A DNA stretch of 64,000 bases from contig CAVSNY010000005.1 of NCBI GenBank assembly GCA_963729605.1, forward strand, positions 192,001 through 256,000, read 5' to 3'. The notes under the pieces were generated by a model. That model was not told the origin of the DNA, did not search any database, and saw only the letters and a program-made list of their open reading frames with translations. Position 1 is the stretch's first letter; each line of letters starts with the position of its first letter. This document shows positions 1-64,000 of this stretch, in pieces. The translations under genes were made by a program, and so were the position numbers. This DNA is from an uncultured Gammaproteobacteria bacterium (GTDB lineage Bacteria; Pseudomonadota; Gammaproteobacteria; DRLM01).

Positions 1-145
1 ATATGAGCGGTCAAGTGTTGCATCCCAACGGAGGACAAGTCATCAACGGCTGATCACTCGACGGCGGCCCTTGAACCTCCATTCAAGCGCCGCCGCGACT
101 TGCAACGATTCCAGCCCCGTTGTAATTTCTACAACTGAAATATCC

Positions 146-493
146 TCAATGATCGGTCATCAGCCGTATCACCGTATCCCCCGACGCTTTGTCGATCAAC
201 AACTCTATTTGACAATATTCGGGAAGCTCGCCAACCGGCGTAGGATCGTCCGCGCAACTGCAACCGGCGATGATCGCGCTATAGAAAATCCCCAGTTTCA
301 CCCGCAAAAACGCGGCTTCCTCTGTGGCGGAAATGAGCATCGCCCTGAACTTGGCGTCAGTGACATAACTGCCTTGCGACAAAGCTTGTTGCAAAGGAAG
401 CAGGCCGGCATCGAGTTCTTCGATCTCGCCGCGCAGCCGCGTTTCGAAAGCGGGAGTGCCCCAGACGGCCAATGATTCGCGCAGATTGATCAT
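146..493 (-). CDS. Conserved hypothetical protein (GCSCADDP motif)
   Basis: ORF 146..553. ATG at 493 preferred because the upstream part overlaps a REP element. Protein-like composition with a CxC motif. Confidence 0.6.
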   Translation of the reverse strand: MINLRESLAVWGTPAFETRLRGEIEELDAGLLPLQQALSQGSYVTDAKFRAMLISATEEAAFLRVKLGIFYSAIIAGCSCADDPTPVGELPEYCQIELLIDKASGDTVIRLMTDH

Positions 494-527
494 CTTTGCT
501 CGCGGATTAATTACAAAAACAGGGACC

Positions 528-648
528 GATGCGTGCAACGCGATCCGCCGCATGCAGGTGCCGCTGTTGGATCAATACGCGTCCCTCTCCATTTCCGTTT
601 ATCATCTTACAAACATGCGGCGGAACGCCCTTCGGGCTTCCGCCCTAC
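528..648. repeat. Degenerate GTAG-family REP doublet (REPIN-like)
   Basis: GATGCGTGCAACGCGATCCGCCG ... CGGCGGAACGCCCTTCGGGCTTCCGCCCTAC. Same arms as the copies at 38187 and 39201, different spacer. Confidence 0.75.
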
Positions 649-689
649 CTCGCTTTAACAAATAGACTTCGTATCTGCCTCACCCATTC

Positions 690-2423
690 TTATAACAAAT
701 CCACATGTTCCACCAGCAACTGCGCGCTGCGCTGGCCGCGGTATTCGTTGATATCGAGCTTATAGGCGAGTTGGACACGCGCGGTTTGCGGCGGCCACTC
801 CGCGTCGAGGGTATTGAAGGCGATGGCGTCGAACACGGCGTCGTGCCCCGGCGACTTCACCACCATTTTGAGATGGCGTTCACCGACGATGCGGCGCTGG
901 ACGATTTCAAAATGGCCGTCGAACAGCGGTTCGGGAAAGGCCTGGCCCCACGGTCCCGCGCCGCGCAGCAACTCGGCCATTTCCAGATTCATGTCTTCGG
1001 GCGCCAGCTCGCCATCGCTGAGGATGACGCCGCGCAAATCCTCCGGCGCCAGGTGGCGGCGTACTTCTTCGTCGAAGGCGGCGCTGAAAGCGGCGAAATT
1101 TTCCCGCACCAAAGAGAGTCCGGCCGCCATGGCGTGGCCGCCGAATTTGCTGACCAGGCCGGGATGATGCGCGGCCACCGCATCCAGCACGTCGCGGATG
1201 TGCACGCCCTGTACCGAACGTGCCGAACCTTTCAACTCGCCCTCGCCCGATTGGGCGAAGGCGATCACCGGCCGGTGCAAGCGGTCTTTGATGCGCGAGG
1301 CGAGGATGCCGATCACGCCTTGATGCCAATGTTCCTGATAGATGCACAGGCCGATCGGCAGCGCGGTGTCTTCATCGGAGAGTTGCAACTCGGCGAGGCC
1401 GGCGAGGGCCTCGTCTTGCATTTGGGTTTCGATGACCCGGCGTTCCCGATTGAGTTGATCCAGCCGCGCCGCCATCGCGCGCGCCTCGGCGGGATCGTCG
1501 CTGAGCAGACAATTAATACCCAGCGACATATCCTGCAAACGGCCCGCCGCGTTGAGACGCGGCCCGACCGCGAAGCCCAGATCGGCGGCGACCAATTGCC
1601 GCGGATCGCGGCCGGCGATGTCGAGCAGCGCGCGGATACCGGCGTTGCAGCGGCCGGCGCGGATGCGCGCCAAACCCTGGCTCACCAGAATGCGATTGTT
1701 GTGGTCGAGCGGCACCACATCGGCCACCGTGCCCAGCGCGACGAGATCGAGCAGTTGTCCGAGATTGGGATCGGCGATGCCGGCGCGGGCGAACCACTGC
1801 ATCTCGCGCAGCCGCGCGCGCAAGGCCAGCATCACGTAGAAAATCACGCCGACGCCGGCGAGATGTTTGCTGGGAAACCCATCGCCGGTTTGATTGGGAT
1901 TGACGATGGCGTCGGCCTCGGGCAAAGATGCGCCGGGCAAATGGTGATCGGTGACCAATACCCGCATGCCGCGCGCCTTGGCCGCGGCGACGCCTTCCAC
2001 GCTGGAAATACCGTTATCCACGGTGATGAGCAGGCGCGGCTGCTGTTCCGCGGCGACCGCGACGATTTCCGGCGTCAACCCGTAACCGTATTCAAAACGA
2101 TTGGGCACCACGAAACGCACGTCGTGCGCGCCCAGCAGACGCAGCGCCCGCACCGCCACCGCGCAACTGGTGGCGCCGTCGGCGTCGAAATCGGCGACGA
2201 TGAGCATGCGTTGCCGCTCGCGCAACGCATCCACCAACAATTCAACGGCGTCTTCGATACCTTTTAAACTGGTGTAAGGCAACAAGCCTTCCAAGGAACA
2301 GACCAATTCCCGCTCGCTACGTAACTGGCGCGCGGTGTAGATCCGCCGCAATACCGGATGGAGATGAGCGGGCAAGGTGTGGCCGCTATCGGCCGTCTCG
2401 CGCCGGACGATGATTTTTCTCAT
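690..2423 (-). CDS. recJ: Single-stranded-DNA-specific exonuclease RecJ
   Basis: DFDADGATS, TDHH, PRLNAAGRL and FGGHAMAAG motifs (DHH/DHHA1 domains). Confidence 0.97.
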   Translation of the reverse strand: MRKIIVRRETADSGHTLPAHLHPVLRRIYTARQLRSERELVCSLEGLLPYTSLKGIEDAVELLVDALRERQRMLIVADFDADGATSCAVAVRALRLLGAHDVRFVVPNRFEYGYGLTPEIVAVAAEQQPRLLITVDNGISSVEGVAAAKARGMRVLVTDHHLPGASLPEADAIVNPNQTGDGFPSKHLAGVGVIFYVMLALRARLREMQWFARAGIADPNLGQLLDLVALGTVADVVPLDHNNRILVSQGLARIRAGRCNAGIRALLDIAGRDPRQLVAADLGFAVGPRLNAAGRLQDMSLGINCLLSDDPAEARAMAARLDQLNRERRVIETQMQDEALAGLAELQLSDEDTALPIGLCIYQEHWHQGVIGILASRIKDRLHRPVIAFAQSGEGELKGSARSVQGVHIRDVLDAVAAHHPGLVSKFGGHAMAAGLSLVRENFAAFSAAFDEEVRRHLAPEDLRGVILSDGELAPEDMNLEMAELLRGAGPWGQAFPEPLFDGHFEIVQRRIVGERHLKMVVKSPGHDAVFDAIAFNTLDAEWPPQTARVQLAYKLDINEYRGQRSAQLLVEHVDLL

Positions 2424-2457
2424 GGGTCCCACTTAAATCTCAGTTGCGAAGGCGTGG

Positions 2458-3108
2458 AGTTGTTACATTAGCTGAATTATTGATCTCTCGGTAAACCCTC
2501 GTTTCTTACCACCCCGCCCCTGCGGGGGCACCACAGGCGTGATCTCTTTCACCTCGCGGAGTAACCTCACCACCCCGCCCCTGCGGGGCACCCCTCCTCG
2601 AAAATGAGGAGGGGAAAAAACAATCTCCCCTCCTTTTCAAGGAGGGGTACCCCCGAAGGGGGTGGGGTGGTGCGCTTCAAGACCCACCCGTCCTAGCATC
2701 TTTCATCAATACACCTCGTCCGCTTCGCAGCCGACCCTCTCAGCAAAAAAGCAAACCACCCCGGCCCTGCGGGCCACCCCTCCTTAGGACAAGGAGGGGA
2801 TAACATCACGGCGACCGCCGCAGTTGTTACATTAGCTGGATTGTTGATTTCTCGGTAAACCCGTTTCTCACCACCCCGGGGCCTATCCCCAAAATGAGGG
2901 GAAGATGACACTCCCCTCCTCTTCGAGGAGGGGTGCCCCCGAAGGGGGTGGGGTGGTGCGCTTCAAGACCCACCCGTCCTAGCATCTTTCATCAATACAC
3001 CCCGTCCGCTTCGCAGCCGACCCTCTTAGCAAAAAAGCAAACCACCCCGGCCCTGCGGGCCACCCCTCCTTAGGACAAGGAGGGGATAACATCACGGCGA
3101 CCGCCGCA
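2458..3108. repeat. Tandemly duplicated intergenic unit built from CCCCTCC/GGAGGGG palindromic repeats
   Basis: Units ~2458-2821 and ~2822-3108 both start AGTTGTTACATTAGCTG and share a near-identical ~150-bp block ending GGCGACCGCCGCA. Several ACCACCCCG...CCCCTCC-N-GGAGGGG hairpins. Confidence 0.85.
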
Positions 3109-3148
3109 CCGGTCAAACTCCGATGAGGCCCCGGGCAGAGCCGAGGGT

Positions 3149-4210
3149 TTACCTCAATGAATTATCGCCGCACCACGTCGCCATCGGCCGCCGTCGTACC
3201 CACCAGCGGCGCGCGGCGCGGCGGTCGAGCATGAAACTCCCGCTCTGCGCCAAATGCAGTGTGATATTCGCAACCCGGCCTTGTTGCACCGCGCGATACA
3301 GCGGCGTCAGCCAAGCGTCTTGCACCCCCTGCACGAAGCGTTGCCAGGTATCCACGTCCGCGCCTTGCGCGGCCTCGCGGCCGCCGTCCAACACCGCGAG
3401 ATGCGCACCCGGCGTTTCGTCCTCCAACCATTCCGCCGCGTCGGCCGGCACGCTGGAATGCGGCACGCCGGTCATGGCGGCCAAACCCGCGGCCAAGCCC
3501 TCATTGCTCCACACCTGCGACCAGACGCCGCGCGGCATATCCGGCAGCACGCCGCCGCCCCAAAACCACAGGCTGTTCACCGCCGCCGCGCCGCGCCGCT
3601 CCCGCGCCTGATTGACGGCGCTGGCGTGCAACATCATTTGCACTTCGTTCAATAAGCTGCGCCAACGCCGCGCGTTGGCGCCTTGCGGCATGGCGGGTAA
3701 GATGTCTTGGCCGATCACTTCGCCGAGCGGTGTCGTGAACAGGTGCGGATCGTCGTTCAAACGTAAATACCAGCGGCGGGCGTTGGCGGCCTCCAGCTCC
3801 CAACCCTCTTCGCGGAACAGCCCGTTGAGTTCGCTCACCAGTTGCAGCGATTCATCGGCGGCGATGTCCAGCAAGGTATTGCCCAGCATCACCACCCGAT
3901 CGCGGTCGGCGCGCACCAGCACCGGGTCGGCGCGCAGCCAGTAAAACCCGCCGGCATCGCGTTTATCCAGTTGGCGGGTCACCGCGGCGACCGGCGCGTC
4001 GCGCTCGTTATCCAGCGGCATGCCGAACAAGGCAAACAAACTGCGTTCCATGTCCTGCCCAGCCGCGCTCACCCGCTCGGCGCGCGTCAAGAAGCGCTCC
4101 AAATCCGGCAATGACATGGTTTCCCACAGCGGCGCGCGGCCTTGCGGCAACGCCGGACCGAACAAGCCGGGCACGAGCAAGGTCAAGGATCGCGTCTTAG
4201 TTTTTTTCAT
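3149..4210 (-). CDS. Phosphoglycerate-mutase-like conserved protein often found upstream of recJ
   Basis: WLRADPV, LLNEVQMMLH and VNSLWFWGGG motifs; adjacent to recJ. Confidence 0.8.
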   Translation of the reverse strand: MKKTKTRSLTLLVPGLFGPALPQGRAPLWETMSLPDLERFLTRAERVSAAGQDMERSLFALFGMPLDNERDAPVAAVTRQLDKRDAGGFYWLRADPVLVRADRDRVVMLGNTLLDIAADESLQLVSELNGLFREEGWELEAANARRWYLRLNDDPHLFTTPLGEVIGQDILPAMPQGANARRWRSLLNEVQMMLHASAVNQARERRGAAAVNSLWFWGGGVLPDMPRGVWSQVWSNEGLAAGLAAMTGVPHSSVPADAAEWLEDETPGAHLAVLDGGREAAQGADVDTWQRFVQGVQDAWLTPLYRAVQQGRVANITLHLAQSGSFMLDRRAARRWWVRRRPMATWCGDNSLR

Positions 4211-5576
4211 GCGCCCGTTCCGTCTCGCTCGCCGCGACAGTCCATTCGAACACTAGGCCGCGCTCATCCCCGTCGGCGTGAAAAGGCGCGCACACCCAAT
4301 AGTCCGCCACCGCCGCCAAACGCTCGCCCACGTACAGCAAAGGGATGCGCTCGCGCAGCCACGGCGGCACGCCGCGCTCCTGCAATAATTTTTTCAAAGG
4401 ACGGGTCGCTCCCCGCGGCGAAATTTGGCAGTGTTCGCCGCCTTGGCGGAAACGCACGGTGACGGCTTGATCGCACAACGCCGCCTTCGCGCCTTTACCC
4501 AGCGCGGGCAGCGCGCTGAGCGACGTGCCGTCGGGCAGCCGCAAAAGGCCGCGCAGATCCCACGTCAAAATCGCGTTCGCATCGCCCGGCGCCGGCGGTA
4601 CGAGTGCGTATAAACGCTCGCGGTAACGGCGCAGCTCCACGCCCTCCCAACTCACCACCGGCACGCGGTCTTGCGCCGCGTGCAAGACATCGCGCTGCAC
4701 ATGGGCGAGCCGCACCGTGTCCGGCAGTGGGTAGCCCAAATTCTTCAACCAATGACGCAAGGCGTTGCGCTGCCGCGCCTCATCCAGCTTCAACAAAGAG
4801 GGAATGTCCAAACACGCGGGCTGTTCGGTGCGGCAAGCTGCAAGGTCCTGGGCGGCGAGGACGTCCAGCAGCTGCGCGGCCTCCGCTTGATGGGCCGCGC
4901 CGCGGGTGAGCACCCGCGCCACCGCCGGCCAGCGGCCGCGCAAAACCGGCAACACCTCGCGCCGCAGATAATTGCGGTCGAAACCGGTGTCGGCATTGCT
5001 CGGATCGTCGATCCAGCGCAAACCCTGCGCCTCGGCGTAGGCTTGCAGTTCCGCGCGGGGAAAGGCCAACAAGGGCCGCGCGTGTCGGCCACGCGCGAAA
5101 GACCCGAGTTCGGGCATGGCGGCGAGGCCGTGCGGTCCGCCGCCGCGCAGCAGTTGCAATAACAGGGTTTCCGCCTGATCGTCTTGATGATGGGCGGTGA
5201 GCAGGCAGTCGCCGGGTTCGATCACCTCGGCGATGGCCCGATAACGCGCCCGGCGCGCGGCCGCCTCCGGGCTCTCGCCGGGCGCGGGCCGGGCATGCAC
5301 GCGCAACGACAGCAATGGCACTTCCAATGCCGCGCACACCGTTTGGCAGTGGCGCGCCCAATCGGCGGATGCGGGCTGCAAGGCGTGATCGACGTGCACC
5401 GCCCGCAAGGGCGCGATTACGCCGCGGCGCTGTAGCTGCGCCGCCGCGTGCAACAACGCGTGGGAATCGCAACCGCCGCTGTAGGCCAGCCAATAACGTT
5501 CTACCGGCGGCAAGCGCCCCAGTATGTCGGCCAGGGTGTCGGGGGAAAAAGACGGCTGGCGGCGGCGCTCATCCAC
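4197..5576 (-). CDS. tilS: tRNA(Ile)-lysidine synthetase
   Basis: SGGCDS PP-loop, EAAARRARY, AHHQDDQAET, DRNYLR; follows accA. Confidence 0.96.
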   Translation of the reverse strand: MDERRRQPSFSPDTLADILGRLPPVERYWLAYSGGCDSHALLHAAAQLQRRGVIAPLRAVHVDHALQPASADWARHCQTVCAALEVPLLSLRVHARPAPGESPEAAARRARYRAIAEVIEPGDCLLTAHHQDDQAETLLLQLLRGGGPHGLAAMPELGSFARGRHARPLLAFPRAELQAYAEAQGLRWIDDPSNADTGFDRNYLRREVLPVLRGRWPAVARVLTRGAAHQAEAAQLLDVLAAQDLAACRTEQPACLDIPSLLKLDEARQRNALRHWLKNLGYPLPDTVRLAHVQRDVLHAAQDRVPVVSWEGVELRRYRERLYALVPPAPGDANAILTWDLRGLLRLPDGTSLSALPALGKGAKAALCDQAVTVRFRQGGEHCQISPRGATRPLKKLLQERGVPPWLRERIPLLYVGERLAAVADYWVCAPFHADGDERGLVFEWTVAASETERAHEKN

Positions 5577-5580
5577 CGGC

Positions 5581-6546
<966 letters not shown>

Positions 6547-6607
6547 GATATCCGTTACTTGTGGGTGGATAGGTTCGCGGCGCCTATTCTAACGTCGCGG
6601 GGCGCGC

Positions 6608-9600
6608 TCAGCCATAAATGACCCGCACTTTGTCCGCGCCGGCCAATTCCTTCAAACGGTGAATCAGGGCGTCGCTGGGCCGCACCCGCCATTCGGGCCC
6701 CAGCACCAGCCGCGCCCGCGCACCGTCGCCGGCATAGTCCAGCCACACCGGGCAACGCCCTTCGCGGAACGGTTCCAGCACCTGCGCCAGCGAGTGCGGA
6801 AAGCCGTTGCCCGCCTGCGCCGCGCTCACGCCGATCTCGACCCGGCGGGCGTATTGTTCGCGAGCCTCGTCGATGTCGAAGATGCGCTCGGCGCTCATTT
6901 TGAAGCCGCCGGAATATTCATCGACGCTGACCGTTCCTTCCACCACCAGCAATTTGTCTTTCACCAGATAGTTCCGAAAGCGGTTGTAGGCTTCTGAGAA
7001 CACAGCGAGTTCGATACGGCCGCTGCGGTCATCAAGAATCACGAAGGCCATGCGGTCGCCGCGTTTACTGACCCGCGCGCGTATCCCCACCACCAGCCCG
7101 GCGATCACCACGGTCTGATCCCGTTCCGGCTTGAGCGAGGCGATCCGGGTCTTCACAAACTGGGCGAGCTCCTGCTCGTACTGCTCGATGGGATGGCCGG
7201 TTAAATACAGGCCGAGGGTGTCCTTCTCCCCGTCCAGGCGCTGCTGGTCGCTCCACTCGGGGGCGTCGACGAAACGCACCGCGGAATGATCGGTGGTGCT
7301 GGCGGCGGCGTGGCCGAACAAATCGTCCTGGCCGGTGGCGGAATCGCGGCCGTGTTGTTCGGCGGCCTGCAAAGCCGCGGTGAGCGAGGCCATCAGCACG
7401 GCGCGGCGCGGGCCGAGGCTATCGAGCGCGCCGGCGCGGATCAGCGCCTCCAATACCCGGCGATTGACCCGGCGTTGGTCGATGCGCCTGCAAAAATCGA
7501 ACAGGTCTTTATAGGGCCCGTTGCGCTCGCGCTCTTCCACCATATTGTCGGTGGCGGCGGTGCCCACGCCCTTGATGGCGCCGAGGCCGTAATAAATGGC
7601 CCGGTCGTCTTTCACGGTGAAACTGGTGCTGCACAGATTGACGTCAGGCGGCAGGATGGCCAGCTTCATGTGGCGCGCCTCGTCGATGAAGGTCACCACC
7701 TTGTCGGTGTGATGCATGTCCGCCGACATCACCGCCGCCATGAACGCCGCCGGATAATGCGCCTTCAGCCAGGCGGTCTGGTACGACACCAGCGCGTAGG
7801 CCGCCGAGTGGGATTTATTGAAACCGTACTCGGCGAATTTTTCCATCAAATCAAAGATCGGTGTCGCGATCTTCGCGTCGATACCGCGCTCCCGCGCCCC
7901 GCTGGTGAAGATGTCGCGCTGCTTGGCCATCTCCTCCGGCTTCTTCTTGCCCATGGCGCGGCGGAGCAGGTCGGCGGCGCCGAGGGTGTAGCCGGCCAGC
8001 ACCTGGGCGATCTGCATCACCTGTTCCTGGTAGACGATGACGCCGTAGGTCGGCTTGAGGATGGGCTCGAGCAAAGGGTGCGGGTAGGTGATCTTGGCCT
8101 TGCCCTTTTTGCGCATGATGAAGTCGTCCACCATGCCCGATTGCAGCGGGCCCGGCCGGAACAGCGCCACCAGCGCCACGATGTCCTCGAAGCAGTCGGG
8201 CTGCAGACGCTTGACCAAATCCTTCATGCCCTGCGATTCGAGCTGGAACACCGCGGTGGTCGCGCAGCTTTTCAATAAATCGAAAGTGGGCTTGTCATCC
8301 AAGGGGATGAAGGCGATATCTAAAGGCGATTCGCCGCCGGCGCGGCGCTGACGGTTGATGATCTTCACCGCCCAATCGATGATGGTGAGGGTGCGCAGGC
8401 CGAGGAAGTCGAACTTCACCAGGCCCACCGCCTCGACGTCGTCCTTGTCGAACTGGGTCACCGTGCCGTCACCGCCGGACTCGCAGAACAGCGGCGTGAA
8501 ATCGGTGAGCGCGGTAGGCGCGATCACCACCCCGCCCGCGTGTTTGCCCGCATTGCGGGCCATGCCCTCCAGCTTGCGGGCGAGGTCGATGAGCTCGCGC
8601 ACATCGTCCTCCTGCTCGTAACGGCCACGCAATTGCTCTTCTTGGGCGAGCGCCTTTTCGAGGGTGATGCCCAGCTCGAAGGGGATCAATTTAGCGATCT
8701 GGTCGACGAAACCGTAGGGATAACCCAGCACCCGGCCGACGTCGCGCACCACCGCCTTGGCCGCCATCGAGCCGTAGGTGATGATCTGCGACACCCGCTC
8801 GCGGCCGTAGCGCTGCACCACATAGTCGATCACCCGGTCGCGGCCGTCCATGCAGAAGTCCACGTCGAAGTCGGGCATGGAGACGCGCTCAGGATTCAAG
8901 AAGCGCTCGAACAATAGGTCATAACGTATTGGATCCAGATCGGTAATATCCAGCGCGTACGCCACCAGCGAACCCGCCCCCGAGCCGCGGCCCGGCCCCA
9001 CCGGCACGTCGTTGTTCTTCGCCCAGCGGATGAAATCGGCGACGATCAAAAAATAACCGGGGAACCCCATCTGGATGATGACGCCGAGTTCCAGCTCCAA
9101 CCGTTCGTCGTAGGGTTTGCGTTTCTCGGCGAAGTCGGCGGGTAAATAATTTGCCGCGCCCTCCGCGCCGATCTCTCTCACGCCGATGGCCAGGCCCTCA
9201 CCCCGACCCTCTCCCGCCTGCGGGAGAGGGGGACCCGGCAACGATTCTTTCGCTCCGAACAATACCCGCAACCGCCGCTCCAATCCCTCGCGCGCCTGCT
9301 GGCGGAAGTATTCGTCGGTGGTCATGCCCGCCGGTATCGGAAATTCCGGCAGCACCGCCTCGCCGAGGGTCAACTTCAGATTGCAGCGGCGGGCGATCTC
9401 GACGCTGTTCTCCAGCGCCTCGGGCAGGTCGGCGAACAGCTCCGCCATCTCCTGCGGCGTGCGCAGGTATTGCTGCTCGGAATACAACCGCGGCCGGCGC
9501 GGATCGTCGAGGGTGCGGCCGTCGTGGATACAGACCCGCGCCTCGTGGGCGTCGTAGTCCTCGCGCCTTAAAAAATGCACGTCGTTGGTGGCGACCAGCG

Positions 9601-10177
9601 GCACGCCCTCGGCGGCGGCCAAGGCCACCGCCTCGTGGAGATACTCCTCGTCCTGCGGCCGGCCGGTGCGCTGCACCTCCAGATAAAAGCGCTCGGGGAA
9701 CAGCGTCATCCAATCCGCCAGGGCGGCCTCGGCGGCGGCGCGGTTGCCCGCCAGCAAGGCCTGCCCGACGTCCGCCGATTTGCCGGCGAGGGCGATCAGA
9801 CCCGCGCTGGCGCCGCTCAGCCAGGCCTTGCGGATCATCGGCACGCCGCGCTCCTGGCCTTCGATGTAACTGCGCGTGATCAGGCGGGTGAGGTTGAGAT
9901 AACCCTCGCGATTCTGGCAGAGCAGCACCAGCCGGGTGGGCTGATTGGAGTCCGCGTCGTTGTGCTGCCACAGATCGACGCCGATGATCGGCTTCACCCC
10001 GCCGGCCAGCGCCGCCTTGTAAAACTTCACCATGGCGAACAGATTGCCCTGGTCGGTGACCGCCACCGCCGGCACGCCCGCCGTCGCGCAGGCGTTCACC
10101 AGCGGCTTGACGCGCACCACGCCGTTGACCAGGGAATATTCCGTGTGTACTCGAAGATGGACGAAGCCGGGATTCAT
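6608..10177 (-). CDS. dnaE: DNA polymerase III alpha subunit, with an apparent ~38-aa in-frame insertion near 9144-9257
   Basis: FVHLRVHTEYS PHP domain, GPGRGSGAGS, PDFDVDF, FNKSHSAAY. Start placed at ATG 10177. Confidence 0.98.
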   Translation of the reverse strand: MNPGFVHLRVHTEYSLVNGVVRVKPLVNACATAGVPAVAVTDQGNLFAMVKFYKAALAGGVKPIIGVDLWQHNDADSNQPTRLVLLCQNREGYLNLTRLITRSYIEGQERGVPMIRKAWLSGASAGLIALAGKSADVGQALLAGNRAAAEAALADWMTLFPERFYLEVQRTGRPQDEEYLHEAVALAAAEGVPLVATNDVHFLRREDYDAHEARVCIHDGRTLDDPRRPRLYSEQQYLRTPQEMAELFADLPEALENSVEIARRCNLKLTLGEAVLPEFPIPAGMTTDEYFRQQAREGLERRLRVLFGAKESLPGPPLPQAGEGRGEGLAIGVREIGAEGAANYLPADFAEKRKPYDERLELELGVIIQMGFPGYFLIVADFIRWAKNNDVPVGPGRGSGAGSLVAYALDITDLDPIRYDLLFERFLNPERVSMPDFDVDFCMDGRDRVIDYVVQRYGRERVSQIITYGSMAAKAVVRDVGRVLGYPYGFVDQIAKLIPFELGITLEKALAQEEQLRGRYEQEDDVRELIDLARKLEGMARNAGKHAGGVVIAPTALTDFTPLFCESGGDGTVTQFDKDDVEAVGLVKFDFLGLRTLTIIDWAVKIINRQRRAGGESPLDIAFIPLDDKPTFDLLKSCATTAVFQLESQGMKDLVKRLQPDCFEDIVALVALFRPGPLQSGMVDDFIMRKKGKAKITYPHPLLEPILKPTYGVIVYQEQVMQIAQVLAGYTLGAADLLRRAMGKKKPEEMAKQRDIFTSGARERGIDAKIATPIFDLMEKFAEYGFNKSHSAAYALVSYQTAWLKAHYPAAFMAAVMSADMHHTDKVVTFIDEARHMKLAILPPDVNLCSTSFTVKDDRAIYYGLGAIKGVGTAATDNMVEERERNGPYKDLFDFCRRIDQRRVNRRVLEALIRAGALDSLGPRRAVLMASLTAALQAAEQHGRDSATGQDDLFGHAAASTTDHSAVRFVDAPEWSDQQRLDGEKDTLGLYLTGHPIEQYEQELAQFVKTRIASLKPERDQTVVIAGLVVGIRARVSKRGDRMAFVILDDRSGRIELAVFSEAYNRFRNYLVKDKLLVVEGTVSVDEYSGGFKMSAERIFDIDEAREQYARRVEIGVSAAQAGNGFPHSLAQVLEPFREGRCPVWLDYAGDGARARLVLGPEWRVRPSDALIHRLKELAGADKVRVIYG
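9195..9231. repeat. Palindromic repeat (CCCTCACCCCGACCCTCTCCCGC-CT-GCGGGAGAGGG) inside the dnaE coding sequence
   Basis: Perfect 11-bp inverted repeat 9207-9217/9220-9230; same architecture as the intergenic CCCCTCC/GGAGGGG repeats in this window. Confidence 0.75.
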
Positions 10178-10394
10178 GGCGGCTATTCTAGCCCAGCCCT
10201 CCCCGCGCCGCGACGTTGACAAGCGGCGATTCGGCGCGGCGGATGCGTATGACACGTCATCAGCCCGCGCGGGCGTGCATCCGCCGGTCTAGGGGGGCGC
10301 GGGTACGTCCACGGCCGGCGCAAACGCGGGCCGATCACCCTCCCCCCGGCAAGCGGACTCGCCATCGCGGCCCGCGCTCGGCGACGGCGGGGAT

Positions 10395-11306
10395 TCAAGC
10401 CAAGCGGGGATAAGTCAAAAACAAAAAATGAAAGGTATTGAGCAGAAAATGCAGCAGCAGCGCGGCCTCGACCCGGCCGGTCTTCATGTACACCCAGCCG
10501 TAACCCAGCCCCGCGACGGTGGCGAGCAGCACCATGTCCGGCCCGGCCGCGGCATGCGCGATGCCGAACAAACCGGAGGCGATCAGCCACGCGGTCACCG
10601 CGCCGTATTTGAACGGCGCCAGCCACGCCGTGAGGCGACCTTGCAACAAGGCCCGGAAAAAGGCCTCTTCGGCCATGCAGGTGAACAACAGATTTCCCGC
10701 CGCCCAAATAAAAAACACGGGGGACCACTTCGGATCAAAACGCGTATACCCCAGCGCGACGGACGACGCGGCCACTGCGGCGATAACGACCGGCGCCGCG
10801 ATCAACAGCGGCCGCCGCAAGGCCGCCCACTCGGCGCGGGTGCGGATCAAGCGCACGCCAAAACCCAGGATCAATACTCCGACGGCCACCTTGCCGTAAT
10901 TCAGCGACAGGGAATAAGGCAGGGCATCGGCGCTGAGCTGGAGGTCTCGGTATAACACCACCTTCTCGAAGCCGGGCAAGAAGCCGGTGGCCGCACCGAC
11001 GGCGATGACGGAAAATCCGCCCGTCAAGACGAACTGCAATAACAGCGTGCTCCGCGACGGCAGGCTGGAAAGAGGACCGGGCCGCTCGAAACAATCCAAA
11101 CCGTACACACAAAACGCGGCGATGCCGATCCACAGCAAACCCAGCGCGGACACCACGCCGGCGAACGCGGCGCACATCAGCGAGGCGGCCAATAGATACG
11201 ACCACGCGGACGGCACGCGCGGCAGCCACAGGCTGACGACACCGGCCGCCAAGAGTAAATGGGCGACGAGAACGGGCAAATCCAATTCGAGGTGGGGCGG
11301 GTTCAT
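10395..11306 (-). CDS. CPBP (Abi/CAAX-like) intramembrane glutamic endopeptidase
   Basis: EEAFFR, FGIAH and LLLHFLLN motifs; multiple transmembrane segments. Confidence 0.88.
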   Translation of the reverse strand: MNPPHLELDLPVLVAHLLLAAGVVSLWLPRVPSAWSYLLAASLMCAAFAGVVSALGLLWIGIAAFCVYGLDCFERPGPLSSLPSRSTLLLQFVLTGGFSVIAVGAATGFLPGFEKVVLYRDLQLSADALPYSLSLNYGKVAVGVLILGFGVRLIRTRAEWAALRRPLLIAAPVVIAAVAASSVALGYTRFDPKWSPVFFIWAAGNLLFTCMAEEAFFRALLQGRLTAWLAPFKYGAVTAWLIASGLFGIAHAAAGPDMVLLATVAGLGYGWVYMKTGRVEAALLLHFLLNTFHFLFLTYPRLA

Positions 11307-11380
11307 GGGAATCGCGCGATGGTATCAGCAAACGCCGGCCGCCTCTCGAGGAGATCGCGGCATTATAAAGAAAACCGATT

Positions 11381-11533
11381 TAAGGAACCTCTGATTCATT
11401 CAGAGGTTCCCGCGGCACACCGATGTGCCGCCATTTTCAATGGAGTCAGCCATTGAAAATGGCGGAAGCGAAAATCCCATTTCCGCTGCCCGCGCCCTGA
11501 AAATTCCAGGATGGAATTATTCAGCGCTTTCTT
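11381..11533. mobile_element. MITE-like structured repeat, copy 1
   Basis: Imperfect terminal inverted repeats (TAAGGAACCTCTGATTCATTC / GAATTATTCAGCGCTTTCTTG) and internal hairpins; similar to 58819-58958. Confidence 0.6.
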
Positions 11534-11602
11534 GAGTCCCGGCGACCGGTCTCAGCGCATTCGTCAGCGCCGTCGGACAACGGATCCGGCGCGTGCCTGG
11601 TA

Positions 11603-12175
11603 TTACTCCAGCAGCCGCCGCACCGGACCGAATGTCCGCCGATGCACCGGCGTGACGCCCAGCAGTTCCAGCGCGGCGACGTGATCCTTGGTGGGATAAC
11701 CCTTGTGGCGGGCGAAGCCGTAACCGGGATAGTGGTTTTCCATGACTATCAGCTCGCGGTCGCGCGCGACCTTGGCGAGTATGGACGCGGCGGAAATCGC
11801 CGGCACGGTTTCGTCGCCCTTGATGACGGCTTCGGCGCGGCACGGCAACTCGGGACAACGATTGCCGTCGACCAATACCAGCACCGGCGCGCAATGCAAG
11901 GCCAGCACCGCGCGCCGCATGGCGAGCATGCTGGCCCATAAAATATTCAAGGTATCGATTTCATCCACTTCGGCGCGCGCCACCGCCCAGGCCCAGGCCT
12001 TGCTTTTGATTTCCTCCTCCAGGACGTCGCGCTGCCGTTCGCTGAGTTGTTTGGAATCGGCCAAGCCGGCGATGGGCCGCGCCGGATCGAGTATCACCGC
12101 CGCCGCCATCACCGGTCCGGCCAGCGGGCCGCGCCCGGCCTCGTCCACCCCCGCGATCAAAAACTCATCTGTCAT
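11603..12175 (-). CDS. rnhB: Ribonuclease HII
   Basis: [35 protein letters not shown]. Confidence 0.97.
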
Positions 12176-12300
12176 TGTTATGGTCTCCCTGCTGCGCATA
12201 GGCTAGCCGCTACGCGGCGCGGACACCAGACTTTCCTCGCGTGCGCCCACCGACCCCGCGCGACTTGACGCCGATCGGCCGGGCCGTCACCCTGTGCGGC

Positions 12301-12861
12301 ATGTCGCGAATCCGGCTCATACATGGCGCGTATCTACTGTTATTACTGATCGGCATCGGCCCGGCCCGCGCCGATGAAATCCGCCGACTCGACGTGAGCC
12401 ACGACGCCGGCCGCTACACCGTGCGTTTCGAGGTGATGCTGGACGCGGCGGTGGACCGGGCCCTGCCCCTGATGACGGATCCCGCCCATTGGCCGCGGCT
12501 GTCGGACATCATCACCGAGAGTCATGTGTTGGCCGAGTTGCCCGACGGCAAAAAAAAGGTCGGCGTGAAATTCGAAGGCTGCATCTTGTTCATCTGCAGA
12601 ACCCTGGTCAAGACCGAGCTTTTGGAGCGACTGCCCACCGGGGAAATTACCACCCTCGCCCTGCCCGATCAGAGTGATTTTCTCTACGCCCGCGAAGTGT
12701 GGCGGATCACCGGCGACGATACGCACACCCGCGTGGAATACCAGGCCGAACTGGTGCCCGACTTCTTCGTGCCGCCGCTGATCGGGCCTTATCTCTTGCA
12801 GAAAAAAATCCGATCGCTGCTCACTCAAACCGCGCACAATCTCGAACGGCTCGCCCGGTAA
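12301..12861 (+). CDS. Exported SRPBCC/START-like (polyketide cyclase-fold) protein
   Basis: Signal peptide ending ARA; CILFIC and PDFFVPPLIGP motifs typical of this group. Confidence 0.65.
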   Translation: MSRIRLIHGAYLLLLLIGIGPARADEIRRLDVSHDAGRYTVRFEVMLDAAVDRALPLMTDPAHWPRLSDIITESHVLAELPDGKKKVGVKFEGCILFICRTLVKTELLERLPTGEITTLALPDQSDFLYAREVWRITGDDTHTRVEYQAELVPDFFVPPLIGPYLLQKKIRSLLTQTAHNLERLAR

Positions 12862-13010
12862 CACCGCCGTGAATTATCGTGCGCCACGAGGGACGATGAT
12901 TCTTGTGGCGGCCGGGAATTTTTTACTTTATATTTCGGCGCAACGCGTTTGGGGACGCCATGCGGCGCAAGCCGCGCAGGAACAATTGATTATTATAAGG
13001 AGTGACGGCC

Positions 13011-13220
13011 ATGCCAAAATCAGCGAACGACGAGGGTCTTGTTTCCGTAGAGGACTTTGCCGAGGGTGAGACTTGGAGTGATGGCAACGCCGAAACCGGC
13101 GGCACGCAAAAACCCGCCACGGCAGCGCGCTACACACCGAAATGGCGCAATATCGAACAGTACTGGGAAGAAAAACGCCTGCGTGAACAGCTCAAGGACG
13201 AGTTGCTCGACGGCGCCTGA
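13011..13220 (+). CDS. Small acidic protein, PA3496/DUF3545-like
   Basis: AAGGAG RBS; C-terminal WRNIEQYWEEKRLREQL motif. Confidence 0.6.
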   Translation: MPKSANDEGLVSVEDFAEGETWSDGNAETGGTQKPATAARYTPKWRNIEQYWEEKRLREQLKDELLDGA

Positions 13221-13253
13221 TCTCAGCTGGCATTCGAGACACGAAATGGCGTT

Positions 13254-13385
13254 TGATCCATTCAGAGATCGCGGCATACGGAGACACCGCCATCGTCGAT
13301 GGCCGCCGGCGATTGAAGATGAAGGGCGGCGAACTGGCGTGTTCCGTTTTCCGCTCTCCTGAGGTTCAGCAGGGAATTTTTCAGG
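13254..13385. repeat. Degenerate third copy of the MITE-like repeat
   Basis: CATTCAGAG..CGCGGCA..CCGCCAT..CGATGG..ATTGAAGATGAAGGG, colinear with the copies at 11381 and 58819. Confidence 0.45.
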
Positions 13386-13393
13386 ATATAGCT

Positions 13394-13424
13394 ATGCAGC
13401 CTCTCCCCCTCGGAGAGGCTGCAT
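13394..13424. terminator. Hairpin between convergent genes (probable terminator)
   Basis: 13-bp perfect stem ATGCAGCCTCTCC/GGAGAGGCTGCAT; no clear U-tract. Confidence 0.5.
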
Positions 13425-13471
13425 CCAAGCCTCAAACACGGCGCCGGATTATCGAAAGCGGCCGGACATCT

Positions 13472-14956
13472 TCAAGGCATCCCCGCCACATATCCCATCG
13501 GCAGCTCCACGCGGCGCACGAACTCCTCGATGATGGTTTGATACAGCATGTCGCCCAGGCAGGCGTCTTCGACCCCGGTCTCCAGGTTGGGATTGTCGTT
13601 CACCTCGATGACGTACAACTGATCGCCGAACTGTTTCATATCGACGCCGTAGAAACCGCTGCCGATCGCGTTGGCCGCCTTCAGCGCCACCTCGACGATC
13701 TTGCCCGGCACCTGTTCGATGGGCCAGGCCTTGAAGGCGCCTTGGGTGAAATTGCCCGATGAATCGTGCTTGACGATCTGCCAATGCTTGGGCGGCATGA
13801 AGTATTGACAGGCGAATAGCGGCTTGCGGTTGAGGATGCCGATACGCCAATCGAATTCGGTATAAACGAATTCCTGCACCAGGATCAGATCGGATTCCTT
13901 GAACAGCCGTTCGGCGATGTCGTTGGCGTCTTTTTCGTTCTCGGCCTTGAACACCCCGCGCGAAAACGAACCGTCGGGGATCTTGATCACCAGCGGATAA
14001 GGCATCTGTCCTTCCAGAGGTTTGGTGTTGCCTTTGCGCAGGATCACCGTCTTCGGCACCGGAATATTGTGGGCCTTCATCACCTCGGTGAGAAACACCT
14101 TGTTGGTACATTTCAGTATCGAGTCCGGATCGTCGATCACCACCATGCCTTCGCTCTCGGCCTTTTTCGCGAAGTGATAGGTGTAATGATCGACCTGGGT
14201 GGTCTCGCGGATGAACAGCGCGTCGTATTCGGCGAGTTTGGCGTAATCCTTCTTCTCGATCAGGTCCACGTCGACATTGAGGCGTTTGCCGATCTTGATG
14301 AACTTCTTCAACGCCGCGGCGTTGGAAGGCGGCAGCCTCTCGTTGGGATTGTGCAGTATCGCCAGATCGCAGCGCGACATCTTGAAGGCGCGCGGCATGC
14401 GCCAGCGCCGCCCGAGGTGGGCGCTCAAGGTATCGACGAAAAAGGTTTGCTGCTCGGCGGTGATGTTGCTGAGCGACAGCGGTTTGATCGACGATATCTG
14501 CCAGGTATCGCGCCGTTTCAGCTCCACCCGCAGCAGCGGGCAGGGAAACTGATCGAAGATTTGGCGCGCCACGTCTTGCAGATAGGCGAATTCACCCTGG
14601 CCGAAAAAGATGTGGAACTGGAAGGTGCTCCCGGCCGGATCGGTGCGCTTCGCCAGAATCTTCTGCACCCGGTCGTCGAGGTCTTCGAGATTGAGGCTGT
14701 ACACCGCCTTGCTGCTGAGGTCGCTCAAGGTCTTGACGCTGGGAATCACCCGGTGCCAGCGCGCCTCGGCCAGCAGGGAACAGTAATAGCCCAAACTCAG
14801 GTAGCGGTAGCTGCGGCAGAGGTTGATGACTTTTTCGTGCTTGGACTTGAGATACTCGGGATTGGCGATATATTCCTTGGCCTCGATGATATTGGCCTCG
14901 GGAAAATGCGGTTCCCAATCTTTGCGGTTTTCTACGACGATGGTATGGGTTGACAT
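13472..14956 (-). CDS. RimK-family ATP-grasp ligase with N-terminal RLAN-type domain
   Basis: INLCRSYRYLSLGYYCSLLAEAR N-terminus; PLVIKIPDGSFSRGV, YGVDMK and IEVNDNP ATP-grasp motifs. Confidence 0.9.
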   Translation of the reverse strand: MSTHTIVVENRKDWEPHFPEANIIEAKEYIANPEYLKSKHEKVINLCRSYRYLSLGYYCSLLAEARWHRVIPSVKTLSDLSSKAVYSLNLEDLDDRVQKILAKRTDPAGSTFQFHIFFGQGEFAYLQDVARQIFDQFPCPLLRVELKRRDTWQISSIKPLSLSNITAEQQTFFVDTLSAHLGRRWRMPRAFKMSRCDLAILHNPNERLPPSNAAALKKFIKIGKRLNVDVDLIEKKDYAKLAEYDALFIRETTQVDHYTYHFAKKAESEGMVVIDDPDSILKCTNKVFLTEVMKAHNIPVPKTVILRKGNTKPLEGQMPYPLVIKIPDGSFSRGVFKAENEKDANDIAERLFKESDLILVQEFVYTEFDWRIGILNRKPLFACQYFMPPKHWQIVKHDSSGNFTQGAFKAWPIEQVPGKIVEVALKAANAIGSGFYGVDMKQFGDQLYVIEVNDNPNLETGVEDACLGDMLYQTIIEEFVRRVELPMGYVAGMP

Positions 14957-14986
14957 TGGATTTCCGGTCTATCCTCGCTGCTTTTT

Positions 14987-16162
14987 TTAGCGACTGCCCG
15001 CACGGGTCGGTTTCTGTCCTTGTACCGCCCGCGTCGGCGTTAATTTTTCCAATACGCCTTTTGGTGTCTCGACGCGCCGTTTCAAAATCAGCACGGCCTT
15101 TTGCCCGGCCTTGCCGTAGCGCGCCATGCGCTCGAAATCTTTGCGCAGGATGGGCATATCCACGCAATCGGTGATGGTCTTGCCGACTTCTTTATCGACG
15201 AAGGGATCGTGGACGTAGATGAAGCGCTCGTCGAAGCCGGTGACCACCACCCAGTGGGGGAATTTCTCGTGATAAATGCGATAGGAGCTGATCAGCACGA
15301 TGGGAATGCCGCCCTGCTCGAACTGCTGCTGCAAGGCAACCACGCCGATCACGCCGTAGTGGATTTTCACCGGCACGCTGCGCAACTCGTTGACGAAATC
15401 CTCCTGCACCAGCCGCATCACTTCCTTCTTTTCCTGGCTGCGCACCGAGTCGACGAACAGGGCGCGTTCGTCGTTGACGAACACCTCCACGTCGAAGCCG
15501 CGGTGATAGGCGGACAAGGCCAGGCCGTAAGGTCCGCAGCCGCCGTGGCCCGAGGTCATGAAGATGGTGGTGGACTCGCGCCAGATCCGCAGCTCCAGCA
15601 TGCGATCCAGCACGATGCTGGGATCGAGGGCCTTCATCGCCATCAGCAAGGCGGACGGGCCGCAGGTGAAATCGAGGGTCTGTTCGTAGAACGGCACCCG
15701 CGCCATGGCCGGCGCCAGCTCCTGGGTCAGCGATTTCTCGAAGCGCACCGCGTCCATGTGGTCTTCGTAATAATCGGAATAGAGACCGAATTCACGATAG
15801 CCGTGGCGTTTGAACAAGGCGATCGACGCCACGTTGTCCTTACGAATTTCCAGGCGCAGCGTCACGCAGTCGTTGCGGGTGGCCTCCTCTTCGGAGGCGC
15901 GCACCAGAGCACCGGCCACGCCTTGGCGCTGAAAGTCGGGATCGACCGCCAGTGAATACAAACGGGCCAGCGAGGTGCCGGTGTTGAACAGCAACATGGA
16001 ATAACCGCGCATCACGCCGTCTTCCACGTCCACCACGGTTTCGGAATTACCCTTGGTCAACAGATAACGGAAATTGCGCCGCGACAGACGGTCGGTGTCG
16101 AAACAACGGTTCTCGATCCTGACCAGTTCCTCAAGATCATCCAGTGTGGCGTGGCGTATCAT
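14987..16162 (-). CDS. GNAT (RimI-like) acetyltransferase fused to peptidase C39-like (DUF3335) domain
   Basis: N-terminal LYSLAV..QRQGVA, LRLEIR, YYED; C-terminal QTLDFTCGP (catalytic Cys), PHWVVV, HDP. Confidence 0.88.
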   Translation of the reverse strand: MIRHATLDDLEELVRIENRCFDTDRLSRRNFRYLLTKGNSETVVDVEDGVMRGYSMLLFNTGTSLARLYSLAVDPDFQRQGVAGALVRASEEEATRNDCVTLRLEIRKDNVASIALFKRHGYREFGLYSDYYEDHMDAVRFEKSLTQELAPAMARVPFYEQTLDFTCGPSALLMAMKALDPSIVLDRMLELRIWRESTTIFMTSGHGGCGPYGLALSAYHRGFDVEVFVNDERALFVDSVRSQEKKEVMRLVQEDFVNELRSVPVKIHYGVIGVVALQQQFEQGGIPIVLISSYRIYHEKFPHWVVVTGFDERFIYVHDPFVDKEVGKTITDCVDMPILRKDFERMARYGKAGQKAVLILKRRVETPKGVLEKLTPTRAVQGQKPTRAGSR

Positions 16163-16303
16163 GGCGCCTATCCTATCACGGGGCGGGCGCCTACTAAAAA
16201 GGCAAATGGCGCGCAGCCGGCCGGTCCGCAGCGTCGCTTACAAGGCCATTAATTTCTTGCGATAACAGCGGTACACTAGCCGGCGGGACGAGGGAGGACC
16301 GCC

Positions 16304-18001
16304 ATGCCGGATACACGCTTTGACCAGTATTACCGCTACGCCGCGCTCAGCGCGGAGCTGCACGCGCTCGCCGCCCGGCACCCGGCCCTGATGCGGCTCG
16401 CCAGCATCGGCAAAAGCCACGAAGGCCGCGAGGTCTGGCTGGCCACCGTCACCACCTTCGACCACGGCGACGATCGTGACAAACCGGCCTTTTGGGTGGA
16501 CGGCAACATCCATGCCCCGGAGCTGGCGGGTTCCACCGCCTGCCTGTATTTCATCCACGACCTGCTCGACGGCTACGGCCGCGACCCGGACATCAGCCGC
16601 TGCCTCGACAGCCGCGTCTTTTATATCTGTCCGCGCGTCAATCCGGACGGCGCCGAATGGGCGCTGGCCGACCCGCCCAAACTCATCCGTTCCAGTACCC
16701 GGCCCTATCCTTACGCTGAAGAAACGGTGCGCGGCCTGATCCGCGAAGACATCGACGGCGACGGCCGGGTGTTGAGCATGCGCATCCGCGACCCCGACGG
16801 TCCCTGGAAAATCTCGGCGCGGGATACGCGCCTGCTGGTGCCGCGCGAACCGATCGAAACCGGCGGCGAATATTACCGGCTGTTGCCGGAGGGACGCCTG
16901 GAAAATTACGACGGCCATTTGATACACACCCCGCCGCCGGCCCAAGGCCTGGACCTCAACCGCAACTTCCCGGCCAAATGGCGCGAAGAGTCGCAACAAA
17001 CCGGCGCCGGCCCCTTCCCCACCTCCGAACCCGAAGTGCAAAACCTGGTGCGTTTCATCGCCGACCACCCCAACATCTGCGGCGGCGTGGCCTTTCATTG
17101 TTACAGCGGCGTGTTGCTGCGGCCGCTGTCTTATCAGAGCGACGAGGACATGCCCGCCGAAGACCTGTGGGTGTACCGCAAGATCGGCGACCAGGGCACG
17201 ACGCTCACCGGCTATCCCGCCGCGTCGGCCTATCACGAATTCCGCTATCACCCCAAAGAGATCATCACCGGCGCCTTGGACGATTGGCTGTACGAACAGC
17301 AGGGGGTATTCGCCTGGACCGTGGAGATCTGGAGTCCGCAACGCCAGGCCGGCATCGGCGACTACCGCTACATCGACTGGTATCGCGACCATCCCGTCGA
17401 AGACGATTTGAAATTATTGAAGTGGAACGACGAGGTGCTGAACGGCACGGGCTTCGTGGATTGGTATGCCGTCGATCATCCGCAACTCGGCCGCGTCGAA
17501 TTGGGCGGCTGGGATTCGCTGTTCACCTTTTGGAATCCACCGCCGGCCTTGTTGGAACAGGAGATCGCCCGTTTTCCGAAATGGCTGGTATGGCACGCCC
17601 TGCTCTCGCCGCGTTTGGAGTGGCATGACCTCAGCGCCACGCCGGTCGGCGATGAGGTGTATTTGATCCGCGCCGTGGTGCGCAACAGCGGCTGGCTGCC
17701 GAGTTACGTCACCAAGCTCGCCGCCGAAAAGAAACTGGTGCGCGGCGTGATCTGCGAATTGGAATTACCCGACGGCGCGCGCCTGCTGCAAGGCGAACCG
17801 CGGATCGAGATCGGCCAGCTGGAAGGCCGCGCCCACAAACCGTCCTCTACTTTCGGCTGGGCGGGCAGCGTGAGCGACCCGACCCTGCATCGCGCCAAGG
17901 CCGAGTGGCTGGTGCAGGCGCCGGCGGGCGCGGTGATCACGGTGCGCGCGCGCCACGCCCGCGCCGGCGCGCTCAGCGCCGAACTCAGCTTGCGTCCTTA
18001 A
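16304..18001 (+). CDS. M14 family zinc carboxypeptidase
   Basis: HAPE zinc motif, NPDG, DLNRNF, SEPE, FHCYSG; GGAGG RBS. Confidence 0.9.
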   Translation: MPDTRFDQYYRYAALSAELHALAARHPALMRLASIGKSHEGREVWLATVTTFDHGDDRDKPAFWVDGNIHAPELAGSTACLYFIHDLLDGYGRDPDISRCLDSRVFYICPRVNPDGAEWALADPPKLIRSSTRPYPYAEETVRGLIREDIDGDGRVLSMRIRDPDGPWKISARDTRLLVPREPIETGGEYYRLLPEGRLENYDGHLIHTPPPAQGLDLNRNFPAKWREESQQTGAGPFPTSEPEVQNLVRFIADHPNICGGVAFHCYSGVLLRPLSYQSDEDMPAEDLWVYRKIGDQGTTLTGYPAASAYHEFRYHPKEIITGALDDWLYEQQGVFAWTVEIWSPQRQAGIGDYRYIDWYRDHPVEDDLKLLKWNDEVLNGTGFVDWYAVDHPQLGRVELGGWDSLFTFWNPPPALLEQEIARFPKWLVWHALLSPRLEWHDLSATPVGDEVYLIRAVVRNSGWLPSYVTKLAAEKKLVRGVICELELPDGARLLQGEPRIEIGQLEGRAHKPSSTFGWAGSVSDPTLHRAKAEWLVQAPAGAVITVRARHARAGALSAELSLRP

Positions 18002-18041
18002 TTCGGGGGACAACGCGCCGCCGCCAAAGAGAGCGGATGCC

Positions 18042-18090
18042 AACCACCCCGGCCCGGCGGGCCACCCCTCCTTAAAACCTAAGGAGGGGA
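18042..18090. repeat. CCCCTCC/GGAGGGG palindromic repeat half
   Basis: AACCACCCCGGCCCGGCGGGCCACCCCTCCTT...AAGGAGGGGA, nearly the same as the copy at ~2755-2800. Confidence 0.8.
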
Positions 18091-18231
18091 TGACATCGCA
18101 CATCGATCATCGCCCACAATCAACTAGACGCACCGGCAACTCTCGGCTCTTCTTCGGAGGGGCGAAATAGTGCGCGCCAGGCATCATCCGCCCTTGCACG
18201 TTTTATCGCGTCACTCCGCCCGCCACACAGG

Positions 18232-19410
18232 TCAGAGCGATTCACTCGCCGGATCAAGCGGAGAACCGCGCCGCCGTTGCGTCACCAATTCCACCACCGC
18301 GTCGGCGGCGCGCTGATCGGCGTCTCGGCGCAGAGTGCGATGAATCTCGGTGAAGGTCGCCGCGAGTTGCACGCGGCCCGCTTTATCATCCAGCCAATTC
18401 AAAACGGCGGCGGCCACCTTGGCCGGCGTCGCCGCGTCCTGTATCAACTCCGGCACCAAGTCACGCCCCGCCAGCAAATTGGGCAGCGAATAATGCGGCA
18501 CCTTCACCAGCCGCTGCGCCAGCCAATAGGTGAGCGGCGACAAACGGTACGCCATCACCGGCGGACACTTGAGCAGCAGGGCTTCCAGGGTGGCGGTGCC
18601 CGAAGCCACCATCACCGCGTCGGCGGCGGTGAGCGCGACGTGGGCCTTGCCCTGCACGATGGTCACCGGCAAGCGCGGCGCCAAGGCCTGTAAGCGGGCC
18701 GCGAATAATTCCTGCGTGGCGGCCGTCGCCAGCGGCGCGACGAAGCGCAGCCCCGGCCGTTGCTCGGCGCACGCACGCGCCGCTGCGATGAAGATGTCGC
18801 CCAAGGCCCGCACCTCGCTCAGGCGGCTGCCGGGCAGGATCGCGACCACCTCGCCGTCCCGCGGCAAACCCAACTCGGCGCGCGCAGCATGCCGATCGGG
18901 GGTCAGCGGCAAGGCGTCGGCGAGGGGATGGCCGACGTAACGCACCGGGACGCGATGGGCCTCGTAAAAGGCGGCCTCGAAGGGAAACAAGGTCAGCATC
19001 AAGTCCACGGCGCGGGCGATCTTGCGCAAGCGGTATTGCCGCCACGCCCACACCGACGGACTGACGTAATGCACGGTGGGAATACCGGCGGTTTTCAATT
19101 GGCGTTCCAGGCCCAGGTTGAAGTCCGGCGCGTCGATGCCGATGAACACATCGGGCGGCTCGGCGAGAAAATGCCGCACCACCGCCTTGCGGATCGCGAA
19201 CAATTCGCGCAGATGCCCCAGCACTTCGGTGAGGCCCATCACCGCGAGTTTTTCCGAGGGAAACAACGCTTGGCAGCCGGCGGCGATCATGCGCGGCCCG
19301 GCGATGCCGGTAAATACCGCGTCGGGATAACGCTGTTTGAGCGCGGCGATCAGGCCGGCGCCGAGCAGATCGCCCGAGGCCTCCCCCGCGACCAGGCCGA
19401 TACGGATCAT
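18232..19410 (-). CDS. lpxB: Lipid-A-disaccharide synthase
   Basis: [40 protein letters not shown]. Confidence 0.97.
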
Positions 19411-19430
19411 CCTAAAAACCGGGGATGTGA

Positions 19431-19546
19431 ACCACGGAGGACACGGAGCAAGACGGGGTGGCGTTGAGCGAGCGCAGCTATTGAATGACGACGACAAGGG
19501 CGCACGGTCGTTGCTTTCCCTCGGTAATCTCCGCGTCTTCCGTGGT
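19431..19546. repeat. Inverted repeat ACCACGGAGGACACGGAG / CTCCGCGTCTTCCGTGGT between lpxA and lpxB
   Basis: 18-bp imperfect inverted arms about 80 bp apart. Confidence 0.6.
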
Positions 19547-19577
19547 CAACCGCTTTTTTCAGGATCATGAACGGCGG

Positions 19578-20348
19578 TTAACGGACGATGCCGCGGCTGG
19601 ATTTTTCCAGAAAGCGGATCATCTCGCCCACCTCCGGCGTCGCTTCGGCCAAGCCGCGCATCTGTTCGATCGCGTCTTTCAAAATGAGATTGGAGCGATA
19701 GAGAATTTTATAGGCGCGGCGCAACTGGGCGATGGTCTCGCTGCTGAAACCGCGGCGGCGCAGGCCTTCGACGTTGAGGCCGTGCGGCGCGCCGGGATGA
19801 CCCGCCACCATCACGTAAGGCGGCACGTCCTTGGCGACACCGCTGCCGAAGGCGGTGAAACTATGGGCGCCCAAGGTGCAAAACTGATGCACTTGCGTGA
19901 ATCCGCCGAGGATCACTTGATCCTCCACCACCACATGGCCGGCCAGCGAGGCGTTGTTGGCGAAGATGGTCTGATTGCCGATCAGACAATCGTGGGCCAG
20001 ATGCACGTAGGCCATGATCCAATTATCGTGGCCGATGCGGGTGACGCCGCCGCCCTGCACGGTGCCGCGATTGAAGGTGCAGAACTCGCGAATGACGTTG
20101 CGGTCGCCGATCTCCAGCAAGGTGGGTTCGCCTTGATATTTTTTATCCTGCGGCATCTCGCCCAAGGACGAAAACTGGAAAATTTTATTGTCGCGGCCGA
20201 TGCGGGTGGGACCGTTGATGACCACATGCGGGCCTACCCAAGTGCCCGCGCCGATGACCACATCGGGGCCGATGATGGAAAACGCCCCGATATGCACATC
20301 CGCCGCCAGTTCGGCCTTGGGATCGATAATCGCGCGCGGATCGATCAA
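19578..20348 (-). CDS. lpxA: UDP-N-acetylglucosamine acyltransferase
   Basis: Hexapeptide repeats, PQDKKY, HLAHDC, DVPPY; TTG start inferred. Confidence 0.96.
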
Positions 20349-20869
20349 ACTTCTACTTCCCGGTGGGCGCACATCAGATCGGCGCTGGCCACGATCCGGC
20401 CGTCCACCTTCACTTCGCCGCTGAATTTCCAGACACCGCGCATGGCCCGCGTCAGCTTGACCTCGAGGATCATCTGATCGCCGGGTTCGACCGGCTGTTT
20501 GAAGCGGGCGTTGTCGATGGCGGCAAGATAATAGGTCGAACCGCTGGCCGGCGTGGTCTGCGCGGTTTTAAACGCCAGTATGCCGGTGGCCTGCGCCAGG
20601 GCTTCCAGGATCAACACGCCGGGCATCACCGGGCGGCGGGGAAAATGGCCGGTGAAATAGTGTTCGTTGAAGGTGACGTTTTTCAACGCCACCAGCGATT
20701 CGCCCGGCGTAAAGGCCAACACCCGATCGATCAGCAAAAACGGATACCGGTGGGGCAGATATTTCAACACTTCGTGGATATCCATCGCGCAGTCCGCGCC
20801 CTCCGCGCGTTTCGCTTCGCCGGCCCCGCATTCAGCGCCGCCGTTTTTCAACGGTATTTCATCTGTCAT
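20345..20869 (-). CDS. fabZ: 3-hydroxyacyl-ACP dehydratase
   Basis: [27 protein letters not shown]; alternative start at 20785. Confidence 0.96.
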
Positions 20870-20893
20870 GATAATGGTCCTTGAACTGAAATC

Positions 20894-21925
20894 TCATTCG
20901 CCGCCGCGTTCCTTGAAGACCTTTTCCAAGCGCCGCAGGCGGCGCGCCATGTCATCGAGCTGATGAAACCGCGCATAATTTTTCCGCCAGTCGCGATTGG
21001 GTTCCAGCGGCGTCCCCGACGAATACAAACCGGGTTCGCGGATGGAATGCGCGACGAACGACATGCCGGTGATGTGCACGTCATCCGCGATCTCGGTGTG
21101 GCCGACGATGCCGACGCCGCCGCCGATGGTGCAGCGCGCGCCGATCCGGGCACTGCCGGCGATGCCCGTGCAGCCGGCGATCGCGGTGTGCGCGCCGATG
21201 CGCACATTGTGAGCCACTTGAATCTGATTATCTAGCTTCACTCCGTCTTCGATGACGGTATCGTCCAGCGTGCCCCGGTCGATGGTGGTATTGGCTCCGA
21301 TCTCCACATCGTCGCCGATAGTGACGGCGCCCAACTGCGGTACCTTCACCCAGGACCCGCGGGCGTTGGCGAAACCGAAACCGTCGCTGCCGATCACCAC
21401 CCCCGGGTGGATCACCGCCCGTTTCCCGATGCGGGTCCGCTCGCCGATCGAGACGTTGGCCGACAAACGGCTGCCTTCGCCGATCTCACTGCCACGCGCG
21501 ATTACACAGCCCGGACCGACGGTCACCCCGGCGCCGATGCGCACCTGATCCTCGATCACCGCGTTGGCATCGATCCAGGCGCTGGGATGCACCTCGCTGC
21601 CGGGATGCACCACCGCGCGCGGATGCCGGCCTTCGCTGCGGGGCGGGATCGGCATCAGCAAGGCCGCGATGCGGGCATAGGCCAGATACGGATCGCGCGC
21701 CACCAAGGCATGGGTGTCGCATGCGTCCAGATATTCTTCGGAAAGTATCACCGCGGACGCGGCGGTCGCGGTCAGGTGTTTGGCGTAACGCGGATTGGAC
21801 AAAAAGGAAATGTCGCCGGTCTTGGCATTCTGCAGCGTAGCCACCCCGCTGATGACGCAGGCGGCGTCGCCGCGGACCCGCCCTTCCACGTATTCGGCCA
21901 GCTGCCCCAAGGTCTGCATCGGCAT
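20894..21925 (-). CDS. lpxD: UDP-3-O-acylglucosamine N-acyltransferase
   Basis: [34 protein letters not shown]. Confidence 0.97.
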
Positions 21926-21935
21926 CCCCGGCCGG

Positions 21936-22469
21936 CTATTTGTTCTTCACCGCCGCGCCGCCCGCGGAAGTACGCAGTTTGTCCAACACCTTGTCGGTGA
22001 GGTCGATGGTGGTGCTGGCGTAAGCGATTCCTTCGTAGACGATCAGATCGTAATTCTGTTCCTTGCCGATGTTCTCGATCGCCTGTTGCACGAACTCCAG
22101 CAGCTTGCCGATCTCTTCGTTGCGGCGCAGATTGAGGTCCTCGCGAAACTCACCGGCGGCGCGGCGCAAATCGCGCTTCAAGGCATCGATATCCCGTTCC
22201 ACCCGGCGCCGCTCGTTTTCACTCATCACCGCGCCGTCGCGGGCCAGTTGATCTTCCAACTGTTTGAGTTTTCTCTGGTCGCTCTGGAGTGCGGCCTCTT
22301 TGGCCGAGAATTCTTCCTTAAGCCGTTTCGACACCTCGGCGGCCTGCGGCGATTCCTCCAGCAGGCGCGCCGCGTTCACGTAGCCGATTTTCAAATCGGC
22401 GCCAACCGCCGGCGCCGTCGCCGCCAGCAATCCCAATAACAACCAAATCCGTTTCGCCATCACGTTCAA
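21936..22469 (-). CDS. skp: Periplasmic chaperone Skp/OmpH
   Basis: Signal peptide, KIGYVN, coiled coil, YDLI..DLTDKV; lies between bamA and lpxD. Confidence 0.92.
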
Positions 22470-22487
22470 CGCTCTCTCTATGAATGA

Positions 22488-24812
22488 TTAAAAGCCGGCA
22501 CCCAAGGAAAATTGGAATATTTCCGTCTCGTCGCCGGCCTGGTCATTTAACGCTTTCGCCAAACTAAAAGTCAACGGCCCGATCGGCGACAACCATACCG
22601 CCGACACGCCGACGGCATAACGCAATTCACCGGCATCGAATTGATCGAAATCTTCGTAGACGTTACCGGCGTCGAAAAAGGCGCCCATCCGGAATGATTT
22701 ATTATTGTCGCCGGCGAAAGGCGGTGAAAATAACAGCTCCAGACTACCCAGCATGCGGAACGCGCCGCCCAAGGCATTGTTGTTTTCCCTGGGACCCAGC
22801 GAATTGGAACGAAAGCCGCGCACCGAGCGGATACCGCCGGCGTAGTAGTTTTCGAGGAAGGGAAATCCCGTGGTATCGCCGTAGGCTTCGCCGTAGGCGA
22901 TCTCGCCGTCGGCGGAGAAGGTGAAACGCCGCGAGAGCTCCTTGTACCAGGTGCTGCGATTGGTGGCCTTGTAATAGGTCAGGCCGCTGCCCGGCAAGGC
23001 GGTCTCCAAGGTCAAGCTTTCCAGCAGACCGGCGGTGGGGAAAAACGCCTCGTTACGCGTATCGTAAGACCAACCCAGGGTCAGCTTGAAGGCGTCGAAC
23101 TCATCGGTATTGGCGTTGAGATAATCGATATAACGCTGCGGCGTCTGCGAAGTGATATTGATTTTCGTGTGTTCATAGCCCAGCGAAAACCGCAGGCTGT
23201 CGAACTCGCTCAAGGGGTAGCCGTAATTCACGCTGGCGCCGAAGGCGTCGGCGGTGAAATCGGCCACATTGGCCTGACCCGCGTCGGTGGTGCGCGAGAA
23301 TACCCGGAAACCGCGGCTCAAACCGTCCAAGTTGTAATAGGGATTGGTGTAGGAAAAACTGTAGATCGTATTCACCCGGCTGTTGTTGATCTGCGCACTG
23401 ACCCGTTTGCCAGTGCCGAGAAAGTTGTCCTGAGTGACGCTGGCGTTGAGCAAAACGCCCTGCGATTGCGAGAAACCTACGCCCGCCATCAAACTGCCGA
23501 AGGACGAGCGTTCCTTGACGTTGTAATTCACGTCCACCTGATCTTCGATGCCGGGCACCGCCGGGGTTTCCACGTTGACCTCCTCGAAATAACCGAGGCG
23601 CTGCAAACGGACCCGCGAGCGGTTCACTTGTTCGGTGGAGATCCAGCCGCCTTCCATTTGCCGCAGCTCGCGCCGCAGCACCTCGTCGCGGGTGCGGGCA
23701 TTGCCGCTGACGTTCATGCGCCGCACATAGACCCGTTTATTCGGTTCGACGAAGAAGGTCAGTTTCACGGTGCGCTGTTCGCGATTCACGTCCGGCACCG
23801 GATTGATATTGGCGAAGGCGTAGCCCTCCTTGCCCAGCCGCTCGTTGATGCGGGTGGCGCTCTCGGTCACCTCGCGCCGCGAAAACAGCTCGCCGGGCGC
23901 GATGCTGATCAGCGACTTCAATTCCGATTCCGGCGCCTTCAATTCGCCGGCGAGCTTCACTTCCTGAACGGTGAACTGCTCGCCTTCGATCAGGGTGATG
24001 GTGATGTAGACGTTCTTCTTGTCCGGACTGATCGACACCTGGGTGGAGTCGACATTGAAGTCGATATAACCGCGGTCGAGATAAAAAGAGCGCAGGGTTT
24101 CCAGATCCGCGGCCAGTTTCTGCTTGGAATATTGATCGTTTTGATTGAACATCGACATCAAGGTGGAGGGGCCGAGTTGCAGGATCCGCAGCAATTCGCC
24201 GGTGGTGAACCGGCGGTTGCCCACCAGATTGATCTCCTGGATCTTGGCCACCTGGCCCTCGTCGATTTGCAGACCGATCTCCACCCGGTTGCGATCCAGG
24301 GCGGTCACCGTGTTGCTGATCTTCACCCCGTATTTGCCGCGCGCGAAATATTGCCGCTCCAGTTCGCGTTCGACTTGGTCCAAGGCGGAACGATCGAATA
24401 TCCGGCCTTCGGCGAGACCGATCCGCTTCAAGGCCTCGGTCAGTTCATTGCTGCTGATGTCTTTATTGCCGCTGAGGCTGACCTTGGCGATCGACGGCCG
24501 TTCCTCGACCACCACGATCAGACTGTCGCCGTCGCGCTGCAATTTCACGTCGGTGAAAAAGCCGGTTTTGAACAGGGCGCGCACCGCCTCCGCGGCGCGG
24601 CCGTCGTCGATGGTGTCGCCGACGGCGAGCGGCAGGTAATTGAACACCGTGCCGACTTCGATGCGCTGCAAACCCTCGACGCGGATATCTTGGATGCGGA
24701 AGGCGGTGAAGGCCTGCGCCGTGGTGGAAACCAGGCAGGCGAGACTCATCATCAAAATCACGATTCTTATTTTCAACAACGGCACGGAATGCTCACTTGA
24801 ATAATTGGACAA
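22488..24812 (-). CDS. bamA: Outer membrane protein assembly factor BamA
   Basis: POTRA repeats (IRVEGLQRI), VRGF motif, C-terminal Phe. True start probably ~24785 or later. Confidence 0.97.
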   Translation of the reverse strand: MSNYSSEHSVPLLKIRIVILMMSLACLVSTTAQAFTAFRIQDIRVEGLQRIEVGTVFNYLPLAVGDTIDDGRAAEAVRALFKTGFFTDVKLQRDGDSLIVVVEERPSIAKVSLSGNKDISSNELTEALKRIGLAEGRIFDRSALDQVERELERQYFARGKYGVKISNTVTALDRNRVEIGLQIDEGQVAKIQEINLVGNRRFTTGELLRILQLGPSTLMSMFNQNDQYSKQKLAADLETLRSFYLDRGYIDFNVDSTQVSISPDKKNVYITITLIEGEQFTVQEVKLAGELKAPESELKSLISIAPGELFSRREVTESATRINERLGKEGYAFANINPVPDVNREQRTVKLTFFVEPNKRVYVRRMNVSGNARTRDEVLRRELRQMEGGWISTEQVNRSRVRLQRLGYFEEVNVETPAVPGIEDQVDVNYNVKERSSFGSLMAGVGFSQSQGVLLNASVTQDNFLGTGKRVSAQINNSRVNTIYSFSYTNPYYNLDGLSRGFRVFSRTTDAGQANVADFTADAFGASVNYGYPLSEFDSLRFSLGYEHTKINITSQTPQRYIDYLNANTDEFDAFKLTLGWSYDTRNEAFFPTAGLLESLTLETALPGSGLTYYKATNRSTWYKELSRRFTFSADGEIAYGEAYGDTTGFPFLENYYAGGIRSVRGFRSNSLGPRENNNALGGAFRMLGSLELLFSPPFAGDNNKSFRMGAFFDAGNVYEDFDQFDAGELRYAVGVSAVWLSPIGPLTFSLAKALNDQAGDETEIFQFSLGAGF

Positions 24813-26160
24813 CGTCGTTATAGATGGCGACGGTCATCAGCATCAGCAACAGCGGTACACCCACCCGTTGCCCCATGGCTTGCGCGGCATCGGACACCGG
24901 ACTCCCCTTCACCATTTCGATGAGGTAATAAAGCAAATGGCCGCCGTCCAACACCGGGATGGGCAGCAGATTCAACACGCCCAGACTGATACTGACGATG
25001 GCGAGAAACGTCAGAAAGGCCACCAGACCCACCTGCGCGGAATAACCGGCGTATTTGGCGATGCTGATCGGACCGCTGATATTGGCCACCGACACATCGC
25101 CGGCCACCATACCCCACAACATGCGCAGCGTCAGCACCGACATGTCCCAGGTTTTTTTGACGGCCACGCCCAGGGCATCCACCGGCGAATAACGCACCAG
25201 GGTCACGTAGTCCTTGCCCAAATCTTCCGGCACCGCCACCGCCGCGCCGACATAACCGATGTCGCCGTCCTTGGCCGCGCGCCGGCCGGGCTGTAAATCC
25301 ACCACCAAACGCGCGCCGGCGCGGTCGATCTCGGTACGAATCACTTGATCGGGGCGGGCCCGCACATACTCCACCCAATTGTCCCAATCGGACACCGGCC
25401 GGCCGTCGCTGGCGAGGATGCGGTCACCGGACCGCAAACCGGCCCGCTCGGCCGCGCCGCCGGGTTCGAGATGGCTGAGCACCGGTGGAATGGTGGGGCG
25501 CGCCGGTTGTATGCCGAGGGTATCGAGCAAATTGCCCTGCTGCAAATCTTTTTGTATCGCCCGCAGATGGATCTGATGCACCCGCTCCACGCCCTGTTCG
25601 TCGCGGGTATGCACGTCGATCTGTTCGTCGTTCATGGTGTTTTCGAGCAGGGCCATCACCGCGTTCTGCCAACTGTCCACCGCCTCGCCGTCCACCGCGA
25701 TAATCGTTTCGCCGGGAGTGAAACCCGCCTCGGCCGCCAACGACTGCGGCGCCACGCTGCCGATGATGGGTTTGATCCCGTCCACGCCCAGCACGAACAC
25801 CAGCCAATACACGGCGATGGCCAGCATGAAATTGAAGAGCGGGCCCGCCAACACGATGGCGAAGCGTTTGCCGACGGATTGCCGATTGAAGGCCCGATGC
25901 ACTTCATGCTCCGCCACCTCGCCTTCCCGTTCGTCGAGCATGCGCACGTATCCGCCGAGCGGGATCGCCGCCAGCACGTATTCGGTTTGATCCGCGCCGC
26001 GGGTGGTGCGCCAGATCGGTTTGCCGAAGCCGATGGAAAACCGCAGCACCTTGACGCCGAGCCGGCGCGCCACCCAAAAATGGCCGAACTCGTGCACCGC
26101 GATCAGCAGCGCCAGCGCCAATAAGAAAAAGAATAACGAAGTAAGAATGCTGCCGCCCAT
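24793..26160 (-). CDS. rseP: RIP metalloprotease RseP
   Basis: HEFGH, two PDZ domains, NLLPIPVLDGGH. Confidence 0.96.
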   Translation of the reverse strand: MGGSILTSLFFFLLALALLIAVHEFGHFWVARRLGVKVLRFSIGFGKPIWRTTRGADQTEYVLAAIPLGGYVRMLDEREGEVAEHEVHRAFNRQSVGKRFAIVLAGPLFNFMLAIAVYWLVFVLGVDGIKPIIGSVAPQSLAAEAGFTPGETIIAVDGEAVDSWQNAVMALLENTMNDEQIDVHTRDEQGVERVHQIHLRAIQKDLQQGNLLDTLGIQPARPTIPPVLSHLEPGGAAERAGLRSGDRILASDGRPVSDWDNWVEYVRARPDQVIRTEIDRAGARLVVDLQPGRRAAKDGDIGYVGAAVAVPEDLGKDYVTLVRYSPVDALGVAVKKTWDMSVLTLRMLWGMVAGDVSVANISGPISIAKYAGYSAQVGLVAFLTFLAIVSISLGVLNLLPIPVLDGGHLLYYLIEMVKGSPVSDAAQAMGQRVGVPLLLMLMTVAIYNDVVQLFK

Positions 26161-26164
26161 AAGT

Positions 26165-27346
26165 CTACCCGCCGATCCGCGCCACAGCTTCACGCGCCAC
26201 GGCGCGGGCGTGCGCATCGTCTTCCAATATCCGCTCCAGCGAAATCGCGTCGCGGGCCGGGACATCGCTCAAGGTCGCCTCGACCACGGCGGCGATGGCC
26301 GTAAAAGCGAGCCGCTCCTCCAGAAACGCCTGCACCGCCACTTCATTGGCGGCGTTCAACACCGCGGTGGCGGTACCGCCGCGTTGCAGCGCCTGGTAGG
26401 CCAAACCCAAACAAGGAAACCGCGCGGGATCCGGCGCGGCGAAATGCAGGGCCGCGATGTCGAACAGATTCAAACGCCGCACCCCGGACTCGATGCGCTC
26501 CGGCCAGGCCAGGGCATGGGCGATCGGCGTGCGCATATCGGGGCTGCCGAGTTGCGCGAGTATCGAGCCGTCGACGTATTCCACCATGGAGTGAATCACG
26601 CTTTCGGCGTGCAATACCACCTGCACCTGTTCCGCCGTGGTGTCGAACAGCCAGCAGGCCTCGATCACCTCCAGGCCTTTATTCATCATGGTCGCCGAGT
26701 CCACCGAGATCTTGCGGCCCATCACCCAATTGGGATGGGCGCAGGCCTGGGCCGGCGTCGCGGCGGGCAATTCGGCGAGCGGCGTGTCGCGAAACGGACC
26801 GCCGGACGCGGTGAGCAAAATATTGCTCACACCCATGGCCGCCAGACCGCCGTTGCGTTCCGTGGGTAGACACTGAAAGATCGCGTTGTGTTCACTGTCC
26901 ACCGGCAACAACTGGGCGCCGTGGGCGCGCACCTCGTCCATGAACAAGCGGCCCGACATCACCAGCGCTTCTTTATTGGCCAGCAATATCCGCTTGCCGG
27001 CGCGCGCCGCGGCCAGGGTCGGCAACAAGCCCGCGGCGCCGACGATGGCGGCCATCACGGTGCCGGCGGCGGGATGGGCGGCGGCGCGGGCCACCGCCTC
27101 CGCGCCGGCCTGCACCTCGATCGCCGTGTCGATGCCGCGCAAGCGCGCGCGCAAGCGCTCGGCGGCGGCGGGGTCGGCCAGCACCGCCAACTCGGGATGA
27201 AAGACGCGGCACTGCTCGGCGAGCCGCTCCACGTCGCCGTGCGCGGCCAGCGCCACCACCCGGTAGCGGTCGCGGTGGCGCGCCAGCACGTCCAGCGTGC
27301 TCACGCCGATGGAACCGGTGGCGCCCAATACCGTCACGCCGATCAT
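26165..27346 (-). CDS. dxr: 1-deoxy-D-xylulose-5-phosphate reductoisomerase
   Basis: [44 protein letters not shown]. Confidence 0.97.
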
Positions 27347-28167
27347 GTCAACCACGCTATCAATGCCAGACCCACATAAAATACCGGCGCCGCCGCCGTG
27401 ATGCTGTCGATGCGGTCCAAGGCCCCGCCGTGCCCCGGTAAAAACCGGCCGCTGTCCTTGACGCCCGCCTCGCGTTTGAAGAGGCTCTCCAGCAAATCGC
27501 CCACCACGGAGATCACCACCACCACCACGCACAGCACCACGAACCACGGCGCGACCGCCGCCGACACATTAAGGATGAACACCGCGGCCACCGCCACCAG
27601 CAGAGACGCGGCCGCGCCGCCCATCACCCCTTCCCAAGTCTTGCCCGGACTCACCCGCGCCGCCAGCTTGCGGCGGCCGAAACGGCGGCCGGCGAAATAG
27701 GCCCCGCTGTCCGCGGCCCACACCAGCACGAAGAGAAACAACACGTAGGCAGGACCGGTGGCCGGATCGCGGTGCAACGCGGTCAAGGCCAACCAGGGCG
27801 GCAACAAAACGGCCACTCCGGCCAGCGCCCCGCCCAGCGCCGTGGCGGGCAACACCTTTGCGCCGGCTTGATAACGGAATATCGACACCGTCGCCCAGCC
27901 CCACCATAGCACAGCCGCCGCGGCGATCCCACGGATGACCTCGACGGGCGGCGGGGAGTACACGGCGAACAGCAGACCACCTGCGATCAGCGCCACGAAA
28001 ATCCGGCGCGCCGCCACCGGCAAGGCCACCAGCCGCGCCCATTCCAACGCGGCCACCACCAGCACCGCGGTGAGCAGCATCGCGAAATAGGTCGTGGGCA
28101 GGGCGAGCACGCCCCACACGAACAAGGGAATCAGGACGGCGGCGGTCAACAGGCGCTGTTTAAGCAC
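27343..28167 (-). CDS. cdsA: Phosphatidate cytidylyltransferase
   Basis: [33 protein letters not shown]. Confidence 0.96.
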
Positions 28168-28921
28168 CTGAACTCTGCTCCACCTGTTCTCCGGTGCGCC
28201 CGAAACGACGCTGCCGGCCGGCGTAGGACAGCAAGGCCGCGTCGAAGGCGCGGGCGTCGAAATCCGGCCACAGGACGTCAGTGAAGTACAGTTCCGAATA
28301 GGCGAGATGCCATAACAGAAAATTACTGATGCGCTGCTCGCCGCCGGTGCGGATGAATAAATCCGGTTCGGGCAGACCGTGCAGCGCCAGATGCGCCTCC
28401 AGCAGTTCGGAGGTGACGTCCGCCGCGCGCAACTCGCCGGCCTCGACCTTCGCGGCGATGCGCTGAGTGGCTTGGGTCACGTCCCACCGTCCGCCGTAAT
28501 TGGCGGCGACCACCAGGGTCAAGCCGGTGTTGTTTTTCGAAAGGGCTTCGGCGGCGGCGATTTCTTCCTGCAAACGCGGCGCGAAGGCGCCGCACTCGCC
28601 CACCACTTTCAGGCGCACGTTATTTTCGTGGAGCTTTTTGCTTTCGCGTTGCAGGGCGGTGATGAACAGCTCCATCAGCAGGCTCACCTCTTTTTCGGGA
28701 CGCCGCCAATTTTCGCTGCTGAAGGCGAACAGGGTGAGGACCTCGATGCCTTTTTCGCCGCAGGCGCGCACCAGTTGGCGCACGGTCTCGACCCCGGCCT
28801 TGTGACCGGCCACCCGCGGCAGAAAACGCTTTTTGGCCCAGCGGCCGTTGCCGTCCATGATGATGGCCACGTGGCGGGGCACGCCGTTGCCGGGGAGGAT
28901 GTGTTGCGGCTCTTTAGACAT
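28160..28921 (-). CDS. uppS: Undecaprenyl diphosphate synthase
   Basis: HVAIIMDGNGRWA, FSSENWRRP, IRTGGEQRISNF. Confidence 0.97.
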   Translation of the reverse strand: MSKEPQHILPGNGVPRHVAIIMDGNGRWAKKRFLPRVAGHKAGVETVRQLVRACGEKGIEVLTLFAFSSENWRRPEKEVSLLMELFITALQRESKKLHENNVRLKVVGECGAFAPRLQEEIAAAEALSKNNTGLTLVVAANYGGRWDVTQATQRIAAKVEAGELRAADVTSELLEAHLALHGLPEPDLFIRTGGEQRISNFLLWHLAYSELYFTDVLWPDFDARAFDAALLSYAGRQRRFGRTGEQVEQSSGA

Positions 28922-29060
28922 AAATATCAGGAGGGACTCGTACGCCTTCACTCTCGGGGACCGCCAACGCGGCCTACACCGCGAAAGGTTGCAGTTGACG
29001 CAGGCCGTCCCGCCGCGCTGCGCCCTTGAACGGCGCGCCCGCGCGCGCCGTTAGCTTCGA

Positions 29061-29618
29061 TTAAATCTCCATCAACTCCGATTCCTTGGCCGCCAACGCC
29101 TTGTCCACCTCGGCGATGTACTTGTCGGTGAGTTTTTGTATCTCGTCCTGGGCGCGCCGGTCGTCGTCCTCGGAGATCTGCTTGTCCTTGAGCAGTTTCT
29201 TCAATTCGCCATTGGCGTCGCGGCGGATGTTGCGGATCGCCACCCGCGCGCCTTCCGCCTCGCCTCGCACCACCTTGATCAAGTCGCGGCGCCGTTCCTC
29301 GGTGAGCGACGGCAAGGGAATCCGGATCACCCCGCCCGAGGTGTTGGGCGTCAAACCGAGATCGGAGGTCATGATCGCCTTCTCGATCGGCTGGACCATA
29401 TTCTTGTCCCAGGGCGTCACGGTCAGGGTGCGGCTGTCGGCCACCGCCACGTTGGCGGCCTGGCTGAGCGGCACGTCGCTGCCGTAAAACGACACCGTGA
29501 TGTGATCGAGCAGGCTGGTCTGGGCGCGGCCGGTACGGATTTTTATCAGTTCATCCTTCAGCGCGACGATGCTCTTGCGCATGCGGGCATCGGCCTGGGT
29601 CTTGACGTCGCTGATCAT
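29061..29618 (-). CDS. frr: Ribosome recycling factor
   Basis: [25 protein letters not shown]. Confidence 0.97.
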
Positions 29619-30364
29619 GCATTGCCTCCCCGTTGTACCAGGGTGCCCTCGTCGGCACCGTTGACGATGCGGCGCAGCGCGCCGGGCCGGTTGATGTCGA
29701 ACACCCGCAAGGGCATGTCGTAATCGCGGCACAACACGATGGCGGTGGCGTCCATCACCCCCAGCTTGCGGTCGAGCGCCTCGTCATAGGTCAGTGACGT
29801 GTAGCGCTCGGCGCTGGGATCTTTCATGGGATCGGCGGTATACACGCCGTCCACCTTGGTGCCTTTCAAGAGCAGATCGGCGCCGATCTCGATGGCGCGC
29901 AGGCTGGCCGCCGAATCGGTGGTGAAAAAGGGATTGCCGGTACCGGCGGCGAACACCACCACCCGGCCTTTTTCCAGATGGCGGATGGCGCGCCGGCGGA
30001 TGTAGTCTTCGCAGATCTGATTGATCTTGATCGCCGACATCACCCGCGCCTGCGCGCCGCGCGCCTCCAGCGCATCCTGCATGCCGAGCGCGTTGATCAC
30101 GGTGGCCAGCATGCCCATGTGGTCGCCGGTGACCCGGTCGACGCCGGAGGCGGCGAGGCTGGCGCCGCGGAAGATGTTGCCGCCACCGATCACCACGCCC
30201 ACCTGCACGCCGTCTTCGATCAATTGGCACAACTCATCGGCGATGCGGCCCATCACCGCCGGGCTGATGGTGTCCTCGCCATCGCCCATCAAGGCCTCAC
30301 CGCTGAGTTTCAGCAATATCCGTCGAAAATGTGGCGCACTCTCCGTTGCTGGCACTGACATCAA
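29615..30364 (-). CDS. pyrH: UMP kinase
   Basis: [29 protein letters not shown]. Confidence 0.97.
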
Positions 30365-31239
30365 CCTCCGCGGACCTGGGCCATGACTTCTTCGGCGAAG
30401 TTTTCCGATTTCTTCTCGATACCTTCGCCCACTTCAAAACGCACGAAGCCGGTAACGACGGCGTTGTGCTGTTTCGCCAATTGCTCCACGGTTTGATCGG
30501 GGTTCTTGACGAAGGGCTGGCCGAGCAGGGTGATCTCGCGCAGGAACTTGCCGATCCGGCCCATCACCATCTTCTCGACGATGTCGGCGGGTTTGCCGCT
30601 GTCGGCGGCCTGCGCCGTATAAATCTCTTTTTCCTTGGCGATCACGTCGGCGGGCACGTCGTTGGGACCGAGCGCCACCGGCTTGCTCGCCGCCACATGC
30701 ATGGCGATGTCCTTGGCCAAGGCTTCGTCGCCGCCCTTGACGCCCACCAGCACGCCGATGCGGCTGCCGTGCAGGTACATGCCGACCTTGCCGCCCTCAT
30801 TGTTCAGCAGATGGAAGCGGCGTACCGAAATGTTCTCGCCGAGTTTGGCGATCAGCGCGCGACGCACCTCCTCCACGCTGCCGCCGCCGATGGGCAGGCC
30901 CATCACCTCGTCCACGGTGGCGGGCGACTTGGCCAACGCGGCCTGGGTCAGCTCGCCGGCGAATTTGATGAAGTCGTCGGCCTTGGCCACGAAGTCGGTC
31001 TCGCAGTTCACTTCGACGATGACGCCGCGCGTACCGTCCGCGCTCACCGCCGCCACCACCGTGCCTTCGGCCGCCACCCGGCCGGCCTTCTTGTCGGCCT
31101 TGGCCAGGCCGGACTTGCGCATCGCCTCCACCGCGGCTTCGATGTCGCCGCCGGTTTCGGTCAAGGCCTTCTTGCATTCCATCATGCCGGACCCGGTGCG
31201 CTCACGCAGTTCTTTGACCAGCGCCGCAGTAATTTCCAT
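30361..31239 (-). CDS. tsf: Translation elongation factor Ts
   Basis: [29 protein letters not shown]. Confidence 0.98.
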
Positions 31240-31392
31240 AGTCCTAACCTCTCTTGCTTAAATCTTTGAAAAGGGATGATCGGCGGCGCCACCGCCGTCC
31301 GCATCGTCACGCCCGCCGCGCATCGGCGCCGGCGCGACTCATTATCCGAAACCGCGCGGGAAGGGACCGGCCCTCCCCGCGCGTCGTTCGAT

Positions 31393-32235
31393 TTACCCCG
31401 CGTCTTCCGCGTCGACGGCGCCGGCCTGTTGCAGCGCGCTGGCCGTCCGTTTGGGTTTCTTGATGGTTTGTTTCACGCCGGGTTCGGCGGCGGGGCCTTT
31501 GGCGACGTGGTCATCCATTTCGACGAACTCATCGCCGGGGGAGGTTTGCAGCGCCACCGCCTTGCCGTTGACCACCGCGTCGGCCACGCCGCGCACATAC
31601 AGTTGCACCGCGCGCACCGCGTCGTCGTTGCCGGGGATGATGTAGTCGATGTGCTCGGGGCTGTTATTGGTGTCCACCACGCCGATCACCGGGATACCCA
31701 GTTTCTTGGCCTCGGCCACCGCGATGTTCTCGTTGCCGACGTCGATCACGAACAGGGCGTCGGGCAGGCCGGGCATGTCTTTGATACCGCCCAGGCTGCG
31801 TTCCAGCTTCTCCAGTTCGCGGCTGAGGCCCAGGGCCTCTTTCTTGCTGAAGCGGTCCAGGCTGCCGTCTTGGCGCATGGCGTCCAGCTCTTTCAAACGG
31901 CGGATCGATTGACGGATGGTCTTGAAGTTGGTGAGCATGCCGCCCAGCCAGCGCTGGTTGACGTAAGGCATGCCGCAACGCTTGGCCTCTTCCTCGATGG
32001 CCTGCTGCGCGGAACGCTTGGTGCCGACGAACAGGATGGTGCCCTTCTTGGACGCCAGACCGCTGATGAAATTGGTGGCCTCCTCGAAGAGGGGCAGGGT
32101 CTTTTCCAGATTGATGATGTGAATCTTGTTGCGGTCCCCGAAAATATACTGGGCCATTTTGGGATGCCAGTAACGGGTCTGGTGACCGAAGTGCACGCCG
32201 GCCTCAAGCATTTGGCGCATGGAAACAGTAGCCAT
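31393..32235 (-). CDS. rpsB: 30S ribosomal protein S2
   Basis: [30 protein letters not shown]; start at ATG 32235. Confidence 0.98.
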
Positions 32236-32252
32236 GTAAAACTCCTCTGGTA

Positions 32253-32327
32253 GGGTTAAACCTCCATACATCCCATGCAGCAACCCGACGAGCGGGCACC
32301 CTGATGCATGTGCCGATGTATGTGTGA
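32253..32327 (-). ncRNA. rpsB leader (t44 / S2 autoregulatory RNA)
   Basis: CACACATACATCGGCACATG..GGGTGCCC..GGG..ATGGGATGTATGGAGGTTTAACCC resembles the gammaproteobacterial rpsB leader. Confidence 0.8.
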
Positions 32328-32482
32328 AGTACACCGTGGACGTCGGCTTGGGCGGTATACCCCGCGCCGGCAAAGACGCCGGTTTGAAAAGTATTCGCCT
32401 CGGCCATCCGGCCACAGCAGGTATCGTTAAGTTTACGTACCGCCGGCGGGGTGAAAACACATCACCATATCCCCAGCGATCC

Positions 32483-32498
32483 GGCGCGCTTTATACCA
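32483..32498 (-). promoter_or_regulatory. rpsB extended -10 promoter with GC-rich discriminator
   Basis: TGGTATAAAGCGCGCC, as recalled for the E. coli rpsB promoter. Confidence 0.7.
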
Positions 32499-32879
32499 TA
32501 AACCCGCCCGCCCGCTCAATAAAATTAATCTTGGACTCCGCCGCGGCCGGCGGCCGGGTCTAGGCAATAGGGCATGATCCATGGACGCGACTGCTCCGCC
32601 TTGACCGGGCACGCAGATGCATGCCTTGGGATCGGAACGAGTTTACGGGACCCTTGCTTCATCCGGGCTTCCCGCGGCGGCGAGCCGCCCCCGTTTCCAA
32701 TCCTCGAAGCGGCGGATTGTTTCACAGCCGTTCCGCCGGGAAAACCGCCACCCGGGCGTGCGCCGCCGTTATTGCTGACACTGGCGGGCGGATAACGGTA
32801 AGATCACACCCAGGCATCCCGGCCGGGGCAGCGTGCTCGCCCCGCTTGAATCAACTTACATGACAAATCGTTAATTCCC

Positions 32880-33647
32880 ATGAGCGTAACCATCAAAACA
32901 GCGGACGATATCGCCAAGATGCGGGTGGCGGGGCGCTTGGCGGCGGAAGTGCTGCACATGATCCGCCCCTACGTGCAGGCCGGCGTCACCACCGAGGAAC
33001 TGGACCAGCGTTGCCACGACTATATCGTCAAGGTCCAACAGGCCATCCCGGCGCCGCTCAACTACCACGGCTTCCCCAAATCCATCTGCACCTCGGTCAA
33101 TCACCAGGTCTGCCACGGCATCCCCGGCAAAAAGCGCCTCAAGCACGGCGACATCGTCAATATCGACGTCACCGTCATCAAGGACGGTTTTCACGGCGAC
33201 ACCAGCAAGATGTTCTTCGTCGGCGAACCCGGCCCCCTCGCCCGCCGCCTGGTGCAAGTCACCTATGAATGCATGCGGATCGGCATCGAGATGGTCAAAC
33301 CGGGGGTGCGGCTGGGCGACATCGGCCACGCGATCCAGCAACACGCCGAGTCCCATAACTACTCCATCGTGCGGGAATACTGCGGCCACGGCATCGGCCG
33401 CCAGTTTCACGAAGACCCGCAAGTGCTGCACTACGGCAAGCCCGGCACCGGCCTGCCGCTGGAGGCGGGCATGACCTTCACCATCGAACCGATGGTCAAC
33501 GCCGGCAAACGCCATGTGAAATTGCTGCCCGACAATTGGACGGTGGTCACCAAGGATCACAGCCTGTCGGCCCAATGGGAGCACACCCTGCTGGTGACCG
33601 ACAGCGGTGTCGAGGTGTTCACCAAATGCCCGGACGACGACATTTGA
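32880..33647 (+). CDS. map: Methionine aminopeptidase type I
   Basis: CHGIP, DVTVIKDGFHGDTS, GHGIG..FHE, FTIEPM, SAQWEHT. Confidence 0.98.
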   Translation: MSVTIKTADDIAKMRVAGRLAAEVLHMIRPYVQAGVTTEELDQRCHDYIVKVQQAIPAPLNYHGFPKSICTSVNHQVCHGIPGKKRLKHGDIVNIDVTVIKDGFHGDTSKMFFVGEPGPLARRLVQVTYECMRIGIEMVKPGVRLGDIGHAIQQHAESHNYSIVREYCGHGIGRQFHEDPQVLHYGKPGTGLPLEAGMTFTIEPMVNAGKRHVKLLPDNWTVVTKDHSLSAQWEHTLLVTDSGVEVFTKCPDDDI

Positions 33648-36331
33648 CCGATCCCACCGCCGCGACCGGCGCGCCCGTCGCCGTCTTTGACGATCCCGCC
33701 CTGGCGGCGGCCCTCGCCGAGGGCGGCGCGGCGGCGATCAAACTCTTTCGCGACGCGCTCAAACTCGCCAATCAGCAGCTCAAGAATGATTTTCTCGGCG
33801 GCACGCCCGCGCAACAATTGGTGCCCCGCCGCGCCGCGCTCGTGGATGGGTTGCTGCAAAAAATCTGGCCTCATTGGTTCGCGGCCTATGACGACGGCGT
33901 GGCGCTGGTGGCGGTGGGCGGCTACGGTCGCGGCGAACTGCATCCGGGCTCCGACATCGATTTGCAGATCCTCGTCGAGCCGGACGGCGACACGGCCCTG
34001 CGCGGCCAATTGGAAGAGTTCCTCACCTTTCTCTGGGACATCGGCCTGGAAGTCGGCCACAGCGTGCGCAGCGTGGCGGAGTGCGCCGAAGAGGCGAAAA
34101 AAGACATCACCGTCGCCACCAATCTGATGGAGGCGCGCCACCTGGCGGGCGCGGCCGCTTTGTACGAGGCCATGCGCGAGGCGGTGAGTCCGCCGCGCAT
34201 CTGGTCCAGCCTGGCCTTCTTTCAGGCCAAGCTGCTGGAGCAGATCAACCGCCATCACAAATACCACGACACCGCGTACAACCTCGAACCCAACATCAAG
34301 GAAGGGCCCGGCGGCCTGCGCGATATTCAAGTGATAGGCTGGGTGGCCAAACGCCATTTCGGCGCGGCGACGCTGCACGATCTGGTCGATCACCAGTTTC
34401 TCACCGAGGCCGAATATCAGACCCTGATCGAGGGCCAGAATTTTTTGTGGCAGGTGCGCTTCGCCCTGCACACCCTCACCGGCCGCCGCGAAGACCGCTT
34501 GCTGTTCGACTACCAGCGCAGCCTCGCCAATCAATTCGGCTTTCGCGACGGTGGCCCCAGCCTCGCCGTCGAACAATTCATGAAGCAGTACTACCGCACG
34601 GTGATGGAGCTGAGCCGGCTCAACGAAATGCTGTTGCAGCTGTTCGAGGAGGCGATACTCTACGCCGCCGATCCCGGCGAACCGACGCCGCTCAACAAAC
34701 GCTTCCAGCGCCGCAAGGGTTTCATCGAAGCGGTGAACGATGAGGTGTTTCACCGCTATCCCTTCGCGCTGCTGGAAATCTTCCTGCTGATCGAACAACA
34801 CCGCGAACTCAAAGGCGTGCGCGCCGCGACCATTCGCCTGATCCGCAATCACGCCCACCTCATCGACGACAAATTCCGCAACGACCTGCGCAATCGCACG
34901 CTGTTCATGGAAATCCTGCGTCAGCCGCACGGGGTGAGCGAACAACTGCGCCGCATGAACCGTTACGGCGTGCTGGCGGCCTACCTGCCGGCCTTCGGCA
35001 AGATCGTCGGCCTGATGCAATATGATTTATTCCACGTCTATACCGTGGACGAGCACACGCTTACACTGATCCGCAATCTGCGCCGCTTCACCCGCCCCGA
35101 ATACGCCAAGGAATTTCCGCTGTGCAGCGAGATCATGCAGCAGCACATTCCCAAACCGGAGCTGTTGTATCTCGCCGCGCTGTTTCACGACATCGCCAAG
35201 GGCCGCGGCGGCGATCACTCCGAACTCGGCGAACAGGAGGCGCTGCAATTCTGCCTGCATCACGGCCTGAGCCAATACGACGCGCGACTGGTGGCCTGGC
35301 TGGTGCGCCATCACCTCGTCATGTCGATGACCTCGCAGCGCAAGGACATCAGCGACCCGGACGTCATCAATGAATTCGCCGCCATCGTGCGCAGCCCGAC
35401 GCAGCTGAATTACCTGTACCTGCTCACCATCGCCGACATCCGCGGCACCAATCCCTCGCTGTGGAACAGCTGGAAAGACACGCTGCTGCTGGAACTCTAC
35501 ACCTCCACCATGCGCGTCATCCGCCGCGGCCTGGACAATCACATCGACCAGAGCGAACATGTCGCCGCGATGCGCGCCGAGGCGCGGCAACTGCTGCTTA
35601 CCTACGGCAACAATGACCAAGCCATCGAACGAGCGTGGCTGAATTTCTCCGAAGAATATTTTTTGCGCTATACCGCCGATGAAATCGCCTGGCATACCCA
35701 AGGCATCATACAAAGCGTCCCCGCCGAACTGCCGCTGATTCTGGTACGGCACCAGACCAAACGCGGCGGCACGGAAATCTTCATTCACACCCCGATCGAC
35801 GACCGGCTGTTCGCGCGCACCACCCACGCCCTCGATCAAATGGGCCTCAACATCGTCGATGCGCGCATCATCGGTTCGCGCGACGGCCTGACCCTCGATA
35901 CCTACATCGTGCTCGAAGACACCGGCCAGCCGATCAGCAATCCGTATCGCATCGAAGACATCTTCAGCAAACTGCGCGAGTGTCTGACCCGTCTCGACCG
36001 CGAGCCGGCCGTGACCCGCCGCCAGCCGCGCCAGTTCAAACACTTCGCCATACCCACCAAAGTTTCCTTTAGCGCCGACGAGCGCAACCAAAAAACCGTG
36101 ATGGAACTGATGACCATCGATCGCCCCGGCCTGTTGTCGCGGATAGGCCAGGCGCTGATGGAATGCGGCGCGCGCCTGCACAACGCCAAGATCGCGACGT
36201 TCGGCGCGCGGGTCGAGGACATCTTCCACATCACCGATCAGGACAACAAACCGCTATCGCGCGACGAACAATTCCAGTGTCTGCGCGCGGCCATCGTCCG
36301 TTACCTCGACACCCCGGCGCAGGATCGCTGA
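33644..36331 (+). CDS. glnD: [Protein-PII] uridylyltransferase
   Basis: AVGGYGRGELHPGSDIDL, EPNIKEGPGGLRD, HD domain, two ACT domains; TTG start overlapping the map stop inferred. Confidence 0.96.
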   Translation: MTDPTAATGAPVAVFDDPALAAALAEGGAAAIKLFRDALKLANQQLKNDFLGGTPAQQLVPRRAALVDGLLQKIWPHWFAAYDDGVALVAVGGYGRGELHPGSDIDLQILVEPDGDTALRGQLEEFLTFLWDIGLEVGHSVRSVAECAEEAKKDITVATNLMEARHLAGAAALYEAMREAVSPPRIWSSLAFFQAKLLEQINRHHKYHDTAYNLEPNIKEGPGGLRDIQVIGWVAKRHFGAATLHDLVDHQFLTEAEYQTLIEGQNFLWQVRFALHTLTGRREDRLLFDYQRSLANQFGFRDGGPSLAVEQFMKQYYRTVMELSRLNEMLLQLFEEAILYAADPGEPTPLNKRFQRRKGFIEAVNDEVFHRYPFALLEIFLLIEQHRELKGVRAATIRLIRNHAHLIDDKFRNDLRNRTLFMEILRQPHGVSEQLRRMNRYGVLAAYLPAFGKIVGLMQYDLFHVYTVDEHTLTLIRNLRRFTRPEYAKEFPLCSEIMQQHIPKPELLYLAALFHDIAKGRGGDHSELGEQEALQFCLHHGLSQYDARLVAWLVRHHLVMSMTSQRKDISDPDVINEFAAIVRSPTQLNYLYLLTIADIRGTNPSLWNSWKDTLLLELYTSTMRVIRRGLDNHIDQSEHVAAMRAEARQLLLTYGNNDQAIERAWLNFSEEYFLRYTADEIAWHTQGIIQSVPAELPLILVRHQTKRGGTEIFIHTPIDDRLFARTTHALDQMGLNIVDARIIGSRDGLTLDTYIVLEDTGQPISNPYRIEDIFSKLRECLTRLDREPAVTRRQPRQFKHFAIPTKVSFSADERNQKTVMELMTIDRPGLLSRIGQALMECGARLHNAKIATFGARVEDIFHITDQDNKPLSRDEQFQCLRAAIVRYLDTPAQDR

Positions 36332-36339
36332 CCGCCCGC

Positions 36340-36960
36340 ATGATCCGCCCCGCGCCCGCCGCTCCGCTACGTTGGTTGCAAGACTATGGCCTGCCCGCGC
36401 TGTTGACGCTGGCATCCTTGCTGATCGCCCTGCTCGGCGACAATGCGGCAGTTGCGTTGCGTTATGAACGCGATTCGATCCTCGCCGGCGAAGTGTGGCG
36501 CCTCATCACCGGCCACCTCGTGCATCTCAGCTGGTCGCACCTGTGGCTCAACCTCGGCGGATTGGCGCTGATCTGGTTTTTATTTCACCGCCAACTCAGC
36601 GCCGGAACGTGGTGGCTGGTGTTGTTGGTGAGCAGCCTGGCGGTGAGCGGTGGCTTTTTATTATTCGATCCCGATCTCGGATGGTACGTGGGTTTATCCG
36701 GCGTGCTGCACGGCCTCTTCATGGCCGGCTTGATCGTCGGACTGCGCGCCGGCGCGTGGGGCGACTGGCTGTTGCTGAGCGCGGTAGTGATCAAACTGAT
36801 CTGGGAACAACTCTACGGCGCCCTGCCCGGCAGCACCGAGGCCGCGGGCGGCAACGTCATCGTCGACGCGCATTTGTACGGTGCGATCGGCGGCGCGGCG
36901 GTCGCGCTGGCATTGCGGCTGTATCGACGGGGCAAAAGTGGTGAACGAGTCAATAATTGA
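36340..36960 (+). CDS. Rhombosortase (rhomboid-family protease)
   Basis: WRLITGHLVH, HLWLN, YVGLSGVLHG, AHLYGA. Confidence 0.85.
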   Translation: MIRPAPAAPLRWLQDYGLPALLTLASLLIALLGDNAAVALRYERDSILAGEVWRLITGHLVHLSWSHLWLNLGGLALIWFLFHRQLSAGTWWLVLLVSSLAVSGGFLLFDPDLGWYVGLSGVLHGLFMAGLIVGLRAGAWGDWLLLSAVVIKLIWEQLYGALPGSTEAAGGNVIVDAHLYGAIGGAAVALALRLYRRGKSGERVNN

Positions 36961-36991
36961 AACATGGGCTGCTCCGCGCATCTTCTCACAG

Positions 36992-37038
36992 GGTAACAGC
37001 GGCGGCGGCGAAGCCGTCCGCAGCACCTAAAGTTAGGC
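36992..37038 (-). other. Degenerate attC-like site
   Basis: GCCTAAC containing the gene stop, then GCTGCGGACGGCTTCGCCGCCGC core; distal half degenerate. Confidence 0.45.
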
Positions 37039-37440
37039 ATCACTCGGCTTTGCCCCCGGAAACCATTCAACGTGCTGATCGCCCTGGCGGCCAAGATAGG
37101 TAACTCGCTGGCCACGAAGGAACGCGAAGTATCCTTGAACGCCTGCGCGAATAGCGCGTTCGCAGAATGCCCGAAACTTTTGCCCATGCTGTTGGCTATC
37201 GAGGATTGCGGCTTTGAGAGCAGTTACGTCAAAGTCCTCGGAAATCAACGGCAGCTTCTCGAATGGAAGTGAGGCCGTTACTGCAGAACCTGAGGCACTG
37301 TAAAAGGTAAAGGAGTTTGTAGCGTAATCCACATGATAGTACTCAACACCTTCGGCAATGAGCTTGCCAACGATTTGAGGAAAAGGCATTGAGCCATCCA
37401 AGGTAGCTTTGGCCAATGAGCTAACTACGTTTGCGTCCAT
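37033..37440 (-). CDS. DUF1398-like protein (cassette gene)
   Basis: FPQIVGKLIAEGVEYYHVDY ... VTYLGRQGDQHVEWF pattern; stop lies inside GCCTAAC. Confidence 0.7.
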   Translation of the reverse strand: MDANVVSSLAKATLDGSMPFPQIVGKLIAEGVEYYHVDYATNSFTFYSASGSAVTASLPFEKLPLISEDFDVTALKAAILDSQQHGQKFRAFCERAIRAGVQGYFAFLRGQRVTYLGRQGDQHVEWFPGAKPSDA

Positions 37441-37591
37441 AACATCTCCGAGAATTGGCTGGCTGGTAGTGATGCCGGATGGCAGGCACGTCGAGAGTCA
37501 GATATGGCTTCATGTGTATCGTGACAATCGGCATCCGGCGCAATGCCCTTCGGTTGTTGCGCTCTACGCAGGCTCATTTCATTTTGTTGAC

Positions 37592-37660
37592 GCTGAACAC
37601 CAAAGCTCAGCTGCGACGCGAAGCGACGACAGAGGCGTCAGCTGGAGCGCCTTATTGGGC
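37592..37660 (-). other. attC site
   Basis: GCCCAAT-AAGGCGCTCCAGCTGAC...GCAGCTGAGCTTTGGT-GTTCAGC. The R'' box is complementary (one mismatch) to the cassette start GTTGGGCTG at 38011. Confidence 0.75.
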
Positions 37661-37993
37661 TGCAATTATTTCAAGCTCACGAATAAGTTTCCTCAATTCT
37701 TCTTTGCCTTGAGCATTGAGCGGCGTTGAATTGTCTTTTGTGAATTCGCCCTCAATGTATTCTCGATTCTCCACAATGTGTTTGTATCGCTCGCGAATAT
37801 TGTCTAGGCGCTTGTCGTATGCGATGCGAACACACGAAAACTCATCAAATGCCGCCAGACTCAAACGACCCTCGATGCTTGCGTTAATGATATTTTTTAT
37901 ATCCTCAGCCGACGGCCGATATGTCTTGTCGCTTTGACGTTGCATAAAATAGAAGAACGCAAAGAGCCCAACGATGCTTACGGCTAGCCACAT
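37652..37993 (-). CDS. Hypothetical membrane-anchored protein (cassette gene)
   Basis: N-terminal hydrophobic segment; lies between the attI-like GTT and an attC, with its stop in R''. Confidence 0.7.
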   Translation of the reverse strand: MWLAVSIVGLFAFFYFMQRQSDKTYRPSAEDIKNIINASIEGRLSLAAFDEFSCVRIAYDKRLDNIRERYKHIVENREYIEGEFTKDNSTPLNAQGKEELRKLIRELEIIAAQ

Positions 37994-38004
37994 AGTCTTT
38001 TTCA

Positions 38005-38185
38005 GCCCAACTTAAATTAGACATCCTCATTGACGTCTTATAAGGCTTCATCATGTGTTCTAAATCTTTTCCCAGGGTAAAAGTATCCTGCATATCAGCA
38101 AGAAAATAAAATTTAGGGTGCCCTAATTAGAAATGACTAATACGGCAGATCATCCACCTGAGTAGCTCGGCCAGAAAAATTGGGA
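38005..38185 (-). other. attI-like platform, copy 1, with divergent short ORF stub (ATG 38133, premature TAG 38163)
   Basis: GTCTAA-TTTAA-GTTGGGC at the cassette junction; about 90% identical to 40501-40681 by manual alignment. Confidence 0.65.
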
Positions 38186-38186
38186 C

Positions 38187-38309
38187 AGCTCGGTAGAGCG
38201 GATGCGTGCAACGCGATCCGCCGAATGTGAGCGCCATGTGGCTGCACTCCTAACCTATCTTGCCAAAGCCATGCGGCGGAACGCCCTTTGGGCTTCCGCC
38301 CTACGAGCT
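38187..38309. repeat. GTAG-family REP doublet (REPIN-like)
   Basis: AGCTCG-GTAGAGCGGATGCGTGCAACGCGATCCGCCG...CGGCGGAACGCCCTTTGGGCTTCCGCCCTAC-GAGCT; near-identical to 39201-39322. Confidence 0.85.
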
Positions 38310-38335
38310 AAAGGAGCCAGGCTCAAATTATTTTT

Positions 38336-38404
38336 CTAAGCTCAGCCGCGTCTCCGGCGACGCGAAGCGGCGACAGGGGCGTCGGCTGGGGCGCCTTGTT
38401 GGGC
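38336..38404 (-). other. attC site truncated at R'
   Basis: GCCCAACAAGGCGCCCCAGCCGAC...GCGGCTGAGCTTAG, with no GTT following. Confidence 0.7.
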
Positions 38405-38704
38405 TGCCGCTAGTACTGCTTGCGCATGCAATTTCAAGCCTAGGGCTTCAATGACCTTGAGGATAGTATCGAAACCAGGGCTTCGTTCTCCAGAGAGTGC
38501 CTTATACAAACTTTCGCGGGAGAGACCGGCGTCACGTGCCACTTGCGACATGCCCTTGGCACGTGCGATGTCACCCAACGCCTTGGCGATAAAAGCGGCA
38601 TCTCCATTTGCCTCCTCTAAGCAAGCTTCCAGATAGGCCGCCATTTCTTCCGGAGTGCGGAGGTGTTCGGCAACATCGTAACGACTAGTACGGGTCTTAG
38701 TCAT
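38342..38704 (-). CDS. Addiction module antidote protein (HTH antitoxin)
   Basis: YDVAEHL..EEMAAYL, ALGDIARAKGMSQVARDAGLSRESLYKALS; the C-terminus reads through the attC. Confidence 0.9.
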   Translation of the reverse strand: MTKTRTSRYDVAEHLRTPEEMAAYLEACLEEANGDAAFIAKALGDIARAKGMSQVARDAGLSRESLYKALSGERSPGFDTILKVIEALGLKLHAQAVLAAAQQGAPADAPVAASRRRRRG

Positions 38705-38713
38705 GATGAGTTC

Positions 38714-39004
38714 CTACATGTTACGAGCCAAGCGCAAAGCGGTTTTGATATCACTGGTCTGGCTCCGTTTATCACCGCCCGCCAGGAGAATTAACACCGT
38801 GCGGCCATGTTTCTTGTAATACACCCGGTAGCCGGGGCCGTAATCGATGCGCATCTCCGAGACGCCTTCACCCACGGGCTTAACGTCCCCGGGATTTCCG
38901 GCCACCAAGCGTTCGATTCGTACCAGAATACGAGCCCGAGCGCGGATATCGGGCAGGCCATCGAGCCACTTGACATAGGCTTCCGTCTTACGGATTTCAA
39001 TCAT
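38714..39004 (-). CDS. Addiction module killer protein (RelE/ParE-superfamily toxin)
   Basis: GNPGDVKPVGEGVSEMRIDYGPGYRVYY..LLAGGDKRSQ; toxin-first gene order. Confidence 0.92.
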   Translation of the reverse strand: MIEIRKTEAYVKWLDGLPDIRARARILVRIERLVAGNPGDVKPVGEGVSEMRIDYGPGYRVYYKKHGRTVLILLAGGDKRSQTSDIKTALRLARNM

Positions 39005-39010
39005 GAACCG

Positions 39011-39039
39011 AATGTATCCATACGGCTACACACTGTCAA
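39011..39039 (-). promoter_or_regulatory. Sigma70 promoter of the TA operon with overlapping operator palindrome
   Basis: TTGACA-17 bp-TACATT, 6 bp before the ATG; imperfect palindrome TGTAGCCGTATGGATACA. Confidence 0.75.
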
Positions 39040-39200
39040 TTTGGTGTACTGTAACTGTTTAAGTGGCGTAGGGGTAGGTTTAAACCCAATGGCTTAGCTG
39101 GGATTCGGCTTCGCCTCATCCCAGCCTACGAATTTGGTGGTACGCTCGTGTGCCGGACGCATGATTTGATTGGAGATGATTCCTGTAAATTAGAACCCGC

Positions 39201-39322
39201 AGCTCGGTAGGGCGGATGCGTGCAACGCGATCCGCCGAATGTGAGCGCCGCGTGGCTGCACTCCTAACTATCTTGCCAAAGCCATGCGGCGGAACGCCCT
39301 TTGGGCTTCCGCCCTACGAGCT
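39201..39322. repeat. GTAG-family REP doublet (REPIN-like)
   Basis: Direct near-identical copy of 38187-38309. Confidence 0.85.
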
Positions 39323-39334
39323 CTGATAGCGTTA

Positions 39335-39538
39335 TTAGCGTGCATACGCCAACAAACCTGAAAACTGATGCGGAGGGAAGGAATCGAACCCTCCACGTTC
39401 TCTCTTGGAAAGAATGTATTTGATCACACAACCACCTCTCGTTTGGGTTGGAGTTTTTTCCACCAGGCTCCGCAGGAACGCAGCTCCGCACCAAACACAT
39501 GCCACAACAAACTGAACTATGGCGTTTAAGTTTTTCAT
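39335..39538 (-). CDS. Putative 67-aa protein in a highly structured cassette
   Basis: GGAGG-5 nt-ATG; hydrophobic N-terminus (AIVQFVVACVWCGAAFL); stop inside the R''-like ACGCTAAT. Confidence 0.45.
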   Translation of the reverse strand: MKNLNAIVQFVVACVWCGAAFLRSLVEKTPTQTRGGCVIKYILSKRERGGFDSFPPHQFSGLLAYAR

Positions 39539-39641
39539 AATTACCTCCGTCGCCGTTTCAATGAAGCTGTTTACGGAATGGTAGATGTCCAACCCAAACG
39601 AGATTTCAATGTGTGCCTCAATACAAACCCCTTTACCCAAG
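39369..39641 (-). ncRNA. Candidate structured RNA: long rod plus T-arm-like 3' hairpin
   Basis: Nested complementary segments found by eye, including a perfect 16-bp pair 39437-39452/39588-39603; many G-U pairs work only on the minus strand. Confidence 0.45.
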
Positions 39642-39664
39642 CCATTACGATTTGATTGTTACTA

Positions 39665-40497
39665 GAACCTATCTCAAAATTGCCTGAGCAGGATACCGAT
39701 GGTTGCCAGCTGCACAAACCCGAGAAAATTCTCGGCGTAGTATTCCCAACGGACCAGGAGACGACGTTGCCATTGAAGCCAGGCAAAGAAGCGTTCCACC
39801 AGCCAGCGTCGTTCGTATCGGCGCAGGCGACGCCCGTCTTGTGTCTTGGATTTTACGCGATTCTGCCGGTGCGGCGAGATCATCTCGATGCCCTCTTGCC
39901 GCAATTCCTCGTCCAGTTTGTCGCTGTCGTAGGCACGATCGCCAATCAGATTTTCCGGCTTCGCTTCGATCATGTAGAACTCGAAACTCAGCTGCACCAG
40001 CGTGACTTCATGGTGGTTCGCCGCATGCGTACTGACCGCCAGCGGCAAGCCGTGACGATCCACAATTGCCATGATTTTAACGCCTTTTCCGCGTTTTGTC
40101 GGGCCGATCTCCGCGCCGCCGCCCTTGGCCGAGGCAAACGTGGCATCGATAAAGCATTCCGATTCATCCAGCGCGCCTTCATCGCGCAGCGTGTTGGCGA
40201 GAGAGGTCATGACATCACGCAGCACTTCGTTGCGGCACCAATTCTGAAAACGGCGATGCACCGTTTTGTAGTTCGGATAGCATTGCGGCAGCATATGCCA
40301 CTGCGCGCCGGTATTGAGAATCCAGAGAACGGCATCGAGGACTTGACGGGAAGAAATCGGCTTGCGACCTGCGCGCCCCGCCGCAATGTTTTCCTCCGGA
40401 AAGTGTTCCCGGATGCGTTCCCAGTGTTGGTCGCTCAGCCGTAGCATGCGGCAAATTATATGCGATTCTGCTCAGCTTGTGATTTTGAGATAGGTTC
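39665..40497 (-). mobile_element. IS5-family insertion sequence
   Basis: Perfect 16-bp terminal inverted repeats GAACCTATCTCAAAAT, flanked by TA on both sides (probable target duplication). Confidence 0.92.
39674..40447 (-). CDS. IS5-family DDE transposase
   Basis: LSDQHW, WHMLP, TVHRRF..W, IDAT, GDRAYDS, RWLVERFFAWL. Confidence 0.93.
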   Translation of the reverse strand: MLRLSDQHWERIREHFPEENIAAGRAGRKPISSRQVLDAVLWILNTGAQWHMLPQCYPNYKTVHRRFQNWCRNEVLRDVMTSLANTLRDEGALDESECFIDATFASAKGGGAEIGPTKRGKGVKIMAIVDRHGLPLAVSTHAANHHEVTLVQLSFEFYMIEAKPENLIGDRAYDSDKLDEELRQEGIEMISPHRQNRVKSKTQDGRRLRRYERRWLVERFFAWLQWQRRLLVRWEYYAENFLGFVQLATIGILLRQF

Positions 40498-40500
40498 TAC

Positions 40501-40681
40501 ACGCTAACTTAAATTAGACGTCCTAATTGACGTCTTATAAGGGGTCATCATGTGTTCTAAATCTTTTCCCATTGTAAAAGTATCCTGCATATAAGCAAGA
40601 AATTAAATTTAGGATGTCCTAATTAGAAATGGCTAATACGGCAGATCATACACCTGAGCAGCTCGGCCATAAAAAGTGGGA
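40501..40681 (-). other. attI-like platform, copy 2
   Basis: GTCTAA-TTTAA-GTTAGCG; homology to copy 1 stops at the GTT crossover triplet. Confidence 0.65.
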
Positions 40682-40727
40682 AAGATTTATTTATTCGCTC
40701 GTCAACCACAAACTACTACTCGTTTAG
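40629..40727 (+). pseudogene. Possible 5' stub of a long-form integron integrase gene
   Basis: MANTADHTPEQLGHKKWERFIYSLVNHK: position and orientation divergent from attI as expected for intI; recalled resemblance to N-terminal extensions of long IntI proteins, not verified. Confidence 0.4.
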
Positions 40728-40813
40728 CGCAGCCTTTTTGCGGTCCACTGGATACGGCTTGCCCTGGAACGCAGCGGAAGGGTAATCCGTCGGACTCAAA
40801 GCGGTTGTTATGT
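40727..40813 (-). other. Fused fragments of two truncated attC sites
   Basis: ACATAACAACCGCTTTGAGTCCGAC...GGGCAAGCCG joined to ATCCAGTGGACCGCAAAAAGGCTGCGCT; no R'. Confidence 0.5.
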
Positions 40814-40826
40814 GTTCGAATTGCGG

Positions 40827-41123
40827 TCACAGGATGTAACCATGAAGATCGGTGACGAGCCTTTGAATCGCCGACTGAAATTCACTTTCTTTAGCCTCAA
40901 GTACTTTTGTGGGCAGGTTCTCCCACTCATCGCTCTTCCACGCCGCGGCATAGCCGAAGCCTTCCTCTCCATCCCACTCTAAGAGCACCCGCTTTTCATC
41001 GTGAACGAATATAGTTCTTATCGAACCATAATAATCGAGCTGACTATTGTCAGATTCGATTCCGAATCCCGCCTTCTCTAAAACAGGCCAGATTGCTTCC
41101 TTAATTCGATAGTGCTCGTGCAT
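40827..41123 (-). CDS. Hypothetical protein (cassette gene)
   Basis: Follows the attC R' GTTGTGT and ends just before ACATAAC. Confidence 0.65.
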   Translation of the reverse strand: MHEHYRIKEAIWPVLEKAGFGIESDNSQLDYYGSIRTIFVHDEKRVLLEWDGEEGFGYAAAWKSDEWENLPTKVLEAKESEFQSAIQRLVTDLHGYIL

Positions 41124-41132
41124 GCCTTTTAC

Positions 41133-41199
41133 ACACAACGACCAAGCTCAGACGCGGCGCCGCGGCAGCGGCGACGTCGGCTGGAGCGCCTTGTTGGGC
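41133..41199 (-). other. attC site (complete, 67 bp)
   Basis: GCCCAAC-AAGGCGCTCCAGCCGAC...GTCTGAGCTTGGTC-GTTGTGT. Confidence 0.85.
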
Positions 41200-41202
41200 G
41201 CC

Positions 41203-41517
41203 TTAAAGGAAATTGTAACTGTCATTTACCTCTACTCCAACGTAGTTATTGTTTGAGTCAAGCAATATGTGAATTGTGATGGCATGAAAATTTGATTTCG
41301 GATGCCGAATGATTGCTTGATATCTATTTCCGAAACTGTCGTAGGAGAACTCTAAACCTCGTTTTCGGAGGTACTGTTCGATTGCTTCGGTGTTGTCACC
41401 TGGTTTCAGGGCGGACGAAATTTCCACTTCAACTTCTTCGGGCGTAGTGTCGAGCGTAAACAGACAGCCGGACAACAGTCCGAAAGAAAGGAGGAAAACT
41501 ATATGTTTAAGGCTCAT
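41203..41517 (-). CDS. Hypothetical lipoprotein (cassette gene)
   Basis: MSLKHIVFLLSFGLLSG-C lipobox. Confidence 0.7.
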   Translation of the reverse strand: MSLKHIVFLLSFGLLSGCLFTLDTTPEEVEVEISSALKPGDNTEAIEQYLRKRGLEFSYDSFGNRYQAIIRHPKSNFHAITIHILLDSNNNYVGVEVNDSYNFL

Positions 41518-41529
41518 TGTCTGATAGAC

Positions 41530-41549
41530 GCCCAACTACATAGTTAGGC
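41530..41549 (-). other. Minimal 20-bp attC remnant (R''-6 bp-R')
   Basis: GCCTAAC-TATGTA-GTTGGGC; each box is complementary to the other end of its own cassette. Confidence 0.6.
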
Positions 41550-41619
41550 GGGAGAGCGAAGGCACGGTGTTGCACTTGCATGTGACGCCTCGCTGTTGAC
41601 AGGTCCCTGGACATCGATT

Positions 41620-42069
41620 TCATCGCCCATATTTTGGCTGATAGATTGTCCATGAGGAAAACGCTGGGTTATACCTCCGATACACAGCTTCAGGAGCGTT
41701 CTCTGCGGTGATGACGAGATCTTTACCGACTAGAGAACAAAGCTCAGAAAAGAAGCCTAGGACGAGCTCATGAGTGGACAGGTCAGTCACTTGTCGGGGA
41801 TCAATATCAAGCTCGATTTCGTCGGTGGTGAAGAAGTGACAGTTGATGGATGCATTGCCAACGTTCACTGTCAACAAATGACTACCGTCTCGGTTCGCAA
41901 AGATGCTGTGCGGATGAGGAAGCTCTTTAGGAGCACCATCGAAGGTATACACATGCGGCCTGCGACTGGCAACCTCGATCAAGACGCACCAATCAGCTAT
42001 GTCTGTTTTATCGATGTATGCATCCCGAAGCGAGCCATCGCATTCCCACAGGTCTGGCGGTTCAATCAT
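41620..42069 (-). CDS. Hypothetical protein (cassette gene)
   Basis: WECDGSLRDAYI...NCHFF..EIELDIDPRQV; bounded by TTAGGC and GCCTAAC. Confidence 0.7.
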   Translation of the reverse strand: MIEPPDLWECDGSLRDAYIDKTDIADWCVLIEVASRRPHVYTFDGAPKELPHPHSIFANRDGSHLLTVNVGNASINCHFFTTDEIELDIDPRQVTDLSTHELVLGFFSELCSLVGKDLVITAENAPEAVYRRYNPAFSSWTIYQPKYGR

Positions 42070-42085
42070 TGGCTGCTCTCAAAGG

Positions 42086-42147
42086 GCCTAAAGTCTAGCT
42101 CAGGGGCGCGCCGCTTTTGACGCGTTCCTTGGAGCACTTGGTTGGGC
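42086..42147 (-). other. attC site with mutated R' (TTTAGGC)
   Basis: GCCCAACCAAGTGCTCCAAGGAACGCG...GCGCGCCCCTGAGCTAGAC-TTTAGGC. Confidence 0.7.
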
Positions 42148-42252
42148 AGCCTTAACTGGTCTTGGATCGTGACGGTTGATTTCCGCAGCGAAAGTGAAGA
42201 GATCATCACAAGCCATCCCCCAATCTCATTTCATTCCATCCGGGCTACTCGC

Positions 42253-42978
42253 TCAACCATTATGAATATAGTGCAGTCTGCGTGTTAAATTCCGCATTGC
42301 CTCGAACCACTTGTCCCCGACCATGCGCGCCATCAATGCACGGTATTTGCAGATTTTTAGGTTGTTGGCTTTGGTGATGTATGCGTCTATGGCGCGAGTA
42401 GTATTATTCCACGCGGCGAGGGTATCGACATCGATGTTCGGCGCCCGTTTCAAACCAATAAAGCACAAATCGAAGGAAGCCCAGTTCACCCAGAGCCGGT
42501 AATGAGCAAAGGCTTTTTCCAGATCGCATTCACCGGCGAAGTCGCGGCCGGTCAGATTGCGGTAGTAATCCCATCCTTGTTCGACGGTCAGTGGTGAGTT
42601 AGTCGGTGTTGACCTTGTCGTCCCGTGTTCCGGACGACCTGTGGTGGCGCACGTCATGGTGACTAGCCCCCCGGGCCTGCACACGCGTGTCATGTTATTG
42701 AAAGTTTCCTTCCAGAATGGATTATGTTCCATTACTTCACACGAGATGACCTGGTCAAACGAGTTATCAGGCGCATCATAACGTTGTCCCTCGCAAACAA
42801 CGTCAACACCTCGGCCGGGCGCAATATCTATTCCCAGATATTGGCAGTTGGTGAAAAAGTCTCGCACACTACCGTTGATATTTAGTGAGCCTATTTCCAA
42901 AACTTTAACGTCACGGAAGAAACTTGGAAGGCCGACTGCAACCAATCCGACGTAATCACGCTGACTAAGATGTGACAT
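42253..42978 (-). CDS. Class I SAM-dependent methyltransferase
   Basis: VLEIGS, YLGIDI..GRGVD, FDQVISCEVMEH, RPGGL. Confidence 0.85.
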   Translation of the reverse strand: MSHLSQRDYVGLVAVGLPSFFRDVKVLEIGSLNINGSVRDFFTNCQYLGIDIAPGRGVDVVCEGQRYDAPDNSFDQVISCEVMEHNPFWKETFNNMTRVCRPGGLVTMTCATTGRPEHGTTRSTPTNSPLTVEQGWDYYRNLTGRDFAGECDLEKAFAHYRLWVNWASFDLCFIGLKRAPNIDVDTLAAWNNTTRAIDAYITKANNLKICKYRALMARMVGDKWFEAMRNLTRRLHYIHNG

Positions 42979-43089
42979 TGTGTGGCCCTGGAAAGGGTTG
43001 CCTAATTATTCGATGTGTGTGTGTGTGTGGAGCTCGGCCGGTTGGAGCGATTTCTCGAAGCCCAAGCTCTCACCGCCCGCCATAAACAC

Positions 43090-44172
43090 TCACCCCGCCA
43101 TATTCTCCAACAACGCCTTCTTCACCGCGTCGAGCGTGGCCTCGACGTTGATCATCTTGGCCTGATTTTGTTTGATGGCGATGTCCGGGTCTTTTAAACC
43201 GTGGCCGGTGAGGGTGCAGACGATTTTGCTGCCGGCGGGTATCTTGCCGTTGTTGATGTCGCGCAGCGCACCGGCCAGCGACGCGGCGGATGCCGGTTCG
43301 CAGAAGATGCCTTCTTTACGCGCCAGCAGGCCCTGCGCGGCGAGGATTTCCGCGTCGCTGCATTCGTCGAACCAGCCGCCGGATTCTTTTTGGGTGACCC
43401 AGGCCTTGTCCCAGCTTTGCGGATGACCGATGCGGATCGCGGTCGCGACCGTCTCGGGATTATCCACCGGGCCGCCGCGCATGAAGGGCGCGGAACCGGC
43501 GGCTTGATAGCCGATCATCTTCGGCAGGCTGTTGACGATGCCGTGGTCTTTGTATTCCTTGTAGCCCATCCAATGCGCGCTGATGTTGCCGGCATTGCCG
43601 ACCGGCAGGCAGTGATAATCCGGCGCGCATTCCAGTTCTTCGATGATCTCGAAGGCGGCGGTCTTCTGCCCTTGCAGACGAAATGGATTGATCGAGTTGA
43701 CGATGGTCACCGGCACCTCTTTGCCGACTTGTTTCACCAGTTCCATACCGTCGTCGAAGTTGCCTTTGATCTGGATCACGCAGGCGCCGTGCATCAGCGC
43801 CTGGGCGAGTTTGCCCATGGCGATCTTGCCGTCGGGGATCAGCACGAAGGCGGCGATGCCGGCGCGCGAGGCATACGCGGCGGCGGACGCCGAGGTGTTG
43901 CCGGTGGAGGCGCAGATGATGGCGCGGCTGCCCTCTTCCACCGCCTTGGTCACCGCCATGGTCATGCCGCGGTCCTTGAACGAACCGGTGGGATTGAGGC
44001 CTTCGTATTTGACGTAGATGTCCACGTCCTTGCCCACGTCGCGGGGGATGTTGTTCAAGCGGATCAGCGGCGTGTTGCCTTCGCCGAGACTGATGATGCG
44101 GGTGTCGTCGTGCACCGGCAGGCGGTCACGGTATTTGTCGATCAAACCGGTGTAGCGGGAACGGAACGGCAT
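43090..44172 (-). CDS. thrC: Threonine synthase
   Basis: LGEGNTPL, NPTGSFKDRG, ASTGNTS, PVGNAGN, EPASAA. Confidence 0.96.
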   Translation of the reverse strand: MPFRSRYTGLIDKYRDRLPVHDDTRIISLGEGNTPLIRLNNIPRDVGKDVDIYVKYEGLNPTGSFKDRGMTMAVTKAVEEGSRAIICASTGNTSASAAAYASRAGIAAFVLIPDGKIAMGKLAQALMHGACVIQIKGNFDDGMELVKQVGKEVPVTIVNSINPFRLQGQKTAAFEIIEELECAPDYHCLPVGNAGNISAHWMGYKEYKDHGIVNSLPKMIGYQAAGSAPFMRGGPVDNPETVATAIRIGHPQSWDKAWVTQKESGGWFDECSDAEILAAQGLLARKEGIFCEPASAASLAGALRDINNGKIPAGSKIVCTLTGHGLKDPDIAIKQNQAKMINVEATLDAVKKALLENMAG

Positions 44173-44397
44173 GGACAACTCCTTAAGAACGTTTAACCAT
44201 GAAGGACACACAGAAGTTCAATTGAACTACACTGAATGCCCTCGCAGTAATTTTTAATTTAAAGGCCAACGATATTTCAATTAATTCGGGCCCTGCTCTT
44301 GGTGAATCTGCATCGCGGCGCAGTGCACACTATCTCAAGCGCTCATCACGAACCTGGCTACCGATGGCCGTATCGACCAAGCCCTGTGCCGCGACGC

Positions 44398-44753
44398 AAC
44401 CACCCCGGCGCTACGCGCCACCCCTCCTTGAAAAGGAGGGGAGCTGATTCTTTCCCTTCCCATCGAGGTTTAACTTCACTGCCTTACTTAACTTCACTGC
44501 CTTCTTAACTTGACTGCCTTCTTAACTTGACTGCCTTCCTTAAGGATGAGCTTCACAGGTGATGACCAGCGTTTGCATGTGCAGCCCGGCGTTTAACTTC
44601 ACTGCCTTCCGCAAGGATGAGTTTCACCCCTTCCCACGGAGGGTAAGCTTCACTCTCTTCCGTGAGCAGCCTCACTCCTTCCCGCTCATTGAGGAGAGAA
44701 CGCATTTCTCCCCTCCTCTTTCGAGGAGGGGTGCCCCATAGGGGCGGGGTGGT
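44398..44753. repeat. Inverted pair of CCCCTCC/GGAGGGG repeats enclosing a 17-bp tandem repeat
   Basis: Left arm ~44398-44442, right arm ~44707-44753; TTAACTT(C/G)ACTGCCTTC four times at 44470-44538 and again at 44593. Confidence 0.8.
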
Positions 44754-44809
44754 GAGAACCAGGCGTGACACATGAACCCGCTGCGCATCCTCCGTCTCCT
44801 CCCCCGTGC

Positions 44810-46127
44810 TTAATTCTTATTCAAATACTCCACGCGAATCCGCGTCACCGCGCCGTTGATGGAGCCCAGGGCTTCGATGCGTTGAATCGCTTCGTTCATC
44901 TGCCGCTCGCGCATGCGATGGGTGAGCATGATCACCGGCACGTGTTGCGCTTCGGGCGCCTGTTCTTTTTGGATGATGGCCTCGATGCTGATGCCGGCAT
45001 CGGCGAGGATACGGGTGACATCGGCCAACACGCCGGGACGGTCTTCCGCCTCCATGCGCAGATAATACGCGGTCTCCACTTCGCTCATGGGCAGGATGGG
45101 AATGTCCACCAGCGCGTCGGGTTGAAAGGCGAGATGAGGCACGCGGTTTTCCGGATCGGCGGTGAACGCGCGCACCACGTCCACCAGATCGGCCACCACC
45201 GCCGAGGCGGTCGGTTCGGCGCCGGCGCCGGCGCCGTAATACAAAGTCGGTCCCACCGCGTCGCCCTTCACCAGCACCGCGTTCATCACGCCATCGACGT
45301 TGGCGATCAGACGGCGATAGGGAATCAAAGTGGGATGCACGCGCAGCTCCACGCCCTTGTTCGGTACGACGCGCGATGCCGAGGTGTTTGATGCGATAGC
45401 CCAACTCTTCCGCATAGTTCACGTCTTCGGCGGTGATCTTGCTGATGCCTTCGGTATATATGCGGTCGAATTGCAGCGGAATGCCGAAGGCGATGGAGGC
45501 GAGGATGGTGAGTTTGTGCGCGGCGTCGATGCCTTCCACGTCGAAGGTGGGATCGGCCTCGGCGTATCCCAACTGCTGGGCTTCGGCCAGCACGTCGGCG
45601 AAGTCGCGGCCCTTGTCGCGCATTTCGCTGAGGATGAAATTGCCGGTGCCGTTGATGATGCCCGCCAGCCACTCGATGCGGTTGCCGGCGAGCCCTTCGC
45701 GTATCGCTTTGATGACGGGAATGCCGCCGGCCACCGCCGCCTCGAAGGCCACCATCACGCCCTGTTCCTGGGCCTGGGCGAACAGTTCGTTGCCGTGTTT
45801 GGCGATCAGCGCCTTGTTGGCGGTGACCACGTGTTTGCCGTTGGCGATGGCCTTGCTCACCAGTTCGCGCGCGGCGAGCGTGCCGCCGATCAATTCGACC
45901 ACCACGTCCACGTCGGGATTGTTCACCACCGCGAAGGGGTCGTCGGTGAGTTGAATGCCGGCCATGTCGCAATTACGCACGCGCCGCAAATCACGGGCGG
46001 CGGCGTGGGTGACGACGATGCCGCGGCCCGCGCGGCGCTCGATTTCCTTGGCGTTGCGTTTGAGCACGCTCACCGTGCCGCCGCCCACCGTGCCGATACC
46101 CAGCAGCCCTACCTTTACCGGATTCAA
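44810..46127 (-). CDS. hom: Homoserine dehydrogenase (frameshift near 45360)
   Basis: [34 protein letters not shown]; the C-terminal half with the ACT domain is in another frame. TTG start with AGGAG RBS. Confidence 0.93.
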
Positions 46128-46192
46128 TATTCTTCTCCTTGGATCATCCAGCGTCATACGATCAATCAACGCGCGGAAATTACAGATATCAA

Positions 46193-47405
46193 TTAAGCGC
46201 CGACCTGCGCCGCGCCGGGCTGGCCTTGGTCGCGGCGGAACATGTCGCGGATGCCGCGGATCGCCTGGCGGGTGCGGTGTTCGTTTTCGATGAGGGCGAA
46301 ACGCACGTGAGTCATCGCCCTGTTCGCCGAAACCGACGCCGGGCGATACCGCGACCTTGGCCTCTTGCAGCAACCGCTTGGAGAACTCCAGCGAACCGAG
46401 ATGACGATAGGGCTCGGGTATCTCGGCCCAAACGAACATCGCGCCTTTGGGCGGGGTCACCTGCCAGCCGATGGAATTGAGCCCTTTGCACAACACGTCG
46501 CGGCGGCGGCGATAGAGTTCGCGGATTTCATCGACGCAATCCTGCGGCCCTTCGAGCGCGGTGATGGCGGCGATCTGGATCGGCGTGAACATGCCGTAGT
46601 CGAGATAGGATTTCATGCGCGCCAGCGCCGCCACCAGTTTATGGTTGCCGCACATGAAGCCGATGCGCCAGCCCGGCATGTTGTAGCTCTTCGACAGCGT
46701 GAAGAATTCCACGGCGACGTCCTTGGCGCCCGGCACTTGCAGAATCGACGGCGCGACATAACCGTCGAAGACGATATCGGCGTAGGCGATGTCGTGCACC
46801 ACCCAGATTTCATGCTCGCGGGCGATCGCCACCACCTTCTCGAGGAAATCCAGCTCCACGCATTGGGTGGTGGGATTGCCGGGGAAATTCAGCACCAGCA
46901 TCTTGGGTTTGGGCCAGCAGGCCTTGATGGCCTTTTCCAGTTCATCGCAGAAATCCACGCCGGGAACCAGCGGCACGTGGCGAATATCGGCGCCGGCGAT
47001 GACGAAACCGTAAGGGTGGATCGGATAAGAGGGATTGGGCACCAGCGCCACGTCGCCCGGCCCCATGGTGGCCAGCGCCAAATGGGCGAGTCCTTCCTTG
47101 GAACCGATGGTGACGATGGCCTCGCTGTCCATGTTCAAATCGACGTCGAAGCGTTTCTTGTACCAGTTGCAGATCGCGCGACGCAGGCGCGGTATGCCCT
47201 TCGAGACGGAATAGCGGTGGGTGTCGCCGCGCTGGGCGGCCTCGACCATCTTATCGACAATATGTTGGGGCGTGGGCTGGTCGGGGTTGCCCATGCCGAA
47301 ATCGATGATGTCCTCTCCCCGCGCGCGCGCCTTGGCCTTCAGCTCGCCGACAATATTGAACACATAAGGGGGGAGCCGCTTGATTCTGGAAAATTCGTCG
47401 TTCAA
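46193..47405 (-). CDS. alaC: Alanine transaminase, PLP class I/II (frameshift near 46311)
   Basis: [30 protein letters not shown]; native end [16 protein letters not shown] in a shifted frame. Confidence 0.88.
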
Positions 47406-47599
47406 GGTAGTTAGTCCGGAAAACTGAAACCGGGAAAAATCACGGCGGAACCAGCACAAAACGCGCCCCGTAGGCGCACCAAAGCGCTACACATTACCCG
47501 CCCGCCCCAAACCCTGTCAATCGCGCGGGCTTGCGCGCCGTCCCGACACCGGTTAAAAAGGGCGGGCAGCCCTTTTCCGGACTCAAGACGGACTTTTTC

Positions 47600-48043
47600 A
47601 TGCAATTCAACCTGGACCTGAACCACCATTCTTATACGATCCGCGCCTATGGACCGGGCAGCGTCACGGTCACCATCCCGCCGGACAGCGACGACCCCGC
47701 TCCCGCGGCGGTGGACGCCATCGGTCCGGCCGCCCAGCGCATTCGCCAGGAGGTCGTCACCCAAAGTCTGATCATCACCCCGCAGCGGCTCATCCGCGAC
47801 TGGCCGCCGCAACGCTTGCAAGAGCTGGCGGAAGACCATACCCGGGCTTTGACGGAATTGGGGGTGGAGGTCGTGCTGCTGGGTTGCGGCGCCCGGCTGC
47901 AGTGGCCGGACTCGCGGGTGCTGGCCCCGCTGATGCAGGCGCGGATCGGCTACGAGCTGATGGATACCGCCGCCGCGTGCCGAACCTACAACATTTTGAT
48001 GTCGGACGGCCGCCGGGTGGCGGCGGCCTTGATGATGATTTAA
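47600..48043 (+). CDS. Mth938-like domain protein
   Basis: EVVLLGCG, MDTAAACRTYNIL..GRRVAAAL. Confidence 0.88.
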   Translation: MQFNLDLNHHSYTIRAYGPGSVTVTIPPDSDDPAPAAVDAIGPAAQRIRQEVVTQSLIITPQRLIRDWPPQRLQELAEDHTRALTELGVEVVLLGCGARLQWPDSRVLAPLMQARIGYELMDTAAACRTYNILMSDGRRVAAALMMI

Positions 48044-48062
48044 CCGCCGGTCGGAATGAGTA

Positions 48063-48090
48063 GACACAAGGCGGGGCACCGCCTTGTGTC
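48063..48090. terminator. Hairpin between convergent genes
   Basis: 12-bp perfect stem GACACAAGGCGG/CCGCCTTGTGTC. Confidence 0.55.
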
Positions 48091-48105
48091 CACCGGCAAG
48101 TCAGC

Positions 48106-49074
48106 TCAACCGAAGAAGGTGTCCGACGAGGCGCCGGAACGCTCCATCATTTCCCGCAAACGGCGCAAGGCCTCGACCTGAATCTGCCGTACCCGCTCCC
48201 GGGTGACGCCGATGCGATTGCCCACCTCTTCCAAGGTGGCGGCCTCCTGGCCATGCAAACCGAAACGCCACTCCACCACCTCGCGTTGTTTATCGTTGAG
48301 GGCGTTGAGCCAGGTCTCGATACACTCGTTGGCTTCCGCGTCCTCCAAGGCCTCGCTGGGATCGGTCCAGGATTCATCGGGCAGGGTATCCAACAAGGTG
48401 CGATCCTGCGCACCGGCGGCGTCGATGGACACCTCCCGCTCATTCAGGCTGAGCATGTGTTCCACTTCGCTGGTGGTCCGGTTCATCACCAAAGCCACGT
48501 CTTCCGCGCTGGGGTCGTGATCCAAGCCTTGCGCCAAACGCCGCGAGGCGCGCAAATAGGCGTTGATCTGTTTGATGATGTGGATGGGCAGGCGAACGGT
48601 GCGGGTTTGATTCATCAAGGCCCGCTCGATGGTTTGGCGTATCCACCAGGTGGCATAGGTCGAGAAGCGGAAACCCCGTTCGGGATCGAACTTCTCCACC
48701 GCGCGGATCAAACCGAGATTGCCTTCTTCAATGAGATCCAGGAGAGCCAAACCACGGTTGACATAGTGGCGGGCAATTTTGACCACCAGCCGGAGATTAC
48801 TTTCGATCATGCGCTGCCGAGCGCTGATATCGCCACGTTGGGCCAGGCGTGAAAAGTAAACTTCTTCTTCGGCACTTAAGAGGGGAGCAAAACCGATTTC
48901 ACTAAGGTAGATGCGCGTGGGATCCAGCACGGTACGATCAGGCTTGACGACCTCGGGCACATCCTCCGGTGGGGATGCGGCCGTCTCCAGCCCTTCCGTC
49001 TCTCCCCACCACTCCTCGTAAAGATGGGGTCCACGTCGCCCTTCCATTGGCATCGGCTCTTCGTACTCGTCCAC
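48106..49074 (-). CDS. rpoS: RNA polymerase sigma factor RpoS
   Basis: [47 protein letters not shown]; downstream of nlpD. Confidence 0.93.
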
Positions 49075-49209
49075 CGGGGACCTCCTTCCAGAGCTTTGGC
49101 GCGGAATACAAGACTGCCCCTCTTAAAAGAAACTTGCAAGGGGTAAATTGAAAAAATTTCGTGTCTTTAAATTAACATCTTAAATTTTGATATTTTTGAT
49201 AGACATCAT

Positions 49210-49968
49210 TTAACGCAAGGCCGGCAAGTAACGCAGGGGATCAACCGGCCTTCCATCCTGGCGGATTTGGAAGTGCAGCACGGTATCACCGTCAGTCTTC
49301 TGACCCATGTCGGCGATGTGTTGTCCAGCCGTCACCTCGGCACCTTCCCGCACGCGCAACTGACGATTGTGGGCATAGGCGCTTAAAAAAACATCATTAT
49401 GTTTAATAATAATTAAATTGCCGTAATGCAGCATTCCGCCGCCGGCGTACACCACCCGGCCGGGTGCCGCGGCGCGCACCGCCTGGCCGGCCCTGCCGGC
49501 GATATCGATGCCCTTGGTGCTACCGGAAAAACCCTGAGCTAGTCTGCCTTCGGTAGGCCATCGCCATTGAATCGGCAGATTGGGATTGGGCAGGGATTTA
49601 GAGGGGACGGGCGGCGGCAACGGCGCTGGCGGCGGCCGCGTCGCCAACGGCGGCGGCGGAGGCGGCACCGCGCGTACCGGCTCACGCGACGCCACCGCCG
49701 CCGTTCCCACCGGCGGCGCCACTATCAATACTTGGCCTTCGTAAATCGTGTAAGGCGGTTTGAGTTGATTCCATTCGGCGACTTGGCGGTAATCCCAGCC
49801 GTAACTAAAACTGATGGAGTACAAGGTCTCGCCGACTTGCACGCGGTGAGAACCCAGACTGCCGCAACCGTTCAACGCAAGCACCAACCACACCAAGAAC
49901 ACGCCGCGCGTGCCATAACTCGCCCACCGCGGCTCATCGCGAGCAAGGCTGCTCGCCGCGGTGTTCAC
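49210..49968 (-). CDS. nlpD: LysM + M23 lipoprotein NlpD
   Basis: LNG-C lipobox, GETLYSI LysM, KGIDIAG, SAYAHN, LHFQIR. Confidence 0.88.
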   Translation of the reverse strand: MNTAASSLARDEPRWASYGTRGVFLVWLVLALNGCGSLGSHRVQVGETLYSISFSYGWDYRQVAEWNQLKPPYTIYEGQVLIVAPPVGTAAVASREPVRAVPPPPPPLATRPPPAPLPPPVPSKSLPNPNLPIQWRWPTEGRLAQGFSGSTKGIDIAGRAGQAVRAAAPGRVVYAGGGMLHYGNLIIIKHNDVFLSAYAHNRQLRVREGAEVTAGQHIADMGQKTDGDTVLHFQIRQDGRPVDPLRYLPALR

Positions 49969-50095
49969 AACGGAATGGCTCCCGGATATCTATAAAGCGG
50001 CAACAAACCCAACATCGTCGTTAATTCCGCGGGGCGAGAGGACGCGCCAACTCATACCGGACCCGATGAGGTAACGCGGATAGCCGGTGCATCGT

Positions 50096-50758
50096 TTATT
50101 GCATCCCCGCCCGCATCGGCACGAAGCTGACTTTATCCAACAACTCGTCACTGTAACCGGACTCGGTGCGGGTGATGAGCAACAAACTTTGCGCGCCGCT
50201 GCCGCCCACCGGAATCACCAGCCGGCCGCCGACGGCCAATTGCTCCAGCAGCGCGATCGGCACGCCCTCCGGCGCGGCGGTGGCGACGATGGCGTCATAC
50301 GGCGCGTGGTCGGGCCAGCCCAAGGTGCCATCACTGTATTTGATGCGGATATTGCGCAGGCGCAAATCTTGAAAGCGCCGCCGCGCCGTGGTGATGAGCG
50401 CTTCGATGCGCTCCACCGTAAACACTTCTTTCACCAACTGCGCCAGCACCGCCGCCTGATAACCCGAGCCGGTGCCGATCTCGAGCACCCGTTGCGGCAC
50501 ACCGTCGCGCAACAGCGCCTGGGTCATCAAGGCCACCACGAAGGGTTGCGAAATAGTCTGGCCATGACCGATGGGCAGCGCGGTGTCGTCGTAGGCGCGG
50601 CTGGCCAGCGCTTCGTCAACGAAGATATGGCGAGGCGTGTTGCGGATCACTTCCAACACCGACTTATTGGTGATGCCCCCTTCTTGTAAACGTCCTATCA
50701 AGCGGTCGCGGGTGCGTTGCGAAGTCATCCCGATACCGCGATGCTGTTTATTATTCAT
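50096..50758 (-). CDS. pcm: Protein-L-isoaspartate O-methyltransferase
   Basis: [24 protein letters not shown]. Confidence 0.96.
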
Positions 50759-51510
50759 TCATCCCCCATTCCCTTAACCCAACCCGCCACCGAATCCAAG
50801 GCGCTGTAGCGGGTCAAATCCACTTGCAGCGGCGTGATCGACACCCGCCGCTGACGGATGGCGAAGAAGTCGGTCCCCTCACCGGCGTCTTCCTCCGGCC
50901 CGGCCGGGCCCACCCAATAAATCGCGCGCCCGCGCGGGTCGCGGGATTTGATCACCGGCTCCGCCTTGCGGCGGTGACCGAGGCGGGTGGCCTCGAAACC
51001 GGCGAGTTGCTCCCAGGGCACATCGGGCACGTTGATGTTCAAAATGGTGTCGGCGGGCAAGGGGTGATGCCGCAAACGCAGCACCAGGCGTTTGGCCACC
51101 TCGCCCGCGGTGTGATAGTGCTGCGGCTCCTCGCCCACCAGCGACACCGCGATGGCGGGCAGGCCGAGGAAACGCCCCTCCATCGCCGCCGCCACCGTGC
51201 CCGAATACAGGACATCGTCGCCGAGATTGGCGCCGGCGTTGATGCCGGACACCACCATGTCGGGCTCCTCGTCCAGCAGGCCGGTGATGGCCAGGTGCAC
51301 GCAGTCGGTGGGCGTACCGTCCACGTAGGTAAAGCCGTTGTCGCCCAAGGCGGCGCGCACCGGGCGATCGAGGGTCAGCGAATTACTCGCGCCGCTGCGG
51401 TTGCGGTCCGGCGCCACCACGGTGACATCACCCAACTGGGCCAGGGCCGCCGCGAGCACCGCCAAACCCGGCGCGCGGTAACCGTCGTCGTTACTCACCA
51501 GAATTTTCAT
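50755..51510 (-). CDS. surE: 5'/3'-nucleotidase SurE
   Basis: [31 protein letters not shown]. Confidence 0.97.
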
Positions 51511-52101
51511 GCCATATACATCCCGGCCGCAAACGGCCCGTCATCCGCGGAGCAAATCGCCACAATATACTGGAAACCCATTATTTATCACACCGCGGGC
51601 ATGCGCGATAACCCGCGGCCGACCGCCGGGCGGCACGCCCTCCAGCCTGCCATTACTTGACCGTTCCCGGCGATTACGCTATGCAGTTGCAAGACGCGCG
51701 CTGGCGCCGGTCAAGGGCGGGAAGCATGGGCCAAGAAATTCATCTTCAACCTTTTGATAGCGTCCGCGTGAAAATACGGTTTCGCATGCCAGACATCCTC
51801 GCGCGGACACGCGACAAAACGCCGGATCTCACCGAAACGGCGCGCGCCGGTCGCCGTGCCCGCCCGGCGAGAACCAACGACGGCCGAATACTTTCAACGG
51901 CGCGGCGCACGCCGGCCGCTATCGGCGACTTATCCGTTTCGGCGAATGCCCGCCGGGTGGTCTTGGCCCGCGCAAACGTGTACAAATACCGAAGTGCCCG
52001 CGTGGCGCGGCACGGAACACAGCGAGGGATGACCGGACTCGGCCCGTCCTCGATACCAAAACGGAAAATGACCCTTCACTGTAGTTCATAGGGATTAGGA
52101 A

Positions 52102-53349
52102 ATGCCTCAAGAAAAACCCCTCATCGACAAAGCGGTGCTAAGGACACTCCATCCCTTGTCCACGCTGCTGGAGGACGACCTCGACGATTTGTCGAAAAAA
52201 ACCCAAATTGAAACCCTGCCGGCCGGCAGCCTGCTGTATACCCAGGGCGCAACCGATCCGCACACGATATACCTGATCGCCGGCAGCGTGGAACTGCGCG
52301 ACCGCGACGGACAGACCAGCCGGATCGACGCCGGCAGCGCCACCGCCCGCCGCCCGTTGAGCGGGCAAAAACCCCGCAACGCCACCGCCACCGCGCTCAC
52401 CGAGGCCGCCGTCATCCGCATCGAGGACAAACTGCTGGAGCTGATGATCAACACCAGCAATCTGGCGCAACCGGCCCAACCTCAAGCCATGGATCCCAAT
52501 GTCATAGAAGAACGCTTGTTCGGACGGCTCTACCAAGATTACATGGAAGACAACATGCTGGTGCCCAGCATGCCGGACATCGCCTTGCGGGTGCGCAGCG
52601 CCATCGACGATCAAACCAAGGACATCGAAGACATCGCCAGGATCGTGCAGGCCGATCCGGCGCTGACCGCGCGGCTGGTGCAAGTGGCCAACAGTCCCCT
52701 CTACCGCGGCCAGGGACCCATCAACAGTTGCCGCAACGCGGTCACCCGGCTGGGCCTAAAACAAACCCGCAATCTGGTTTACAGCTTCGCCCTCAAGCAA
52801 TTGTTCCGTTCCACCTTGCCGGCGCTGCGGCAACGCATGATCCTCCTGTGGCAGCACACCACGTCGGTGGCCGCCATCTCCGCCGTGCTCGCCAAACTCA
52901 CACCCGGTTTCGAAGTGGACCGCGGCCTGTTGGCGGGACTGATCCACGACATCGGCGTCCTGCCCATCATGGCCTACGCGGAACGCTACCCGCAGTTGGT
53001 GAGCGACGCGGCGGTCTTCGACAACATCGTCGCCCGCCTGCGCGGCCAGATCGGCGCCCTGGTGTTGCGGCGTTGGGAATTCGACGACGAGTTGATCAAC
53101 GTGGCCTTGGAGGCCGAAAACTGGGACCGCATGGGCAATCCCGATAAAGCCGATTATGCCGACTTGGTGATCATCGCCCAAATGCACAGTTACATCGGCA
53201 CGTCGCGCATGGCCAAATTACCCGCGATCGATCAAGTGCCCGCCTTCAACAAACTGGCCTTAGGCAAACTCAGCCCGCGTATGAGCGTGCAAATCCTCGA
53301 AGACGCGCGGGAAGACATCGCGGAAGTGGAGAGACTTTTGTTGGGATGA
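52102..53349 (+). CDS. cNMP-binding-like domain + HDOD domain protein
   Basis: N-terminal LYTQG..YLIAGSVEL..PRNATATA; HDOD motifs DPALTARLVQVANSP and GLIHDIG. Confidence 0.85.
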   Translation: MPQEKPLIDKAVLRTLHPLSTLLEDDLDDLSKKTQIETLPAGSLLYTQGATDPHTIYLIAGSVELRDRDGQTSRIDAGSATARRPLSGQKPRNATATALTEAAVIRIEDKLLELMINTSNLAQPAQPQAMDPNVIEERLFGRLYQDYMEDNMLVPSMPDIALRVRSAIDDQTKDIEDIARIVQADPALTARLVQVANSPLYRGQGPINSCRNAVTRLGLKQTRNLVYSFALKQLFRSTLPALRQRMILLWQHTTSVAAISAVLAKLTPGFEVDRGLLAGLIHDIGVLPIMAYAERYPQLVSDAAVFDNIVARLRGQIGALVLRRWEFDDELINVALEAENWDRMGNPDKADYADLVIIAQMHSYIGTSRMAKLPAIDQVPAFNKLALGKLSPRMSVQILEDAREDIAEVERLLLG

Positions 53350-53448
53350 GCAACCGCGCCGTATTCCATCCGCGCCGCGCCGCCACGCCCCTCGACCGGT
53401 AGCGCGGGACGATCGCGATCAAGGAAGCGATCAGGACCCTCATCCCGG

Positions 53449-56400
53449 CTATCCTTTTTCCAGCATCCTCTCGAATTCCTCCGCCGGCACCGCCGGCGAA
53501 TACAGAAAGCCCTGCGCGTAATCGCAACCGAAGGCGATCAACATGTCGCGTTGCAGTTCCTGTTCCACGCCCTCCGCAATGGTCTTGATGCCGAGTTTGT
53601 GCGCCATGACGATGATGGCCTCGGTCAACACCTTATCGCTTTCGTCATCGGTGATATTGCTGATGAACGACCGGTCGATCTTGAGATAGTCGATGTCGAA
53701 TTGCTTGAGATAGGAAAGCGAAGAGAAGCCGGTGCCGAAGTCGTCTATCGAAACTTCGATGCCCTGGTTGCGAAACTCCAGCAAACGCTGCGCGGTCTTG
53801 GCCGAGGCCTTGAGCAAAGATCCTTCGGTGATTTCCACGGTGATGCTGTTTCCGGGCAATCCCAGGCTCGTCAGCATGATCGGCCAAGTCAGTTTTTGGC
53901 TAGGGTATTCGAATTGAACCGGCGACTTGTTCACGCAGACCGACACGATGCGCCCGAATTGCTTGCGCCAGCGCTCGACACCGGCGATGGCCTGTTGAAA
54001 TACCCAATCGCCGATCTCGTAGATCAGGCCGGATTCTTCAGCCAAGGGAATGAAGAGATCGGGCCTGACCAGGCCGCGTTCGGGATGTTTCCAGCGCAAC
54101 AAGGCCTCGGCCTTGACGATCCGGCCGGTCGCCAGTTCGAGAATCGGCTGGTAATAAACGTGCAGTTCGCCGCGCGCCAAGGCCCGCCGCAGGTCATGGA
54201 TCAAGGCGAGCTTCTCGCGCGCCTCGCGCTGCATGGATTCGGTAAAGTAACTGAAACGCTGACGCCCTTCGGCCTTGGCCTTGTACATGGCCTGATCGGC
54301 GCGTTTCAACAGACCTTCTTTATCCTGCGCATCCTCGGGGTAGAGGGTGATGCCGATGCTGGCCGAAATGTAGTAACTCACCTCGTCGTTTTCAAAATAG
54401 AAAGGCCGGCTCAATTCCTGGATGATGTGATGGGCGATACGTTCGACCTGCATCCTATCGCCCAATTCAGGCAAGATCGCGGTGAATTCGTCGCCGCCCA
54501 GCCGGGAGATGGTATCGGCCTCGCGCACGCAACCGCCGATGCGGCGCGCCGCTTCCACCAACATCAAATCGCCGGCGGAATGTCCCAAGGTATCGTTGAT
54601 GACTTTAAAGTGGTCCAGGTCGATGAACAACAGGGCCAGCGACGAGCCGTTGCGGTGCGCCTTCTTGATCTCCTGTTCCAAGCGATCCTGCAACAAACGG
54701 CGGTTGGGCAGGCCGGTCAACACGTCGTAATTGGCTTGTTTCCAAATCAGTTCGTCCTTCTGTTTCTTTTCGGTGATGTCGGCAAATTGCGCGACGTAGC
54801 GATACACGCTGCCGTCCGGATGGCGGATGATACTGATGTTGGCCCATTTGGCGTACAGCTCGCCGTCTTTGCGGCGGTCCCATATTTCTCCCTGCCAACG
54901 CCCTTCGCTCAGAATGGTCTGCCACATCTCCCGGTAAAATTTTTGGTCGTGCCGTCCGGATTGCAGCAGCTTGGGATCCTGACCCATCACCTCCGCTAGT
55001 TCATAGCCGGTGATGCGGGTAAACGCCGGATTGACGTCGACGATAAGATTGTTTTCATCGGTCACCATGATGGCTTCGGAGCTGGCCTGATAAATCGAGG
55101 TCGCCAGCTTCATGTTTTCCTGGGCGAGCATGCGTTCGGTGATGTCCATCGCCGCGCCGATGGCGTACAGCGGCTGACCGGCGGCGTCGCGCACCATGAT
55201 CCCGCGATCGTGCACCCACAGCACCTTGCCGTCGCGGCGGATCAAGCGGTGTTCGACTTTATAGAGACCGGTCACCAAGGCTTCTTCCCAGGCTAGGCGC
55301 ATGACCGGCAGATCGTCGGGGTGGATGTACTGAAACCAATCGTCCAAGACCTGCATGCTGGGCTGCGCCGGCAATCCCAACATCCGGTTCAGCGAGGCGT
55401 CGCGGGTATCCATGCCGCTGCGCAAATCGACCCGCCACGTCCCGGTACGGCTGGCCTCCAAGGCGCTCTGTAAACGTTCGTGACTCTCCCGCAACGCGTC
55501 TTCGCCGCGTTTGCGTTCGGTGATGTCCCAATTGGTCCCCAGCATGCGCCGGACTTCGCCGCGCTCGTCGCAATACACCTCGCCATAGGATTTGATATGG
55601 AGGATTTCGCCGTCCGGCCGCATCACGCGGAATTCCGTATTGAACGGTTTTTTCTCGGTGATGGAGGCCCGTACCTCGGCCTCGAGCCGCGCCCGGTCAT
55701 CCTTATGCAGACACTGCCGCCAGGCCTCATAGGCACCGGAAAAATCCTCGCGGCGAATACCGTAGAGCAGGAACATACTGTCATCCCACAACAGTTGACC
55801 GCTGGCGATATCCCAATCCCACACCCCGATACCGCTGGCCCGCGCGGCCTGTACCAGGCGATCCCGGCTGTCGCGCAAAGCGAGTTCGTCCGGGCCGTGC
55901 GCGGCGATATTGTAAAAAATGAAAAGCCGGTCCCCCGCACCATCACCCAACAGGATCTCGCTCGTCATGGCGGTGCGGATCGTGCCGTCCTTGCAGCGAA
56001 TAGTGATTTCCGATCCTTGAGAACGGACATGTCCGTTTATATCGGCCGGCGGCGCGCCCGCGGTCCGCAACCGGTATTTCGAATTGGGATGCACCTGGGC
56101 CAGCCAGTCGTCCAAGGTGGGTATATCTTGCGCGTCATAACCGAAGTTGGCGATGAACGCGGCATTTAAATGCGCGATACGCCGCTGTGCGTCGTAGAGG
56201 GCGTAAGGCACGGGGGATTGATCGATGATGGCGCGCAAGTCGGCTTCGCTTCGTTGTAATTCCGACTCGGCGCGCTTGCCTGCGCTGATGTCCCGCGCGG
56301 TCCCCACTACATGGCCGGGCTTGCCCTCGGCAGCGCGCTGAAACGACACTCGGCCGGCGATAGTGCGCGGTTCACCGTCAGGATGGACGATGCGGTATTC

Positions 56401-56673
56401 GAGGGCGGGCGGCTCGCCGCCTTGCAAGGCGGCGTCGAGCCAAGCCTCCAAGGCCGGGCGGTCGTCGGGGTGGGTCAGATCAAGAAAATTTTTTACGCTA
56501 GGCTCGAAGCGATCGGGAGAGAGTCCATGAATCCGATACATTTCGTCGGTCCAGACGACCGCGCCGCTGCCACAGTCGATCCGCCAGCCGCCGCTATCGC
56601 CGAGCTGCCGCAGCATCAGCAGCAGCTCCTTTTCGTGCAGCCCTGCTTCTCGGATTTTTGTATGGACAATCAT
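53449..56673 (-). CDS. Multi-PAS GGDEF-EAL protein
   Basis: Several PAS/PAC repeats (HPDD), RLGGDEF, EALLRW, IDDFGTGFSSL. Confidence 0.93.
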   Translation of the reverse strand: MIVHTKIREAGLHEKELLLMLRQLGDSGGWRIDCGSGAVVWTDEMYRIHGLSPDRFEPSVKNFLDLTHPDDRPALEAWLDAALQGGEPPALEYRIVHPDGEPRTIAGRVSFQRAAEGKPGHVVGTARDISAGKRAESELQRSEADLRAIIDQSPVPYALYDAQRRIAHLNAAFIANFGYDAQDIPTLDDWLAQVHPNSKYRLRTAGAPPADINGHVRSQGSEITIRCKDGTIRTAMTSEILLGDGAGDRLFIFYNIAAHGPDELALRDSRDRLVQAARASGIGVWDWDIASGQLLWDDSMFLLYGIRREDFSGAYEAWRQCLHKDDRARLEAEVRASITEKKPFNTEFRVMRPDGEILHIKSYGEVYCDERGEVRRMLGTNWDITERKRGEDALRESHERLQSALEASRTGTWRVDLRSGMDTRDASLNRMLGLPAQPSMQVLDDWFQYIHPDDLPVMRLAWEEALVTGLYKVEHRLIRRDGKVLWVHDRGIMVRDAAGQPLYAIGAAMDITERMLAQENMKLATSIYQASSEAIMVTDENNLIVDVNPAFTRITGYELAEVMGQDPKLLQSGRHDQKFYREMWQTILSEGRWQGEIWDRRKDGELYAKWANISIIRHPDGSVYRYVAQFADITEKKQKDELIWKQANYDVLTGLPNRRLLQDRLEQEIKKAHRNGSSLALLFIDLDHFKVINDTLGHSAGDLMLVEAARRIGGCVREADTISRLGGDEFTAILPELGDRMQVERIAHHIIQELSRPFYFENDEVSYYISASIGITLYPEDAQDKEGLLKRADQAMYKAKAEGRQRFSYFTESMQREAREKLALIHDLRRALARGELHVYYQPILELATGRIVKAEALLRWKHPERGLVRPDLFIPLAEESGLIYEIGDWVFQQAIAGVERWRKQFGRIVSVCVNKSPVQFEYPSQKLTWPIMLTSLGLPGNSITVEITEGSLLKASAKTAQRLLEFRNQGIEVSIDDFGTGFSSLSYLKQFDIDYLKIDRSFISNITDDESDKVLTEAIIVMAHKLGIKTIAEGVEQELQRDMLIAFGCDYAQGFLYSPAVPAEEFERMLEKG

Positions 56674-57315
56674 GCCCCGCCTCTCTCGAACCACGGCGTT
56701 ATCAGGGCACCGGGCATCATCGATCCACGCCACACCCGGGACCCATACTGGGCATCCTTATCCCGCGAAGAGGGTCAGCCTCCAAGCTGACTCGATCCGC
56801 GTTTCACGGCCGCTCCGGAGCGGGCAGCGCCATGACAGCGATATATGTTTTCAATTTAATCGCCGATTCCCTGATAACGCATCTGCCGGACCGGTCGGTT
56901 CCTTCGTCCCGGCACTAATAGAAAGCATTCTCAGAGTATAGGGCATAAAACCCGATCTTTGACTGGCTGTCAATCACGGCTGTGGGATGCGGGATGACCC
57001 TTCCGAACCCGGCATGATGCGTATTATTCTCACGCGCGGCCTGAAACGTCCGCGCATCGATCCTGGCTCTCATCTCGATGCAAGCACCGCGTCGCGGCCC
57101 GCCGCGGACCGCTCATGCCGCAGGTCATGACGACCCTGGGTCACGGCCCCGCATCGCCCACCGAAGCCCCGCGGACAACGCGGTGCCGTCCCAATCAAAA
57201 ACCGTTCCAGGGTGGCAAAGGATCACTACCCGGCGCGCTGACGGTATCAGCGGTAGATTTCATGAGGGAGGTGTTTTATTCTTCGGCTATCCCTCATTAC
57301 CCATAAGGCGGACTC

Positions 57316-57612
57316 ATGCTCAACATCAACACCTTTCGGGTCATCAGCATGGTGGAAGGACTTTCCTTCCTCATATTATTGTTCATCGCCATGCCGGCCA
57401 AATACCACTTCGGTTATCCGCAGGCGGTATCGGTGGCCGGGCTCGGTCACGGCCTGTTATTCATGTTGTTTTTCTTCATGGCGGTGATGGTGGGGCAGCG
57501 CCATGCCTGGAGCGACCGTTATACCTTGATGGTCATCATCGCCGGCGTGTTGCCCTTCGGCTGCCTGTTCCTCGAAAAAAGCCTCAAACGGCAGGCCGAG
57601 GCCGTCGCCTGA
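57316..57612 (+). CDS. DUF3817-like small membrane protein
   Basis: EGLSFLILLFIAMP.KY, HGLLF, LPFG pattern. Confidence 0.8.
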   Translation: MLNINTFRVISMVEGLSFLILLFIAMPAKYHFGYPQAVSVAGLGHGLLFMLFFFMAVMVGQRHAWSDRYTLMVIIAGVLPFGCLFLEKSLKRQAEAVA

Positions 57613-57927
57613 GGTCAACTCGCCTCACTAAAAAATGATCGCGCAACACGGCCCCTACAGCAGGAAACCGGGGCGGGGGGCAGGGTCGGCAATCCGCCGC
57701 GTTCGACCCCCGACCTATCTGCCCTTGCAGGGGGTGATTTGTTTTAATTTTAAAATTCCCCGCGGCTTGCAGAAGGGACAAGGCGATGGGGGATTCTTAG
57801 GAAAGGAAGGCGTGGCGAGGGCGCGCGATTCTTCCCCTTGGGCAGGCGCGGGGATGCATTCCCGTGGGCAGTCAGCCCCGTTTAATCGGCGTATTTATCA
57901 CTTCAATTCCCGGTTTAACCAACAAGG

Positions 57928-58791
57928 ATGACCACCATGCACAGTAAATTCGTTGATTGGAAGCGAGGCGTGGCTTGTCTCGCCTTGTCTTTGGCGGTAT
58001 CTCCGCTGTTAGCTGATAACGACGCGGACGCGGCAAAAAATAAACTGGCGCAAATCATCGACGGCGAACACCGCTCCGCCGCCAACCAGGCCCGCGATGT
58101 CTACCGCCATCCGCTGGACACCCTGCTCTTCTTCGGCCTGCGCGACGACATGCACGTGGTGGAGATCGCGCCGGGCGGCGGCTGGTATACCGAGATCATC
58201 GCGCCCTACGTCAACGAGCGGGGACAATATTACGGCGCCGGCGCGGACGCGGAATCGCCGCAGGAATCGGTGCGCGCGGGCGCGGCGCGTTTCAAGGCCA
58301 AGCTCGCGGAACACCCGGAACTGTACGGCAACGCCATCGTCACCGAACTCGCGCCGCCGCACAAAACCGCCATCGCGCCGGCCGGTTCGGCCGACATGGT
58401 GTTGACCTTCCGCAACGTGCATAACTGGCTGGCGGCGGGCACCGCCGATCAGGTGTTCGCCGCCATGTACCAGGCGCTCAAACCGGGCGGCATCCTCGGC
58501 GTGGTCGAGCATCGCGGCAAGCCCGAGGTCGAGCAGGACCCCAAGGCGAAATCCGGGTATGTGAACGAGGCCTATGTCATCGACTTGGCGAAAAAGGCCG
58601 GTTTCGAACTGGTGGAAAAATCGGAGATCAACGCCAATCCCAAGGACAGCAAGGACTATGAAGGCGGGGTCTGGACCCTGCCGCCCACCCTGCGTCTGAA
58701 AGAGCAAGACCGCGAGCGTTATCTCGCCATCGGCGAAAGCGATCGCATGACCTTGAAGTTCGTCAAACCGATAATCCACGCCGGCGATTGA
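57928..58791 (+). CDS. Exported class I SAM-dependent methyltransferase-like protein
   Basis: Signal peptide; RDVYRHP, EIAPGGGWYT, LTFRNVHNW, IGESDRMTLKF. Confidence 0.85.
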   Translation: MTTMHSKFVDWKRGVACLALSLAVSPLLADNDADAAKNKLAQIIDGEHRSAANQARDVYRHPLDTLLFFGLRDDMHVVEIAPGGGWYTEIIAPYVNERGQYYGAGADAESPQESVRAGAARFKAKLAEHPELYGNAIVTELAPPHKTAIAPAGSADMVLTFRNVHNWLAAGTADQVFAAMYQALKPGGILGVVEHRGKPEVEQDPKAKSGYVNEAYVIDLAKKAGFELVEKSEINANPKDSKDYEGGVWTLPPTLRLKEQDRERYLAIGESDRMTLKFVKPIIHAGD

Positions 58792-58818
58792 ATCACCCGC
58801 GTCGGGCGGCGATTAAGT

Positions 58819-58958
58819 GAATTATTCAGAGGTTCCCGCGACACATGGATGTGCCGCGATTTTCGATGGTGTTAACCATTGAAAATGAAGGGAGCGAAAA
58901 TCACCTTTTCGCTTCCCGTGCGCTGAAAATTTCAGGATGAAATTATTCAGAGCTTCCT
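58819..58958. mobile_element. MITE-like structured repeat, copy 2
   Basis: Colinear with 11395-11533; ATTATTCAGAG(G/C)TTCC at both ends in direct orientation. Confidence 0.6.
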
Positions 58959-59081
58959 GAAGTGACCCCGCCCCAGCCGGGGCTTATAACATGAACGCCT
59001 CAAAGGCACTTCAAAACACCGGCCGCTGCATTGGCCGTCTCAGCGAGTAACTCCCTCCCTCTGCGAGGAAGGGGACCTCGA

Positions 59082-60550
59082 CTAAGACGCCGCGATCGCC
59101 GCCGCGCACAAGGTCAGCAGCGCGCCGGGATAAATGCCGAGCACCAGCACGGCGAGGCCGTTGATGCTCATGATCCATTTCATGTCGGCGGTCGAAGTCA
59201 GCGGCGTCTTGTCGTCGGCCTTGTCGAAATACATCAGCTTGACGACGCGCAGATAATAATACGCGCCGATGATCGCGAAGATCACCGCCACCACCGCCAG
59301 CCACACCATGCCGGAACGGATCACCGATTCGAGCACCGCGAACTTGGCCCAGAAGCCGAGGAAAGGCGGCACGCCGGCCATCGAGAACATCAATATCGCC
59401 ATCATGGCGGCGAACCAGGGGCTGCGTTCGTTGAGACCTTTGAAATCCTCGAGCTTGTCCGCCTCGAAACCGGCGCGGCTGAGCAGGAGGATCATGCCGA
59501 AGCCGCCCACGCTCATCAGCGCGTAGACGATCACGTAGAACATCGAAGCGGCGTAACCGTGGCGGCGCCGGTGAGCACACCCAGCAGCAGGAAACCGACA
59601 TGGGCGATGGTCGAATAGGCCAGCATGCGTTTCAGATTGCCTTGGGCGATGGCGATGATATTACCGGCCGCCATCGACAGGACGGCCAGCACGATCAACA
59701 TGCCCTGCCAATGCACGTGCAGGTCTTCCAAGCCCATCCACCAGCAGGCGCATCAGCATGGCAAAGGCCGCGATCTTGGGCGCGCTGCCGATGTACAAGG
59801 TCACCGGCCGTCGGTGCGCCGTGATAGACGTCGGGTATCCACATATGGAAAGGCACGGCGCCCAGCTTGAAGGCCACCCCCACCATCGATGAAGGCCAGC
59901 CGCGAACATCAGCACCACGTTCTCGGTGGCGCCTTGCGAAGATAGGCGGCGATCTGGCCGAGGTCCAGACTGCCGGTCACGCCGTAGAGGATGGACATGC
60001 CGTACAGCAGCAAACCGGAAGCCAGGGCGCCGAGGATGAAATATTTCATGGCCGCTTCGGAGGCGATGCCGTGTCGCGTTGCAGCGCCACCATCGCGTAG
60101 AGGCACAGCGACAGCAGTTCCAGACCCGAATATAGACGGTGAGCAGATTGTGGGCCGAGATCAGCACCATCATGCCCAACACGCCGAACAGGCCGAGCAC
60201 GTAAAACTCGCCCTTGAACAATTTCCGTTCGATCAGATACTGGCGCGAATAAATGAACACCGCCGCGGTGGTGAGATACAACGAAAAACTTCAGCACGTC
60301 GGCCATGCGCGTCGCTGACGAAGGTGCCGGAGAAGGTCAGCACCGGTCCGGCGTATGGAGGCGTGAAGGTGAGCATCGCCGCGCCCACCAGGGTGGCCAG
60401 CGACATTAAATAAGTGATCACCCGGTTGCGGTCGGTGAGGAACAGGTCCACCACCAGGATCATGCAGGCCATGGTCAGCACGAAGATCTCCGGCAGGGCC
60501 GGAGTCAGGTCTGGCATTACAAACCCGGAATTCGCCAGTTGTTCGCTCAT
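59082..60550 (-). CDS. nuoN: NADH-quinone oxidoreductase subunit N (multiple frameshifts)
   Basis: Fragments [42 protein letters not shown] and FSMAGVPPF in different frames. Confidence 0.9.
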
Positions 60551-60589
60551 CAGCAATTCGCCTTTAAATCAGCCACGCTATCGTTATCG

Positions 60590-62108
60590 TTACAGTTTGG
60601 ACGCTACGACGTGTTGCAGGAGGTTGGTCACCGAGGCGTGCAGCACGTCCACCAGCGGGTCCGGCCACACGCCGATCAGCAACACCAGGATCGCCAGCGA
60701 ACCGAGCACCAGCCCTTCGCGGCCGTTGATATCCTTTAAAGTCCGCCACACCCGGATTCTTCACTTCGCCGAACAACACGCGTTTGACCATCCACAAGGT
60801 GTAGGCGGCGCCGAAGATCAGCGTCGTCGCGGCCAGGAAGGCCAGCCAGAAATTGGCCTTGAACGCGCTCATGATCACCATGAATTCGCCGACGAAACCG
60901 GAAGTGCCGGGCATGCCGGCGTTGGCCATCGCGAACAGCACCATCAAGGCCGCGAAGTTCGGCATGGTGTTGACCACCCCGCCGTAGTCGCTGATGTTGC
61001 GGCTGTGCAGGCGGTCGTACATCACGCCCACGCAAAGGAACAGCGCGCCGGAGATGAAGCCATGGGAAATCAATTGCACCACCGCGCCTTCAAAACCCAA
61101 GGCCGCGCCCTGAATGCTTCCGGTCTGCTCGAAGATGCTGAAGACCAGAAAGAAGCCCAGGGTGACGAAACCCATGTGGGCGATCGACGAATAGGCGATG
61201 AGTTTTTTCATGTCCTCCTGCACCAGGGCCACCAGCGCGATATACACCACCGCGATCAGCGACAAGGTGATCACCAGCCAGTCGAGTTCGCTGGAGGCGT
61301 CGGGCGTGATCGGCAGCATGAAACGCACGAAACCGTAGGCGCCGAGTTTCAGCATGATCGCCGCCAAAATCACCGAACCGCCGGTGGGCGCCTCGACGTG
61401 GGCGTCCGGCAACCAGGTGTGTACCGGCCACATCGGCACTTTGACCGCGAAGGCGAGCAAAAAGGCCAGGAACAGCAGGATCTGCTCGGTCATGCTCAAC
61501 GACAGGCGGTGATAATCCAGAATGTAGAAGCTGTCGCTCTGGAAGAACAGATAAAGAACCGCGATCAGCAGGAACACCGAGCCGAGGAAGGTGTAAAGAA
61601 AGAACTTGATGGCGGCGTAGACCCGGCGTTGGCCGCCCCACACGCCGATCACGATGAACATGGGGATCAGCATCGCTTCCCAGAACACGTAGAACAAGGC
61701 TGCGTCCAAGGCCGCGAACACGCCGATCATCAAACCTTCCATGATCAGAAAGGCCGCCATGTACTGCGCGACTTTTTTCTGGATCGATTCCCAGCCGGCG
61801 ATCACCACCAGCACCGTGGTGAAGGTGGTCAGCAGGATCAGCAGCAGGGAGATGCCGTCGATGCCGAGGTGATAATTGATGCTGAAGGCGCTGATCCAGG
61901 GCCGCAGCTCCTCGAACTGCATGGTCGCCGTGGCGTTATTGAACTGGGTATACAGCGGCAGCGAGGCCAGGAAGGTCAAGACCGCGACCAGCAGCGACAA
62001 CCAGCGCACCGCGCCGTTGCCGACGACATTGGACGCCGCCAGCACCGCCAAACCGCCGAAGATGGGCAGCCAGATGACCAGACTCAACAGGGGCAATTCA
62101 GACAACAT
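60590..62108 (-). CDS. nuoM: NADH-quinone oxidoreductase subunit M (frameshift near 60730)
   Basis: AVKVPMWPVHTWLPDAHVEAPT, KKLIAYSSIAHMG; native end SVTNLLQHVVASKL in a shifted frame. Confidence 0.93.
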
Positions 62109-62136
62109 GCGTTCCAGGCCTTGTTCGTTTTATGGG

Positions 62137-64000
62137 TTAAGCGAGCACAAACCAGCTCAGCAACAGCAACAAGCCGATGATCATCGCGAAGGCATAGTGA
62201 TATAAGAAGCCGGACTGCACAACCCGGATCACGCCCGACAGCCAGCCCACCGTGCGGGCGGTGCCGTTCACCATCACGCCGTCGATCATCGTCACGTCGC
62301 CCATCTTCCACAACGCGCGCCCGGCGGCGCGCCCTCCTCCGGCGAATACCGAATCGTTGAAATCATCGAAACCGTATTTGCGGTCAAGGAGGTTATATAC
62401 CCATTGAAACTTATCCTTGATCCGGCCGGGCAATTCGGGACGCAGCATATACAGGTAATACGCCGTACCCACCCCCGCCGCCGCCAGCCAGAACGGCGCG
62501 GTCATCATGCCGTGCAGCAGAAAACCCATCGCCCCGCTGAAATCCGCGCCGAGCCGCGCCAGCACATCGTGTTGCGGCAACACGAAAATGCTTTCGGCGA
62601 AATACCCCTGAAACAGCACCGGCCCGACGAACATCCAACCCGCCACCACCGAAGGGATGGCGAGCAGGATCAGCGGTATCGTCACCACCGCCGGCGATTC
62701 ATGCAGGTGTTCTTTGGTGTGATGATCCATGCGCTCCTGACCGTGGAACACCAGGAAGAACATGCGGAACGAATACAGCGCGGTCACGAACACGCCGAGC
62801 AGTACGCAAACATAGGCGAAAGTCGAACCGGCGAGTTCGGAATGATGTACCGCCTCGATGATCGCGTCTTTGGAAAAGAAGCCGGAAAAACCGGGGAATC
62901 CGATCAAGGCCAGCGAGCCGATCAACATGCAGATGTAGGTGATCGGCATGTATTTCTTGAGGCCGCCCATCTTGCGGATATCCTGTTCATGATGCATGGC
63001 GATGATCACCGAACCCGCGGCGAGGAACAGCAAGGCCTTGAAGAAGGCATGGGTCATCAGATGGAAGATGCCCGCCGCGTAGGCCGAAGCGCCCAGCGCC
63101 ACGGTCATGTAACCGAGTTGCGACAGCGTGGAATAGGCCACCACCCGCTTGATGTCGTTTTGAATGATGCCGAGGAATCCCATGAACAAGGCGGTGATCG
63201 CGCCGATGATCATCACGAAACTCAAGGCGGTCTCCGACAATTCGAAGAGCGGCGACATGCGCGCCACCATGAAGATGCCGGCGGTGACCATGGTCGCGGC
63301 GTGGATCAGCGCCGAGATCGGGGTCGGGCCTTCCATGGAATCCGGCAGCCAGACATGCAGCGGCACCTGCGCCGATTTACCCATCGCGCCGATGAACAGC
63401 AGGATGCAGATCACCGTAATCAGGTTCCACTCATCCGCGGCGAAGATGCGGATGGTCAAGTCGGTCATCTGCGGCGCGGCGGCGAACACCTCGGCGTAAT
63501 CGAGGGTATTGAAATACACCAGCACCGCGGCGATGCCGAGCAGGAAACCGAAATCGCCGACCCGGTTGACCAGGAAGGCCTTGAGGTTGGCGTAGATCGC
63601 CGTTTCGCGCTTGTACCAGAAACCGATCAGCAGATAGGAGACCAGGCCCACCGCCTCCCAGCCGAAGAACAGCTGGAGGAAGTTGTTGGCCATCACCAGC
63701 ATCAGCATCGAAAAGGTGAACAGCGAAATATAACAGAAAAAACGCTGATAACCGGGGTCGTCGCGCATATAGCCGATGGTGTAGATGTGCACCATCAGCG
63801 AGACGAAGGTCACCACCAGCATCATCAAAGCCGTCAGCCGGTCGATGAGGAAACCGATCTCGAAGCGGATACCGTCGCTCACCATCCAGGTGTAGACCGC
63901 GCCGTTGAAAGCGGGGTTGCCGTCCAGCACGATGTGTTTGAACACCACCAGCGACAGCACGAAGGACACCGCCACGCTGATATTGGTCACCCAATGCGCG
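62137..64000 (-). CDS. nuoL: NADH-quinone oxidoreductase subunit L (5' end outside the window)
   Basis: GKSAQVPLHVWLPDSMEGPTPISALIHAATMV, DIKRVVAYSTLSQLG. Confidence 0.96.
   Translation of the reverse strand, partial: AHWVTNISVAVSFVLSLVVFKHIVLDGNPAFNGAVYTWMVSDGIRFEIGFLIDRLTALMMLVVTFVSLMVHIYTIGYMRDDPGYQRFFCYISLFTFSMLMLVMANNFLQLFFGWEAVGLVSYLLIGFWYKRETAIYANLKAFLVNRVGDFGFLLGIAAVLVYFNTLDYAEVFAAAPQMTDLTIRIFAADEWNLITVICILLFIGAMGKSAQVPLHVWLPDSMEGPTPISALIHAATMVTAGIFMVARMSPLFELSETALSFVMIIGAITALFMGFLGIIQNDIKRVVAYSTLSQLGYMTVALGASAYAAGIFHLMTHAFFKALLFLAAGSVIIAMHHEQDIRKMGGLKKYMPITYICMLIGSLALIGFPGFSGFFSKDAIIEAVHHSELAGSTFAYVCVLLGVFVTALYSFRMFFLVFHGQERMDHHTKEHLHESPAVVTIPLILLAIPSVVAGWMFVGPVLFQGYFAESIFVLPQHDVLARLGADFSGAMGFLLHGMMTAPFWLAAAGVGTAYYLYMLRPELPGRIKDKFQWVYNLLDRKYGFDDFNDSVFAGGGRAAGRALWKMGDVTMIDGVMVNGTARTVGWLSGVIRVVQSGFLYHYAFAMIIGLLLLLSWFVLA

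Follow-up and report, generated by a model that had tools for sequence, protein, structure and literature searches.

The window, by which we mean the whole 64,000-nucleotide stretch of DNA analysed here, carries a short integron cassette on its minus strand. It had been proposed from the letters of the window that, once an insertion sequence is set aside, this cassette runs from a core site to its complement, and that frame holds: GTTAGCGTG is present at 40508-40500 (minus strand) and the complementary CACGCTAAT at 39342-39334, with the insertion sequence, flanked by TA on both sides, between them. The principal features of the locus are as follows.

40500..40508, minus strand: 5' boundary of the cassette, G/TTAGCGTG, complementary to 39334-39342; the insertion sequence lies between this boundary and the element
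39665..40497, minus strand: IS4/IS5-type insertion sequence, with TA at both ends and terminal inverted repeats GAACCTATCTCAAAAT...
39674-40447: transposase of the insertion sequence, with profile matches to DUF4096 (4.5e-23) and DDE_Tnp_1 (4.8e-18)
39366..39649, minus strand: conserved element, an mRNA that folds into a rod and a tRNA-like 3' domain and carries a small ORF, delimited from the fold and 94 homologues
39338..39640, minus strand: frame-conserved ORF, 101 amino acids in the window, starting at an invariant UUG (39640-39638) inside helix P1
39338..39538, minus strand: 67-amino-acid ORF from an in-frame internal AUG (39538-39536), with GGAGG (39548-39544) before it
39262..39342, minus strand: attC-like site of the cassette, R'' CACGCUAAU ... 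G/UUAGGAG, read by eye and from repeats

The distal part of the attC-like site, together with the start of the next cassette, is repeated at 38186-38309.

We collected relatives of the element with one 27-nt sequence pattern, which matched 36 stretches of genome contigs and 87 metagenome stretches, and aligned 94 distinct full-length copies. The genome carriers include beta- and gammaproteobacteria, Chloroflexota, Gemmatimonadales, Pirellulales, Nitrospirae, Cloacimonadota, Desulfobulbaceae and Gloeobacterales, among others, and the element mRNA measures about 255-296 nt across the family. Each locus holds one copy, since an nhmmer search of all loci turned up no further, more diverged one in any of them, and a DNA search found a single copy in the window's own genome. 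BLAST of 60 related genomes gave one match (G055), which led to a further locus (L003). At the protein level, a first word search with a 66-amino-acid form returned six proteins, with frame shifts beyond FLRSLVE, and a profile search returned 121 clusters at E<=1e-3. When the two arms of helix P4 (listed below) served as a probe of viral contigs, no match was found with a gap of 95-125 nt, and two were found with the arms 122-150 nt apart, both with the core pattern.

The element is also present on contigs of four RNA libraries (X5, X6, X7 and X9), which may contain DNA and whose contigs show neither strand nor transcript ends. Within the contig-covered parts of L039:1838-3127, contigs from X5 and X6 stop at position 2605 and are followed by Illumina adapter, and one X9 contig stops at 2603; position 2605 corresponds to the element's nucleotide 23, which falls between P2a and P2b. 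These contig ends hint only weakly at a 5' end, because an X7 contig reads through.

At gathering level, Rfam 15 gave nothing in 18 loci and only t44, at 32255-32344, in the window; at E<=10, sub-threshold tRNA and tRNA-Sec matches and chance matches appeared, and nothing else. ARAGORN found no tRNA or tmRNA gene in the whole window. The idea of an unrecognised class of structured RNA is thus upheld. In the parts of the integron literature consulted on tRNA-like, non-coding RNA, attC and ORF-less cassettes, no such element is described; supplements might list motifs. The cassette belongs to a family of integron-cassette genes that is undescribed and has spread horizontally.

The marks of an integron cassette (a GTTRRRY core, an attC of its own and cassette sense beside IntI) were found across the window and the family. 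An integrase scored above the cut-off in four loci (L004, L064, L068 and L116; 383-480 bits against a cut-off of 265), and since IntI is divergent from the element in all four, the element RNA lies in cassette sense. In three of these loci about 0.9-1.0 kb separates the element from intI, which places it close to the array head. In the genome to which the window belongs, the best IntI score was 76 bits, below the cut-off of 265, and the array here is therefore an integrase-less cluster of attC sites. By eye, 8 of 14 copies inspected are stand-alone cassettes with attC following the element; two strict home-made attC detectors were positive in 25/93 and 26/91 copies, and are too strict for absence to be counted.

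According to passages of a review of the field, cassettes are usually viewed as promoterless protein genes and "gene-less" ones as promoters or unknowns (PMC8876359). The same passages describe sRNA-Xcc1, an RNA gene carried on integron cassettes and spread among taxa (PMC8876359). Our element likewise appears as an integron-cassette RNA gene crossing taxa; however, the Rfam model of sRNA-Xcc1 (RF02221) has 87 positions and no ORF, and it found no match in the window; elsewhere in that genome its matches stayed at chance level (17 bits; cut-off 53).

The minus strand of 39662-39325 has a minimum free energy of -122.1 kcal/mol, compared with -92.7 +/- 5.3 for 100 shuffled sequences (z -5.58; none as good), and the plus strand of the same region has a z of -2.65. 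Across the family, paired cells hold 409 G-U/U-G and 55 A-C/C-A combinations, and the fold is therefore strand-specific. Both the better-than-chance fold and its strand specificity through G-U pairs had been foreseen. The paired elements that recur across the family are listed here in order from the 5' end of the mRNA, the 3' strands of the rod being given with their partners.

39637..39641, minus strand: P1 5' strand, CUUGG, which includes the UUG; pairs with 39404-39408, CCAAG; 98.6-98.9% paired
39609..39629, minus strand: 5' strands of P2 and P3; partner strands at 39410-39431; two-sided change in 13 of 14 pairs
39587..39603, minus strand: P4 5' strand, UCUCGUUUGGGUUGGAC, codons I-S-F-G-L-D; pairs with 39437-39453
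39475..39487, minus strand: small hairpin GGAGC-UGC-GUUCC; 98.7% paired, with one-sided changes only
39468..39473, minus strand: acceptor 5' strand, GCGGAG, inside the ORF, with U at -1
39460..39467, minus strand: D-arm-like mini-hairpin CC-UGGU-GG; 80.3% paired, one pair being UA in 37 copies and CG in 10
39376..39394, minus strand: T arm with a 6-bp stem and the loop UUCGAUU (39382-39388); covariation
39366..39375, minus strand: acceptor 3' strand, CUCCGC, followed by A and UCA; 75 of 94 relatives have CCA here

For 48 tested pairs, 93.7% of the cells are paired, against 85.8% in shuffles (0/500 as high); 30 of the 48 change on both sides, and slid controls are 43-55% paired. A wider set of 56 pairs behaves in the same way (93.7% paired against 86.6% shuffled, 0/500 as high, with change on both sides in 32). 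Within the rod, two-sided compensatory change occurs in 21 of 36 pairs, including a CG to UA change in P1 in three copies. P4, with 17 pairs, is 96.8% paired and shows many C-G to U-G and U-A to U-G changes; its sequence is nearly invariant on both strands even though the 3' strand is read in three frames, and a search of the window's own genome that allowed up to three mismatches gave no second match to its 18-mer. The small hairpin lies inside an invariant core (39468-39496) that is fixed by the search pattern. Thus the 16-bp helix, CUUGG/CCAAG, UGUA.../...UACA and CACACA/UGUGUG, all named in the original prediction, are conserved with compensatory changes.

The upper part of the proposed structure fared differently. 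The pairs CUACCA/UGGUGG, UUCCGUA/UGCGGAG, CAGCUUC/GGAGCUG, GCGACGGA/UUUGUUGU and AAUUAUG/CAUAGUU are present in the minimum free energy fold of the window but are not conserved: across the family the apical pairs are 67.9% paired, against 67.2% in shuffles, and their covariation equals the shuffle mean (209/500 as high). There is therefore no continuous rod of 240 nt and no conserved apical stem holding the ribosome-binding site. Ensemble folds of 92 copies place about 70% of the Shine-Dalgarno (SD) motif in pairs with no dominant partner, and give the 3' tail no defined partner within nested structures; sequestration of the SD is, by these models, not specific. Given also that the ORF extends upstream, we consider a continuous rod of about 240 nt, with the RBS and AUG of the 67-amino-acid ORF concealed in its apical stem, highly improbable, despite the presence of those pairs in the window's own fold. 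Among the 94 copies, then, the anticipated compensation is found in the rod and the T arm and is lacking at the apex.

The T-arm-like 3' end was rightly recognised from the window. Its stem covaries in five of six pairs, the loop UUCGAUU occurs in 55/94 copies, and ACCA follows the acceptor helix in 73/94; the window has AUCA and is one of the 19/94 copies without CCA. The 3' strand of the acceptor had also been noticed, and its partner, GCGGAG, was missed inside the ORF, where it comprises the third base of a Leu codon, an Arg codon and the first two bases of a Ser codon. A U precedes this strand at -1 in 94/94 copies, at a position fixed by the search pattern. The acceptor helix has 6 bp and is 96.2% paired. 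At position 5, 64 copies have A-U and 28 have G-C; at position 6, 68 have G-C, 3 have A-U and 1 has C-G, with a mismatch in 20/92. Support for the helix comes from these two positions, of which position 5 largely tracks a split into two subfamilies, and covariation at the other four is not visible because the core is fixed by the search pattern. Of the two GCGGAG strings, the second is the better acceptor partner. An alternative hairpin, GUGGAGGG/CCCUCCGC, had been considered for this end; covariation is seen in the T-arm pairs and in those that the acceptor makes with the upstream GCGGAG.

Comparison with tRNA models supports this assignment in part. The Infernal tRNA-Sec model aligned one copy (L037) over its full length, with these same strands paired (21 bits, E 0.074; cut-off 47), and the RF00005 tRNA model gave 18.1 bits on the window against a cut-off of 29. 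A T arm with its T-loop and an acceptor helix followed by N-CCA are present, but in a 6+6 bp rather than a 7+5 geometry, and the family consensus does not match the cloverleaf, with anticodon and D arms, that the model draws for the window. What lies between the D-like hairpin and the T arm is the rod's 3' strand, and only the UGGU hairpin, of 2-4 bp, replaces a D arm. The 26-nt string of T arm and acceptor has no relative in the window's own genome at up to three mismatches, and so is not a copy of a host tRNA. On comparative grounds, covariation supports the basal rod (P1-P4), the T arm and the acceptor helix; rod and acceptor helix would either form together as a pseudoknot with short linkers or represent alternative states.

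The same RNA encodes a small protein. The original prediction described an ORF of 67 amino acids with a hydrophobic N-terminus; a small hydrophobic ORF is indeed present, and the 67 residues prove to be the distal part of the frame-conserved 101-amino-acid ORF. Upstream of the AUG, 88/92 copies keep this frame open over 25 codons or more, compared with 38 and 14 copies for the two alternative frames, and the UUG is in frame in 89/94. Distances from P4 to the AUG are 47, 50, 53, 56, 59, 62, 65 or 74 nt (91/92 in phase), those from the AUG to the core are 27, 30, 33, 36, 39, 42 or 48 nt, and all but one of the indels in the ORF, at least 13 of them independent, are multiples of three. For the long ORF, pN/pS comes to 0.53 in the coding frame and to 1.06 and 0.94 in the two shifted ones. 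Over the stretch from the AUG to the core, selection on the peptide is weak and the measure does not tell the frames apart (0.72 against 0.76 in one control frame). An SD-like motif lies 4-10 nt upstream of the AUG in 89/94 copies. The true start is uncertain, since the UUG is preceded only by a poorly spaced AAGG-like sequence.

The conserved portion of the protein spans 52-60 amino acids (L-E/G-x-x-x-x-I-E-x-H-x-x-I-S-F-G-L-[ED] ... E-V-x-M-x-N ... V-W-C-G-x-A-F-L-R), with hydrophobic segments and hydrophobic-conservative substitutions. The tail past VWCGxAFLR is not conserved: beyond FLR the 3' strand of the rod is read in all three frames, and the stops vary. The 3' limit of ORF conservation falls within the tRNA-like domain. 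Hence the 3' half of the mRNA is under RNA rather than protein constraint and folds onto the coding half, pairing with the UUG and the first ~18 codons (rod) and with the Leu-Arg-Ser codons (acceptor).

Searches with the protein gave little. Short forms of the ORF had no Pfam-A or NCBIfam match at or above family cut-offs, a profile search with 81 long forms gave one chance match only (TMEM234, E 0.0078, one member), and no PDB chain matched at E<=1. AF2, run with an 81-row alignment, returned a mean pLDDT of 54.5 and one long, low-confidence helix (17-61). A scan of 39200-40700 for consensus sigma-70 promoters found none in the element on either strand, and a scan for consensus terminators found nothing in the element. 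No antitoxin candidate came to light.

In type I toxin systems such as hok/sok, aapA1/IsoA1 and tisB/istR, the toxin mRNA is closed by long-range pairing between its 5' and 3' parts. The element shares with these a hydrophobic protein of about 50-60 amino acids, a start locked by the message's own 3' part (P1-P4 take in the UUG and codons 1-18), a second start that is in frame or overlaps, carriage on mobile DNA and processing as a plausible trigger. It differs in that no antisense antitoxin or promoter was detected in the sigma-70 scan and no toxin match in Pfam or NCBIfam, that the 3' end is a tRNA-like domain with ACCA, and that the C-terminal tail is unconstrained. Closure of the hok type, which the original prediction had invoked, is still a reasonable analogy. 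Endings that mimic an acceptor and T arm at the end of a longer RNA, and can recruit RNase P and CCA-end enzymes, are known from plant-virus TLS, MALAT1 mascRNA and the RNase P-processed C4 RNA of phages P1 and P7; ours differs in residing in a bacterial integron cassette and in having a coding 5' strand, and its processing is putative.

Together, these observations lead us to favour, tentatively and at somewhat less than an even chance, a closed, type-I-toxin-like message for a small hydrophobic protein whose translation would be gated by processing at a tRNA-like 3' end. The full-length RNA would be a nuclease-resistant, poorly translatable message with its start region locked in the rod, the strand just 5' of the T arm pairing with the UUG and first ~18 codons, and the terminal CUCCGC pairing with GCGGAG in the last conserved codons (Leu-Arg-Ser). 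Acceptor, T arm, canonical T loop, UGGU hairpin and ACCA make up a tRNA-like minihelix of 6+6 bp; RNase P, 3' trimming and the CCA-adding enzyme could mature and protect this end in any host, and such a host-independent 3' end would account for the spread across many phyla. Translation of Leu-Arg-Ser and formation of the acceptor helix would be mutually exclusive, and an RNase P cut between U(-1) and G(+1) would split the message within the Leu codon, so that processing would select the long protein, the internal SD-AUG peptide or nothing. By analogy, the product would most likely be a membrane-active small protein belonging to a toxin-like or addiction-like module.

A rather unlikely, though still substantial, alternative is that the gene works through its RNA: a non-coding tRNA mimic, translated only to remodel its fold. 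It might, for example, decoy or sense enzymes that target the acceptor ends of tRNAs, or persist as two pieces that the rod holds together once RNase P has cut. Consistent with this, the 3' half is kept as structure and not as protein, with acceptor, T arm and ACCA conserved; P4 barely varies on either strand; selection on the peptide is only moderate (pN/pS 0.53-0.72); and SLFN_AlbA_2 genes follow the element immediately, without an intervening attC, at three loci (L016, L045 and L113). However, these are only 3 of 74 downstream genes, and, as noted, the genome holds no second target for the P4 18-mer within three mismatches. A purely non-coding role is further weakened because the frame is kept over about 57 codons through those 13 or more independent indels, with substitutions that conserve hydrophobicity.

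The element might instead be a cis-acting expression module, providing tRNA-like "punctuation" and a translated leader for cassette transcripts or a downstream gene, a reading we consider improbable. Gene-less cassettes can serve as promoters or regulatory RNAs, as stated in passages of the review cited above (PMC8876359). An ORF of at least 60 amino acids begins within 75 nt of the element's 3' end in 31/93 copies, of which some, by eye, have an intervening attC or seem spurious; clear cases are Zn-ribbon genes without attC, 16-19 nt past the CCA and each with its own SD (L012, L040, L064, L080 and L117). The position near the array head in three of the four integrase-bearing loci fits as well. 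Yet more than half of the inspected copies stand alone with attC, the downstream genes are mutually unrelated (47 Pfam families among 74), and the conserved hydrophobic protein and the rod over its start are left unexplained.

About equally doubtful is an ordinary cassette for a small membrane protein, in which rod and tRNA-like end act as a stabiliser or are a captured tRNA relic and no switch exists. The ORF signal agrees with this, and a 3' hairpin followed by attC would shield any mRNA; what argues against it are the compensatory changes in T arm (5/6), rod (21/36) and acceptor, which show that particular pairs are selected for, those with codons included, and the T-arm/acceptor string that lacks an own-genome relative.

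Very unlikely, in our estimation, is an mRNA-tRNA chimera that acts through its tRNA-like domain. Here an RNase P cut would yield a non-stop mRNA tethered by a 45-bp rod to a CCA-ended, possibly aminoacylatable piece, so that a stalled ribosome would meet the acceptor arm in cis, as in a "tmRNA in reverse" or a device for peptide-RNA conjugation. In a decoy variant, the acceptor mimic would be a tripwire for Schlafen-like nucleases, CCA-modifying toxins or phage factors, and damage to it would release the membrane peptide. With tmRNA (SsrA) the element shares a tRNA-like domain (acceptor, T arm, D-loop analogue and CCA), a short frame and a long helix. However, its acceptor pair 3-70 (columns 201-333) is G-C in 91/92 copies and not G-U, its frame has start codons of its own (SD-AUG in 89/94, UUG in 89/94) with an SD, its topology is different, the acceptor's 5' strand being enclosed by both the frame and the rod loop, and the stems are 6+6 and not 7+5; neither G3-U70 nor a start-less tag frame was found, and ARAGORN reported no tmRNA in the window.

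Finally, a DNA-level element (a folded single-strand recombination site, MITE or cruciform) is extremely improbable: cassettes recombine as folded single strands, according to one source (PMC5737381), and the plus strand has a z of -2.65, but the excess of G-U over A-C pairs, the single copy in the window's own genome and in each locus, the position inside the cassette apart from attC and the presence in RNA libraries all speak against it.

These data show that one multi-phylum cassette family carries an RNA under two overlapping constraints, in which codons double as helix strands and a covariation-supported tRNA-like domain has coding sequence as its 5' strand. For RNA biology, the interest lies in a new class of structured RNA with what may be a pseudoknotted tRNA-like domain. 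If the favoured reading of a processing-gated message is true, the family would represent a new kind of bacterial tRNA mimic and a compact, host-independent means of gating a small membrane protein through universal tRNA processing; for the study of integrons and defence, it may constitute an addiction or defence cassette of ~400 bp.

The original prediction had proposed a cassette frame around the element, and both of its cores are present in the window. An insertion sequence (IS) has entered between the GTTAGCGTG core of the cassette and the element.

Features of the cassette in the window
40508-40500, minus strand: cassette 5' core GTTAGCGTG, read from the sequence
39665-40497, same orientation as the element (minus): IS of the IS4/IS5 type, with terminal inverted repeats and TA at both ends
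39640-39338, minus strand: open reading frame of 101 aa, called in frame from the UUG
39342-39334, minus strand: CACGCTAAT, the complement of GTTAGCGTG, read from the sequence

The IS encodes a transposase of 257 aa with DUF4096 and DDE_Tnp_1 domains and lies upstream, about 20 nt from helix P1, the first of the four helices (P1-P4) of the basal rod. It would thus separate this copy from upstream cassette transcription, and read-through out of the IS is possible. The copy itself is intact in rod, T arm, acceptor helix and ORF, and has UCA in place of CCA, as do several relatives. The surrounding cassette array spans approximately 37000-43000 of the window, with its ORFs on the minus strand; no integron integrase above the cut-off was found in the window's own genome (a 94%-complete assembly), so the array consists of clustered attC sites that lack an integrase.

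The array is flanked by a rhomboid-family gene (36163-36957) on one side and by housekeeping-looking genes (from about 43000) on the other. Within it, a repeat of about 190 nt occurs twice (37998-38188 and 40495-40684, 88-89% identity), one copy adjoining the IS. The minus-strand end of each copy is a 7-bp hairpin (AGACGTC-loop-GAYGTCT) and then AATTTAAGTTRRRY, an arrangement that resembles a short attC, and the repeat may be a duplicated ORF-less cassette. A 123-nt repeat (38186-38309 and 39200-39322, 96-100% identity) combines the distal portion of an attC-like hairpin with the first 60 nt or so of the next cassette; the cassettes behind its two copies diverge, which suggests duplication or recombination within the array. 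Directly downstream of the element is a toxin-antitoxin-type cassette (38342-39004, minus strand), encoding a Gp49/HigB-like protein (PF05973, 8.5e-7) and then an HI1420-type antidote with a helix-turn-helix (PF21716, 1.9e-30). At the array edge, just past a methyltransferase-like cassette ORF (42253-42978), is a (TG)n tract some 16 nt long (43011-43026), and a t44 RNA (RF00127, 72.2 bits) lies outside the array at 32255-32344 on the minus strand.

The element occurs once in its own genome. A search of 60 related genomes returned one partial match, in G055, where the same long helix carries G-U changes, the ORF is much shorter and the 3' end reads ...CCCGCACCA. From these two copies we built a degenerate 27-nt pattern, which identified 36 stretches in genome_contigs and 87 in metagenome_contigs. 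The genome_contigs carriers include beta- and gammaproteobacteria, Chloroflexota, Gemmatimonadales, Victivallaceae, Pirellulales, Nitrospirae, Cloacimonadota, Desulfobulbaceae and a Gloeobacterales cyanobacterium, among others. Once truncated or identical rows had been removed, the alignment (A1) held 94 distinct full-length copies; they occur one per locus, are 54-91% identical to the window copy and fall into two subfamilies (65 and 29 copies). The 27 pattern positions are fixed by the search, and their constancy is therefore uninformative; two more copies found through the arms of P4 alone both have the core pattern. A peptide profile search gathered 121 protein clusters, mostly with VWCG[VIA]AFLR and a minority with variants. 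One homologous locus (L067:2234-2520) keeps the rod and ORF and has the T arm swapped for an unrelated hairpin, GGGUACGC-UGU-GCGUACC.

Four homologous loci, L004, L064, L068 and L116, carry bona fide integron integrases (TIGR02249; 383-480 bits, cut-off 265). The integrase is divergent from the element at all four, indicating that the RNA is read in the cassette sense, and at three of them the element lies approximately 0.9-1.0 kb from intI. Script-based detection of attC was too strict for counts; inspection by eye found a typical attC after the element and GTTRRRY before it in 8 of 14 copies.

The minimum free energy of 39662-39325 on the minus strand is -122.1 kcal/mol, compared with -92.7 +/- 5.3 for 100 dinucleotide shuffles (z -5.58; none folded as well), whereas the plus strand reaches a z of only -2.65, bearing out the predicted strand-specific fold. 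The structure evaluated across the family comprised the P1-P4 rod, a small core hairpin, a D-like hairpin, a T arm and an acceptor helix as a pseudoknot. Standard pairs fill 93.7% of its cells, compared with 86.6% in shuffles (0 of 500 as high) and 43-55% in slid controls, and 32 of the 56 pairs change on both sides. Covariation is heavy in P2 and P3; the 17 pairs of P4 are nearly invariant in sequence, changing mainly from C-G to U-G and from U-A to U-G. Family-wide, 409 paired cells are G-U or U-G as against 55 that are A-C or C-A, indicating that the fold is of this strand, as RNA. The apical part of the predicted rod did not survive the comparison: its pairs, present in the minimum-energy fold of the window, are 67.9% paired as against 67.2% in shuffles, and their covariation score matches the mean of the shuffles. 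Nor is the ribosome-binding site held in a conserved apical stem, the Shine-Dalgarno (SD) sequence being about 70% paired with no dominant partner in ensemble folds of 92 copies.

A 67-aa ORF with a hydrophobic N-terminus had been predicted from the internal AUG (39538-39536, minus strand). The SD and AUG are indeed kept in 89 of 94 copies, but the conserved frame extends further upstream. Distances from AUG to the core (the invariant stretch at 39468-39496) are only 27, 30, 33, 36, 39, 42 or 48 nt, and those from the P4 5' strand to AUG are 47, 50, 53, 56, 59, 62, 65 or 74 nt, in phase in 91 of 92 copies (the remaining copy has 58 nt). Ahead of the AUG, 88 of 92 copies keep at least 25 codons of this frame open, compared with 38 and 14 copies for the other two frames. 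The pN/pS ratio is 0.53 in frame along the rod 5' strand (1.06 and 0.94 in the other frames) and 0.69 from P4 to AUG (0.95 and 0.83); from AUG to the core it does not discriminate (0.72 versus 0.76 and 1.44). A UUG in P1 (TTG in 91 of 92 copies) shares the frame of the core in 89 of 94 copies, and in 86 of 94 the open frame includes it. Only AAGG-like sequence, closely spaced, precedes it, and it is a candidate start codon. The conserved protein, 52 aa in subfamily B and 60 aa in subfamily A, runs from an alternating hydrophobic/polar stretch through ISFGLE, a hydrophobic segment, EVxMxNS and a second hydrophobic segment to VWCGxAFLR. Past FLR the rod 3' strand is read in all three frames (PTQTRD, FQPKRE, SNPNER), with stops from +1 to about +70 codons. 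The ORF had nothing at or above curated cut-offs in Pfam or NCBIfam and no match among PDB chains, and AF2 returned one helix at low confidence.

The predicted T-arm-like 3' end was confirmed: five pairs of the 6-bp T stem covary, the T loop is canonical (UUCGAUU in 55 of 94 copies), and ACCA follows six nt beyond the arm in 73 of 94 (AUCA in the window). The core contains GCGGAG twice, and those six nt, CUCCGC, pair with the second occurrence. At position 5 of this acceptor helix, 64 copies have A-U and 28 have G-C, and none is mismatched; at position 6, 68 have G-C, 3 have A-U, 1 has C-G and 20 have a mismatch. The first GCGGAG fits worse, with 88% and 51% at positions 5 and 6 versus 100% and 79% for the second. 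The Infernal tRNA-Sec model independently uses the same two strands as acceptor stem on L037:6920-7029, with CUC-UGGU-GAG as D arm (21 bits, E 0.074, below the cut-off of 47), and the D-like mini-hairpin varies as CUC/GAG, CC/GG, CUU/AAG and GCC/GGC. Acceptor and T stems of 6 bp each form a 12-bp stack, as in a tRNA minihelix. The acceptor 5' strand lies within the rod loop and the 3' strand outside it, so the helix is either a pseudoknot relative to the rod or an alternating state. Bacterial RNase P prefers U at -1, G1-C72, A73 and CCA; of these features of the family, U(-1) is fixed by the search pattern.

Sampled words of the commonest variant, L039, are common to 14 sequencing runs recorded as RNA, and contigs of four runs from four studies (X5, X6, X7 and X9) carry it. 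Those of X5 and X6 cover L039:2292-2605 and pass into Illumina adapter sequence at 2605 (element nucleotide 23, immediately past P2a); one X9 contig ends at 2603, and an X7 contig continues upstream. The element is thus present in RNA libraries, where DNA carry-over is possible and contigs are blind to strand, ends and level; the contig ends at 2603-2605 hint weakly at a 5' end downstream of the UUG.

Genes downstream of the element are mutually unrelated (47 Pfam families among 74 ORFs), and a Pfam scan that included the zinc-ribbon-like genes of L012, L040, L064 and L080 found no family in more than three of the 74 members. Five subfamily-B copies are followed, 16-19 nt after CCA, by a gene with its own SD for a conserved zinc-ribbon-like protein of 77-81 aa (CxCGH...CPxCG).

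Zinc-ribbon-like genes, by homologous locus
L012:370-612
L040:609-839
L064:9251-9493
L080:2050-2280
L117:1374-1604

Schlafen AlbA_2 (PF04326) genes at L016:2504-3892, L045:5577-6362 and L113:436-1002 start 49, 60 and 6 nt, respectively, past the element's 3' end with no intervening attC, an adjacency seen in two or more sub-lineages of the RNA. L024 and L054 have weaker relatives less than 1 kb upstream, and among 2958 six-frame ORFs of at least 80 aa none farther than 1 kb from the element was AlbA_2 in any locus. Because eukaryotic Schlafens cleave tRNA acceptor stems, this adjacency could hint at function.

No Rfam family matched at gathering level in the element region or the family loci scanned, in line with the suggested RNA of an unrecognised class, and we found no description of the element in the literature searched, a search of main texts. 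A tRNA or tmRNA was rejected (no ARAGORN call in the window; the tRNA model scores 18.1 bits in an end-to-end alignment to 39438-39369, short of its cut-off of 29), and identity with sRNA-Xcc1 was ruled out by its model.

These data define a family of mobile cassettes that carry a small hydrophobic ORF conserved in frame. The 3' half of the element is selected as RNA, pairing with the ORF start region in the rod and with the last conserved codons in the acceptor helix. Type I toxin mRNAs such as hok, aapA1 and tisB are closed, protected messages and appear closest in workings to the element, whose 3' end is tRNA-like; they have an antitoxin, whereas none was found for the element, and a toxin role is putative. 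By analogy, the mRNA may likewise be a closed, protected message, with its tRNA-like end providing for maturation and protection by universal enzymes. A predicted RNase P cut between U(-1) and G1 would fall inside a Leu codon, and Leu-Arg-Ser could be translated only when the acceptor helix is not formed. We regard the element as a new class of still putative function, for which the long protein, a short peptide and the RNA are all candidate active products.
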